Assembly (NCBI RefSeq): GCF_032191835.1
Contig: NC_083237.1
Span: 682,001-746,000, forward strand
Length of the DNA stretch: 64,000 nucleotides
Source: Heteronotia binoei
Lineage: Eukaryota
Direction: 5' to 3'
Each line of letters starts with the position of its first letter. The stretch's first letter is position 1. The notes beneath the pieces are model-generated. The model made no database searches and was not told where the DNA came from. It saw only the letters and a program-made list of their open reading frames with translations. Positions 1 through 64,000 of the stretch are shown here, one piece after another. The translations under genes and the position numbers were made by a program.

Positions 1-317
1 ACACCAGATTATCCCCCAACCCTGGTGTTTTCCATGTGCAGCGTTTCCCCCGTCACAGAAAGGGCTGGGGGAGGATGCCTCTCATTCCATCCCCATCTGT
101 TCCAGCCGCAGGCCAACCTGTGAGCCCTGCACAAATGAGCAGTGCTGAGCTGAGTGCGGGGGTGGGGGGGCTGCAGTGTGCAAAGCTCAGGCGCAGAGGG
201 CGTGGGGCTGTCCTTTCAAAGGCCTCCCATGGGCCATCCATCAGGCCCTCAGCTGCAGGGGGGCGGAGTGAGACATGGCCTGCCTCATATTCTGTCTCTC
301 CTCCCTCCCCCCCGCAG

Positions 318-3300
318 CTCCCCTGAAGCTGGAAAGTTCCCCAGTTGCACCCAAGGCGGATGATCACCGTTCACGGCCCGGCCGGCCAGCAGTGAGTACT
401 GGGGAGGGAGGGGTCTCCACTGATCACCCTTCCTCCCTCCCTCCCTCCACAGCTGCTGGCTTGTCTGTGGAATGTGCAGCCCTCAGGATTCTCTCACAAG
501 GGGAGGGGGGGGTGGCTGCTGCAGCCAGTTCAGGGTCTGCATCTTAACCTCTCTGCCCTTTCTCTTTCTCTCCTGTCCTCCATCTTTCCCTCTGCACAGA
601 GCTATAAGCGGGCAATTGGCGAGGTTAGTGCATCTCCCTGCAGGGTGTCCCCTTCCCACCGCTGCTGCCACCATCAGCACCAGAGGCAGTGCCAGGCCCC
701 CGGAGTGTTAGTGCTGCCCCGTGAGCTTCCTGTTCTCCCCCACCCAGCTGAGTCAGGCACCCTCGGAACTCTCCATGCTCTCCCTTCCCACTTCCCCACC
801 CACCTGTTGCGTTTGGTGGCCGCTGCAGTCTGACCTGGGCAGGCCAAAGCAGGAGCCCCTGATGAAATGGCAGCAGCAGCAGCAGCACAAGGACCAAAGA
901 GAGGGGCTGGCTGTGGGTGTGAGACCCCTCCCACAAAGGAAAGTCCTGGCCCTTTTATCTTCTGAACGGGCTCCTGGTTTTCTCAGCTACTTCACAGTAT
1001 GAAGGGAAAACGCTGTGCTAGCTCAGACTATATAATCCCACACACACATCCCCACGATATACGCAAAACATGCAGAACACCATGTCAGATTCATTCCAAT
1101 TGGCAATAGAACAAAAGTCCACAGTGGACCAATCTCTCTCTCTAATAATAATAATAGTCCACAACAATTACTCCACATGTACTAGTTTTGGATCCAACAG
1201 GATCCAAAAGTCCAGTAAATCCAGATGAGGTTCCGGTATTACTTCTTGTTTTGATACTTCATAATAGAAAATATTTGTAAACACATAAAGTACACATTAC
1301 ACTTCCAAAATCATGCCTGGGCTAGATTTACAAATCACACTGTCAAAGCCAGACCCAGCAAAGCTGTGAACAGAAATGAGCTATGTGCTCATTATACACA
1401 CATCATACCCATCACAGCTATTCAAACATTATGCAAAGGAACCTCCCCCAAAGCTGAACTTAGCTTAACACAAATATCTTCCATGCTCTTTGGCTGCCAG
1501 CAAGCCTGCCTTCCATTATGGAGTGGGAGCCCTCTTATCAGCCCCACCTCAAAACAATCTTAAATAAGATGCTTACAGTTTCCCAGTTCTCTGTTTTGCA
1601 GATCCTTAAAGGGACCAAGCCAAAGTCTGCAGATAAGAACATAAGAGGAGCCATGTTGGATCAGGCCAATGGCCCATCCAGTCCAACACTCTGTGTCACA
1701 TAAGAACATAAGAGAAGCCCTGTTGGATCAGGCCAATGGCCCATCCAGTCCAACGCTCTGTTCACATAAGAACATAAGAGGATCCCTGTTGGATCAGGCC
1801 AAAGGCCCATCCAGTCCAACACTCTGTGTCACATAAGAACATAAGAGGAGCCATGTTGGATCAGGCCAATGGCCCATCTAGTCCAACACTCTGTGTCACA
1901 TAAGAACAGAAGAGAAGCCCTGTTGGATCAGGCCAGTGGCCCATCTAGTCCAACACTCTGTGTCACATAAGAACATAAGAGGAGCCATGTTGGATCAGGC
2001 CAATGGCCCATCTAGTCCAACACTCTGTGTCACATAAGAACATAAGAGAAGCCATGTTGGATCAGGCCAATGGCCCATCTAGTCCAACACTCTGTGTCAC
2101 ATAAGAACATAAGAGGAGCCATGTTGGATCAGGCCAATGGCCCATCTAGTCCAACACTCTGTGTCACATAAGAACATAAGAGAAGCCATGTTGGATCAGG
2201 CCAGTGGCCCATCCAGTCCAACACTCTGTGTCACATAAGAACATAAGAGAAGCCCTGTTGGATCAGGCCAATGGCCCATCTAGTCCAACACTGTGTGTCA
2301 CATAAGAACATAAGAGAAGCCCTGTTGGATCAGGCCAATGGCCCATCCAGTCCAACACTCTGTCACACTGGACAAAAAAAACCCCAGGTGCCATCAGGAG
2401 GTCCACCAGTGGGGTCAGGATACTAGAAGCCTTCCAACTGTGCCCCCCCCCAAGCACCCAGAATACAGAGCATCACTTGCCCCAGACAGAGTTCCAATAA
2501 TACACTCTGGCTAATAGTACTATTTAAAGTGAAATGCTTAGATTTGTATGCTTGGAAATTATTTTATTGCAGGGAACAAATTCATTACATCACACAATAT
2601 TATAAAAATCTAGAGAAGTCCAAATGTTGGTTAAGACCATGTGGTATCAGCCTCTGGAATGTGCCCCTCTCTCATCAGCACATCTTCCTATGAGGATGAC
2701 TCTTCTACGTAAACATTACAAAGAAGCACAGTTCATCTGGTGAATGATTAAACTGGATGAAATGATTCACCAGGGACGAGTCTTCTGTTTGTTTCTAACT
2801 TTAGACTTGTGTTCAGTCGCCCTAGTCCTAACTGGTCTCATGGGCAATACAAGACATAAATCAAATTACATGGGCCATGCAAGACATACACCAGTTTAGA
2901 TGTGGCACATTTGGACAGATGTCTCAAATGTTAGACCCTTTTTTCTTCATTCCAGGCACTGTGAGCCTTTGTGGTGGTGGTTTCTCAGCTACTTCACACA
3001 CACACACACACATCAATGAAGCTGCCTTGTGCTGAATCAGACCCCACTTGGTCCACTGAAGTCATTTCAGCCTATTCAGACTGGGAGCAGAGCAGCCCTC
3101 TCGCTCTCTCTCTCTCTCTCTCCAGGGTCTCAGGCAGAGAACGCTCTCTCCCCTCAACTGCCTTGTCCATTTTAACGGGAGATGCTGCTGCAGGGGATTG
3201 AACTTGGGACCTTCCGCATGCTGGGCAGAGGCTCTTCCGCTGAGCCCCAGGGCCCCTGCCCACTGGAAAAGAGGGAAAGCCTTGATTCCCAGGGGGTGGG

Positions 3301-6300
3301 TTGCTGTTTGGCCAAAGGCCAGGTTGCTTTAGGACCTGCATCAGGCTGCGGGGGGGGGGGGGGGGGGGGCGGGGGGAGGTTGGGACGGGCCTTCTGAGGT
3401 CCTGCCTGCCATCTCCCTCGGCTCCCTGGGGCTTCCCCAGCAGCAAGACTCCCCTCTCCCCTGACGCAAGAAGGGCTGGTGATGCTTCAGCCTGCATTCC
3501 TCCCAACCCCTCCCCCTTCCTCCCTAGAACTTCGTGCTGCTCCGAGAGCGACCAGAGGATGTGGCCCCCAAGCCCCTCAAGAAGGCCATGGACTACTCAT
3601 CCTCCAGCGAGGAAATGGACTCCAGCGAAGAAGAAGAGGAGGAGGAGGAGGCCGAGGGGGAGCGCTCCGACGCTGGCACGGACACCCCAGGGGCCAGGTG
3701 AGGGCAGTGTTGGCACCGACCTGCTGGGTGTTTTGTAGAAACCCACTTTCTGCTCGCTGTGATGAGCTCTGGCCAGGTTCTCAGAAATCCCAAGGAAACG
3801 ATACAAGAGGTCCAGGTTTCATAGAATCATAGAGTTGGAAGGGACCTCCAGGGTCATCTAGTCCAGCCCCCTGCACATTGCAGGAACTTCAGAAATGCCT
3901 TCCCCCCACACATACATCCCCAGTGACCCCTGCAGGCTCCAAGCCCCAAAATGGCAAAAAACCTCCAGGATCCCTGGGGCCAAACCGGCCTGGAGAAAAA
4001 CTGCTGCCTGACCCCAAAATGGCAACAGCATTTCTTGGGCACGTAAGAAAGAACCACAAGAATTATGTACTGATGCAGCCCTTCCTGCCCTCCTCCTCAT
4101 GAGCTGCCTCATTCACAGGATCTTCGTTGCTGTCAGGTGGCCATCGAGCCTCTCCTTAAAAACCTCCAGGGAAGGAGAGCCCACCACCTCCCGAGGAGGA
4201 AGCCTGTTCCGCTGAGGAACTGCTCTGACTGTCAGGAAGTTCTTCCTCATGTTTAGCTGGAAACTCTTGATTTAATTTCATCCGATTGGTTCTGGGGCAA
4301 CAGGAAAAAGCCCTTCTGGGGCAACAGGAAAAAGTTTGCTTACGAGGAAATTTTTGATAAAGTATCAAATGTACCAAAAATGGAGACTAAGCTCCCATCA
4401 GCACAGCGAAGCTTGCCAGAATCCGAGACCACAACGAGGCATCTTGTACCCGAAGTGCTGGCTGCCAGTCAAGTAATCCTTCGTTAAGCTACCCCAAGCT
4501 CTTGAATGTGCCCAGCCGTTCTGCAGTTGGCTTCCTGGGTGGGGGGGGGGGCTCAGGCTTTGGAGATAAGTGTTAGGGGATGTTAGGCGTGCAGGAACCT
4601 TTCCCTGCCTCCCGTTCCCAGGGCTCAGTACGGGGGGGAGAGGACTGGCAGTGCCCCAGTGGTTTCAGAAAGAGAGAACTCTGTGGAAACCATTTACTGA
4701 AGGTTAAAGCCACATGCAGAAACCCTTCAAGAATTTAGTTTGCAGAATATATTAATCCAAAACCCACTACTTAAGAACCTGGTGCCCGGTGATTTTATAA
4801 AGGATCTCTTTGGTGGCTCTGACTCCAGACCCATGACAAGGGGGTTGGCTCAGAACAACCAGGAACCGCAGTAAAACCACACAGTAAGCACCTCTTTCCA
4901 TCCCCAGGAGCCAAGGGAACAGTCAGATCTGTTGAACAAAGCAGGAGTCAAGTGGCACCGTTAAGACCAAAGACCAACCACGTTTTATTCAGAACGTAAG
5001 CTTTTGTGTGCTCTCTAAGCACACTTCATCACACTTCATCGTCTGATACCTGATCCCCTTGTCTGATGAAGTGTGCTTAGAGAGCACACGAAAGCTTACG
5101 TTCTGAATAAAACGTGGTTGGTCTTCAAGGTGCCACTTAACTTCTGTTTTGTTCAGCTGCTTCAGACCAACATGGCTGCCCTCTTGGATCTAGTCAGATC
5201 TGTGATGAGCATCTGACATATTTGACAAACCAGCCCCTCTTATAGAGGGTGGCCATCGGGGGTGAGCGGTCCTGGAGACACACACTGGATTGTGGGGTGC
5301 CTCAGGGAGCAGTTCTCTCCCCGATGTTGTTCAACATCTATATGCGCCCCCTTGCCCAGATTGCCCGGCGGTTTGGGCTGGGTTGCCATCAATATGCAGA
5401 TGACACCCAGCTCTATCTGTTAATGGACGGACGGCCCGACTCCGCCCCAGGGAACCTCGACCGGACTTTACAGGCTGTTGCAACGTGGCTTAGGCTGAGT
5501 GGGCTGAAGTTGAACCCAGCGAAGACAGAGGTCCTTTGTGTGGGTCGCGACGCTCTGGGAGGGGGAATAGCTCTCCCGGCCTTCGACGGTGCGCCATTGA
5601 AAGCAGCGCACCAGGTAAAGAGCCTGGGTGTTCTACTGGAGCCTTCATTATCCATGGAGGCCCAGATAGCAGCCACTGCCAAGTCAGCATTCTTCCACCT
5701 GAAGCGGGCAAGGCAGTTGGCCCCTTTCCTTGAGCGCCGGGACCTCGCAACAGTGATCCATGCAACGGTCACCTCAAGATTGGACTACTGTAATGCCCTC
5801 TACTTGGGGCTACCTTTGTGCCGGACCCGGAAGCTGCAGCTAGTGCAGAACGCGGCGGCCAGGCTGTTGTTGGGACTCCCGAAATGGGAACATATACGGC
5901 CGGGGCTACGTGGACTGCACTGGCTGCCGATTATATACCGGGTCCAGTGCAAAGTGTTGGTCATTACCTTTAAAGCCTTATATGGCCGAGGACCCGCCTA
6001 CCTGAGGGACCGTCTTTCCCCATACGAACCCCAGAGAGCACTGAGGTCAGCCGGGAAAAATCTAATGGCTATCCCTGGACCGAAAGAGATTAAACATCAA
6101 AATATCAGAGCACGGGCCTTTTCAACCGCGGCCCCTGCCCTATGGAACCAACTCCATGAGGAGGTGTGGGCCCTGCGGAACCTTGACCAGTTCCGCAGGG
6201 CCTGCAAGACCACCCTTTTTAAACTTGCTTATTCAGACTGCTAAAGAAGGCTGTTAAATAAGGATCCGCCAATGCGGCTTAAAGACCTAGACCGCTGTGT

Positions 6301-9300
6301 ATAAACTGGCAGAACTAGCGTCAAACATCACCAGCACTGTCAGACCAAACTATCTAATTGTATTGACTGGTTTTTAATGTTGTTAAATAATGTTTTATAT
6401 TGTTAAATTTAAAGGTTTTCTTATTACTGTATGTTATTAAGAAATGTTGTTAGCCGCCCCGAGCCTGCCGAGGCAGGGAGGGCGGGATACAAATGAAAAT
6501 TATTATTATTATTATACAGTAAGGCATGAACTTTGCCTGTAGTTAGAGCAATTTCTGTGAGGACAAGAAGCCCCGACTATCCTGGCGTCTCCTCATATAA
6601 CAATGAATATGACCAGAAGGAGCCCCGTGGCGCAGAGTGGGAAAGCTGCAGTTCTGCAGCCAAACTCTCTGTTCACGATGACCTGAGTTTCGTCCCAGCA
6701 GAAGCTGGGTTCAGGTAGCCAGCTCAAGGTTGACTCAGCCTCCCATCCTTCCGATTTTAATACTGTCAGTAGCTCAGGAAGCTCTTAGTCAAGAGTTCCT
6801 GAGGAGCCTGGGAATCTAATGTTTAGGCTTTGAAACTGGTACCACAAACCTGAGAGACACCAACTATTCTTTCTGGGGCAAAGCACATCAGTGAATCCAC
6901 CCTTGCTCGGGGAAATACAGCACTTAGCAAGACTCGAAGCGTTTTGGGAGAAGAACCAAAGAGAGAGGCCTAAACAGATTCAAGCTGCTGTACTGAACTG
7001 CATTGTCTCGCCTATAACTGCACCACAATCAGACCCATAGCCAGGATTTTAAAGGGGGGGGCATGTAAAAAAGTCAGGAGGCACTTAGCAGCTCCTCTCT
7101 CCTGGCCTCCCCCGCCATGACTCAGTTGGGAGGCTGGCAAATACAGCCGAAGACAGAGTCAGGATACAGGATGATCTTGACAGGCTGGAAAACTGGCCAA
7201 AAACAAAATAAATTTTAACAGGAATAAATGCAAAGTTCTGCATATAGGTAGAAAAAAACCAATGCATAATTAGAGGATGAGGGAGACTTGTCTTGGCAGT
7301 AGTATGTGTGAAAAGGACCTAGGGGTCTTAGTGGACCATCCACTGAACATGAGTCAGTAGTGTGATGTGGTAGCTAAAAAGGCCAGTGCAATTTTGGGCT
7401 GTATCAACAGAAGTATAGCGTCCAGATCACGTGAAGTGATGGTGTCGCTTTGCTCTGCTCTGGTAAGACCTCACCTGGAGTCTTGTGTTCAGTTTTGGGC
7501 ACCACATTTTAAGAAGGATCTAGACAAGCTGAAACGAGTCCAGAGGAAGGGAGCAAAGATGGCGAAGGTTCTGGAGACCAAGTCCTATGAAGAAAGGTTG
7601 AAGGAGATGGGCCTGTTTAGCCTGGAGAGGAGGCAGCTGAGAGGTGATAGGATCACCATCTTCAAGTCCTTGAAGGGCTGTCATGTAGAGGAGGGTGTGG
7701 AATTGTTTTCTGTGGCCCCAGAAAGTAGGACCAGAACCAACAGATTGAAATTAAATCAAAAGATTTTCCGGCTCAACATTAGGAAGAACTTCCTGACCAT
7801 TAGAGCAGTTCCCCAATGGAACAGGCTTCCTCGGGAGGTGGTGGGCTCTCCTACTTTGGAGGTTTTTAAGCAGAGGCTAGACAGCCCTCTGACAGCGATG
7901 CTGATCCTGTGAATTAGGCAGATCATGAGAAGGAGGGCAGGAAGGGTTGCATCAGTGTTTCGTTCTCGTCTTGTGGCCCTTTCTTACATGTTCCTCAGTA
8001 GAACAGGCTTCCTCCTTGGTAGGTGGTGGGCTCTCCCTCCTTCGAGGTTTTTAAGCAGAGTCTAGATGGCCATCTGACAGCAATGAGGATCCTGTGAATT
8101 TAGGGGGAGGTGTTTGTGAGTTTCCTGCATTGTGCAGGCGGTTGGACTAGATGACCCTGGAGGTCCCTTCCAACTCTATGATTCTTTGCCCAGGGAAATG
8201 CTGTTTGTCACTTCAGGGTCAGGCAGCGATTTTTCTCTAGGCCAGTTTGTCCACAGTTCCTGGAAGGGGGGAGGGGTTCCATCATGGGGGCATGGAGCAG
8301 GGGTCACTGGGGGTTCCTGCACTGTGGAGAGGGGTTGGACTAGATGACCCTGGAGGTCCCTCCCTTCCAGCTCTCCTGACCCCTCCTCCCCTCTTCTGTG
8401 GCAGAGATGGCGACACGGACTCCGTGAGCACCATGGTGGTGCACGATGTGGAGGAGCTGACGGGTGGAGGCAGCGGAGGCTCTGAGAGTTCGTACGGCGA
8501 GGGGACCATGCTGGTGCAGCGGGTGAGCAGCTGGCCTGATCCAGCACACATGCACAGTGGCCGTCCTCTTCCTCGGGGCCTGGAGGGAGCTGTCCCTCCC
8601 ACTTGAAGCCACAAAGAAGCTGCTCAGCTGTGGCCTTCCCTACCGGCTTGCAGGCCCCGGGCCCTCAGTGCTGCCCTCGGTGGCCAGGTCCTGCCCCCTG
8701 CAAGTGCCCCCCCAGCACAGGGGGAGGGAACCCTCCTCATCCTGCACCCCTCCCCTCCCCCCAGACTCCCGAGGAAGAGCGGGCCTGCTGCACAGTGACA
8801 GCAACGGCTACACCAACCTGCCGGATGTGGTCCAGCCCAGCCACTCGCCCACGGAGGCCAAGAGCAGCAACGGCTCCTCCTCCCCCAGCAAGGACCCAGC
8901 GACAGACGTGAGTGAGCTCATGAGAGCAAGGGAGGGGATGCCCCCCAGGCCCTCTTGTTTGTGGGCACAGAGAAGCTGCAGGCTCACTTCCTGAAGCCCT
9001 TTCTGGTTATGCTTAAAGCGGGGAGGGGGGGGAGCGATCCTTGTGAGGCAGCTGCCTTCTCCTCTGCCTTCTCAAGGAGGCCCCAAGAAGCAGCACGGAG
9101 GCCTCGGGCACCACCGTGGGAGCAGGAGGGAGACTGACCTTCTTCCTGGGCCTGGAAGTGGAAACCCCCCACCCACCCACCATGCTTCTGCTTTCCCTTC
9201 CTTTGCTGCAGTATCAGTCACGGGGCTTGTCAAAGCGCCTGGGAAAAGCTCCTTCACCATGTTTGTGGATCTGGGCATCTACCAGAGCTCAGGTGGAAGC

Positions 9301-12300
9301 GGAGACGCCGTCCCCATAACCGGTGAGGGGCAGAGGAGGGAGGGGCAAATGGTCTGGGGCACTCTCGGAAGCCAGACGCACAGGGAAGCGTGGCATCTGG
9401 AGGCCTAGGGCCCTGCTTTTATTAGCAAACATCCAGTGTGTTACTCTGCACCAGCTCAGTGCTCGTGGCCCATGAGGCGTGCCCTCCCTCTCAAGAGCTT
9501 GTTCTGGCTCAGCTCGCCCTCATCTCTGCCCCCTGAGGACTGTTCCCTCCAGTTGTGGGGCAGGGGCATCTCAGAGGCTTGAGGCTTGGCTGGGACAGAA
9601 AGAGCAAGAGGGAAATCCCAGCCAGGCTTGAGGAAGACGGAAGGCCCCCCCCTCATCCCCTGTGTGGTGCGTTTGCAGCATTTGACCCCAGTCGCCTGGA
9701 GCAGCTGCAGCTGGAGGCCCGGAAGGGCTCTGTGGTCAACGTGAACCCCACCAACACGCGGCCCCACAGCGACACGCCCGAGATCCGCAAATACAAGAAG
9801 CGCTTCAACTCGGAGATCCTGTGTGCTGCCCTTTGGGGTAAGGCTGGGAAGGGAAGGGGGGGCAGGTGGCTCACGAGGGGGCAGCTCACCACCCACACTC
9901 CCTGCCTCGCGCCCGCAGGAGTCAACTTGCTGGTGGGCACGGGAGAACGGCCTGATGCTCCTGGACCGGAGTGGGCAAGGCAAGGTCTACAGCCTCATCA
10001 ACCGCCGCCGCTTCCAGCAGATGGACGTCTTAGAAGGGCTCAACCTGCTGACCACCATCTCAGGTGAGGCACAAGAAGCCGCAGCAGCAGGCGCCCCCCC
10101 CCCCCCCCATTGGTCAGGCGCTGCAGGCAGAAGCGAGACCCTGAATACAGGAGAAGACAGAGTCAAGGCACAGGCCTGGGAAACTGGGCTAAAACAGATA
10201 AGATGAATTTTAACAGGAATAAATGTAAAGTTCTGCATTTAGATAGGGAAAATCCAATGCATGATTATAGGACCGCAGAGATTTGTCTTATCAGCAGGAT
10301 GTGTGAAAAGGATCTCGGGGTCTTAGTGGACCCTACACTGAACATGAGTCAGCAGTGTGATGTGGTGGCTAAAAAGGCAAATGCAATTTTGAGCTGTATC
10401 AAGAAGAAGAATTGCAGATTTATACCCTGCCCTTCTCCCTGAATCAGAGACTCAGAGCGGCTCACAATCTCCTATGTCTTCTCCCCCCACAACAGACACC
10501 CTGTGAGGTGGGTTCTCCCAGATAAGAGTCCGCACACTTAACCACTACACTAAACTGGCTCTCCAGAGAGCTGCTGCCAGCCATCCAAGTGGAAGGGACT
10601 GGAGTTCTGGACCATGTGGGGTCTGACTCAGGAGCAGGCAGCTGTGAGGCTCACAGGGACAGCTGAGGCAGGACTCCCCGCGGCACCCCCCTTGGCCAGG
10701 GCTCCCAGGCAGCACCCCCCTCGCCCTCCAGTGAGTGACATGTGCTTGGTGCCCCCTCCCCTCCCCTCCCTCCCTCCTAGGGAAGAGGAACAAGCTTCGC
10801 GTCTACTACCTCTCTTGGCTGCGGAACAAAATTTTGCACAACGATCCGGAAGTGGAGAAGAAGCAAGGCTGGACCACCGTGGGAGACATGGAGGGCTGCG
10901 TCCACTACCGTGTGGGTAAGTCTCAGCCGCTCAGGAGGGCAGGGGCGGCGGGAGACGCAGCTGTGCCGTGCACAAAAGCATTCTGAAGGAGGGCTTCGCT
11001 TTCTGGAAGGCTCAGTGAGTGCTTTTCAAAAGGCACAAATTTGCTGGATCGAGCTGCTCTGCTCAGCTTATGGCAGAACCTTCCCACCCTCCCTCCTTGC
11101 CAGACAATAACGTGGGCCAAACCGGGAGCAAACACAAACCCGCAGGCAGATCAAGCGCTGCAGCTGATTCAAGCAAGTGAGCCCTGCCACGCGCCTGCCT
11201 AGATCAGAGCCAGCTGCCAACACAGCAAGGAATTGTACCAAACTCCTCCCCCGCCGGCCGCTGCCCTGGGTTTGCAGCTGGACCCCGCAGCATACAGCCA
11301 ATAATGGGTTTAAATTCAGGGCGGGAAGACACTGCTGGATTTTAGGACAATCCTTCTTACAGTAAGAGCTGTTCAGCGGTGGAATCAGCTCTGGAGGGAG
11401 GTGTGGAGCTCCCCCTCCCAGGCAGCAGCTGGACAAACAGTGGTCCGGGATGTTGTGGGCTGACCGTGCATTGAGCAGGGGGGTGGAAGAGATGGCCTGT
11501 GCGGCTCCCTCCAGCGCTGGGATTCTGTGGTCCCCGTCAGTCAGGGTGGGGTGAACCTTCAGGCGGCCCCCAGGAGGCGCCTGGCTCCATCTTGAACCTG
11601 TGACATTCTTTGCCCCGTGGCAGTTCTGGGGAGTCCTGATTCTTCCTTCTGGCTCTCGCCTGCAGTGAAGTATGAACGGATCAAGTTCCTGGTTATTGCG
11701 CTCAAGAACTCTGTGGAGGTTTACGCCTGGGCCCCAAAGCCCTACCACAAATTCATGGCCTTCAAGGTAAGAGAAGCAGGTTTTTGCTTGTTTAGGAGCA
11801 TGTTGGGCAATGCCAGAGTTTGGGGGGACAGGGGAGCCGGATTCCAGTCCAGCCTGGCATGAAGAGACCTGCGACCTTGCTGGTCCCTCGGGTGGTTCTG
11901 GAGCAGAGCCTGGATCTCCCTCTTGCAGCTGCCCTCTGGGGAACAGGAGGCTTCTGGGACTCTGAAATCTGTTTGGATCCCCTGGGGGTCTCGGGGGGGG
12001 GGGAGGCATTCAGCAGCAAGCAGAACAGCTTGAAGGGAAGGTCTGGAGGGGGGGAGCTTCCACAGAAACCTGCATCCTGACCTGGCCGTGCCCGAGGGGC
12101 CGGTTGCACTTGGCAGTGAGTCTGAAGGGGCAGAAGGAGAGCCCTCTCCTGGATGCCGCTGGAGTCCTTCCTTCTGTCTTTGTGGTTCTTCCTACCGAGC
12201 TTGTTCTTGCCATCAGTGGCTTTCACCAAAAGAGCCTTTCGATCCTGGTCTCCTGGTGGAGAAGCAGGTGTCCATTAGGAAATCGGCCCCCTGTTTGTAG

Positions 12301-15300
12301 AGATCCAGTTCTGGGCATGCTGATCCACGCTTCACTAATGCTGAGGCTAGATTACTGTAATGTGCTGTACATGGGGCTGCCCTTGAAGGCGGTTCAGAAA
12401 CTGCAGCTGCCTGTCTGTCGTCTGGGGTTTGCCAATGGGACTGTATCACTTCTGTCCTGAGGGCCCTTCTCTGGCTTCCAAGGCTTTTTTTTCAAGCAGG
12501 AAGACAGTTCTGGCTGGCTTGGTGTCAGGGGGTGTGGTCTTACAAGCAAATGAGTTCCTGCTGGGCTTTTTCTACAAAAAGAAGAAGAAAGCAAGCCCTG
12601 CTGGCTGCCAGTTAGTGTAAAGATGTTCATGCTCACCTTTAAAGCCTTTTGTATGAGGGGCTTGAAGAATTCCCCTCTCCTCACCTGTTCCCACGTGGCA
12701 GCTCCAGACTTTTCATGGCTTCCCCTTCCCGCAGCCCGTCCCTCCCTCTGGACCTTTCCTGTGTCAGGAAGAGTCCGGCCCTCTGGTGCTGCGAAACAGG
12801 ACTGTGTTCCAGAGAGCTTCTGGGGCAGCCGCAGCCCAGACAAAGGAGGGCAAAGAGGTGGGGGCAGCAGGCTTTCAGGTTTTCTTTCTAATGTGGGGAG
12901 CGTCACGCTTTGCTTTATTCAATGGCTCTTGTGGTTCTTGTGTGTTCGACTCATGTTGAGGAGCACCTTAGACAATGACAGTATTCTTTTGAGGGGGAGG
13001 AATGCTTTGAGAGGCAGGGGGCTCCTTTTGCCTGACAAAGTGATGTCAGATGAAATCCCTGGACCTCTGAGGTGCTTGTGGACTTGAACCCGGCTCCTCT
13101 GCTCTCTGGAACTCTTTCCATGGGCATGATCCATGGAAAGGCGGGTTGTCGTCAGCATTCCAGGCCAGCCCGTGACCTCGCCTCTTCCTCCCCCTCCCCC
13201 TCCTCCTTGCAGTCCTTTGCTGACCTGCCTCACCGCCCGCTGCTGGTGGAGCTGACCGTGGAGGAAGGCCAGCGGCTGAAAGTGATCTACGGGTCGTGTG
13301 CCGGCTTCCATGCATAGATGTGGACTCCGGCAACAACTACGACATCTACATCCCTGTGCATGTAAGGAGGGAGGGCCAAGCCCCTGTGCGATGGGGGGAG
13401 GGGAGGGGGCAGGGGCTGAGCGAGTCCTCTTCTCTGCAGATCCAGTCCCAGATCACCCCCCACGCCATCATCTTCTGCCCACACGGAGGGGATGGAGATG
13501 CTTCTCTGCTATGAGGACGAGGGGTCTACGTCAACACCTATGGGCGCATCATCAAGGACGTGGTGCTGCAGTGGGGGGAGATGCCCACCTCCGTAGGTGA
13601 GCTGGGGAAGCCGGGGGGGGGGAGGAGGGGGCTGAAGGACGGGGCTCCAGGCTCACCTCTTCTGCTCCTCCCCCCTCCCCAGCTTACATCTGCTCCAATC
13701 AGATCATGGGCTGGGGGGAGAAAGCCATTGAAATCCGCTCCGTGGAGACGGGCCACCTGGACGGGGTCTTCATGCACAAACGGGCCCAGCGCCTGAAGTT
13801 CCTCTGTGAGCGGAATGACAAGGTGAAGGGCCTTGCCTCTCTTCCCCCTCCTCCCTCCTGCTGAATGGCCTGCAGCTGAGTCGGGGGGGGGGGCAGTGCC
13901 CGGGAAGCTGGCCGCACAGTTGTGGCTGCTGGCAGGGCAGGGGGGGCACCTGTGTCCCCTCTGGAGACCTCCTTACTGGAGAGCTGTGTGAGGAGGGGCT
14001 GCTTGCACACGTGGAACAGCCTGGCTGTGCCCTGCCCCAAGCTGGGGGGGGGGGGGTGTCTCCCTGTGCAGAGGATGGCTGGTCCTTTGCCGCAATGCTG
14101 AGTCAGAGGATTTCTTGTTAGCAGGGGGAGGGGGGCTGCTATGAGTTTGTTTGCTTCATTGCATTTATTAATAGCCCACTCCCAACTATTGTAGGGCTCT
14201 AGGCAATGTATAATGTTATAAACACATTAAAACCCAGAAGATCAGTCATAAGCATATTTAAGAGATCAAGTGGCAAAATTTGCCGTTTCCTCCCATTTCC
14301 GGCCCGTGGATGCCCATCTGAGGGGAGGGGGCCAGCCAGGATAGACACCATCGCTGCCCTCAACCGAAACCTGGTGGGTCGTGTCTGCCTTACAGGATCC
14401 GCAAAACTGCATAAGGTCCCTCCCACAGGGCCCTGGGGTTGTGTGGCAGAGGTTCCACCAGGTTGGGGCCAGGAGTGGAAAAGCCCCGGCCTGGCTGAGA
14501 GCAGCCGGATGTCCTTCTGGCTGGGGACCCCAGCAGACTGTCCTCCCAAGACATAGCAGAGGAGGCGGTCCCATCCCAGACCTCTCAAGGCCTTGAAGGT
14601 CAATGCCCAAACCTTGACCTCTACTCAGTGCTCCAGTGGGTGCCAGCGCAGCGGCGCAGCACAGGCCGTAGATGAGCAGGACTCGATGCTGCCGCATTCT
14701 GGACTCCTTGGAGCTTCCGGGTCCGTCTCAAGGGCAGGCCAGTGTAAAGCAAGCTGCAGTAGTCTAGCCTGGAGGAGAGGGCATGACAGGATAGGGGCCA
14801 ATGCCAGCCTGGATGGTATGGGTGACCTGGGTCTCCATAGCCCAGGAGGCATCCAGGGTCATGCCCAAGAGCAGGAATGTCAGCTCCTGCGAGTTCTTAC
14901 CCATTGAACAACTCGAGTTGGTTCAAGAGTTCAGTTTATTGAGAGCAACCTGCTTTTGGCAGGTCCGTGACCCTAGATATATCTTGCCCATAACGGTTAC
15001 AAATGCAAGCAGTGGGCGTCAGAAGCATTCCCCCCCCCCTCCAAAGTTCTTTCCCATGCAGGCCCTTCTTTGCAGCTGCAGCAGTTCTCTGTACTTGAGT
15101 ACAGGGCAGAGAGTCTCCCTGGTGGTTTCAGAGGAATGCCAGAGAGAGCAGCAAGGCTAAAGAAGCAGAAGTGCTGCAAAGCAAATGAACCCATAAACTA
15201 GCCTCTGCCAGTCCCCCCCCTCCCCCCCATGGCAAGAGCACTCCTGACAGGGCAGTCTGAGCCTCATCCCCCCCCCCCACTCCCAGCAGCAGCGGCTGAA

Positions 15301-15475
15301 CTCAGAGGGGAGCCGTGTGGGGTGGGCTTGGAGGGAAGCTGGAGGAATTGGGCCCAGGTGATTTTGTGCCATCTCCTTTGCCTCCCCACAGGTCTTCTTT
15401 GCCTCCGTCCGCTCGGGAGGCAGCAGCCAGGTCTACTTCATGACGCTGAACAGAAACTGCATTATGAACTGGTGA
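318..15475 (+). CDS. MINK1: Misshapen-like kinase 1, 3' part (intermediate region and CNH domain); the 5' exons lie upstream of the window
   Basis: GT-AG exons: 318-391, 600-623, 3528-3697, 8405-8522, 8765-8907, 9212-9322, 9679-9837, 9919-10063, 10781-10915, 11666-11766, 13213-13361, 13440-13596, 13683-13822, 15392-15475 (TGA). Peptides [76 protein letters not shown] and [13 protein letters not shown] match recalled MINK1. Seven 1-nt indels interrupt the frame (see findings). Confidence 0.97.
600..623 (+). CDS. MINK1: 24-nt frame-preserving MINK1 microexon (SYKRAIGE)
   Basis: cag|AGCTATAAGCGGGCAATTGGCGAG|gttagt, preceded by a long pyrimidine tract and a cttaac branch-point candidate at 543-548. 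Confidence 0.9.
1634..2366 (-). repeat. Tandem array of 11 x 67-bp units derived from the 3' terminus of a CR1-type non-LTR element
   Basis: TAAGAACATAAGA recurs at 1634, 1701, 1767, 1834, 1901, 1968, 2035, 2102, 2169, 2236 and 2303. The last unit runs on into unique element sequence to about 2517. Confidence 0.9.
3015..3247 (-). mobile_element. tRNA-derived SINE (Squam2-like, tentative)
   Basis: Reverse-complemented Pol III B-box/A-box head (gggattgaacttgggacc...ccgctgagcc) and gaagctgcc...gaatcagacc tail, shared with copies at about 27780, 40060 and 41540. Confidence 0.7.
3820..4300 (-). mobile_element. CR1 LINE 3' fragment
   Basis: catagaatcatagagttggaagggacc is the reverse complement of the CR1 tail. 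The rest is the reverse complement of the ORF2 end and closely matches 7760-8184. Confidence 0.85.
4933..5191 (+). mobile_element. Penelope-like element remnant (inverted pLTR arms) with a 12-bp target-site duplication
   Basis: Inverted arms at about 4933-5040 and 5060-5155. Direct repeat AGTCAGATCTGT at 4921-4932 and 5192-5203. Hammerhead core present. Confidence 0.75.
5060..5100 (+). ncRNA. Minimal type I hammerhead ribozyme motif
   Basis: CTGATGA 5063-5069, A, stem II GTGTGCT/AGCACAC (5071-5077/5083-5089), GAAA 5090-5093, loopless palindromic stem III AGCT, stem I TGT/ACG. Confidence 0.7.
5244..6516 (+). mobile_element. 5'-truncated L2-clade LINE with an open reverse-transcriptase frame (5249-6244)
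   Basis: [35 protein letters not shown] and HWLP motifs; (ATT)n tail at 6499-6516. Confidence 0.9.
6620..6755 (+). mobile_element. SINE 5' fragment (Sauria-SINE-like, tentative)
   Basis: tRNA-like head gccccgtggcgcagagtgg...gacctgagtttcgtccc...ggttgactcagcctcccatccttcc. Confidence 0.5.
7120..8184 (+). mobile_element. CR1 LINE 3' part
   Basis: ORF 7367-7912 ([43 protein letters not shown]); 3' end ggactagatgacc...ccttccaactctatgatt. Confidence 0.92.
10130..10405 (+). mobile_element. CR1 ORF2 fragment
   Basis: [13 protein letters not shown]...[32 protein letters not shown], a near-copy of 7150-7410. Confidence 0.85.
10408..10563 (-). mobile_element. Internally deleted MIR/Ther1-like SINE (Squam3-like)
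   Basis: The tail (gcagatttataccctgccc...ctgtgagg) is joined directly to the head (ttctcccagataagagtccgcacacttaaccactacactaaactggctc). Confidence 0.75.
12290..12720 (+). mobile_element. Degenerate L2 fragment
   Basis: [23 protein letters not shown] matches the intact L2 at 5770-5850. Confidence 0.65.
14150..15110 (-). mobile_element. Degenerate L2 fragment
   Basis: Reverse strand reads [14 protein letters not shown]... and FKALRGLG...; L2-type 3' end near 14150-14200. Confidence 0.65.
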
Positions 15476-16593
15476 GGGAGGGAAGGGGAGAGGGGCTTCA
15501 TCCCCCACCACCGCCTGGACTGGAAGGAGGAGGGGACGGACGGACGGACGGGCCGAGGAGCCAGGAGGCCCAGCAGGCAGACGGATGCCTTGGGGGGAGG
15601 GGGTCCTCCCAGCCCTGCCCCAGAAAAGGGGAGGGGTTGGGAGCTTGTGGGGAGGGCCCCCATGGCCACTGGGCATGCATGTGCTCCTCACACTTCCAGA
15701 CGTCCACCACTGCGAGGAGGAGGAGGAGGCTGGAGGCAAAAGCTACAAGAACCCAGTGGAGCTGCTGGGAGGTCCCCCCCCCCTTCCCCTCATCTTTCCA
15801 CTTTTAATATGGAGGGAGAAGATCAAGCTGGGGGGTCCGTAATGTCTGGGTGTCCCTTATGGGGGGGGAGCAGGCTTGGTTTGCATGGAGCAGGTCAGAA
15901 CCCAGATGCCATCTCCCTTCCCTCCCTTTGCCTTTGCGCACATTCTCCCCCTCCTCCCCTGCAGCACTTGACTTTGTGAGCACAGAAGCACCCCCCCCCC
16001 GCCTCCTGTGGCATGCAACCTCCCCCCACACACACATTCTTTGCTTTTTCTCTTGCCCAGTGGGGCTTCTGGCCATGTGGCTGAGAGGGGGGCTTCCCTT
16101 GCCTCCCCACTGCTGGTGGCATCCCCCCCCCTTCCCCCCGCAGGCCCTGGGCTTGTGTGGATGGGTGCACACTTCTCCCTTCCCTCCCCCACCCCGCTGG
16201 GGTGGGAGGAGTTCTGTATATTTTGCTTTAAGCAGCATTATTTTGTGATGGCAATTAAGTAACTGACTAACGAAGCACTTTACTGGCCTCCCCTCAATCA
16301 GGGAGGTGAGGGGGGTTTGGCCACGGGGAGGCTCAGCAGCGGGTTCCCTTTCGTGGGGGTCTCTTGCCTGGCTCCCCCATCCGCCTTCCCCAGATGTGGC
16401 CGGGTTTGGGGTTCCCTTCTGGGGCAGCTGGTGGGATGAGCCCCCCCCCTGCCACTGGGCAATTGGAGTTCTTGTGTATTTTTGCTTGCCTTTGTATAGA
16501 CCTCCCCCGCCCCCCTCAGCCCAGCTGGGAGAGCTGCTCCCCCCCCCCCCAGCCAGCCGGCCCACCCGTGGCCCTGGGATCTTCTCACCTGTT

Positions 16594-16599
16594 AATAAA
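16594..16599 (+). terminator. Probable MINK1 polyadenylation signal
   Basis: AATAAA about 1.1 kb after the stop, followed by GU-rich gggtgtgtgtctgtct. Confidence 0.7.
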
Positions 16600-16864
16600 G
16601 GAGCCAAGCAAACCTCCTCTGGGTGTGTGTCTGTCTCCAGCGGCCCTGGGGGGGAGGGGGGGCCCTGGGAAGGGAGCTCCGCTGTGCCTCTTGCCCCCCT
16701 CTCTGGGCAGGTGGCATAGCCAGCGGGTGAGGCACAGGGTGCTCCCCAGGGGGAGTTGGCGGAGCAAAGTGCAGCCGTTCCCAGGGAGGCGGGGGGCAGG
16801 CCCCTTGCAGTGGAGGAGCAGAGGGAGCGCCTTGTCTGCACCAGCTCCAGCTCCGGTGGGCCTC

Positions 16865-18775
16865 CTAAGGAAGGGTGCAAACCCTGCGGGAGGGGGGGGG
16901 CTCCTGGGGGTTTCAGCCGGCCCGCCCCCTCTCCCTCGGAGGGGCGGTCCCAGGGCCAGCGGCCGGAGGGCCCGGGCAGGCTGACCAGCAGCCAGGTGAC
17001 GTAGCGGAGGGGTGCCACCTGCAGGCTCCGGCTGGTGCGGTAGAGGCGGGGCGCGGGATGCCACCTTCCCCCCGGGCTGCCTGCAGCTGCCGGGAGCTGC
17101 GGAGCCGAGGGGGGCGGTGCCAGGAGCCCGGCGCGCGCACCCCCACCACCAGAGCCCCGCCAGGGCGGGCAGGGAGGCCAGAGCCACGCAGGCCGCGTAG
17201 AGCGCCAGGCTCAGAGCGCAGCAGCCGGCGGCCAGCCGGGCTCCCCACGACAGTGAGGCAGGCGGCCGGCCCGTCAGCCCGAAGGCCACGCCTGGCAGCG
17301 GCACCGCGCACTGGCAGGGAGGGAGAGGGGGGGCCGCGCCACAGGGGCTGTAGTGGGGACATCTCGGCTGGGGGGGCCGCGGGGCACAGGGGGGTGGGGG
17401 GGCGGGGCACAGGTGTGCTTGCGGAGGAGGCAGTGGGGAGCCCCGCGGGGCTGGGGGCGGAGGTGGGGGGGCGGGGCACAGGTGTGCTTGCGGAGGACGC
17501 AGTGAGGAGGCCCGAGGGGCTGGGGGCGGAGGTGGGGGGGCGGGGCACAAGTGTGCTTGTGGAGGGACGCAGTGGGGAGACCCGCGGGGCTGGAGGGGCG
17601 GGGCACAGGTGTGCTTGCGGAGGACGCAGTGGGGAGGCCCGAGGGCTGGGGGGGCGGGGCGGGAGGTGCGTGCGTGGAGGAAGCAGGCGAGAGCCCCGCG
17701 GAGGTGGGGGCGGCGGGGGGCTGAAGTCCGGACGCCTGGGGTTGCGGGGGGCGCGGGGGGGGAGCGGGCCGGAGGCGTGGCTTTGCTTGCGGGCGTCGAG
17801 GAGGCGGCGATGGTCGCAGGGCCGGGGGAGTGGAAAGCGCGTCAGGGGCCGCGGGCTCCCCCCACTCCTCGTCTCCGCGGCTGCTGCCTCTGCCGCTCTG
17901 GGGGCGCGCAGTCCCCGGCGAAGTCCATGACGGGCTGGCCCCGTTCCTGGGGGGGGTCGTGGCAGGTGACGCCCTCGGGCTGGTTCTCGGTGATCTCCTT
18001 CTGGGGCCCCTGCAGGCGGGTGTACACGGCGAGGCGTTCTCCGCGATCCAGTCGCGCAGGTAGCGCAGGGCGCAGTCGCAGCGCCAGGGGTTCTCTCTCA
18101 GGTAGACGTAGGCGAAGAGGTGGCCTTCGGGAAAGAAGCCCTCGGGCACGGCCCGCAGCCGGTTCCTCTCCAGGCGCAGCGTCTCCAGCGCGCCCAGCCC
18201 CTCCAGCAGCTGGGCCGGCAGGCGTCCAGGCGGTTGTCGGACAGGTCGAGGTCCTTGAGCGCCGCCAGGCCGGCGAAGGCCCCCGCGGGGAGGCTCTGGA
18301 GCCGGTTGCCCTGCAGCTCCAGGTCGGCCAGGTGGCGCAGGCCGCGGAAGGCGCCCTCGCCGGGGAGGCTGGCCAGGGCGTTGTGGCCGAGGGCCAGGCG
18401 GCTCAGGTTGGGGAAGGCGCGCTGCAGGGCGGGCAGCTGCGCGAGGGCGTTGTGCGAGAGGTCCAGCTCCTGCAGGCCGGCCAAGGGGGCGGCGGCCTCC
18501 AGCTCCGCCAGCCCGTTGCGCGAGAGGTCCAGCTCCCGCAGGTGGCGCAGGTGCCCCAGCGAGGCGGTGGAGAGGCGCGCCAGGCGGTTCGAGGCCAGCA
18601 GCAAGATGCCCGTGGCGTTGTCCAGCCCGGCGGGCACCTGGCTCAGCCCCTTCCCCTCGCAGCTGGCCTGCAGCAAGTCCTTGATGCGGTTGGTCTCGTA
18701 CTCGCAGGGAGTGGGCTGGCTGCGGGCTCCGGCCAGGGCGCAGACGATCAGGAGGGCCACCACCCGGGAGGCCAT
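16865..18775 (-). CDS. GP1BA: Platelet/thrombocyte glycoprotein Ib alpha (single coding exon, frameshifted in this assembly; 3' end approximate)
   Basis: Signal peptide MASRVVALLIVCALAG, Cys N-cap, 7 LRRs, YVYLRENPWRCDC cap, Pro/Ser/Thr stalk, CC motif plus TM (GCCALSLALYAACVALASL), tail RLYRTSRSLQVAPLRYVTWLLVSL. A splice acceptor lies just upstream of the ATG (exon starts at 18792), as in mammalian GP1BA, and synteny agrees. At least 4 frame changes; the stop at 16865-16867 is a guess. Confidence 0.85.
17370..17660 (-). repeat. Coding 69-bp VNTR (TPVPRPPTSAPSPAGLPTASSAS) in the GPIb-alpha mucin stalk
   Basis: ggcacaggtgtgcttg-type motif at 17406, 17475, 17544 and 17602. Confidence 0.85.
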
Positions 18776-18977
18776 GAGACCCCGCAGCCCCTCTGTGCGG
18801 GGGAAGGGAAGGAGAAGAAAGAGAAGCGCGAGTCAGGGCTACGCGTCTAGGCAGAGGCTGTGAAGGGGGGGCACCACGAAGTCAGCCAGCCCCCCCCCTG
18901 CTCCCCCTCCCTCCCAGCGCTTGAGCTGCTGACGAGAGTGGGGCGGGCAGGGCAGGCCGGATGGGGCCCAGACGGGA

Positions 18978-19060
18978 GTGGAAGCGAGATAAGCCGTGGG
19001 CAGGACACACCGGGGGGGGCGGCTGTGATGCCGCCGGCCCTGCAGACAGGCCGCTTCCTC
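18978..19060 (-). promoter_or_regulatory. Candidate GP1BA promoter GATA and Ets sites
   Basis: AGATAAG at 18987-18993; Ets cores at about 18980 (GGAAG) and 19054-19059 (CTTCCT). Confidence 0.5.
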
Positions 19061-19854
19061 GCCCCCCCCCAGCGCGTCCCTCTTTGCTTCCCCCCTCGGA
19101 ATGCTCTCTCCCTGCCCTTCGCCCAGAGGTGGGGAGGGCGCTGCTGCGCAGCTGTTCCTCGAGGGGGGGTTGCCCTCTCGCCTGCACCCATCAGAGCTGG
19201 GTTTGCCAGCAGAGGGAAGGGAAGCGGGGCAAACACCGCGTGGCACAGTAGAGGACCACCCCCCTTTCCTTCATTCTGGGGCCCCCGCCCCACCTGGCTG
19301 GGGTCGGGAAGAGCCCTCCATGCCGCTGCCCCCCCCCCCTTAGCACGGGAGGATACCCAACCTGGAGCTGCCGGCCCCTGCTGCACCGAGAGCCCGCCCT
19401 TCCCTTCGCCTGTCCGGAGAGCAAAGTCTGCGGCACCACGGGCGGGTTTCCCCGGGACCTGCTGCAGGGGGGCGGGGCGGCGGGGGGGGGGCTGCCGCCT
19501 TCCAAGCAAGGGCATTTGAAGCTGCAGGGCAAAGCAGCCGCCAATCAGAAGCCCCGCCGGTCAAGAGCTCCGCCCTCCTTCTGGGGATGCCCTCCGGGCC
19601 CCGGGGCATTTGGCTGGAGGGGAGGCTGGCCCCGGAAACTGCGGGGGGGCTCCTGAGGGAGCTTTTCTGGCCTCTTCCCCCCCCCCCCGCCCGCTCCACC
19701 AGCTGCGCCCGAGGCTGCCCTGTTTGTGCTGGGAGAGAAGTGTGTCCCTGGGCTCTGGCGCCTTCTCTGCCGGGCCCCACTGGAACTGGGGCAGCGGAGA
19801 GGAAAACGCAGCGAAGCACCTGGATATTCGCTTTGAAAGAGAAACTGCCTAGGA

Positions 19855-20900
19855 AAGTGTTGGGATGTGCGTTTGAAATCAGAGGTGTGGAGTGGCAAGA
19901 ATTGGAGGCGAGGCTTAAACTTAACAAAAGAAATAAAGTTTACTAGAAAAACCATCCGGAAAAAGTACTTGGGATAAAAAGAAATACAACTTACACTTAC
20001 TAGCACGACTAACTAGGTCTGATCTCTACATGGCTACTGTTTATTAGTCTTTGTCTGCTAGTTCTTGTTCCCAGAGAACACCCAGACAGGAAAAGGAGCA
20101 ATTCAGCTTTGCATACAACACCAAAGCTTTTCACACCTAGTGTGCTTTCTGACCAGTACAGCGTTTACAAGTTTCCCGGGCTTAGAAGACTCAGTTCACA
20201 ATTGGGTTCGGCTACAAGGCATCATTTCCTCTTTCAGGTAAACAAACAACTCTATAATAGCTGGAATGAAAATAACTTGTATTCCAACAGAAAGGGAGGG
20301 CTGCAATGAACAAACAACACAGGGAAACATCCTCTTTAGCTACTCTGAACTGCATCTTTCTGTCTCTAGCACTTTCTGCTTAATACATGCCTTTGTCTGG
20401 TCTATGCCAAGGTTTAGGAGGGTTTGGGGGGGCGGGGCTCCAAGCTCCTAATGGCTGTTTGGACTGCTTGGAGCCAATTGCATTTAAATGGGTCGTGCAA
20501 GATACAAGGGAACAGCCCCTTAGGATTCATGTTACCATTTATGTTCTTACCAGAAAGAACACAGATTCTAGCCTCTATTTGAGTCGTTCCTGTTTCCAAG
20601 CGGACCTAGGAGTTTGATACACACTTGGACACATGGATTATTGCTCTGAGAGATTTAGATTGGACTCTCTCGAAGAGGGAAGTCCAATCCAAAGGGGGGA
20701 AAGCTGAATACCCAGAATTGTCCCACAAGTTAGCTGGGCCGGTGCCTTAGCTTTAAACAGGCGAAGTGCGGCTGGAACATTGTAACCCCCTGAGTCCAAT
20801 AAAATTTCAGGATACTATTTCATAAGATACTTCCAAGGTTGTTCTAGATGACTACAATGTTCTTGTCAATTACTGTGACAATAAACTGAACTGAACTGCG
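19855..20900. mobile_element. AT-rich island, probable retroelement of unknown family
   Basis: Abrupt composition change inside very GC-rich DNA; ends in AATAAA(CTGAA)n at about 20880-20898. Confidence 0.4.
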
Positions 20901-21048
20901 TCTTAAGACAGAGACGTGGGAAGCTGGTGCGGGAGAGCGGGAGGCCTTCGGGAACAAGAAGCCATAAAGCTGAAACTGTCTCCCTGGTCCATCCCCGATG
21001 CATTCATGGCCCAATCAGAGCATCCCTGGGCTAGTTGCTTCTGCCCAT

Positions 21049-21147
21049 TCATAGAATCCTAGAGTTGGAAGGGACCTCCAGAGTCATCTAGTCCAACCCC
21101 CTGCACAGTGCAGGAAACTCACAAATACCGCCCTCTAAATTCACAGG
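21049..21147 (-). mobile_element. CR1 3' end
   Basis: tcatagaatcctagagttggaagggacctcc... Confidence 0.8.
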
Positions 21148-22704
21148 CTCCGCATCGCTTTGCCCGGGACCCCGGAGGAGAGGGAGAGCCGCTGCCTGGC
21201 TGGAGAGGGAGGGCCCACCTTGAAGAGACCAGTGGGGGGGAGGGGGAGGCGGACCCAGGAGAAGGCAGTTGGGTATGTGTTGTGGGGGGGGGGGGAATAA
21301 CCCAGTGGTGGAGCCGCTGCTTGGCAGGCAGAAAGACCCACCTCCAACTCCGGCCACCAGCAGCAGCCTCTCGGCTCCCAAGGGCCAGGCGGGAGGTGAT
21401 GGGAAAGACCTTTTCCCGCCTGGAGAGCGAGCGGCTGCAGTGCCGGCCTTAGTGGAGGACAAGCCGGGCCTTGCGGGACCGCCGAGGCCCTGAGCGCGGA
21501 GAAGGCGGCTCCTTGTGCTCTGAGGAAGGCAAGACGGTCCAGAGAGGCAAGGAGTCCATCTGCGCGGCTTCTGGGGAGCAGCTGGCCGGCGGGCGGGGCT
21601 TCCTCGCCCAGCGGGGGGGGGGCGGAGGGGAGGGGGTCGTCTCCCTCAGGGCTCCCGGACTGGCAGGTGCCCAGGGACCGAGCGCAGGGCCTAGTCGTGT
21701 GGCGTCCTCTGCAGGTGGCGCCGCGAAGGCTTTTGGACTCTCGGATCTGTTGTTGCTCGCGGCTTCCTGGGCGTCAGAAGAGGGCCCGGCGGAGGGGGTG
21801 AGAAGGGGGGGCTGGGGGGGGCTGCTGGGGCGGGCTCAGAGCAGCTGCTCCTGCCTCTCGCAGGCGGCCTGGGGGCGGGAAGGCCGAGGAAGGGCCCGGG
21901 AATGAAGAGAGGTTATTCTTAGAAGGCGGTGGGGGAGGCAGCCGCGCTTATCGGCGAGGGCCAGACGGAGCTGTGGGGCAGGGAGGGGAAGGCCCGCGGA
22001 CCCTGGGTGTCTGGCAGGGTTGCCAACAGGCCTGGAGCAAAAGGCCCTGCCCCTTGGGGGCCACAGTGGGAGGGCTTCCGGTGCCCTGGCCCCTGGGTGA
22101 CACCGAGGGTTGGACTGGAGGGGCCACTGGCCTGACCCAACAGGGCTTCCCTTCTGTTCTTCAGCCGAGGGTGCCTGGTGCCTGGGACCAGGCAGGTGAA
22201 GCTCTCCGCAACCGGGGGGCAGAGGCCGCCCCCTCCCGGTGAAGTTTCGGCAACAGGGGCAGGGGGGCTTTTGCTCCAGGCCAGCTGGAGGGTGGAGGGG
22301 CTGCCGGGGCTCTTTTCTGCCTGGGGAAGGGGGGGAGCTGGCCCAAGCGGCGGTGGCTGGTGGCACAGACTGGAGGCTGGACTCGCCCCCCCAAGGGACA
22401 AAGAACGAGGGGCTGGTGCCTGGAGGAGGAAATGGGGCCTGCGGGCTGCAGGGGGCGGGGAAGGGGAGCCAGGTCTAGGGAAGGGGCCTGAGGCCCTGGG
22501 GCAGCGTGCCAGGGCGCTTCGGGATACTTTCCCTTCCCGGCTGCAGAAACCTCCCCGGCATCCGGATGCTGGATGTGCCCCTGGGCGGGCTGTGAAAGCG
22601 AACACCTCCTGGGGGGGGAGGGGGAGGGACCCCCTGGGCCCTCCTCAAAATAGCCTCCCGCAGAAGACGGCCAGACCTCAGCCCGGGAGGGAGGGAGGGA
22701 CGCC

Positions 22705-27559
<4,855 letters not shown>

Positions 27560-27779
27560 GCAGAGGGCAGCGGCCTCCCCTCCCCTCCCCTCCCAGAAGA
27601 GCTTCCCAAACCTGGCCAGCCCAAGCATGCAGCGACTCAGCAAGGCTGCCAAGGGCTGGTGCCCCCCTCACCGGGTCCCACAGAAGAGGCGCTGTGACCC
27701 CAGCCTGCCCGCTTCGGCCTCCGCCCCCGGATCCTCCTGCGACCTTGTCTCTCGTCTGCGGGGCCCCTCACCCCTCCTG

Positions 27780-28480
27780 TTGAACATAGATGAATATGAA
27801 CATCTGAAGCTGCCTTCTACTGAATCAGACCCCACCCCCGTCCATCAAAGCCAGTCTTGTCTACTCAGACTGGCAGCGGCTCTCCAGGGTCTCCAGCTGA
27901 GGTTTTTCATGCCTCTTTGCCTGGACCCTTTTTAGTTGGAGATGCCGGGGATTGAACCTGGGTCCTTCTGCTTACCAAGCACATGTTCTACCTTTGAGCC
28001 ACCATCCCTCCCTTAAAACCAGGTTCAAATGAACATATATGAACACATGAGGCTGCCTTCTACTGAATCAGACCCTCCTTGGTCCATCAAAGTCAGTCTT
28101 GTCTACTCAGACTGGCAGCGGCTCTCCAGCTGAGGTTTTTCATGCTTACTTGCCTGGACCCTTTTTAGTTGGAGATGCCAGGGATTGAACCTGGGTCCTT
28201 CTGCTTACCAAGCACATGTTCTACCTTTGAGCCACCATCCTTCCCTTAAAACCAGGTTCAAATGAACATATATGAACCTACGAAGCTGCCTTCTACTGAA
28301 TCAGAACCCCCCCCCCCCCACGCCCTCAAAGTCAGTATTGTCTGCTCAGACTGGCAGCGGCTCTCCAGGGTCTCAAGCGGATTTTCACGCCTATTTGCCT
28401 GGACCCTTTTTAGTTGCAGGTGCCGGGGATTGAACCTGGGACCTTCTGCTTCCCAAGCACATGTTCTGCCGCAGGGTGGG
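27780..28480 (-). mobile_element. Three head-to-tail copies of a tRNA-derived SINE (Squam2-like, tentative)
   Basis: Units start at about 27780, 28031 and 28263, each reading tgaacata...gctgccttctactgaatcaga...gggattgaacctggg. Confidence 0.85.
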
Positions 28481-29711
28481 CAGAGGTGCTTCAAATCAGG
28501 ATATTCTTCAAATCAGGGTCATCCATTCGAATGGATGACCCTGGTTCCCCAAAGCCCAAGAGGCAGCACTGCAGATTCTCCTCAGCCTCTCTCCCCACCC
28601 CCTTCTTCGGGGCTGGCATGAGGCCTCCCCCTCCCACTCCGCTGGCCTGCAAGGGGGTGGGGGTGGGATTTGGCTGGACTCCCTCCAGAGGGCATCCCAT
28701 TCGCTGCTGGCCCTCCTGAGGCCAGGCAAGGAAATCAGGGAGTGCCAAGACAGGAAGAGACTTTAACTCCCCTCACATGACTGGGTAAACAGGTGCTTGA
28801 GTCACTGTAGAAATGCGGCCCCTGGACAGCATAAAGGAACAGTCTGGCCCCAGAGCCAACCAGAGGGGCAAGATCTTGGACTTGGGCCTGGGTGAGGGCT
28901 GAAGCCTGATACAAAGTGTGGAGGCTGCTGCACTGAAACGGAACCACGACTACGATGGTATTAATCTCAGAACATCTGATCTCAAAAGAGGGAACTTTAT
29001 AGAACTAAGGGGACTAGTTAGAAGGAAGCTAAAAGGGAAACTCAAGATCTAATCCGTAGCGGATGCTTGGAGATTATTTATATATATAAATGTAAACTGT
29101 GATAATTGGCGTGTGTGTGTGCGTGTTTAAAAATGCACTTCAAACCACACTAACGAAAGGCGAGCAGAATACATCCCTCAGTTTAAGAGAGGCGCTGCCA
29201 GGTCTGAAAGGGTGCCTAAATGGTTAACGACCCATGTAGAGGAAGCCCAAAAAAGCAAAAATGGCTTCTTGGCAAACGTGGAAAATCAGCCCCAATGGTG
29301 TGAAGAGAAGTGAGGCCAGTGCAAGCTAATGGTCAGAAAAGAGAATTTGACCAGATTGCCAAAAAAATCAAGGCAAACATTTCTTTAAATAGATCCAAAC
29401 CAGGACTCTTCCCAGAAAAGCTGTTGAGCCTTTGGCTGACCACCAAATAAAAAGGATTGCTGAAGGAAGATGGGGAAACGGCAAAGAAGCTAACGGAATT
29501 CTTTGCATCTGTGTTTACTGGGAAAGTGTGAGGCGCGTACCCAATCTACAGCCAGTATTTTAGGAAGGGAGCCTGAAGAACTAAGTCAAATTAAGGCAGC
29601 AAAATGAAGTCCTAAACCAAAGATTTCAGGTTTTCATGGCTGGTAACATCATTAGGGTTTGTAGAATCTTTCAGGCTCAAGTGCCGTGTTCTACTGGAGA
29701 AAGTTTTTCTT

Positions 29712-29752
29712 CCAGACGTTTCGTTCTCAGCTGCGGAGAACATCCTCAGTGG
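29712..29752 (-). ncRNA. Minimal type I hammerhead ribozyme motif (minus-strand copy)
   Basis: Exact reverse complement of 29953-29993; predicted GUC cleavage between 29715 and 29714. Confidence 0.8.
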
Positions 29753-29952
29753 CGTTGCAGCCGGAGCAGGCGCTCTGACCTTCTTGGCTGCTGTATATTG
29801 AGTGAGGCCAGGGCTGCTGGAGAGCTGCTATTTCTAGGCTGGAGGGGTGTGGTGAAAGGGCAATTGGTTTGTGGATGTGCCCATTATTTGGTGGGGCTTC
29901 CTGGAAGGGTAGTGATAAGGAAACTGGCTGTTGAATGTGACCATATGCAACG

Positions 29953-29993
29953 CCACTGAGGATGTTCTCCGCAGCTGAGAACGAAACGTCTGG
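29953..29993 (+). ncRNA. Minimal type I hammerhead ribozyme motif (plus-strand copy)
   Basis: Stem I CCA/TGG, CTGAGGA 29956-29962, T, stem II GTTCTC/GAGAAC, GAAA 29983-29986, C, GTC 29988-29990. Confidence 0.8.
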
Positions 29994-32377
29994 AAGAAAA
30001 ACTTTCTCCAGTAGAACACGGCACTTGAGCCCGAAAAATTCTACAAACCCTAGGAAGTCCTAAACCGCTCGGAGAAACTAAAAATCAGCAAGTCTCCAGG
30101 TCCTGATTGATGGTGTATACCAGAGTTCCTAAGGAACTCAAGTGAGAGTGTTGATCTACAAACCCACACACGTGACTTGTCGCCAAAATCAGCCTGCACG
30201 CCAGAAGACTGGGGAGTAAAATGTGACACCACTATTGAAAAAGAGGCCCAGATGAGAACCTGGAAATTCCAGCCCAGTTAACCTAATCTCTGTCCCAGGC
30301 AAGTTTGTAGAAACTGTAATCAAAGACAGCCTTGTTAAGCACCTGGAGGGACAAAGCCTGCTGAGGGAAAGGCAGCCTGGCTTCTGCAAAGGGAAGTCCT
30401 GCCTCACCAACCTTTTTGGAGATCTCTGAGAAAGTGAACAGGCATGTATACAACGGTGACCTGGCGGACACTGCATACTTGGACTTTCCAAAGTCTTCTG
30501 ACAAGATCCCTCACTCCTGAGTAAACGTAGCAGTCGAGGGATAGGAGGGTGGGGTCTCTTGTGGGTTTTTAAATTTCACTCCATTTTTACCCTTACTTTC
30601 TCCCCAGTGGGGACCCAAACCAGCCCACATCATTCGCTCCTCACAAGATCCCTAAGGGGTAGGGTTCGGCTGAGAGTATGTGACTGGTACAAGGTCACCA
30701 GGCAGGCCTCCATGGCAAAGTGCAGGCTTGAACTTGGGTCTCCCACACCCTAGTGACACTCGAGGCTCTACCCCATGTGGGACAAAAGATTGGTTAACTG
30801 ACAGGACGCAGAGAGCAGGAGTAAAAAGACCATTCCCCTCCTGAAAGGAAAGGAGGGGAGGGGGGGTTCCCACAAGGATCAGCACTGAGACCGCTGCTAT
30901 TTACATTTGTTCAAAAATGATGTCGCTGGGGGTGAGCAGTTCCGCAGCCAAATTTGTGGATGACGCAAATATTATTCGGGATGGGGAATCCCAAGGCTGA
31001 CTGTGAAGAGCTCCAGGAGGACGCCCACAAATTGGGTCTGGGGGCAGCCATGGGGCAGGAGACATTCCACACTCGAGTGCCAGGTGAGGCACAACTGTGG
31101 GCATGTGCTGAAGGTGGCTGAACTGAGACGCTGGGCTGTAGCGGACACAGTTCAACCCCTGGAATGCAGCAGAGGCAGCCATGCCGGGCGGCGGGGGAGG
31201 GGGGGGGAGGGTGGTTAGGAAAAGGACGGACAATAAATTGGCTGGTGTTGTGACGCCCCTTGTATAGATCTGTGGTGCGGCCTGACACAGAATATTGTGT
31301 GCAATGAGTTCTGGGCACCACACAATTGCAGAGCTGAAAGGCGGCAAAAGAGGGCAACCAGGGGGGGGCAAGGAGAAGGTGACTGCGGGCATCAAGAGAC
31401 GGGCATCACTGTGTGTGTGTGGGGGGGGGGGAGTGTCACTTTCATCCAGACTTCTGGAACAGGAGGGCCCAGAAGAGCCGTCTCCCCTGCCTTTCCCCGC
31501 TGGCCTGCAAACACCCTTCAAGCAGGGCCACCATCTCCTGCCCGCCCAGAAGGTTTCCGTCCTGGCCAGTTGCCCCAACAGGAGAATGTGCAGGCAAGTC
31601 CAGCTCCCCATAGATGTGGCTCTGCTGTGACAATCGATGCCTCTTCTGCCTGAGGCTCGCAGCCCTCCGGCCCTTCAGCAGACACGGCACTCTCCTCTTG
31701 TGTGTGTGTGTGGGGGGGGGGCTGCCCTCCTTCTCCAGGGCCACGCAGCCATGGTCTTTTCTGCACCACCCCAAACCTGCTGGATGTCCCAAGGTCCGGT
31801 CAGAGCGGCCTCCTGCCTTCTTCCCCTTTCTGACACAGCATGACCTGTTCAGAAGGCACAGGGAGGCGTGGTCCTCCGGGGGGAAACAGCAGCGCTGCCA
31901 AGGCAAGAGCTGTAGAGAGGCGCCCTGCCCTCGCCTGCCTCCTCAACGCCCTCCTGTCCAAGCGCTGACCAGGCCTGGCCTGCTCAGTTTCCCCGCAGCC
32001 GGCCAGGCCGAGGCCTCCCCACTTGGGCCTGGTGCCAGCCAGCCGTCCAGTGCAGCCTCTCTGAGCGGAAAGCCCCAACCAGCCCCCACAGAACGACTTC
32101 CAAGCAGACGGCTGGATTCAGACCATGATTGGATTTACTAAGTTAAAAGCCAAGTGGGGGGAAGGGAGGGCCAGCCCCCAACCTGGGGGCCCCACAGAGG
32201 GAGGCGGTCCAGTTGGAGAGGGCACCTGGCCCCCCTTCCCCAGAAAATAAATTATCTCCTCTTCCCCCCCTCCAGTTCTTTCTTCATGATTGGCTAGATG
32301 CAATGACAGACACAGAGGGACACGCGGCCACGGTGGGTGGGCTCCTTGCCCCGCATGCCGCTCCCCGGATCCTGCCC

Positions 32378-34953
32378 TCAGGCACTGAGGAAGAACTTCC
32401 GGTAAAACTTGTTCATCTGTTCCAAGAAGATGAAGGTGAGGACTGTGTGGGGGCCCAGGCGGGCGTAGTAGGGGGTGAAGCCTTTCCACAGGCTGAAGAA
32501 GCCCTCGTAGCGAACCACCTTCACCAGCACGTCCTGCAAAGCCCGGCAGCCAGAGAGAAGCCAGGTGAGCTCAGCCTAGAACAGAGTCCTCTGCCCCCCC
32601 CAAGGGCCCAGTCAAGACCCTCCCCACCCATGAAGCAAGGTTGGGGGCTCCATGCCAGGAGGTCAAGATGGGTGCGGCTGGCACTGCCCTGGGGTGGCCC
32701 TGGCACTTGCGTGCCACCAAGAGGCAGAGTGGTCATACAATTGCTGCTCAAAGGCAAGAGAAGAAAAGAAGATAGAAGAAGATATTGGATTTGTATCCTG
32801 CCCTCCACTCCGAAGAGTCTCAGAGCGGCTCACAATCTCCTTTCCCTTCCTCCCCACGACAGACACCCTGTGAGGTAGATGAAGATATTGGATTTATATC
32901 CCGCCCTCCACTCCGAAGAGTCTCAGAGCGGCTCACAATCTCCTTTCCCTTCCTCCCCACAACAGACACCCTGTGAGGTAGACGAAGATATTGGATTTAT
33001 ATCCCGCCCTCCACTCCAAGGAGTCTCAGAGCAGCTCACAATTTCCTTTTCCTTCCTCCCCCACAACAGACACCCTGTGAGGTAGATGAAGATATTGGAT
33101 TTATATCCCGCCCTCCACTCCAAAGAGTCTCAGAGCGGCTCACAATCTCCTCCCCCCCCCACAACAGACACCCTTTGAGGTAGATGAAGATATTGGATTT
33201 ATATCCCGCCCTCCACTCCGAAGAGTCTCAGAGCGGCTCACAATCTCCTTTACCTTCCTCCCCCACAACAGACACCCTGTGAGGTAGTTGAAGATATTGG
33301 ATTTATATCCCGCCCTCCACTTCGAAGAGTCTCAGAGCGGCTCACAATCTCCTTTCCCTTCCTCCCCCACAACAGACACCCTGTGAGGTGGGTGGGGCTG
33401 AAGAGAGCTCTCACAGCAGCTGCCCTTTCAAGGACAACCTCTGCCAGAGCTCTGGCTGACCCAAGGCCATTCCAGCAGCTGCAAGTGGAGGAGTGGGAAT
33501 CAAACCCGGTTCTCCCAGATAAGAGTCCGCACACTTCACCATTACACCAAACTGGCTTTCCTGATGCGTCTCTGAGCCTCCAAGAAGTCCTGGTCCACCC
33601 CCCCCCAACCGGAGCTCTGGGGTGTCACCCTCCCACTCACCAGTCCATTCCGATACTCCGGCTTCCCGTCGATCATCCGCATGTTCTGAATCCTAGAGGC
33701 ACACAGAAGCCAAGTGAGAGAGGAAGCCAGCTCCCTGCCCAAGGAAGCTGCTTCTTCCGTCGCCCCAAATGCAGGACCCAGGGGAAATGCTGAAGCCCCC
33801 CTCCCCGGCTTTCCAGCACGCCCTCCTCTCTTCCTCCTGCCAGGGCCACCCTCTGCCCAGGCACAGCAGTCCCTGTTCTGTGGCCTTGCCTGGTCTTGGC
33901 GATGTCCACGGGCATGGAGGCAGCTGTCGTCACCAAGCCGCTGATCATGCTGGCGCAGAAGTGGCAGAAGATGTTGTCTCGGAAGTAGCCTGAAAGGAAG
34001 AGAGAGGAGGCCTCGGGCTCAGAGCGAACACAAGCATCTGTGACCCCAGAGAGAAGGGGGGGGGGAGACACCCTGCAGCACGAAGGGGAGCGGAAGGCCA
34101 ACAGAGGCACGCCCCCGGACACCCAGCCTAGGTGCGACACAACTCACCAGAATCCAGTAAGAACTGCTTGGACTGGGAGTAAGAAGCCAGCTGGGCGGCA
34201 TTAACCACCACTGCCCGAGCCATGGTGGGCACACAGCCCTAGGGCAGAAGCAAAGGAGTCAGGGCAGGAAGGCTGCCCACTGTGCCTGCCCCAGAAGGCC
34301 CTTTGGCTCCAAGAGAAGCCCGCCAGGCAGGCCCCAAAGGAACCAGGCAGGAACCCTCTCAGGTAAGTTCCTTTGGGCTCATTCAACTCCTCCCCACAGC
34401 TCCTGCTGGCCTCCAGAAGCCAGAGGCCCTGCTGAGTGAGGGGCTCTGGCCCCAGAGCAGAATCCAAGAATGTGTGTGGTGGGCCCCAGGAGGCGGCTCT
34501 GTCTCTAAGGGGCTTCCTGGGCATAGGCTGCTGCCCCCTCCCTCTCCCCAACGGCTGAGGCCCCCCACTCGCCCTGGGCACCTACTCTCCAGAGCGTGGG
34601 CACCCCCTCCTCACGGGTGATCCTCAGCAGTGCGTTGAAGACGTTGGCATACCCTCTCCTCTGGTCCAGGGGAAGCCTGAAAGGGGGAGAGGGTGAGACT
34701 CTGGGCACAGGCCCAGGCCCCTCCCCCCCTGACCTCGCACCACCCACCTGCCATCAGCCGTCATCCGGATGAGCGCCACCTCGGCTGGCGTGCCCACGAA
34801 GGCCCCCACAGCCCCCGCCGTCATCCCAATCAGGGCCTTGACAAAGAAGTTGGGGGCCGCCCGTCCTCCCCCGTCAGCTTCTCAAAGAGGATGGTGTAGA
34901 TGCCCAGGCGGGTGGTGGTGTAGGTGGCCTGGCGCAGCAGCCCAGCAGACAGC
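32378..34953 (-). CDS. SLC25A11: Mitochondrial 2-oxoglutarate/malate carrier, exons 3-8
   Basis: Exons (plus-strand coordinates): 34748-34953, 34586-34676, 34148-34238, 33890-33989, 33641-33692, 32378-32533. Peptides LSAGLLRQATYTTTRLGIY, GTPAEVALIRMTADGR, SMPVDIAKTRIQNM and PYYARLGPHTVLTFIFLEQM. One missing base in the G run at about 34852. Exons 1-2 are not visible. Confidence 0.96.
32778..33558 (-). repeat. Squam3-like SINE whose tail is amplified as 6 x about 103-bp tandem units
   Basis: gaagatattgg at 32778, 32881, 32984, 33088, 33186 and 33290; the last unit continues into the SINE body and head. Confidence 0.9.
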
Positions 34954-35163
34954 CTGCCAGGAGAGACGGGCAGAGACAGAAGTCAGCCTCACCCCCCTCT
35001 GGCCAGCAGGCAGCTCAAGGGAGCAAAGCAGCTCCTCTGCCACGACTGGCCAATGGGTGAGGTGAGCTTTTGCCCTCTGAGAAGCAACCCTGCCCAAACT
35101 TTGCCCCCCTGGCAAAGGGCAACTGCAGTGAACCAGCACACCCCCCCCACACACACACACGCA

Positions 35164-35263
35164 NNNNNNNNNNNNNNNNNNNNNNNNNNNNNNNNNNNNN
35201 NNNNNNNNNNNNNNNNNNNNNNNNNNNNNNNNNNNNNNNNNNNNNNNNNNNNNNNNNNNNNNN
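35164..35263. other. Assembly gap (100 N)
   Basis: Run of N. Confidence 1.
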
Positions 35264-35499
35264 GGCTCCGCGGCGCTGCCAAGGTCGACTCGGCAGTTTG
35301 AAAACCGGCATTTTTTATTTCGGCTTTTATGAAGAATGATTACCGTTATTTTTAACCCGCCTTTCTCAAGGGAACCTAAGGCGGATTAGCCTTCCAGACT
35401 TACGAGAAGCCCCGAAACACCTGGAGGGAGGGAGAGGCTCTGAGGAGGGGGGCCAGGACTCGCCCTCTGGCTGCCCCACACGCCCCCCCGGGCCTAGCT

Positions 35500-36425
35500 G
35501 AAGGGGGAGGGGAGGAGAGAGAAAGGGAGGAAGAGGGGGGAGGAGAGAAGGGGAGGGGAAGCGGGGAGGGAGAGGAAGGGAGGGGGAGGAGAGAGGAGGG
35601 GGAGGGGAGAGGGGGAAGAGGAGAGAGAAGGGGAGGAAAGCGGGGAGGAGAAGAGAGGGGGAGGAGTAGGAGAGGAAGGAGGGGAGAGAGGAAGAGGAGA
35701 GAGAAGGGGAGGAGTAGGAGAGGAAGGGGGGAGGAGGTGGGAGAGAGGAGGGGAGGAAAGAGGAAGGGGGGAGGAGGAGGAGAGAGGGGAGAAGGAGAGG
35801 GGGGAGAGAGAAGGGGAGGAGTAGGAGAGGAAGGAGGGGGGAGGAGGGGAGAGGGGAAGAGGAGAGAGAAGGGGAGGAGAGGAGGGAAGCGGGGAGGAGG
35901 TGGAGAGAGGAGAGAGAAGGGGAGGAAAGCGGGGAGGAGAGAGGAAGGGAGAAGGGGGGAGGAGGAGGAGAGAGGGAGAGAAGGAGGGGGGAGAGAGAAG
36001 GGGAGGAGTAGGAGAGGAAGGAGGGGAGAGGGGGAAGAGAAGAGAGAAGGGGAGGAGAGAGGAAGGGAGAAGGGGGGAGGAGGAGGAGAGAGGGAGAGAA
36101 GGAGGAGGGGGAGAGAGAAGGGGAGGAGTAGGAGAGGGGGAAGAGGAGAGAGAAGGGGAGGAGAGAGCAAGGGAGAAGGGGGGAGGAGGAGGAGAGGAGG
36201 GGGGAGAGAGAAGGGGAGGAGTAGGAGAGGGGGAAGAGGAGAGAGAAGGGGAGGAGAGGAGGAAAGCGGAGAGGAGAGAGCAAGGGAGAAGGGGGGAGGA
36301 GGAGGAGGAGAGAAGGAGGGGGGAGAGAGAAGGGGAGGAGTAGGAGAGGAAGGAGGGGAGAGGGGGAAGAGAAGAGAGAAGGGGAGGAAAGCGGGGAGGA
36401 GAGAGGAAGGGAGAGGAGGAGGAGG
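35500..36425 (+). repeat. About 0.9-kb polypurine (G/A) low-complexity tract
   Basis: Almost purely G and A on the plus strand, with recurring gagagaaggggaggagtaggagagg units. Confidence 0.95.
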
Positions 36426-36616
36426 GCTCCCACGAGGGAAGGAGGGCGGGCGGGGCTGGCCCGGCCGAGGTCTCCCGGCAGCAGCTGCGGGAGGGAGAAG
36501 GGGGGGCTCGAGGGTCCCTCTCCGCGGCTCCTCCCGCCCCTGGCAGCTCCTCTGAGGGAGGCCCGCCCCCTGCACTTCTGGGCACCGCCCTCTGTCCTCC
36601 CTTCCTTCCTTCGCAG

Positions 36617-36915
36617 GAGCTGAACCTGCGCATCTGGCGAGAGCCTGCCGGGGCTTTGCACACCCGAGGAGGAGGCTGCAGTGGCCTCGCTCCGCCCCCA
36701 GCTAAGCGGCCGCCCGAGAAGCAGGAAGAGCTGGCTTGCTTCGGAGGAGGAGGAGGAGTCTCGCGAGAAGATCTCCCAGCCATGTTGCAGCGCAGGGGGT
36801 TGTAAACAGAAGCCGCCCCCTCCCTGCCCGCCGCCCTGCTGCAAGCCCCCAAGGAGGAGAAGCCGGCTCGGAGGGCCCCTCCCGTGGGGGCGGGCAGAGG
36901 GACCCCCTGGGGGAG
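36617..36915 (+). other. Candidate RNF167 5' UTR exon
   Basis: ttccttccttcgcag| acceptor and gag|gtgagt donor in CpG-rich DNA upstream of the exon that starts at 39842. Confidence 0.35.
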
Positions 36916-39875
36916 GTGAGTGAAGCCGCGGAGGGGGGGGGGGGGCTTGCAGCCGGCGTGCCCCCTGGGTCTCCTCCTGGCGGGGCGGAAAGGGCAGGGG
37001 CGGGGGGAGCGAGGGGCCAGCCGGGGTTGGGGGGGGGCGCCGAGAGGCCCTGGCCCCTCGAAGGAAGCAGCCCTCTCCCGTTTGCTTCCCTCGGGAAACC
37101 GGCGGTGCCCGGTGTGGGGGGCGAGGGGTTGCTGGGTGGAGCCCCAGCTTTGGGAGGCACCTTCCTCCCCCCCTCCCTGACTGCAAAGATGGCAGGTCCG
37201 ACCCGAGAGGGGATCCCTCCTAGTGGGGGTCCAATTTGGGGCTCTCTCCAGGCAGTCCGACGGGGCCAAAGGCGCGGTCTGTGGGGCACCCCATAGCAGG
37301 GGCCTCGTTATCGCCCAGCAGCCTCCCTGGGGTTCTTACAAGGAAGGAAGGGGGCCATTTGCCCCTCCTGTGGGACACCCACCAAGTCCCCGCTTTCCTT
37401 TCCCGCTCTGGCCCAGAGAAAGCAGTGCCCCCCTCCACCCAACACACACAGGCGCCCGTCTCCATGGGAATGGGGGCGCTTTCTTCTGGCCAGTAACTTG
37501 GCAGTTGCCAGCTCAGGCACCAAACCTGTTCAGGCAGTCAACCCTGGGCACCGACCTGCGGATGCCTCCAGGTCCTGGGTGGGAAACACAGAGCAGCTTC
37601 TTGGCTTCTCTGTGCTTCTTCCTTCCGCTTCTGGGTGCTAAAAGACCCCCGGAGGGCCTGGGAGGGGCCTGGCTGGCAGAGGCCTGAGCTGCTCTTGTGC
37701 TTTTGGCTGCCCCTTTGCAGTCCGTCCTGGTGGGATGCCGTCTTGCCCTTGGGCCTGACCATGAGCCAGCGGGGGCATTGAAGAAGACATCAGCCCCACC
37801 GGTACTGGAGGCGCAGCAGAGAGGGAAGCCTGCTTTGTCGGGGTGAGTAGGACCCGGGTTCAGGGGCACGGCGATCCAAGCACGTAGCCAAGTGCTGCCC
37901 ACGGGGCTGAAGAGGGCTGTTTTTCTGCTCTCCTGGCGCAGCTGAGCAACGCCTGTGTTTGCCCTTGGGGGCTGTGCTCCCGGGGTTGGGCAAGGAAAGT
38001 CTCTCAGAGTGAAATGGCTCAGCACCTTTGATCCCTGGCAGTCAGAGGGGGAAGGGGCTGATGGAGCCTGCTGCCAAGGAGGAGGGGGCTTGGAGTTGGC
38101 CTCGTGCTCTGCCCTGGTGGAGCAACGCTCGGCTTGCTGACCTGAGTTCTCCTGCTTGGCCTGGCTTCCAGGCACTGCCCAGCACCCTTTTGCTCCTTGG
38201 TGCAAGAGGCTCCAATTCAACCCCTCCCCCCCCGGGGGGGTCTCTTGGGCAAACAGTTTTGTCTCTGCCTAGCCTGTCAGCATAGGTATTGGGAGGGCCA
38301 AAGGAGGCTAGAGGTTGCCTCTCTCTCTCCTGCTTTTGGGGGCAGTTTTAATTGGCACAGCACCCCCTGCAAATACACTATGAGAACTGATGCCTTGCCA
38401 ATCCAAGTGCCAACCCAGCCCTGCTCTGTCTCTTTCTGGAGGAGGTTGGCTTTGGGAGTCCAACCAGAGTTGGCAGCCCTTGGCTGGCTGCCTGGCATGC
38501 CTCAGAAGGGTGAGGGGGTTGTCCCCCACCCTCCTAAGCTCTCTGGGAAGGTTACTTTGCTTTCTGAAAGGCTGGCTTCTTGTTTCCTGTGGCAAAGAGT
38601 CCCCTCCCTGCCTCTGCCTTGTTCCTTGCAGCCTCCAGCATTTACATCAGCAACCTCCCCCCCCCTCCCGCTGCTGTGTGGGCTGGAGGGCACAGCAGAC
38701 GGGAAAGACAGCTGCTGGGAATGTTCCTTGATTTGCTGAAACAGTCCCCAGATAGAGGAGCCCTGGGGAGCAGAAGGAGGGCAGGTGCCAGTGGGCATTT
38801 TTCTCAGAGCCCAGGTGCCCTCTACCTGCCTGCACAGGACTCTCTCTTGGCTTTGTCCCTGCTGGCCCAGGGAGGGGTCTGAGAGGGGGCAGCTTGGGTT
38901 TTATTTATGTGTTCATGTACTTCCTTCCAGCACCTCACTCATTTCTCCTCAGAAGAGGAGATCTGAAGTCTCCTCTTCTCTCTCGTAACCCCACAGCAGC
39001 CCTGCGAGGCCAGCTGAGAGAACGTGACTGACCTAAGGGCTGACTGACCCAAGCCAGCTTCTGTGCCATGAGTGGGGATTCAGGCCTGCCTCACGGGAGG
39101 CTTCTGAGCATGTGCCGAGGGCTTCTTGCCACAGGGGAGGTGTCCCATTTCTGTCTGTCACTTTTTTGTCCTGTGCATCCAGAAAGGATCGTAGGGCAGC
39201 ACATGTGATCTTCCCTGCCTCCGTCCACTCCCCCTCAACGACAGCCCTGTGGGGTAGATAGAGCTGAAAGAAAGCGACTGGCCCCAGCTCAGCCAGAGAG
39301 CGGGAGGGCCAAGAGGAGCCGTGGGCCTCAGCTGCGCAGAAATCAGGCCTCTCCAAAAATCCCATCTGGGAGCAGTCATATGACCGCCCTGTGCCTGTTT
39401 CTGCCTCTGGACACCCGCAGAGAAGAGTCCTGCTGGAGCGAATGGCCCGGGGCAGCAGTTCCCAAGGGGAGTGGGTGCTGAGGAGGAGCTCTGCCTCTGC
39501 CAACTGCCTTCCCATCTGGATGCCACGCTCCTTTCGGGACCGCTCCCCCCGCCCCGGGATCCGAGGGCCTTGCGCATGTGATTGCAGTTTGCCCCTCCAG
39601 CCACCCTCCCCCGCCCCCATTTAGTAAACAGATTTCACCAGCATTGGAGGGGCTTCTAAACCCTCTCTTTAGATCCACTGTGTTGGCCTGAAGCAACAAC
39701 AAAGTTTGCATCCAGTGGCATCTTTCAGAACAACAACATTTAATTCTGGGTACAAGTTCTTGTGTGCTGTCTCTCCTCTGTGGGAAGCTCTGCTCAGCCT
39801 GCCCTGATGACTCCTGGCTTCCTTCTGTGTCCTCCGTGTAGGAGCCTCCTGCCGACATCTCACCCAGCAGCTGCG

Positions 39876-42800
39876 ATGCACCCTCCAGGCCCCCTGCCTG
39901 TGGCCGCTCTCGCCCAACTGGTTTGCCTGCTCTTGGGACTCCCGGCCACCAAGGGCTACGTCCACGCTGTAAGTGTCACGTTGCAGGCCTGACCTGCACC
40001 CAGCAAAGGCCGTGCGGTCTGCGTTGCAGAGGGGGTCTTTGCTTGCTGAGCCTGGCCTCTTGAAGCTGCCTTCTGCTGAACCAGGCCACTTCCTTACTGA
40101 GGTCTGTCTGGGCTTCCCAGACTGGCAGCAGCTCTCAGGGTCTCAGGAGGAGGTGTTTCTCAGCAACTCCTGCCTGCTCCTTTCAACTGGAGATGCCACT
40201 GGGGCTTGAACCTGGGACCTTCTGCATGCCCAGCAGGTGCTCTGCCACAGCCCCCTCCCTGCTCAGATCTAATGTGATGCAGCTTCTGTGGCTGCCCCCT
40301 CCACTCCAGGTCGTGTTGGGAGCCTGTCGCAGTGTCCGGCAATGGACCTCCTTGTATGCAGGAAAAGGCTGCTCCCGCCTGCAGTCAAGGAGACATATGG
40401 GTGCGGCTGGCCAAACGTGCCTTTGTATGTGGCCAGTGCTAGGCTGCAGGATGGTGCTGGGCCCTCGGCGATCTCGGCTCTCGCCACATGAGGGCACCTC
40501 CTCTAAGCAAGAACAGCTCTCAAGCAGGTACATGCACTAAAAGGAGATCGGAGCTGGCCTGCTGGAGAGTTATTTCTTTAGCTTAGTGAGTTATCAGAAT
40601 GTGTCTAGCCCTGCCTTTTCCTGACAGATCAAGGCAGCTTCCAGTTCTAAATTTAAACCATAATACAAGAACAGCCGCCCCCCACTCCCACCCCCAGATG
40701 CCTCCGGAAACTTCTGGCAGATGCCTTCTCCCCCCTCCTCAGGGGCCCGGTGTGGCTGCAGTAGGTGGCAGCCTGGAAGGCAGAGCTGGCCCTCAGGGGG
40801 GAAGGGCCCTGGGCCACGAGGACTTCCGTAGTCAGAACCAGCACCTTGAATTGGACTCAGAAACAAACTGTCAGCCAGTGGAGGGGCGAAAGAATCCCCT
40901 GTTGCCTGGTCAGTGGCAATACCTAGGTTCACTTCAAGGGCAGCCCAGTGAAGGAATTGAAACCCAGCCGCGAAGGTCCAAAAGCACGGATTGGCATGGC
41001 CAGATCAGCTGAGTCTGAGTCTAAGAAAGGAGAGAGTTGGCAACCCAAACACAGCTGGATAGAAGGTGCTCTCGGCCGCTCTGCCTGCCTGCTTTTCAGA
41101 CACCAAGGCCGGGTCCTTGAGCGCACCCCCCCCCCTCCCCAGCTCTTCACCTGCTCCTCACAAGCCAACCCCGTTCCAGCCCAGACAAGTGGAGCCTGAG
41201 CCTGCTACAGGGAGGGCGGGATATAAATCTAATAGAATAAAACAAACGTCGGGCTTCCCGCACCAGTTTGGATTCAGCTTGTCCTGTCTTGGCCACTTGG
41301 CCCCAGAACCAGGCTGGAGGCATCTGGAAAAGGAACTGCAGAGCTGGGTTGTCACTGCCTGCTGATGCCTTCTCAGTCCAGAACCTCGCCTTCCCCTGCA
41401 GGGTATGAAGCACTGGGCACTGTCCAGAGGCCGTCCAGAGAGCTAGAATTTGTTGCCTCTTGAGAAACGGAGACGAGGGGATTTTTCTACATGTGGGTAG
41501 GACAGATGGGGAGAAGTCCCACCCCTTTCTGTCCATCACACATGAAGCCGCCTTCTCCTGAATCAGACCCCCCTTGGTCCATCAAGGCCAGTCTTGTCTA
41601 CTCAGGCAGGCAGCTGCTCTCCAGGCTCTTGGCAGAAAAAGGTCTTTCCCATCCCCTCCTCCCTTGGCCTTTGAACTGGAGGTTTCGGGGACCACTGAGC
41701 CACGGCCAATCCCCTGTATGCTTGTTTGGGGGGCAGTTGGTCTGTGTGTTGTCCTGGGAGGCAGGAGGGGGGGAGTGGGGGGGAGAGAGCAGTTCCGGGC
41801 CAGCTGGGTTCCAATGGGGTTTGTTTCTCCAGCACCTTCAGCAGGAGACAACTCTTCTTGGGAGGCGGTCCAGCTCTCAGAGTCTGGGTAGAGGGTTTGT
41901 GCTTTTGGAGGGGAAGGCAGATTGTTCTTAGGAGACTTTGGACATCTCAGAGCCTGTGAAAAATGCAGGCGAGTGTAGTGGAGACTGTAGCTGTCTCGAA
42001 GACCACTTGCTAAGGGAGGTCTGTTGTTTCCAAGAGGCGCTCCCCGGAAGATCTTGGAAGTGACAGAAGGCCAGTTTCCCCCTCAAACTCAAGAGTCAGG
42101 CAGGGCACTGGGCACCCAAGAGTGAGGATTTGAAACCATCGAGCTGAAAAATCCCCAGCAAAAGCTGGATGTTGTCCTGAGAGAGTTTTGAGCCACACCA
42201 CCTTCTTTAGCAGGCCTTGAAGGGCTCTCTGGCATCAGCCAGCCTGCCTTGCAAGGAAGAAGGAGAGGAGGCCAACCCCTCCAGGCAGGCAGGTGGCTGG
42301 GTGGGCAGAGCGCTTCCCACCCCTTTGGACAGCTGTGTCCATCTCTCCTCAGATGTCAGGCCACAACTCCAGCATGGACTTCTCGGACATTCCTGCCAAC
42401 TTTGGGAATCCGCTGCCACCTGAGGGACTCCTGGTGAGTATCCCAACACGTGAGGGGAGGCACAGGGGCTGCCGCGGGTGGCCCGGTGGGGGGCGTTACT
42501 TCTGACTCCCTCCCCTCCAGACACCACTGCTTGCCAGCCCCCTCCTCCCGGGGGGAGCAGGCCTGGCAGTGAGATTTCTGGGCCTGTTGGGCTGAGTCTC
42601 TCCCCTGCTGGCCTCCAGGGCCTTTTGGTGGAAGCCAAGCCTGCCAACGCCTGCCAGCCAGTCGAGGCCCCTCCAGAGGCATCCAACACAAGCAGCTTCA
42701 TCGCCCTCGTCCGGAGATACGATTGCCACTTTGATGCCAAGGTGGGTTGATCTGGAAGGGTGGCATTTGTGCCAGGGCCCTGAGGCCCAGCACTTGGGCT

Positions 42801-45800
42801 GAAGGCTGATGGGCAGCCCTGGTACGTCAGCGGGACTCCCCCGCCCCTGTGTGGGTCCTGCTGACCTCCCCCTCCTCTCGTCCTGCAGGTGTATCACGCC
42901 CAGCAGGCTGGGTACGCAGCAGTCATTGTGCACAACGTGGGCTCCGAGGAGCTGCTTCACATGGTCTGGGATGACGGTCAGTGAGGGCAGGGGGGAGAGA
43001 CTCCTCCGCCTGCTCTTTCTGGGCCTTCCTGACCCACAGCCTCTCATTCTTCTTCCCTCCAGAAAAACTCCGCAAACGCATCACTATCCCTTCGGTGTTT
43101 GTGGGAGAGAGTGCGGCCAAATTATTGCGCAATTTCTTCACCTACGAGAGAGGGTAGGTGCCCCTGCCCCCCGGGGGAGGGGTGGCTTGTTCAGGGGTGG
43201 GTCCCAGCCTCACTGGTGCAGCAGTTGCCAAGCACAGCAGATTCTGTGTCCTGTTCACAGACTTCATTTATACTCCTCTCCTCCCCAGCTTACATTTTTC
43301 CTTTTTCCTCCACTTTATCGTTGCAATAACCTTGTGAGGTAGGCTGGGCTGAGAGGGTGTGGCTGGGCCCAGGTTCCCCAAGGAGTTTCCATAGCTGAGT
43401 GGGGATTCAAACCTGGGTCTTCCAGATCCAACACTCTTCCTCAGTGGTTTTGCATGTAATGGGGGCTGCATGGGAGAATCGCCACCCACAGTCGTTCCAG
43501 GCTCCCCCCCCCCGCCCCGTGATAGAAGGGATGTCCGTGGGTCAGCTGAAGAAGCCCTGGGAACACTCAGAGCTGGGAAGTGGCCGCAGTTCCAAAGCCT
43601 CCCTAACAGCAGAGCAGAGCTGCCCTCCTCCTCTTCTGCATCCTGCACTTTGCTCCACCTTTCCTACAATTGGCAAAATCCAGACAAACAGACAACCGTC
43701 CCAAGGGAAGCCTGGCATGCAGAAAAAGAGCCACTTCGCTAAGAAGATTAATCTTGGCTAAGACCCTTTGACAGGGAAGGTTTCCTCAGCTCTTTGAAAG
43801 GCTACCGTGGCAAAACTGCTTTCCTTTCCTTTATGGGGAGGTGTAACCAACCTCAGTGCCCCCCCCCAACCAACAGAGGAAAGCATCAGTGGTGAGAAGG
43901 TCCCGGTAGGACTGCAGATGTGGGGGGGGAGGTCATGGGAGCAACCCCCCCCTCCCGTGAATTGCACCTAGAGACAGACGAGGCCTTCCCTTCCCGGCTG
44001 GGGGCTGATTTCCAGTCTGTGGCCTCTTCCTGCTCAGCATCCCCCAGCTTGAAGGCTGCCGGAGGTCTTCACGGGTCACCTCTGGAACTGGAGGCTTCAG
44101 GGCTGGGTGGAGCTCCACCACCTCTCCCTTTCCAAAATCAACTCCCTGCTTCCGGATCTTTCCCAAAGTAGATTCTCCATTGGGATGTGAGTGCATAGAA
44201 ACATAGAGTAGGAAGGCATCTCCAGGGTCATATAGTGCAAGAGCAAATACCTCCCCCCCCCATACACCCTTCCTGCCTCCTTCTCATGACCTGCCTAATT
44301 CACAGGATCAGCATTGCTGTCAGATGCCCCTCTAGCCTCTGCTTAAAAACCTCCACGGAAGGAGAGCCCCCCACCTCCCTGTTCCACTAAGGAAGAAGCT
44401 CTCGCTGTCAGGAAGAAGTTATTTATCGGTTTATTATTTCTTTTCCTTTTCCTGTTAGTAGTAGAGAAGAGCAGGAGTCCAGAAGCAAAATGTGTGGCTG
44501 CAGGGGAGGAGCTTTTGTGAGCCCCGGCTCACTTCTTCAGACACGGAAGCTGCATTTTGTTAGGCTTTAAGATGCTCCTGCTCTTTTCTGATGGCACAGA
44601 CACCCCTCTGGATCTTTCCCTGATAGGTGGATCATGGGGGGGGGAGGGACTTGTGGGAGCTGGGTGGGCCTTGTGAGCAGTGGCTGGTTGCAGCATCATA
44701 AAAGGGCTTGTGAGGAAAGGCGGGGGGCCTCCCCGCCCACAAAGCAAAGGCCAGCTCCTGAACTTTCCCCACCCCCTTTCCCAGGGCTCATGTCGTCTTG
44801 ATTCCAGAGTACATCTTCCCTTTGGGCTATTACCTCATCCCTTTCACAGGCGTGGTGGGCATCGTGATCGCTGTGATGTGTACCATCCTGGTGAGTTCTG
44901 CTGTCCTTCTGGCAGGGGTGGCCTGGCTTTGTTGCAGAGGGAGGGGGGTTGTGGCTGAAGTGGGGGGGGGCCTGCAGGACAGGGAGAGCTGGGATTATTC
45001 AGCATCTGCCAACTTGGGAGACCACAGATCGCAGGTCCCTCCAAGCCAACCTTCAGAGAGCCCCAGTGCCTCCAGCAAGTCCTCCAAAAGGGTGGGAAGG
45101 CAGTACCTTTCTATGCTCTCCCCCCAAAGGATATTCAGAAGGCATATTGGGGGGTTCCATTTGGTAGCAGGCCTTCACAGACCTCTCTTGGTCCATGAAT
45201 TTGTGTGGCCTCCATTCTGAAGCCATCCAAGCTGTCAGTGCATCTTGTGGCATAGAGTTCCACAGGCCAATTGTCCTTCCTTTTGTTTGCCTCAAATTGA
45301 CTGACAGTTCGTTCTCTTGGTCAGCCCCGCCTTCGTGTGTTATGGGATACGATGGGGAAGTGTTCTCAAGTCAGCTTCCTAAATATCAGAGAGCTGAGTG
45401 GTTTCACACATTACAGCAGTGCAAACCCAGGTTTACCTTCAAACATCTCCACAACAAGAAGCAAAAGCCAGCCCTGGCTTGCACCCTGGGGGGGCAGCGG
45501 GGTGGTCCCCTTGGCTTGCGAGTTGCGTCTCCCCTTGTGCACCCTGCATTTGTGCAAGTCTCCTTTGCAGAACTTTTTGGAACGGGCCAGAAAGGTGGGC
45601 GGGGGGTGGCCAGTGACCGACCCGGGGCTTCTCTCCCTGGTGAGCAGGTGGTGCGCTGCATTCAGCACCGGAAGCGGCTGCGGAGGAACCGCCTTTCGAA
45701 GGAGCAGCTGAGGAAGATCCCTGTTCACAAGTACAAGAAAGGTGAGGGGGGGGAGGCAGGGGGGGGCCTCATCTGGGGCATGAAAGGCCCCCTCCCCTTC

Positions 45801-48479
45801 ATCTTCCATCCCAGCTCAGGGTGAATTTTGTGCAAAGGATCCCTGCATACGCTGCAGGCCATCTCTTGCAGTAGAGGAGACCCTTTGGGCTTTGGAACTG
45901 AGCAGCCAAGCAAGGCAGGGGAGAATCGGGCGGGGTGGTTCTGGGAAAGTGAAGCAGGGGGGCAGTAGTTTGGGTCCCACCTCAGCAGTGCTCCCTTTCC
46001 CCAGCAGAGGGAGCCCTTGAAGCAGCACATGGTCTCCGCCCCCCTTCTCTTCCCCCGGAAGCTGCTTCCTTGGAGGGGGGGAGGGCAGGGCTGCTGCTTG
46101 GCTTCTCCTCCTGGTTTTTTCCACCCTGGCCCCGCCCAGCTTCCCTTGTGGGAGAGGGCACCAGCCTTTGGGGGCTTCTTTGTTCTACCTGCGCCTGGGG
46201 GGGGAGGGAGGGGGGGTGCCCTTGCATGCCGGCCAGCAGCAGCCCCCCCCCCGCCCCGTCCTGCAGGGGCCGTTCCTGGGCGATTGTTCAGGAGGCCCCC
46301 TTCCTGAAGCCTGGCGCAGAAAAGCCACCCAGAGCCATTGAATATACCAACCCATGAAAAGAGATGGGGCAGCAGGGCTTTCTCAGCAGTGGCCCCAGCC
46401 TTTGGAACTCCCTGCTTCAAGAGAACTTCAGTGGGTGGGCAGTTGAAGACAGTGTTTATTCCAGAGTACATGGGTTGCTTCTGGCCTATATCCCTTGATT
46501 TCCCAGGGCCATCTGAGCGCCCTTTTTAGGACTGGCTGTTTCTGGCCTGCTGCCCCGCCTTGGGAGGGGAGGGGCCCTCGCAACTCAAGGGCTGGGCAAA
46601 TAAGTCAATGGAGGGGCTGGGGCCCCCCAGCTGGCTCGTGGGAGGGAGGGGCTGCAAGGGCAGGCTGTTCTGGCAAGGCGAGGGGGCTGGGGTCTGTGCT
46701 GCCCCATCTCTCCCCACCCTGGCTGGGGGCAAGAGGGAGGGGTTCCGAGCACCCCTCTTCTGCCCCCCCCCCAAAGCAGCATCCTGCAGGGCGTCTGGGC
46801 ATTGCACAGGCGGGGAGAGGGGAATGTGGGCTGGGCTGGGTGATCCTTTGCCAGAGAGCGCCTTTGCGGGCTACCCTCCCAGATGTCCTCTTGCTTGCTG
46901 CCCTGAGCTCCTGGTGGGGGGGTCCACGAGGCTGCCAGACTGCCCGGCTTGCTTCAGCCCCCCCCCCCCCCCGCTTTGTTTGCCGGCTGCCCCCTCCCCC
47001 CCCCAGGAGCCGCCCAGCTTGGCCTGGCCTCTCTCGCCGGCTGACTAAGCGTGAGGCGGGAGGGGGGGAGGAAGGGAAGCGGCTGGCCCCGGAGCCGCCG
47101 CCGTTTGCCTTATAAGGCCTTGCCTAGCGAGCGGCCCTCTGACCGCTTCCCTTCCCTGCCCTGCCCAGCCCAGGCACTGCTGCTGCAAGCGAGGCCCGCC
47201 TGCCCGCCTTCCTGTTTGCGCAGCGCCTGCCACCGCCCCACCGGGACGCCTGCAAGCACCCCCCCTCCCCGCCTGAGCAGCCCCTTTGCGGGCTTCACTC
47301 CTCCAGGCGCTGGCTGGGACAAGAGGCCTCCTGAGCAGTAGTTTTCACAATGGCCCTGGCCACAGTTCAGAGGGGGTGGGGTGTTTCCTGGGCCATAGCC
47401 CTGCTGCTTCCTTCCCAGAGGCCTTTGCAGGATCTCTCTGATCCTTCTCACAGGAGGTGTTGCTAGGGACTGACCCTGGGATCCCCCCCCCACTTGGCAG
47501 GTATTTTGGGGGGGGGATCTGTAGTAGAATCCAGCCATGTGAGCCCTTTCCAGTAAGACCCGTCTGAACAAGCATGGCTTTGTGCAGCACCTAGCACGTT
47601 GCAAAATGGGTCAGGACAAGGGCCTGCCTAATCCAGCTCTCTGCTCAGCCACCAGGAGGCATGTGAGGCTTCCCCCCCCCACCCCCACCCCCTCAGGCCT
47701 GGCTCTCAGAGGGCTGGGTGCTGAGAGCACAGAGGAGCTTTCTAGCCCCTGAGCGGCCTGGAGCCCACTCTAGCTGCTCTGCCACCCATGGAAACCGTGT
47801 CGCCCAAAGAGGCTGCAATGAGCTCCTGGGGGAGCCCCCCCCCCTTTGCTGTCCCGCCTGCCTGCCAGCCCCTGCAACTGGCAGGAGCTGAAAGAGAGGA
47901 GGCCTGCGCTGGCTCCGGGGGCTTTCTGCAGCGGTGCCTTCCTTCTCGCTCAGGAGACGAGTATGATGTCTGTGCCATCTGCCTGGAGGAGTACGAAGAC
48001 GGTGCCCGGCTGCGCATCTTGCCCTGCTCTCACGGTAAGGAGACGGTCCTTGTGGGCGACCCACTGCCCAGGGTGGGGGGAGCGGAGGAGCAAGGGCCTT
48101 CCTTCCATCCCCGGGGGTGGGGGGCCTGAAGAGAACCCTGTGCAGGAGGCAAGGAGTTGAGCTGTCCCCCTCCCCAGCCTATCACTGCAAGTGCGTGGAC
48201 CCCTGGCTGACGCAGACGAAGAAGACCTGCCCTGTGTGCAAGCAGCGCGTGATCCGATCGGCTGAGGACTCCGACTCAGAGGGTGAGGCCCAGCCACGGC
48301 CCCCCCAGGAGGAAGACGAGGAGGAGGAGGACTCGGAGCGCACTCCCCTGCTGCGTGCCTCGCCCCTGGGGGCAGCACTGGGGCCCTCCTTTGGCAGCAT
48401 TGCCCAGCCCCCCCCTCCCTGCCTGGGGGAAGAGGAGGAGCAAGGGCCCAGCAGCCCCCCTCGCTCTGTGCAGGTCTAG
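39876..48479 (+). CDS. RNF167: E3 ubiquitin ligase RNF167 (signal peptide, PA domain, TM, RING-H2), 352 aa
   Basis: Exons: 39876-39968, 42353-42433, 42619-42741, 42889-42976, 43063-43153, 44785-44890, 45648-45741, 47954-48034, 48178-48479 (1059 nt, in frame). Peptides [20 protein letters not shown]...[16 protein letters not shown]...CPVC and SERTPLL. Confidence 0.97.
40060..40258 (-). mobile_element. tRNA-derived SINE (Squam2-like, tentative)
   Basis: Same family as the copies at 3015 and 27780. Confidence 0.7.
44194..44420 (-). mobile_element. CR1 3' fragment
   Basis: catagaaacatagagtaggaagg... followed by gcttaaaaacctcc...ggagagccc. Confidence 0.75.
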
Positions 48480-49557
48480 CGCTTGCTGCAGGGACCCTCT
48501 GCTTTTACCACTGAGCTTCCAGTAGATTTTAACCTTGTACTGAGGGGGGGTAGTGTCAGGGGACTAGCAGTTGTCCCTCTCGGGGAGGAGAACAGGAAGA
48601 GGAAGTGGGGGGGCAGGCTGCTTCGCCAGCAGGGAAATGCTGAGGCTTTCAAACCCTGGGATGGGGGTGGCGGCCTTGGTCTGTCCCACTTCCCCACCTT
48701 GTCTTCCCTTGTGGGGCAAGCAGAGCGCTCCCCCTTCCTTCCATTCCGGCTGGGTGAGCAGAGGTGGAAGACCAGGGGCTTGCAGGTGCCTCCGCAGGGG
48801 AGGGGGGGGGCTCTGCCTTTAACCCGCAAGATGCTGGGGTTGCTGGCTTCTGATCCCAACAGAAAGAACTACCTTTCCCAGGGTCCTTTGGGTGCAAGGC
48901 TGGTGTTGCACCACAGGCTGCATCCTGCCTGGTCTTTTGCACTTTTGCTGCCTGCCTCAGCCCCAGAGGAGCCCAGCCGGTCTCTGGCCCTTCCTCTAGC
49001 AAGCCAAGCCACGCAGATGCCCACCTTCTGCACACCTTCCCCAGTTAGCGTGGGAGAGAGAGCAGCCATCTTTGCGGAAGCAGCAACAAAGAGGCGGGGG
49101 GGGGGGGGTGGTAGATGGGACTTCCCCTGAGTACCCACTCAGGGTGGGTGGGTGGGCACAAGCCTCACTTTTGCCCTCCCCACACCAGTTTTTGATAGGC
49201 CCTTTTCAGGCCTCTGTGCTCTGCTGGGTTTGAACTGCCCCCCACTTCCCCACTGAAGACCTCGTTCCTCTGTGGGAGGAAGGTTAACATCTTCTTTTGA
49301 GCTCCCCCCCAAACATGACCAAGGTGGGTGGCTTCGTGCCCTGGGAATGGTGCAGGAGCTGCTCAGTTCAGCTTTACTGAACGCACCAGGGGGGGGGGGA
49401 GATTTTTACTGCACATTCCTTTGATCTTTGGCTGTGTGGGTTTCTTGTAACACAGCCCTTTGGGGAGAGGGGCCTGGGGTCCTCCCAGAGCTTTTGTATG
49501 TACACTTTTCTCTGCAGGAAGACGACGACAGCCCTTCCGCAGCCTACACTGTAACCT

Positions 49558-49563
49558 ATTAAA
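49558..49563 (+). terminator. Candidate RNF167 polyadenylation signal (ATTAAA)
   Basis: Variant hexamer about 1.1 kb after the stop, with U/G-rich sequence downstream. Confidence 0.45.
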
Positions 49564-50424
49564 AGGGAGTTGGTTTAACAGGATGAGCTTGGCTGGTTTT
49601 TACTTTGGGTCCTTCTATGCTGCATCTTCAGAGCTCGGTACGAGAAAACAGCCGAGGTGGGCCTTTGCTGGTCTGGCATCTTTTGTGGTGCAGCTCTGTC
49701 CCTGTCTATATGCAGGGAGGAGGCATTGCGCAGGGGGTCCTTCCAACTCTAGGATTCTGTGCCCAGGCCAGAGCTTTCTCCCTGCCCCCCAGCCTCCTTT
49801 TAGGGGGTCTGGTCCTGGAAACGAAGGGGGGCTCCCACTCTGGCCTGGAAGAGCCCAGCCAACCTGCCCTCTCAGCTGCTAACGCAGCCTCTCTGTTTAC
49901 CAGCTGGGAGGGGCCACCTTTGGGCCTCACCCAGGGCAGGTGAAGGACCCTCCCAGTTGCCAGATCAGCAGCCCTCACTCTTCCCTCCCCCGGCCACAGC
50001 TGTGCAAGGCAGATGGGGATCCTCCCTGCCCTCAACAGGAAGGAAGGGCTGCAGAGGCCACAGTGGGGGAGGGGGGAGCAGAGCTGCCACCCAAAGATGA
50101 AACATCCCCCCCGACCTGCTCCTGTGGCTCACGCAAGGCGGTCTCTGTCCGCTGCTGGAACACAAGCCATTGTTCCGAGGAACAAGCACGCTTTGTCTGC
50201 CCCCTTTGCTTAATGATTGTTCTGACCCAGAGAAACAAGGAAGAGGAGCTCAACTATTTGCATCAGGAGGGGGAGTGTCTCCTCCTTGGGCTGGCCACAT
50301 CTGCCCACCCTCCGAGTCCAGGCCAACCCCTTGCCCAGGCGGAAGGGGAAAGAAGCCCAGTGGGCGGGCCAGCCCGGCCCCTCCCTCCCTCCTTCCCAAT
50401 GAGGAGGAGCCCTTTAGAATTCAA

Positions 50425-50430
50425 TTTATT
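50425..50430 (-). terminator. Probable PFN1 polyadenylation signal
   Basis: TTTATT on the plus strand (AATAAA on minus), about 340 nt after the stop, at the end of a U-rich UTR. Confidence 0.75.
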
Positions 50431-50771
50431 TTTATTTTTCTTGTTCCAATATAGTTTTCTTAACCAAAAAACTACACCTTGTAACAACCAGAAAATTTGG
50501 CAGCAATAAGGATTTGTGATAGAAAAAATGGCAAAAAGAGAAGAACAAGGAGTGCGGGTGTCAGGAAGGGGGTAAGGAAAAAACCGATAGAAATGGGGGT
50601 GGGGAAGGGAGAGGCCACGAGTGGGTGGAGGGCTGGAATAGACGGCGATCCGGCCCCAGGGTCGATCCCACGATGGCAGGGCCGGGGCCCTGGGCAGTCG
50701 CCGCCACCTTGGACATCCTTACACCATTCCATCAGTAGTACCACAGGCGGGGCCCCGCCGGAAGGCACATG

Positions 50772-53182
50772 TCAATACTGGGACCTCCGCAAGTGGCTGG
50801 CCATCTCAAAGCACTTCTTGTTGACGCAGCCGCCGTGGACACCTTCCTTCCCCATCACGAGCACTATCGCTGCAGGGAGAAGGCAGGGGGGGGCATCAGC
50901 AGCACTGCCCAGGTTATGTGACATGACACCCTCACTTCCACTTCCCCCCCAGCTAGATGGGCTGGGCCCTCAGCCTGCCGGCTTGCCCTATCCCAGCACA
51001 GGAAGGTGCCGGATGTTGAGGTGTTTGTGCCTCAAAATGCCTTTTAAGGAGACAATGAGGCCCAGTGGGGGGGGGGGGCAACTTGGTATTTGGCGAGAGG
51101 CAGAGAAAGCGTTCCAGAGCCCCTGACACAAACTGAATTCTGGCCCTTCTAACCAGAGATGTGGAAACCAAGGATGCATCACACAGCTAACACAAATCCT
51201 TAAATCAGAATGCAAGGACCAAAACAGGCTCACACCCAACGTGGGCCAGCAGGCCAGAAATGAGAGCCAAATGCCCCTAGAAGGGGAGAGAAAGGAAGGC
51301 CTAGAAGGGAGCTCCCCCCCCCGCCCCCAGAAACTTGACCTGCACAGCACCCAAGCAGCTCACCTGGGAAAGGAGCTCCAGGGCTCAGCACCCCCCCCCC
51401 AGCAGTCCAGGCCCAGCTCCCAACCCCCTCCGTCCTGTTTAGCAAGATTTATGGCTGCCTCCAGCTGCCCCCAACAGTGGCTGCCTTATCTCCAAAGAGG
51501 CTGGATTAGACCACAGCTGTTTGCTCCCTGCCCCCCTCTGGAGTGGCCCAGGACACAGCTGTTGGGTAAAAGAATGCAACCCCCCCCCCAGGAAGAGATG
51601 CAGACAGCTGCAAGAAATGCGTGCAGGGGGGGGGAGGAGGGATGTGCTGCAGACTCACTCTTGCTGGTCATGGCTGCTGTGATGTTGAAGGTGGGGGCGC
51701 CCCCCGTGCTCTTGGTCCGCAGGTCCATGGTGCACTCCCCGTCCGTGTGCAAGCTGTCCCGGATGACGGAACACTTCTGGCCCCCCAGCGTCAGCCCGTT
51801 CACAAACAGGTTGTCTCGGTCCTTTCCTACCAGGATGTTCACTTCTGCAGGCTGCAAGGAACGGCACATGGGTCAGACCCGCAAAGAGAAGGCCGCAGCA
51901 ATCTTTGTCCGCCCCCTAACCAATGGGTAAGCCCAAGGACCCCCACAGCTTGCCTTGGCAAGACCGCTCTCGGCAAGGCCTGCTCACCTGGCCCTCCTCT
52001 CCCTTCCCTGGTCTGGCACCAGAGGGGATCTGGGCTCCAAAGCATATGCCAGGAAGGCCACGGCCACCCAAAAGCTGTCAAGCAGGAGGAGAGGGCAGGC
52101 CGGAAGAGCAGCAGCCCCTCTGCTGCGGGGACATTTCTCCAAAGAAAGGAGAGGGGGGGAGGGGGCGCCCAGGAGAGCTGCATGCCCCCCCCCCCCGCCT
52201 GAGTCCCTCCTGTGCTGCTTGCACCGCTGGGGGGGGCAGTCAAGACCTGCAAAGGAGCCTACCTGGGGGGCTCTTCCCGGGCAGAGGGAGAGAAGCAGCA
52301 GCGCGCCTGGCCGGCCACAGAGGCCTGCCTGCCTTCCTGGCGCACGTGGGCACGGACAATGTGTCCCCTCCCGCCTGGCGCGGCCCAAGAGAGCCCTGCG
52401 GGGTTGCACATTAACCCAGGCGCAAAGGGGAAGTCCGCGCCGCCAAGGAGGAGGAGGAGGAAGCGGCGGGGGGGGGCAGATCTCCTCCTCCCCGCCCAGC
52501 TCCTGCTGCCCCCTCCGCGCCAGGGAAGCCGCCCCAATCAGGCTTCTCCAGGCCGGGGCCTTTGTGCGCGCGGAGGAGCGGGATCCCCCCGGGGGGAAGG
52601 GAAGGCAGCCTTGCGCCGGAGCCGGCCAGCCCCACCCGGAGACGTGGCACCGGAGGGAGGGGGGGGGGGCTGCGCCCCGCGGGAGACTTCCGGCCCAGGA
52701 CAGAGGCCAGGCGGCGCTGGGTTCGAGACCCGAGCCCGGGGGGGGGGGGAGGGGCCGCGCGCGCGGCGAGCAGGAGGGGGAGGGGAGGGCGGGTGGCCCC
52801 TGCCCTCCCTCCCCCCCCCCTCCCCGCCAACTCAGCGGCAGCAACGGGCGCTTGACTCACTTCCTCTGGCAGGTAAGCAGGCCCAGCCCAGCCCAGCCGG
52901 CCCGGTGCACGCCCTCCCCGCCCGCCCGCCCGCAAGAGGAAGTGGCGGCGCCTCCCGCACAAAGCGCGCCCGGCGGAGAAGGCAGGCAGGCAGCCCGCCC
53001 CCGCTTCCGGCCCCCGCCCTCCCGCCCTGCCTCCCGCGCGGGGGGCTCACCGTGATGCCGGCGAAGGTCTTGCCCGGGGCGGCGGCCCAGACGGACGGCA
53101 CGTCCTTGTAGCCCACGATGGCGGCGTCCTGGCAGGTGCCGTCGGCCATCAGGCTGTCGATGTAGCAACTCCAGCCGCTCAT
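50772..53182 (-). CDS. PFN1: Profilin-1, 140 aa
   Basis: Exons 53051-53182 (132 nt), 51659-51851 (193 nt) and 50772-50869 (98 nt). [24 protein letters not shown]...[11 protein letters not shown]...[10 protein letters not shown]. Confidence 0.98.
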
Positions 53183-54000
53183 CGCTGCTGCTGCTGCCGG
53201 CGGGCGGGAGAGAGAGAGACAGAGGGGAGCTCTGCCCCGCGGAGGCTGCGAGCGCCGCTGCTGCTGCTGCTGCTGCTGGTGGCGGCGGCGGGGCGTCGGG
53301 CGGGCTGGGGGGCGCCGGGGCTTGTGCTGCTGCTGCTGCGGCGGCTCCTTCCTTGCTTCCTTCCCGGGCACGCGCCACGAGCGACTCCGGGCTGGGCGGG
53401 CGGGGCGGCCAAGAAGAAGGCGGCGGGCGGGCGCCGGACGCAGCACAGGCATCAAGCGCAGGGCGGGGCTCCGCTCGCGCACGCGCCCTCCCCGCCCGCC
53501 GCCAGGGGGCGCCTCCCGGGAAGGCCCGACGCCCCGCGCGCCCTGGGCGGCCCCCTCTGCGCCCGAGACCCCGCGGGAGCTGCAGCACTGCCCGCCCCGC
53601 GAGTCCTCCGCAGGAGCCGGCACCACTTTCTCCCCCCCCCCCCGCACGCGTTTTGCAAGGCAGGAACGCAGCCCCCCCCCCCACACACACACACACACGC
53701 AGGGCCGCTTTGCGCAGAGCTGGGCGGTGGGGCAGGTCTCGGCCGCCTGCCTTCCCTTCTCAGGCTTCCTCTTGGGGCCTCGCAAGTTAAGGGGGGGCAG
53801 GCAGACCCCCGCGCCTCCCCTGGAAGGCAGTGTGCCCGCCACCGCACTCTGCACACGCTCCGAGGCCTCCCGCGTCCTTGTGAGAACGTTTCCATGGTGC
53901 GCCTGAAGAGGCCTGTTGGAGGCGGTTAAAAACCAAGGCCGGCTTTTTGTTTTTAATGAACCAGCGTGGAAGAGGCCTTTGCTGGAGTCCTCGGCGCAGC
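52300..54000. promoter_or_regulatory. CpG island over the PFN1 promoter, exon 1 and intron 1
   Basis: Very high CpG density, GC boxes, and CAG-type triplet runs in the 5' leader. Confidence 0.75.
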
Positions 54001-54939
54001 TTCCCGGGTGCCCCCGCTTTGCGCCTGATCCTGAGCCGGAGTCCAGTCCAGCAGCAGGTGAAAGGCGCCCAGGAGGATTTCCAGGGCATCAGTTGGCAGG
54101 AGGCAGAACTCCCCGCAGGGACTCCCAGAGGTGGCCTCTGAACTCCAGCCTTGCTCTCGGGGCCAGAGTAGCAAATCGGCCGAGTAGGCGCTGGCCGGTG
54201 GGCCCCCGTGCTTTCCAGGGCCCTGGGCTGGCTCCCCCCCACCCCCACCCCTTGCAGCCTTTCCTGCCTGCACAGGCAGCCCGCAACTGAGCCGCTCTTT
54301 GCCCGACTTGCCTGGTGTGGCTGCCGCTGCCGTTGTCACCAATTTTGCCTCTTCCCCGCAGCTTTATCAAGGGGGCTTTCAAGAAGGTGCCTGCAGCAGG
54401 GCCGTCCCCAGTGGGGCAGACACTCCAACTCTGAGATCATTTGCAAGCCCCCCCCCCCCCCGCCTCCCTGAGATTTCGACTGCCTAGGGGCCTCCACAGG
54501 GTTTAATCCAGCACTGCTTGCTCTCCTGTTGCACATCAGACAGCAGCCTGCATGAAAGACCCGGTGATCATGTGACAGGCCTGGCGCCTTATGCACAGCC
54601 CAGGGCCCCTTTTGGGTTGGCCCCTCACTGGCCTTGGGTCTACCACACACATGGGCAAGGCTATGCACAGAACTCATCTTTCCAGGGGCCCAACATGTTG
54701 CTGGCCCAGCCACAATCCTAAATGCTTCCAATTCCCCTCCACCCACCCAGATGAACCTCTCCACACGCTCTCTGCACTTCTCTCCCCCCTCCCCCCCCCC
54801 GCGCCTCCATCTTGCCCCAGGGAAACCGCCTGCCAGCCCCACTCCGGATGGGCCCCACTTTCTGTGAGGACAGGAAAAGGAAAGATCCCCTGTGCAAGCA
54901 CCAGTCGTTTCCGACTCTGGGGTGATGTTGCTTTCACAA

Positions 54940-55150
54940 TGTTTTCACGGCAGACTTTTTATGGGGTGGTTTGCCCTTGCCTTCCCCAGTCATCAACACT
55001 TTCCCCCAGCAAACTGGGGACTCCGTTGACCGAACTCAGAGGGATGGAAGACTGGGTCAACCTTGGGTTGGCTACCTGAGTCCAGCTTTTGCCAGAATCG
55101 AACTCAGGCCGTGAGCAGAGAGTTCAGACTACAGTGCACTCTGCACCACA
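54940..55150 (-). mobile_element. SINE fragment (Sauria-SINE-like, tentative)
   Basis: ggtttgcccttgccttcccc...gaccgaactcagagggatggaagactgggtcaacc; partly the reverse complement of 6690-6755. Confidence 0.5.
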
Positions 55151-55736
55151 CGGCTGCTTATATGAGGACAGAGGATGTTGCAAAAGCTGCCAGCAGAAGT
55201 GGGGGGGGGGGTGTTGCAGCCTCCAGCTGGAGGGGGCAAAGGAAGGGTGGGGCGTGGCTGTTAGAGGCCAGCAGGTGCCCCCAGCAGAAGGGGAGATGTG
55301 CCTGTGCCAACCCCTGCCCCCTCCCCAGCCTCAGGCCTGCTTGGACTTCCCTGGCCTGTGCCTAAGCCAGAGAGTTGCGGGGGCTGAGAGTCGGGGCCTA
55401 GTCCCTGGGAGGCCTGGTTTGGGTGACCCTGGGGCCATCTGGCCTCCCTCCCCAGGTAGGGACAAGGGAAACAAGGGAAGCCCTTGGCTGGGGCCCCCAC
55501 CCACTGGGGAGAAAGGCTGGGGGGGGGTGTCCAAGTGACGGAGACACAGAACCAGAGAACCCCCAGCAGCCCCACCTGCAGGAGAGGGTGTGGGCATCAT
55601 CTGGGCACAGAATAGCCCGGGGGGGTGAAGAGTCAGGGGTCCCTCTGATGTGGCCGTCCCCCCCCCGCCTTGCTCCCTCCAGGGGCGCAGAGTCCAAAGG
55701 GGGGGGGGTCAGGATGCCCCAGAGACCCTGCCCCAG

Positions 55737-56008
55737 AGAGCCAGTTTGGTGTAGTGGTTAAGTGTGTGGACTCTTATCTGGGAGAACCGGGTTTGATTCC
55801 CCACTCCTCCACTTGCACCTGCTGGCATGGCCTTGGGTCAGCCATAGCTCTGGCAGAGGTTGTCCTTGCAAGGGCAGCTGCTGTGAGAGCCCTCCCCAGC
55901 CCCACCCACCTCACAGGGTGTCTGTTGTGGGGGAGAAAGGGATAGGAGATTGTGAGCCGCTCTGAGACTCTTTGGAGTGGAGGGCGGGATATAAATCCAA
56001 TATCTTCT
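55737..56008 (+). mobile_element. Full-length MIR/Ther1-like SINE (Squam3-like)
   Basis: tRNA head (tggtgtagtggttaa...gggtttgattccc), cacctcacagggtgtctgttgtgg core, and L2-like tail gtgagccgctctgag...gggcgggatataaat, which resembles the L2 3' end at 6450-6495. Confidence 0.85.
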
Positions 56009-57846
56009 CAGCTCCTGGCGAGCCCCTCTCCCTTTGCAGCAGCAGCAGTGGCCCAGCGGTCCTTCCTCCCCCTCGGCCAACTGAGCCTGCCCCCCCCCTT
56101 CACGCTGGCCAGGGCCTCCCCCTGGGTGGGGGGCTCAGTGGGGGAGCCTCTGCATGGCCTGCAGGGGGCACCAGGCAGCAGCAGCAGCAGCTCCAGTTCA
56201 GGGGAGTAGCGGGCAGTGCCCTGGAAGCTATCAGCACCGGGGACCTTCTGCGTGCCCCTGAGCTGCGGCTCCTCTAAGCAGGGGATGGGGAAGACTTTTC
56301 TGCCTGACTTCCAGAGAGCGGCTGCCAGGCCGAGGAGACCAGAGTGGACCCAGGAGAACTCTGCTGGTCTTCTAGGGGCCTGAGTGGACTCAAAGGTCTT
56401 CATGGGCCACACATCTGATTCAGTCAAAGGCCCCCCCTCACTCAATCAAGAACTCCCCCATGGCAGCCTGGCATGGAATGGGGGGGCAGGGCTAGGGGCA
56501 TCGGTTGGCCCAGCACTTATGCCAGGGAGCACTCGACTCCCCCAGGGACTCAGCTCCAACCCCCCACCCCTGGGTCACCTGCTGAGGGGAGCTGCAGACA
56601 ATTCGCCCTCTACCTCGCAGGGCTGGTGTCGGGGTACAGGGAGGACAGGAGACTGGGAATGAAAGCAGTCTGGAGGGGAGGGGGGGGGTCGGTGCCCCTC
56701 CTCTGTGCTGAGAAGTTCCCAGTGCCAGCAGCTGCTTTTCTCTCCCTCCCCAACGTGTGCTTGGCAGCCGTTGCCTGGGGGGTCTTGAGTGGGGGGGCGC
56801 TAAGTGCATGGGGGTGGAGCCTCTGGCAAAGCCACTGCAGGCTGCAGCACCCCCCCCCCCCCCGGCTTTGGTGCTGGCAAGGGAAGCAGCCCTGGCTGAC
56901 TCACCCCGCCCCCCACTTCCTGGCCCCGGAGGGAAACCACAAGGGAGGAACTGGGGGGGGGGCTCCTCAAGGTGAGGAAGTGACTCTCCACTCCCCCCCC
57001 CCCCCCGCAAACTGCTTGTTCTGCTGGGGGGAGGGGGAGCCGCTGCCAGACCTGGAGGAGCCTTTCTCCCTCCCGTGGCCCAGCCCCTCCCCAGATGTGG
57101 GCTTCCGAGCCCCATTCTGTCCCCTGCGGTGCCCCAAAGTCCAGCCCAGGACTGCCTCATTCAATTGCCTCCCCCCCCCCCCCCCCCCGCAATCCTAGCA
57201 GCACCCCTCATCTGCCAGCCCCCGACTCACCCTCCACTGGCAAGGCTGCCTTGGCCCCCGGCTCTGGGCAGAAGGGCCCGGCCTGGCTGAGCTGGGCTGG
57301 GCTGCAGCAGGGCAGAGGGCCACCCGCCCCCCTTCGTGCCAGATAACGGCTGCTGTGCTGAGGCCGGAAGAGGGCTGCGAGAGGCGCTGAGGCCCAGGGA
57401 GCGGCGCGCTTCTGGGTTTCACAGAGCACTGAAGCAGCTGGCAAAGAAGGAAACCGGAGCGATTCACGGCGCGCAGGAATCAAAAGGTCCTGCTGGCATC
57501 AGAGGCCTGACTCCACCGGGGCCTTCTGTGGGGCCAGCCAGACCTGCCCAGAAACCCAGCCCAAGTGGTCAGCCTTGCCAGGCACCCCAATGGCCCTTGA
57601 CTGCGAGGGGGCGGGATGGAAGGGCCAGAAATTCAGCCAGCAGGGTCATAAGGGGTGAGTTGCACCCTGGCCTTGCACGAGGGACTCCTCTTTGTTGGTT
57701 GGCCAATAAGAAATGGAATGAGCAGTGATTGATGGCCGCTGCCTGGAAGAGAGGGGCTCTCTGGATTGCCAAAATCCAGGTGGAGCCTGGAGATCTCCCT
57801 GAGTCACAAGGGATCAGTTCCCCTGGACAAAATGGCTGCTCAGGAA

Positions 57847-59391
57847 GAAGATATTGGTTTTATATCCCGCCCTCCACTCTGAAGAGTCTCAGAGGGGTTC
57901 ACAATCTCCTTTCCCTTCCTCCCCCACAACAGACACCTTGTGAGGTAGATGAAGATGTTGGATTTATATCCCGCCTCCCACTCCGAAGAGTCTCAGAGCG
58001 GCTCACCATCTCCTTTACCTTCCTCCCCCACAACAGACACCCTGTGAGGTAGATGAAGATATTGGATTTATATCCCACTCTCCACTCTGAAGAGTCTCAG
58101 AGCGGCTCACAATCTCCTTTCCCTTCCTCCCCCACAACAGACGCCCTGTGAGGTAGATGAAGATATTGGATTTATATCCCGCCCTCCATTCCGAAGAGTC
58201 TCAGAGCGGCTCACAATCTCCTTTCCCTTCCTCCCCCACAACAGCCACCCTGTGAGGTGGGTGGGGCTGAGAGGGCTCTCACAGCAGCTGCCCTTTCAAG
58301 GACAACTTCTGCCAGAGCTCTGGCTGACCCAAGACCATTCCAGCAGGTGCAAGTGGAGGAGTGGGGAATCAAACCCGGTTCTCCCAGATAAGAGAGCTCT
58401 GGCTGACCCAAGGCCATTCCAGCAGGTGCAAGTGAAGGAGTGGGAATCAAACCCGGTTCCCCCAGATAAGAGTCCGCACACTTCACCACTACACCAAACT
58501 GGCTCTCTTCTGATGGAGCTGAGAGAGCTCTCCCAGAAGCTGCCCTTTCAAGGACAACTCTGCCAGAGCTCTGGCTGACCCAAGACCATTCCAGCAGGTG
58601 CAAGTGGAGGAGTGGGGAATCCAACCTGGTTCTCCCAGATAAGAGAGCTCTGGCTGACCCAAGGCCATTCCAGCAGGTGCAAGTGGAGGAGTGGGGAATC
58701 CAACCCGGTTCTCCCAGATAAGAGAGCTCTGGCTGACCCAAGGCCATTCCAGCAGGTGCAAGTGGAGGATGGGGGAATCCAACCCGGTTCTCCCAGATAA
58801 GAGAGCTCTGGCTGACCCAAGGCCATTCCAGCAGGTGCAAGTGGAGGAGTGGGGAATCAAACCCAGTTCTCCCAGATAAGAGAGCTCTGGCTGACCCAAG
58901 GCCATTCCAGCAGGTGCAAGTGGAGGAGTGGGGAATCAAACCCAGTTCTCCCAGATAAGAGAGCTCTGGCTGACCCAAGGCCATTCCAGCAGGTGCAAGT
59001 GGAGGAGTGGGGAATCCAACCCAGTTCTCCCAGATAAGAGAGCTCTGGCTGACCCAAGGCCATTCCAGCAGGTGCAAGTGGAGGATGGGGGAATCCAACC
59101 CGGTTCTCCCAGATAAGAGAGCTCTGGCTGACCCAAGGCCATTCCAGCAGGTGCAAGTGGAGGATGGGGGAATCCAACCCGGTTCTCCCAGATAAGAGAA
59201 CTCTGGCTCACTCAAGGCCATTCCAGCAGCTGCAAGTGGAGGAGTGGGGAATCAAACTCGGTTCTCCCATATAAGAGAGCTCTGGCTGACCCAAGGCCAT
59301 TCCAGCAGGTGCAAGTGGAGGAGTGGGGAATCAAACCCGGTTCTCCCAGATAAGAGTCTGCATACTTAACCACTACACCAAACTGGCTCTC
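57847..59391 (-). repeat. Compound SINE-derived satellite: 4 x 104-bp tail units, then SINE body with 2 x 79-bp units, then 10 x 79-bp units
   Basis: 104-bp units at 57847, 57951, 58055 and 58159; 79-bp units at 58314 and 58393, then every 79 nt from 58565 to 59276. Confidence 0.92.
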
Positions 59392-61134
59392 CAGGAATGG
59401 TATGGCACCCCCTGAGATCCCTCCCCACACCCCAGACCCCTGGGCTGTGCCCCCAAATCTCCAGGAACCTCCCAACCTGAACCTGCCCCCCCAAAGCGTG
59501 CTTCCCCTTTGGGGAAGGGGGAGAAGCCCACCCAGGGCCTTTTCCAGAAGGAAGGAGGGCTGAAAGGGGGGGAGGCATTCTCTTCTGCTTCTGGAGTGGG
59601 GTCACATCCAGCCCTCTCAGTGGGGTGGGGGTGGGGGGCTGACCTCTTCCTGCTGACAACTGACAAGAATATGGGCTGTTGGTTTGGGGGAGGGGGGGCC
59701 AGGCCCTGATTATTAGCATCACAATGATGCGCCCTGCTGGTTGGTGGGGCTTCGGTGCTTGGGGGACACTGTGGAGCAGGAACAATGGGGGCATAACGGA
59801 GGGGCCCTTTGGAGGTGCAGTGTGGAGGAGGGCCGCCCAGGGCAGCCATTGGGTGAGTGTGGCCAAGAATCAGCCCGGGTGGGGGTGGGTAAAGCTTGCT
59901 GGGGGCAGCCAGGAGAGGGCCCCAAGAGGAGGGAAGGCCAAGTGTGGGGAAAGGAGGGCTCCCAACATAGGGCCATTAAAAACCAACTTTAAAAGTCAAG
60001 TACCTAAAAAGGAGGGTCAGCCAGAAAAGTCTTCCCCCTATTGGCAGAAGAGCAGGTGGGGGCGGGGCAGGCAGACATCCCTGGATTTTGGTGCTGTGAG
60101 CAAGAAGGCCCTTCTGGGGTTGCTGCCAGTCCACCCTCAAGGGGCAGGAGATCTGCAGGCAGAGCCCACTAGAGGGATCACTTGAGTGGGGCCAGGTGCC
60201 CCTCCTGGCGTGCCCCTCCCAGGCCTCTCTCTCTCGGGGGCTGAAAGCCTGCCATTGCCCCCTGGCCCCAACCCCAGGCAAGCCGTCTTCCCTCAGGTCA
60301 CCCACCCCAACTATGCGGCTAAAGAGGCTGTCCTACCCGAAAGGGTTGTTGTAGGAGTTGTGAAAAGTGGATGTCTGCAAAGTGCTTTGAAATGGCTGCT
60401 TGATGTTCTGGGCCGGGGAGGAGGAGGCAGCCCCCCCAGCATGGCTCAGACCCACGCCTTCACCCCAGCCAGCGGGGAAGGGGGGTCTGGATTATGGGGA
60501 GCCCTGGGGGATTGTGGGCAGGGAGGTACAGAAACCCTCAACTGATTGGATTCGATCTATTCAATGGATAAGCCACCCTCTCTGGAGGGCTCAGGGCCGT
60601 GTCCAATATATAGCCACGTCTCAATAAATAAAGCTGCTTGAACAAGCAAAGTGAAGCAACGCAGGTTCCTCTGAGGCGTCTGATGTAGGTTTGGGGAGGG
60701 CGAGAGATGGGGCTGGCCTCAGCCGTGGGCCTGGCAGTGGGACATCTCCCGCTTGCAGGCCCTGCGGAGGGGGGGGGGGCAGAAGCCAGGCTCCAGGAAA
60801 GGAGGGGCCAGGGCCAGAGGGGTTTCCACAGCAACGGGATTGTGAGGGAAGCAGGTCCAAGGCGAGCAAAGACTGGGGGGGGGGGGATGTCGCTGTGTTG
60901 GCCTGAAGCAGCAGGGCAGAGTTCGAGTCCAGAAAACTACAGTTAGGAGGGCCTGGTGGATTGTGGGAGATGTAATGCAGTGGGACCAGAGCAGGGGAAT
61001 TGGGCTTGCCAACCTCCAGGTGGGACCTGGAGATCCCCCAGAATTACAGCAGATCTCCAGAATACGGACATCAGGTCCCCTGGAAAAAATGGCTGCTTTG
61101 GAGGGTGATCTCTTTCTCTTCCTCTCCCTCAAAG

Positions 61135-61405
61135 AGAACCAGTTTGGTGTAGTGGTGAAGTGTATGGACTCTTATCTGGGAGAACCGGGTTTGATTCCCC
61201 ACTCCTCCACTTGCACCTGCTGGAATGGCCTTGGATCAGTCAGAGCTCTCGCAGGGGTTGTCCTTGAAAAGGCAGCTTCTGTCAGAGCTCTCTCAGCCCC
61301 ACCCGCCTCACAGGGTGTCTGTTGTGGGGGGAGAAGATAAAGCAGATTGTGAACCACTCTGAGTCTCTCAGGGAGAAGAGTGGGGTATAAATCTGCAGTC
61401 TTCTT
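61135..61405 (+). mobile_element. Squam3-like SINE
   Basis: Same head, core and tail as 55737-56008. Confidence 0.85.
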
Positions 61406-61849
61406 CTCACCCTCAACTCCATCCCCCCAACCTCCAGGAGTTTCCCCAGCCTGGAGTTGGCATCGCTGGGGGGATTGAAGCATGGGGCAGGGGGGTATTG
61501 AATAGACAATGGAGCTCTCCCCCCGCCGCCGCAATCCAACCAGTCCCAAATCTGAACAGTGCCCCAGTAGGAAGCGGGAAGGGGGGGGAAGATGTGGTCC
61601 CCTCCCTACAAGAAGAAGGCCTTCAGAAACAAACCTAAATACAGTGTTAGTGACAGCTGTTATTCAACAGATGACATTTGCGTCATCACTAAGTATATAT
61701 TTCTATGCTGACGGTATTTAGATTTGTTCCTGATGGCTGAATGTCTGTTTTTGCCTCACGGAAGGCGAGAGTTTTAATCCTTTCCTGTGGAACCTCCTCC
61801 CACTGGAGAAGGGAGGAGAGGAGAGGATGGTTCCCTCCCTCCCTGCCTG

Positions 61850-62756
61850 CTATCGACTGGGGGATGCCCCAAACCATTAATCAATATGCAGATGACACTC
61901 AGCTGTACTTGCTGTTGGGCGACCCGTGGGCCGTAGCCTGCTCTTGATGGGCTGTTCTTAACACCCGTGCCAACAGCCAAGAGCTCGGGAGTGAGGGACC
62001 GTGCATGCCTCTCTCAACGGAGGCCCAGGTCACACATGTTGCTAAAACGGCACGCTTCCACCTACGCCAAGCCAGGCAATTGGCTCCGCTCCAGACCCAG
62101 CCACCGTAATCCATGCGATGGTCACCTCCAGGTTAGACTACTGTAACTCACTCTACGCTGGCCTACGCTTGACTTTAACTTGGAAGCTCCAATGGGTCCA
62201 GAATGCGGCTCTGTGAGTCCTGATGGGAATGCCACGGATAGCACGCATTCTTCCAGTGCTGCGCCAGCTACACTGGCTTCTGCTTGAGTTAGATCCAAGG
62301 TTCTGGTTATGACCTTTAAGGCCTGAGCCAGCTGGGACCTACATATCTCCTTCCAGGTCCCTGGAAGAGCACTGCTCTCTACTGGTCGAAAGCTACCGGA
62401 GATCCCCAGACCTAAGGAGGTCCGGCTGACCGCAACACTGCCAGGGGTTTTTCTGTCCTGGCCGACCTGTGGAACTCTCTGCCGGAAGACGCCAAGGTCC
62501 TGCGGGATCTTTTACAATTCTGCAGGGTCTGTAAAACAGAGATGTTGTGCCAGGCAAAAGTGTGAGGACCCCCCTCCCTCCTCCCCTGGTCCCAACGCCA
62601 AGAAAGCAGAACTGAGCACACCAGAAAGTCGGTTCATTGGGTTGCAACTGTTTTAAATTCACTGGGTTTATTGATCTTATGTGTACTTTTTGTTGCATAT
62701 TGCCTAGTGCCTGGCATTGGCTGGGATGAGGCGATTCACTAATAATAATACTAATA
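61850..62756 (+). mobile_element. Degenerate L2 3' part
   Basis: [25 protein letters not shown] and HWL remnants; (AAT)n tail at about 62740-62755. Confidence 0.8.
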
Positions 62757-63131
62757 GAGGGGAGTATTTGCTAGGCTCCAACCGCAGAGCAGCCTGAAAG
62801 AGCAAAAGTGCTAAGGGGGGGGGGGGTGCAGAGAGATTTCTCCCCTCCCCTTCCCCCCCCTTTGGGTCGCTCCTCGGGGCCAGGAAAAGGGCAAAGGGGG
62901 GGGCGGGAGAGAGCACCAGGGGGCGCCCCGCCCTCGGACCTGGGGAGGGCACGCCAAGGTCATCATGGGGGGGGGCGGGCCAGCCAGCCAAAACTCCCCG
63001 CGGAGGGGGGGGACACCTCTTCGGGCCCCTGCCTTTCCTCCCCCCCCCGCGCCTTGGAGGCAGCGGCGGCTCGAGTTGCCGGCGTGTCCTTTCGGCGGCC
63101 CTTGGAATGGACCCTTGGCCTTTCGCGCCGT

Positions 63132-63258
63132 CTAAATTTAGGCCGCGGGGGCGGGGCGGATCGGGGCCGGCGGATCGGGGCCCGGAGGGTGGGCTGGCGC
63201 CGGCGCGCTCGAGGGGGACCCGGGAGGCGGGGCTGCCGTCCGGCCTCGGCCATAAAGG
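63132..63258 (+). promoter_or_regulatory. ENO3 proximal promoter: MEF2 site, GC box, TATA-like element
   Basis: CTAAATTTAG at 63132-63141 (fits YTAWWWWTAR), ggggcgggg at about 63148, CATAAAG at 63252-63258; non-coding exon donor cca|gtgagt at 63329. Confidence 0.65.
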
Positions 63259-63408
63259 CGCCGGGCAGCCGTCGGGGGGGCGCCACTGCCTGCAGCTCCA
63301 GCCCAGCCCCAGCCGCGACCCCGAGCCAGTGAGTGCCCCAGCAGCCCCCGCCCCCCGGGCCCGAGCGGGACCCCCCGCCCTGCCTGACCTCTCCTTCCCT
63401 CCCCAGCC

Positions 63409-64000
<592 letters not shown>

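What the first reader, a model, noticed from the sequence alone, without database searches (positions are those of the whole stretch)
29606..30066. Double-hammerhead hairpin element: an intact ribozyme motif on each strand, between two convergent genes
Seen: a 435-bp insertion with a 13-bp TSD splits an old CR1. It has 107-bp inverted arms (105/107 identical) around a 186-nt spacer, and each arm holds an identical CUGAGGA-stem II-GAAAC-GUC motif. Established: Penelope-like retroelements carry minimal hammerheads whose loopless palindromic stem III (here ACGU) works as a dimer, and truncated copies often have an inverted pLTR. Inference: the element lies about 2.4 kb past the CHRNE stop and 2.7 kb past the SLC25A11 stop, so read-through from either gene would meet a sense ribozyme. 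It could act as a bidirectional cleavage/termination element, or the arms could fold into a 107-bp dsRNA (ADAR or Dicer substrate) that masks the ribozyme. I saw no plus-strand AATAAA after CHRNE until 29446, inside CR1 debris.
Basis: partly seen in the sequence, partly recalled or inferred. Interest (0 to 1): 0.82.

Follow-up and report, generated by a model that had tools for sequence, protein, structure and literature searches.

The report
Truncated Penelope retroelement with inverted hammerhead arms
This is an ordinary dead insertion of a very abundant lizard Penelope-like retrotransposon, two pieces of the element's end joined head to head, each carrying the family's usual minimal hammerhead motif, and nothing found here suggests it serves the two neighbouring genes.

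Summary

It is a 5'-truncated copy of a young, high-copy Penelope-like element (PLE). The sense strand is the window's minus strand. The right arm is the inverted 5' partial copy that PLE integration often adds.

The exact core occurs 6,333 times in this genome (13,947 with up to 3 mismatches). About a third of the first 100 cores listed sit in the same outward-facing pairs. All 16 pairs examined are single insertions with 12-15-bp duplications (two only partly resolved). Each has the 34-nt "tail" at one end only, as here. Published PLE work describes these features, including paired minimal hammerheads on opposite strands.

The host-function idea is not supported:
- Each transcript would carry only one sense ribozyme, which is a dimer-dependent, protein-assisted type.
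- The 107-bp hairpin dominates the predicted fold.
- RNA-seq shows no reads in the unique flanks, and reads over the insert come from other copies. Depth was shallow.

This scan has noted the same structure at least 17 times elsewhere in this genome. One follow-up reached the same verdict.

The parts
29606..29618 (.). Left copy of the 13-bp target-site duplication
   Evidence: family D3, 100% identical to 30054-30066
29619..29652 (-). 34-nt PLE 'tail': the extreme 3' end of the element, present at this end only
   Evidence: body reaches reference 1666; the inverted arm stops at 1631. Searches show the same one-sided tail in 16/16 other paired insertions. The tail is described in PMC8557442 and PMC11167929.
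29653..29759 (-). Left inverted-repeat arm, part of the element body in sense orientation on the minus strand. It holds the hammerhead core and the element's ORF start (ATG at 29741-29743 on the minus strand, at the start of stem II).
   Evidence: ATG position read. The same layout is reported for the Anolis Poseidon element in PMC11167929.
29715..29749 (-). Minimal hammerhead core, minus strand: CUGAGGA, bulged U, 6-bp helix II with a 7-nt loop, GAAA, loopless palindromic helix III (ACGU), cleavage triplet GUC. Predicted cut between 29715 and 29714.
   Evidence: Features match the PLE min-HHR description in PMC4209133. The exact 35-mer occurs 6,333 times in the genome.
29760..29945 (-). The 'spacer': remnant of the 3' end of the PLE ORF (C-terminal, Q/P-rich coding region after the GIY-YIG domain), truncated at its 5' end
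   Evidence: collinear with reference 1340-1524 of longer copies. One search shows the ORF of a longer copy running through this region.
29946..30052 (+). Right arm: an inverted, 5'-truncated second copy of the element end (reference 1525-1631), without the tail
29956..29990 (+). Minimal hammerhead core, plus strand, identical to the minus-strand one. Predicted cut between 29990 and 29991.
30054..30066 (.). Right copy of the 13-bp target-site duplication
29445..29605 (+). Upstream half of the decayed CR1-type LINE ORF2 that the insertion split. It contains the only + strand AATAAA after the nAChR gene (29446-29451).
30067..30330 (+). Downstream half of the split CR1-type LINE ORF2 (KSPGPD and PGN..PV.L.SVPGK motifs, with frameshifts and stops)

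Best explanation
The 435-bp insert is a dead, 5'-truncated copy of a young, very abundant Penelope-like retrotransposon (reverse transcriptase plus GIY-YIG endonuclease). The element's sense strand is the window's minus strand. From the left it comprises a 34-nt tail, the 107-nt segment with the hammerhead and the ORF start, and 186 nt of the ORF's 3' end. The right arm is an inverted second copy of the 107-nt segment without the tail. The likely origin (inferred) is that the element's protein nicked both strands of the target 13 bp apart, and each 3' end primed reverse transcription of element RNA from one of two adjacent internal start sites. The two cDNAs were then joined head to head. That would give two outward-pointing element ends, only one with the tail, flanked by a 13-bp duplication. 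The hammerhead on each strand is simply the family's own motif copied twice. In the element's life cycle it sits at the junction of tandem units and is a weak, dimer-dependent, protein-assisted ribozyme. At this locus it most likely does nothing: the copy is neutral debris inside an older CR1 fragment between two convergent genes.
For: Family and abundance:
- At least 40 scored copies are 97-98% identical, out of 2,139 first-look candidates.
- The exact 35-nt core occurs 6,333 times, and 13,947 times with up to 3 mismatches. The reversed control gives 0.
- Copies share one 3' end and have scattered 5' ends.

PLE identity:
- A longer copy has a 512-aa ORF with an RT (YVDD; Pfam RVT_1 E 3.5e-6) and a GVY...YIG motif.
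- Its nearest Atlas clusters carry HTH_animal + RVT_1 + GIY-YIG at score 0.96.
- The ORF's ATG sits at the start of stem II, as in the Anolis Poseidon element (PMC11167929).

Routine structure:
- 32 of the first 100 listed cores form 16 (-,+) pairs within 1 kb, and none form (+,-) pairs.
- All 16 are single insertions of 261-1,123 bp. Fourteen have clear 12-15-bp duplications (two are only partly resolved).
- Junctions differ between copies, and one end is tailed while the other is not.

Literature:
- PLE min-HHRs have the bulged base, G10.1-C11.1, a palindromic 15.2-16.2 and a long helix II. They occur as pairs 100-700 bp apart on opposite strands, and have low, dimer-dependent activity (PMC4209133).
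- An inverted 5'-truncated copy and a one-sided 30-40-bp tail are standard PLE features (PMC8557442).
- The protein cuts and extends both strands and uses two RT start sites. The ribozyme needs the protein, and no RNA-seq ends were found at the cleavage site (PMC11167929).

No host use seen:
- RNA-seq depth is zero at 28542-29483 and 30112-31995 in three runs.
- Reads on the insert run off at 29618 into heterogeneous sequence and at 29944 into the PLE body. They carry non-window letters at 29637, 29673 and 29886, so they come from other copies.

Fold: the 107-bp hairpin forms at -270 and -260 kcal/mol. The hammerhead region alone is no more stable than shuffles (z 0.08).
Against: - RNA sampling was shallow. 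About 6% of each run was read, and the carrier gene's own 3' UTR reached only 0.25-0.9x. Low-level read-through cannot be excluded, and the tissues are unknown.
- The ribozyme was not scored by any covariance model (Rfam: no hit), and catalysis cannot be tested here.
- Pfam support for the endonuclease is weak: only T5orf172, which I take to be a GIY-YIG-clan family, at E 0.058.
- Presence or absence at the orthologous site in related species and in other individuals was not testable.
- The two-strand priming origin of the inverted arm is inferred from in vitro work on another lizard's element, not shown for this family.
Confidence: 0.92

Rival explanations
1. Host-exapted bidirectional terminator: read-through transcripts from the nAChR-subunit gene (+) or SLC25A11 (-) meet a sense hammerhead, self-cleave, and the cut promotes termination.
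For: Each strand carries an intact core. The element lies between convergent genes, 2.4 and 2.7 kb past their stops. No canonical poly(A) hexamer occurs on the + strand before 29446.
Against: - This hammerhead type has a loopless 2-bp helix III and needs a second sense copy. A transcript of either strand holds one sense and one antisense copy.
- Published PLE hammerheads are inactive as monomers and need the element's protein.
- The 107-bp hairpin would outcompete the ribozyme fold.
- The AATAAA at 29446 lies before the insert.
- On the minus strand RNA-seq depth ends by about 31996, near an AGTAAA at 32134, 2 kb short of the element.
- Depth is zero in both unique flanks.
- The same structure occurs about 1,000 times genome-wide.
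Confidence: 0.02
2. Regulatory dsRNA source: when transcribed, the arms form a 107-bp duplex that is edited by ADAR or diced, affecting the neighbouring genes or innate sensing.
For: The predicted hairpin is very stable on both strands. Long inverted repeats in transcripts are known ADAR substrates (general knowledge).
Against: There is no evidence that this locus is transcribed. The A>G and T>C differences seen in reads are near-fixed and coincide with differences between copies, for example 29673, which is the left arm's private change. They are therefore not editing. Any such effect would be a generic by-product shared with about 1,000 other fold-back copies, not a property of this site.
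Confidence: 0.04
3. A distinct non-autonomous 'hairpin' element (mini-Penelope or retrozyme-like) that is itself copied as a unit, rather than an integration by-product.
For: Many paired copies are of similar size (about 320-360 bp), and 9 of 16 have their inner junction near reference position 1480-1487.
Against: Inner junctions differ between copies: the window has 1340/1525, others 1462/1495, 1515/1526, 736/1451 and so on. Which arm carries the tail also varies. Copies of one master hairpin would share one junction. Retrozymes need direct, same-strand ribozyme repeats, which is not the case here. The clustering near 1480 is more simply a preferred end of the RNA template (inference).
Confidence: 0.02

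Closest known systems
Penelope-like elements of the Penelope/Poseidon type, e.g. Poseidon of Anolis carolinensis (PAc; PMC11167929)
   Same: [quoted passage not shown]
- A minimal hammerhead whose stem II begins with the ORF's ATG.
- Insert ends lying about 90 and about 125 nt into the ORF, giving a 34-nt optional tail.
- 5' truncation, an inverted 5' partial copy and short target duplications.
   Different: Clade assignment within PLEs was not tested. Only a partial, degenerate ORF was examined, and no full-length copy was characterised. The window copy is a 327-bp end fragment plus a 107-bp inverted arm, with no coding capacity.
Minimal hammerhead ribozymes of metazoan PLEs (Cervera and De la Pena 2014, PMC4209133)
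   Same: - CUGANGA and GAAA boxes.
- An unpaired base between A9 and 10.1.
- A G10.1-C11.1 pair.
- A 6-bp helix II.
- A palindromic ACGU in place of a closed helix III.
- A GUC cleavage triplet.
- Paired motifs on opposite strands 100-700 bp apart are already reported.
   Different: Helix I here has only three clean pairs (UGG/CCA), against the usual 4-5. Activity is untested.
Retrozymes and tandem type-I hammerhead repeats that give circular RNAs (PMC7229834, PMC4918200)
   Same: A hammerhead carried by a retroelement-derived repeat.
   Different: Retrozymes have two same-strand ribozymes flanking a unit that is excised and circularised. Here the two motifs are on opposite strands, so no unit can be excised from one transcript.
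Host-gene hammerheads and cotranscriptional-cleavage terminators (e.g. the discontinuous hammerhead in rodent CLEC2 3' UTRs; from my own knowledge)
   Same: A hammerhead motif downstream of a gene's stop codon.
   Different: Those are full hammerheads with three stable helices, conserved at orthologous sites and lying within mapped transcripts. This one is a dimer-type minimal motif in a repeat copy, with no transcript evidence.

Membership tests
Penelope-like retroelement (EN+) | Single ORF with a reverse transcriptase followed by a GIY-YIG endonuclease | tested here: met
   A longer family copy (L033:6479-8017:-) has YVDD and Pfam RVT_1 at E 3.5e-6, below the curated cut-off. It has a GVY...(10 aa)...YIG motif and REAIEI-type residues, read directly. 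T5orf172, which I take to be a GIY-YIG-clan family, scores E 0.058. Atlas neighbours carry HTH_animal + RVT_1 + GIY-YIG at 0.96. Support for the endonuclease is moderate, not strong.
Penelope-like retroelement (EN+) | Insertion signature: variable 5' truncation with a common 3' end, an adjacent inverted 5'-truncated copy, a 30-40-bp tail at one end, and a target-site duplication | tested here: met
   The window copy and 16/16 other paired copies show one tailed and one untailed end. Duplications are 12-15 bp in 15 of the 17 (two only partly resolved). Described as standard in PMC8557442.
Penelope-like retroelement (EN+) | Tandem or partial-tandem arrangement forming pseudo-LTRs | tested here: inconclusive
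   One same-strand pair of cores lies 1.5 kb apart (C1:7713955 and 7715450), and there are two copies in L032. No full tandem was examined.
Hammerhead ribozyme (PLE minimal type I) | Conserved core: C3U4G5A6N7G8A9, G12A13A14, A15.1-U16.1, H17 | tested here: met
   CUGAGGA ... GAAA-C-G-U-C on both strands. The pattern finds 4 matches in the window against 0.66 expected by chance.
Hammerhead ribozyme (PLE minimal type I) | Helix II with G10.1-C11.1, a bulged base after A9, a palindromic 15.2-16.2, a short helix I | tested here: met
   Read against the criteria in PMC4209133. Helix II is GUUCUC/GAGAAC, the bulge is U, helix III is ACGU, and helix I has only 3 clean pairs. A second PLE family in the window (5063-5093) keeps the same architecture with different helix II and III sequences.
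Hammerhead ribozyme (PLE minimal type I) | Match to a curated covariance model | tested here: not met
   No Rfam hammerhead family hit at E<=10 over 28500-31200. This is expected because the motif lacks a closed helix III.
Hammerhead ribozyme (PLE minimal type I) | Self-cleavage | not testable with these tools
   No pile of read ends at 29715 or 29990 in family-wide RNA-seq at depth 8-32. This is weak evidence and is like the published negative for the Anolis element.
Host transcription-termination or RNA-processing element | Lies within host transcripts, with RNA ends at the site | tested here: not met
   Zero depth in the unique flanks 28542-29483 and 30112-31995 in three RNA-seq runs. Reads on the insert derive from other copies. 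Depth was shallow, so this is not a firm negative.
Host transcription-termination or RNA-processing element | Conserved at the orthologous site beyond neutral expectation | not testable with these tools
   No related vertebrate genomes are available. The arms show one private substitution each since insertion. 45% of the cores within 3 mismatches are exact. This is compatible with neutral decay.
Retrozyme | Two same-strand hammerheads flanking an excisable unit | tested here: not met
   The two cores are on opposite strands.

The most novel reading that the evidence does not exclude
The fold-back insertion, at this locus or across the roughly 1,000 like it, acts as a long perfect dsRNA hairpin whenever it is transcribed. 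It would then play in lizards the part that inverted Alu pairs play in primates, as an ADAR or dsRNA-sensor substrate. Here it would mark or limit read-through between the two convergent genes.
Probability: 0.03. Interest if true: 0.5.

Novelty: already known. Interest (0 to 1): 0.1.

Why it matters
For this locus it matters little: the finding can be filed as repeat annotation. The family-level picture has some use. This genome holds about 14,000 copies of one minimal hammerhead. It also holds on the order of a thousand fold-back insertions whose two ends always differ by the 34-nt tail. That is genomic evidence, from real integrations, consistent with the both-strand priming and two RT start sites reported in vitro for a lizard PLE. 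These copies will keep being flagged as 'double ribozymes' by any motif scan and should be masked as a class.

Tried and rejected
- **Rfam cmscan:** run at E<=10 over 28500-31200. It gave no hammerhead hit, only chance matches. I did not build my own covariance model because the family evidence made it unnecessary.
- **Hammerhead region alone:** folding gave no hammerhead-like minimum and z 0.08, as expected for a dimer-type motif.
- **Pfam on the endonuclease region:** only weak hits.
- **First pattern search:** Repeated successfully.
- **Sequencing runs:** the indexed holders were small metatranscriptome or reduced-representation runs with small shares. The useful data were three raw RNA-seq runs of the same species label.
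- **Read laying:** this was the only call allowed, so I could not test DNA runs for insertion polymorphism or sample RNA more deeply. I left the coding exons out of the laid stretch on purpose.
- **Dimer energy in trans:** not computed. The double-hammerhead is a kissing-type complex that nearest-neighbour cofolding cannot represent.
- **Large protein searches, structure prediction and complex prediction:** not run, because they would not change the verdict.
- **Hairpin as a separately propagating element:** considered and rejected because inner junctions differ between copies.
- **A>G differences in reads as editing:** considered and rejected because they match differences between copies.
Full report
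**1.
- The repeat finder gives a perfect 13-bp direct repeat at 29606-29618 and 30054-30066. It also gives inverted arms at 29653-29759 and 29946-30052 (107 nt, 98% complementary, 186 nt apart). The insert is therefore 29619-30053, which is 435 bp.
- The arms differ at two positions. Against other family copies, each arm carries one private change: a CpG transition in the left arm and a G-to-A in the right.
- Both arms hold an identical 35-nt core.
- The flanks translate to decayed CR1-type LINE ORF2 motifs on either side, so an old LINE fragment was split.
- A gamma/epsilon-type muscle acetylcholine-receptor subunit ends at 27557-27559 on the + strand. I did not separate epsilon from gamma; epsilon is suggested only by the neighbours.
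- A mitochondrial-carrier last exon ends at 32378-32380 on the - strand. Its C-terminus reads like SLC25A11 from my own knowledge.
- No AATAAA or ATTAAA occurs on the + strand between 27550 and 29446.
- Rfam's hammerhead models do not score the motif.

**2. It is one copy of a very large, young family.**
- Searching the window's own genome with the insert gave 2,139 first-look candidates. The 40 copies scored were nearly all 97-98% identical over positions 1-326 of the insert, the left arm plus spacer.
- Comparing the fetched copies with each other shows a common end just after the 34 nt that lie left of the left arm. On the other side the ends are scattered. This is the pattern of 5'-truncated, target-primed retroelement copies.
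- The element's sense strand is therefore the window's minus strand, and the 'spacer' is element body.
- A longer copy carries a 512-aa ORF with an RT (YVDD; Pfam RVT_1 E 3.5e-6) and a GVY...YIG endonuclease-type motif.
- Its nearest clusters in the ESM Atlas carry HTH_animal, RVT_1 and GIY-YIG.
- The ORF runs up to the hammerhead. A new ATG sits at the first bases of stem II, the layout reported for the Poseidon element of Anolis (PMC11167929).
- This is a Penelope-like element (PLE).

**3. The double-hammerhead hairpin is routine for this family.**
- The exact 35-nt core occurs 6,333 times in the genome, and 13,947 times with up to three mismatches. A reversed control gives none.
- Among the first 100 places listed, 32 cores form 16 pairs within 1 kb. 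All are in the same minus-then-plus order as in the window, and none are in the opposite order. Extrapolated, that is on the order of a thousand such loci.
- I fetched all 16 pairs. Each is a single insertion of 261-1,123 bp. Fourteen have a clear 12-15-bp target duplication; in two the repeat was only partly resolved.
- In each pair, one arm reaches the element's true end and the other stops about 34 nt short, exactly as in the window.
- Inner junctions differ from copy to copy, and the tail can be on the longer or the shorter arm. These are therefore independent integration events, not copies of one hairpin master.
- About a third of the first 30 loci also have an inverted partial copy at their 5' end.
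- This scan's own notes list 17 similar findings elsewhere in this genome. One was followed up with the same conclusion.

**4. All of this is already described.**
- Cervera and De la Pena (PMC4209133) defined the PLE minimal hammerhead. Its features are an unpaired base between A9 and 10.1, G10.1-C11.1, a long helix II, a short helix I and a palindromic 15.2-16.2 in place of helix III.
- They found these motifs in reptiles and noted pairs 100-700 bp apart on opposite strands. They measured no cleavage for monomers and weak cleavage for dimers.
- Craig et al. (PMC8557442) list three standard PLE features: high 5' truncation, an adjacent inverted 5'-truncated copy, and a 30-40-bp tail often at one end only.
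- Frangieh et al. (PMC11167929) showed several things for a lizard PLE protein:
  - It nicks and extends both DNA strands.
  - It starts reverse transcription at two adjacent internal sites that bracket the tail.
  - Its hammerhead cleaves only with the protein present.
  - RNA-seq shows no ends at the cleavage site.

**5. How it most likely arose and what it does.**
- *Shown:* the anatomy, the family membership and the recurrence.
- *Inferred:* both strands of the target were nicked 13 bp apart. Each nick primed a cDNA from element RNA, one from the distal start site (with the tail) and one from the proximal site (without). The two cDNAs were then joined head to head.
- The two arms were identical at insertion. 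Two differences in 107 bp suggest an age of some millions of years, with a very wide error (inference).
- At this locus the motif has no evident role.

**6. Why the host-function idea fails.**
- This ribozyme type needs a second sense copy to build helix III. A transcript of either strand has one sense and one antisense copy.
- The whole insert folds as a 107-bp hairpin at -270 and -260 kcal/mol (z -21 and -22). The ribozyme region alone is no better than shuffled sequence.
- Intact cores are not a sign of selection. 45% of the cores within three mismatches are exact. That corresponds to about 97.7% per-site identity, the same as the family overall.
- The single + strand AATAAA lies 160 bp before the insert.
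- In three RNA-seq runs of the same species label, depth is zero across 28542-29483 and 30112-31995.
- On the minus strand, depth stops by about 31996, near an AGTAAA at 32134.
- Reads do cover the insert at 8-32x, but 62-78% of them run off into other sequence. At 29618 that sequence is heterogeneous. At 29944 it is the PLE body that this truncated copy lacks.
- Those reads also carry non-window letters at 29637, 29673 and 29886. They come from other copies.

**7. Limits.**
- Only about 6% of each RNA run was read, and the carrier gene's own 3' UTR reached under 1x. Rare read-through is not excluded.
- Tissue is unknown.
- Polymorphism and orthologous presence could not be tested.
- Catalysis cannot be tested here.
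- I built no consensus and repaired no frame of the element.

**8. Verdict.** This is a correct and careful observation of an ordinary object: a truncated Penelope-like insertion with its usual inverted arm and usual minimal hammerheads. It is already known as a kind and of low interest at this locus.

Noticed in passing
window 4990-5125: A second fold-back insertion with a PLE-type minimal hammerhead from a different family. Its core at 5063-5093 (+) has CUGAUGA, a bulged A, a 7-bp helix II (GUGUGCU/AGCACAC) and a palindromic AGCU in place of helix III. The inverted copy to its left has lost core bases (GAAA to AAAA; no C before UGAUGA). Compared with the family studied here, it keeps the architecture while the helix sequences differ.
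   Followed up: partly
L034-L049 (G000 contig C1), inner junctions of paired copies: In 9 of 16 fold-back insertions both arms begin within a few bases of the same element position (reference about 1480-1487, some 50 nt upstream of the hammerhead core). This gives near-perfect palindromes of about 340 bp. RNA-seq reads also show heterogeneous run-offs at the equivalent window position (29794). It could mark a preferred 5' end of the template RNA, such as a transcription start. Not tested.
   Followed up: partly
L034-L049 and window 29619-30053: In 17 of 17 fold-back insertions one end carries the 34-nt tail and the other does not. I saw no tail/tail or bare/bare case. If the two start sites were chosen independently at each strand, this would be very unlikely. 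It suggests a coordinated, asymmetric use of the two RT start sites.
   Followed up: partly
window 29619-29944, in RNA runs X16-X18: The PLE family is transcribed in this species. Reads at 98% or more likeness cover the element end with first mates on both strands, and many continue into the ORF-bearing body of longer copies.
   Followed up: partly
window 27757-28541: Two related repeat copies lie just past the nAChR gene's stop (similar translated stretches at about 27531-27935 and 28262-28621). They have very high word depth in metatranscriptome contigs (over 10,000). They are probably an abundant SINE-like repeat. RNA-seq reads there run off into other sequence (28196).
   Followed up: no
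window 24300-25100: A G+C-rich tandem repeat (a repeated translated unit of about 30-35 residues in several frames) lies between nAChR-subunit exons, probably an intronic minisatellite.
   Followed up: no
window 32650-33100: Three tandem copies of a unit of about 100 bp (repeated translated stretch ...DEDIGFISRPPLRRVSERLTISFPFLP...) lie just upstream of the last SLC25A11 exon, on both strands' ORF lists.
   Followed up: no
window 35366-37269: A long low-complexity CT/GA-rich stretch gives 390-606-aa S/P/L-rich (one strand) and G/E/R-rich (other strand) open frames. A 100-base N run lies at 35164-35263 (left untouched).
   Followed up: no
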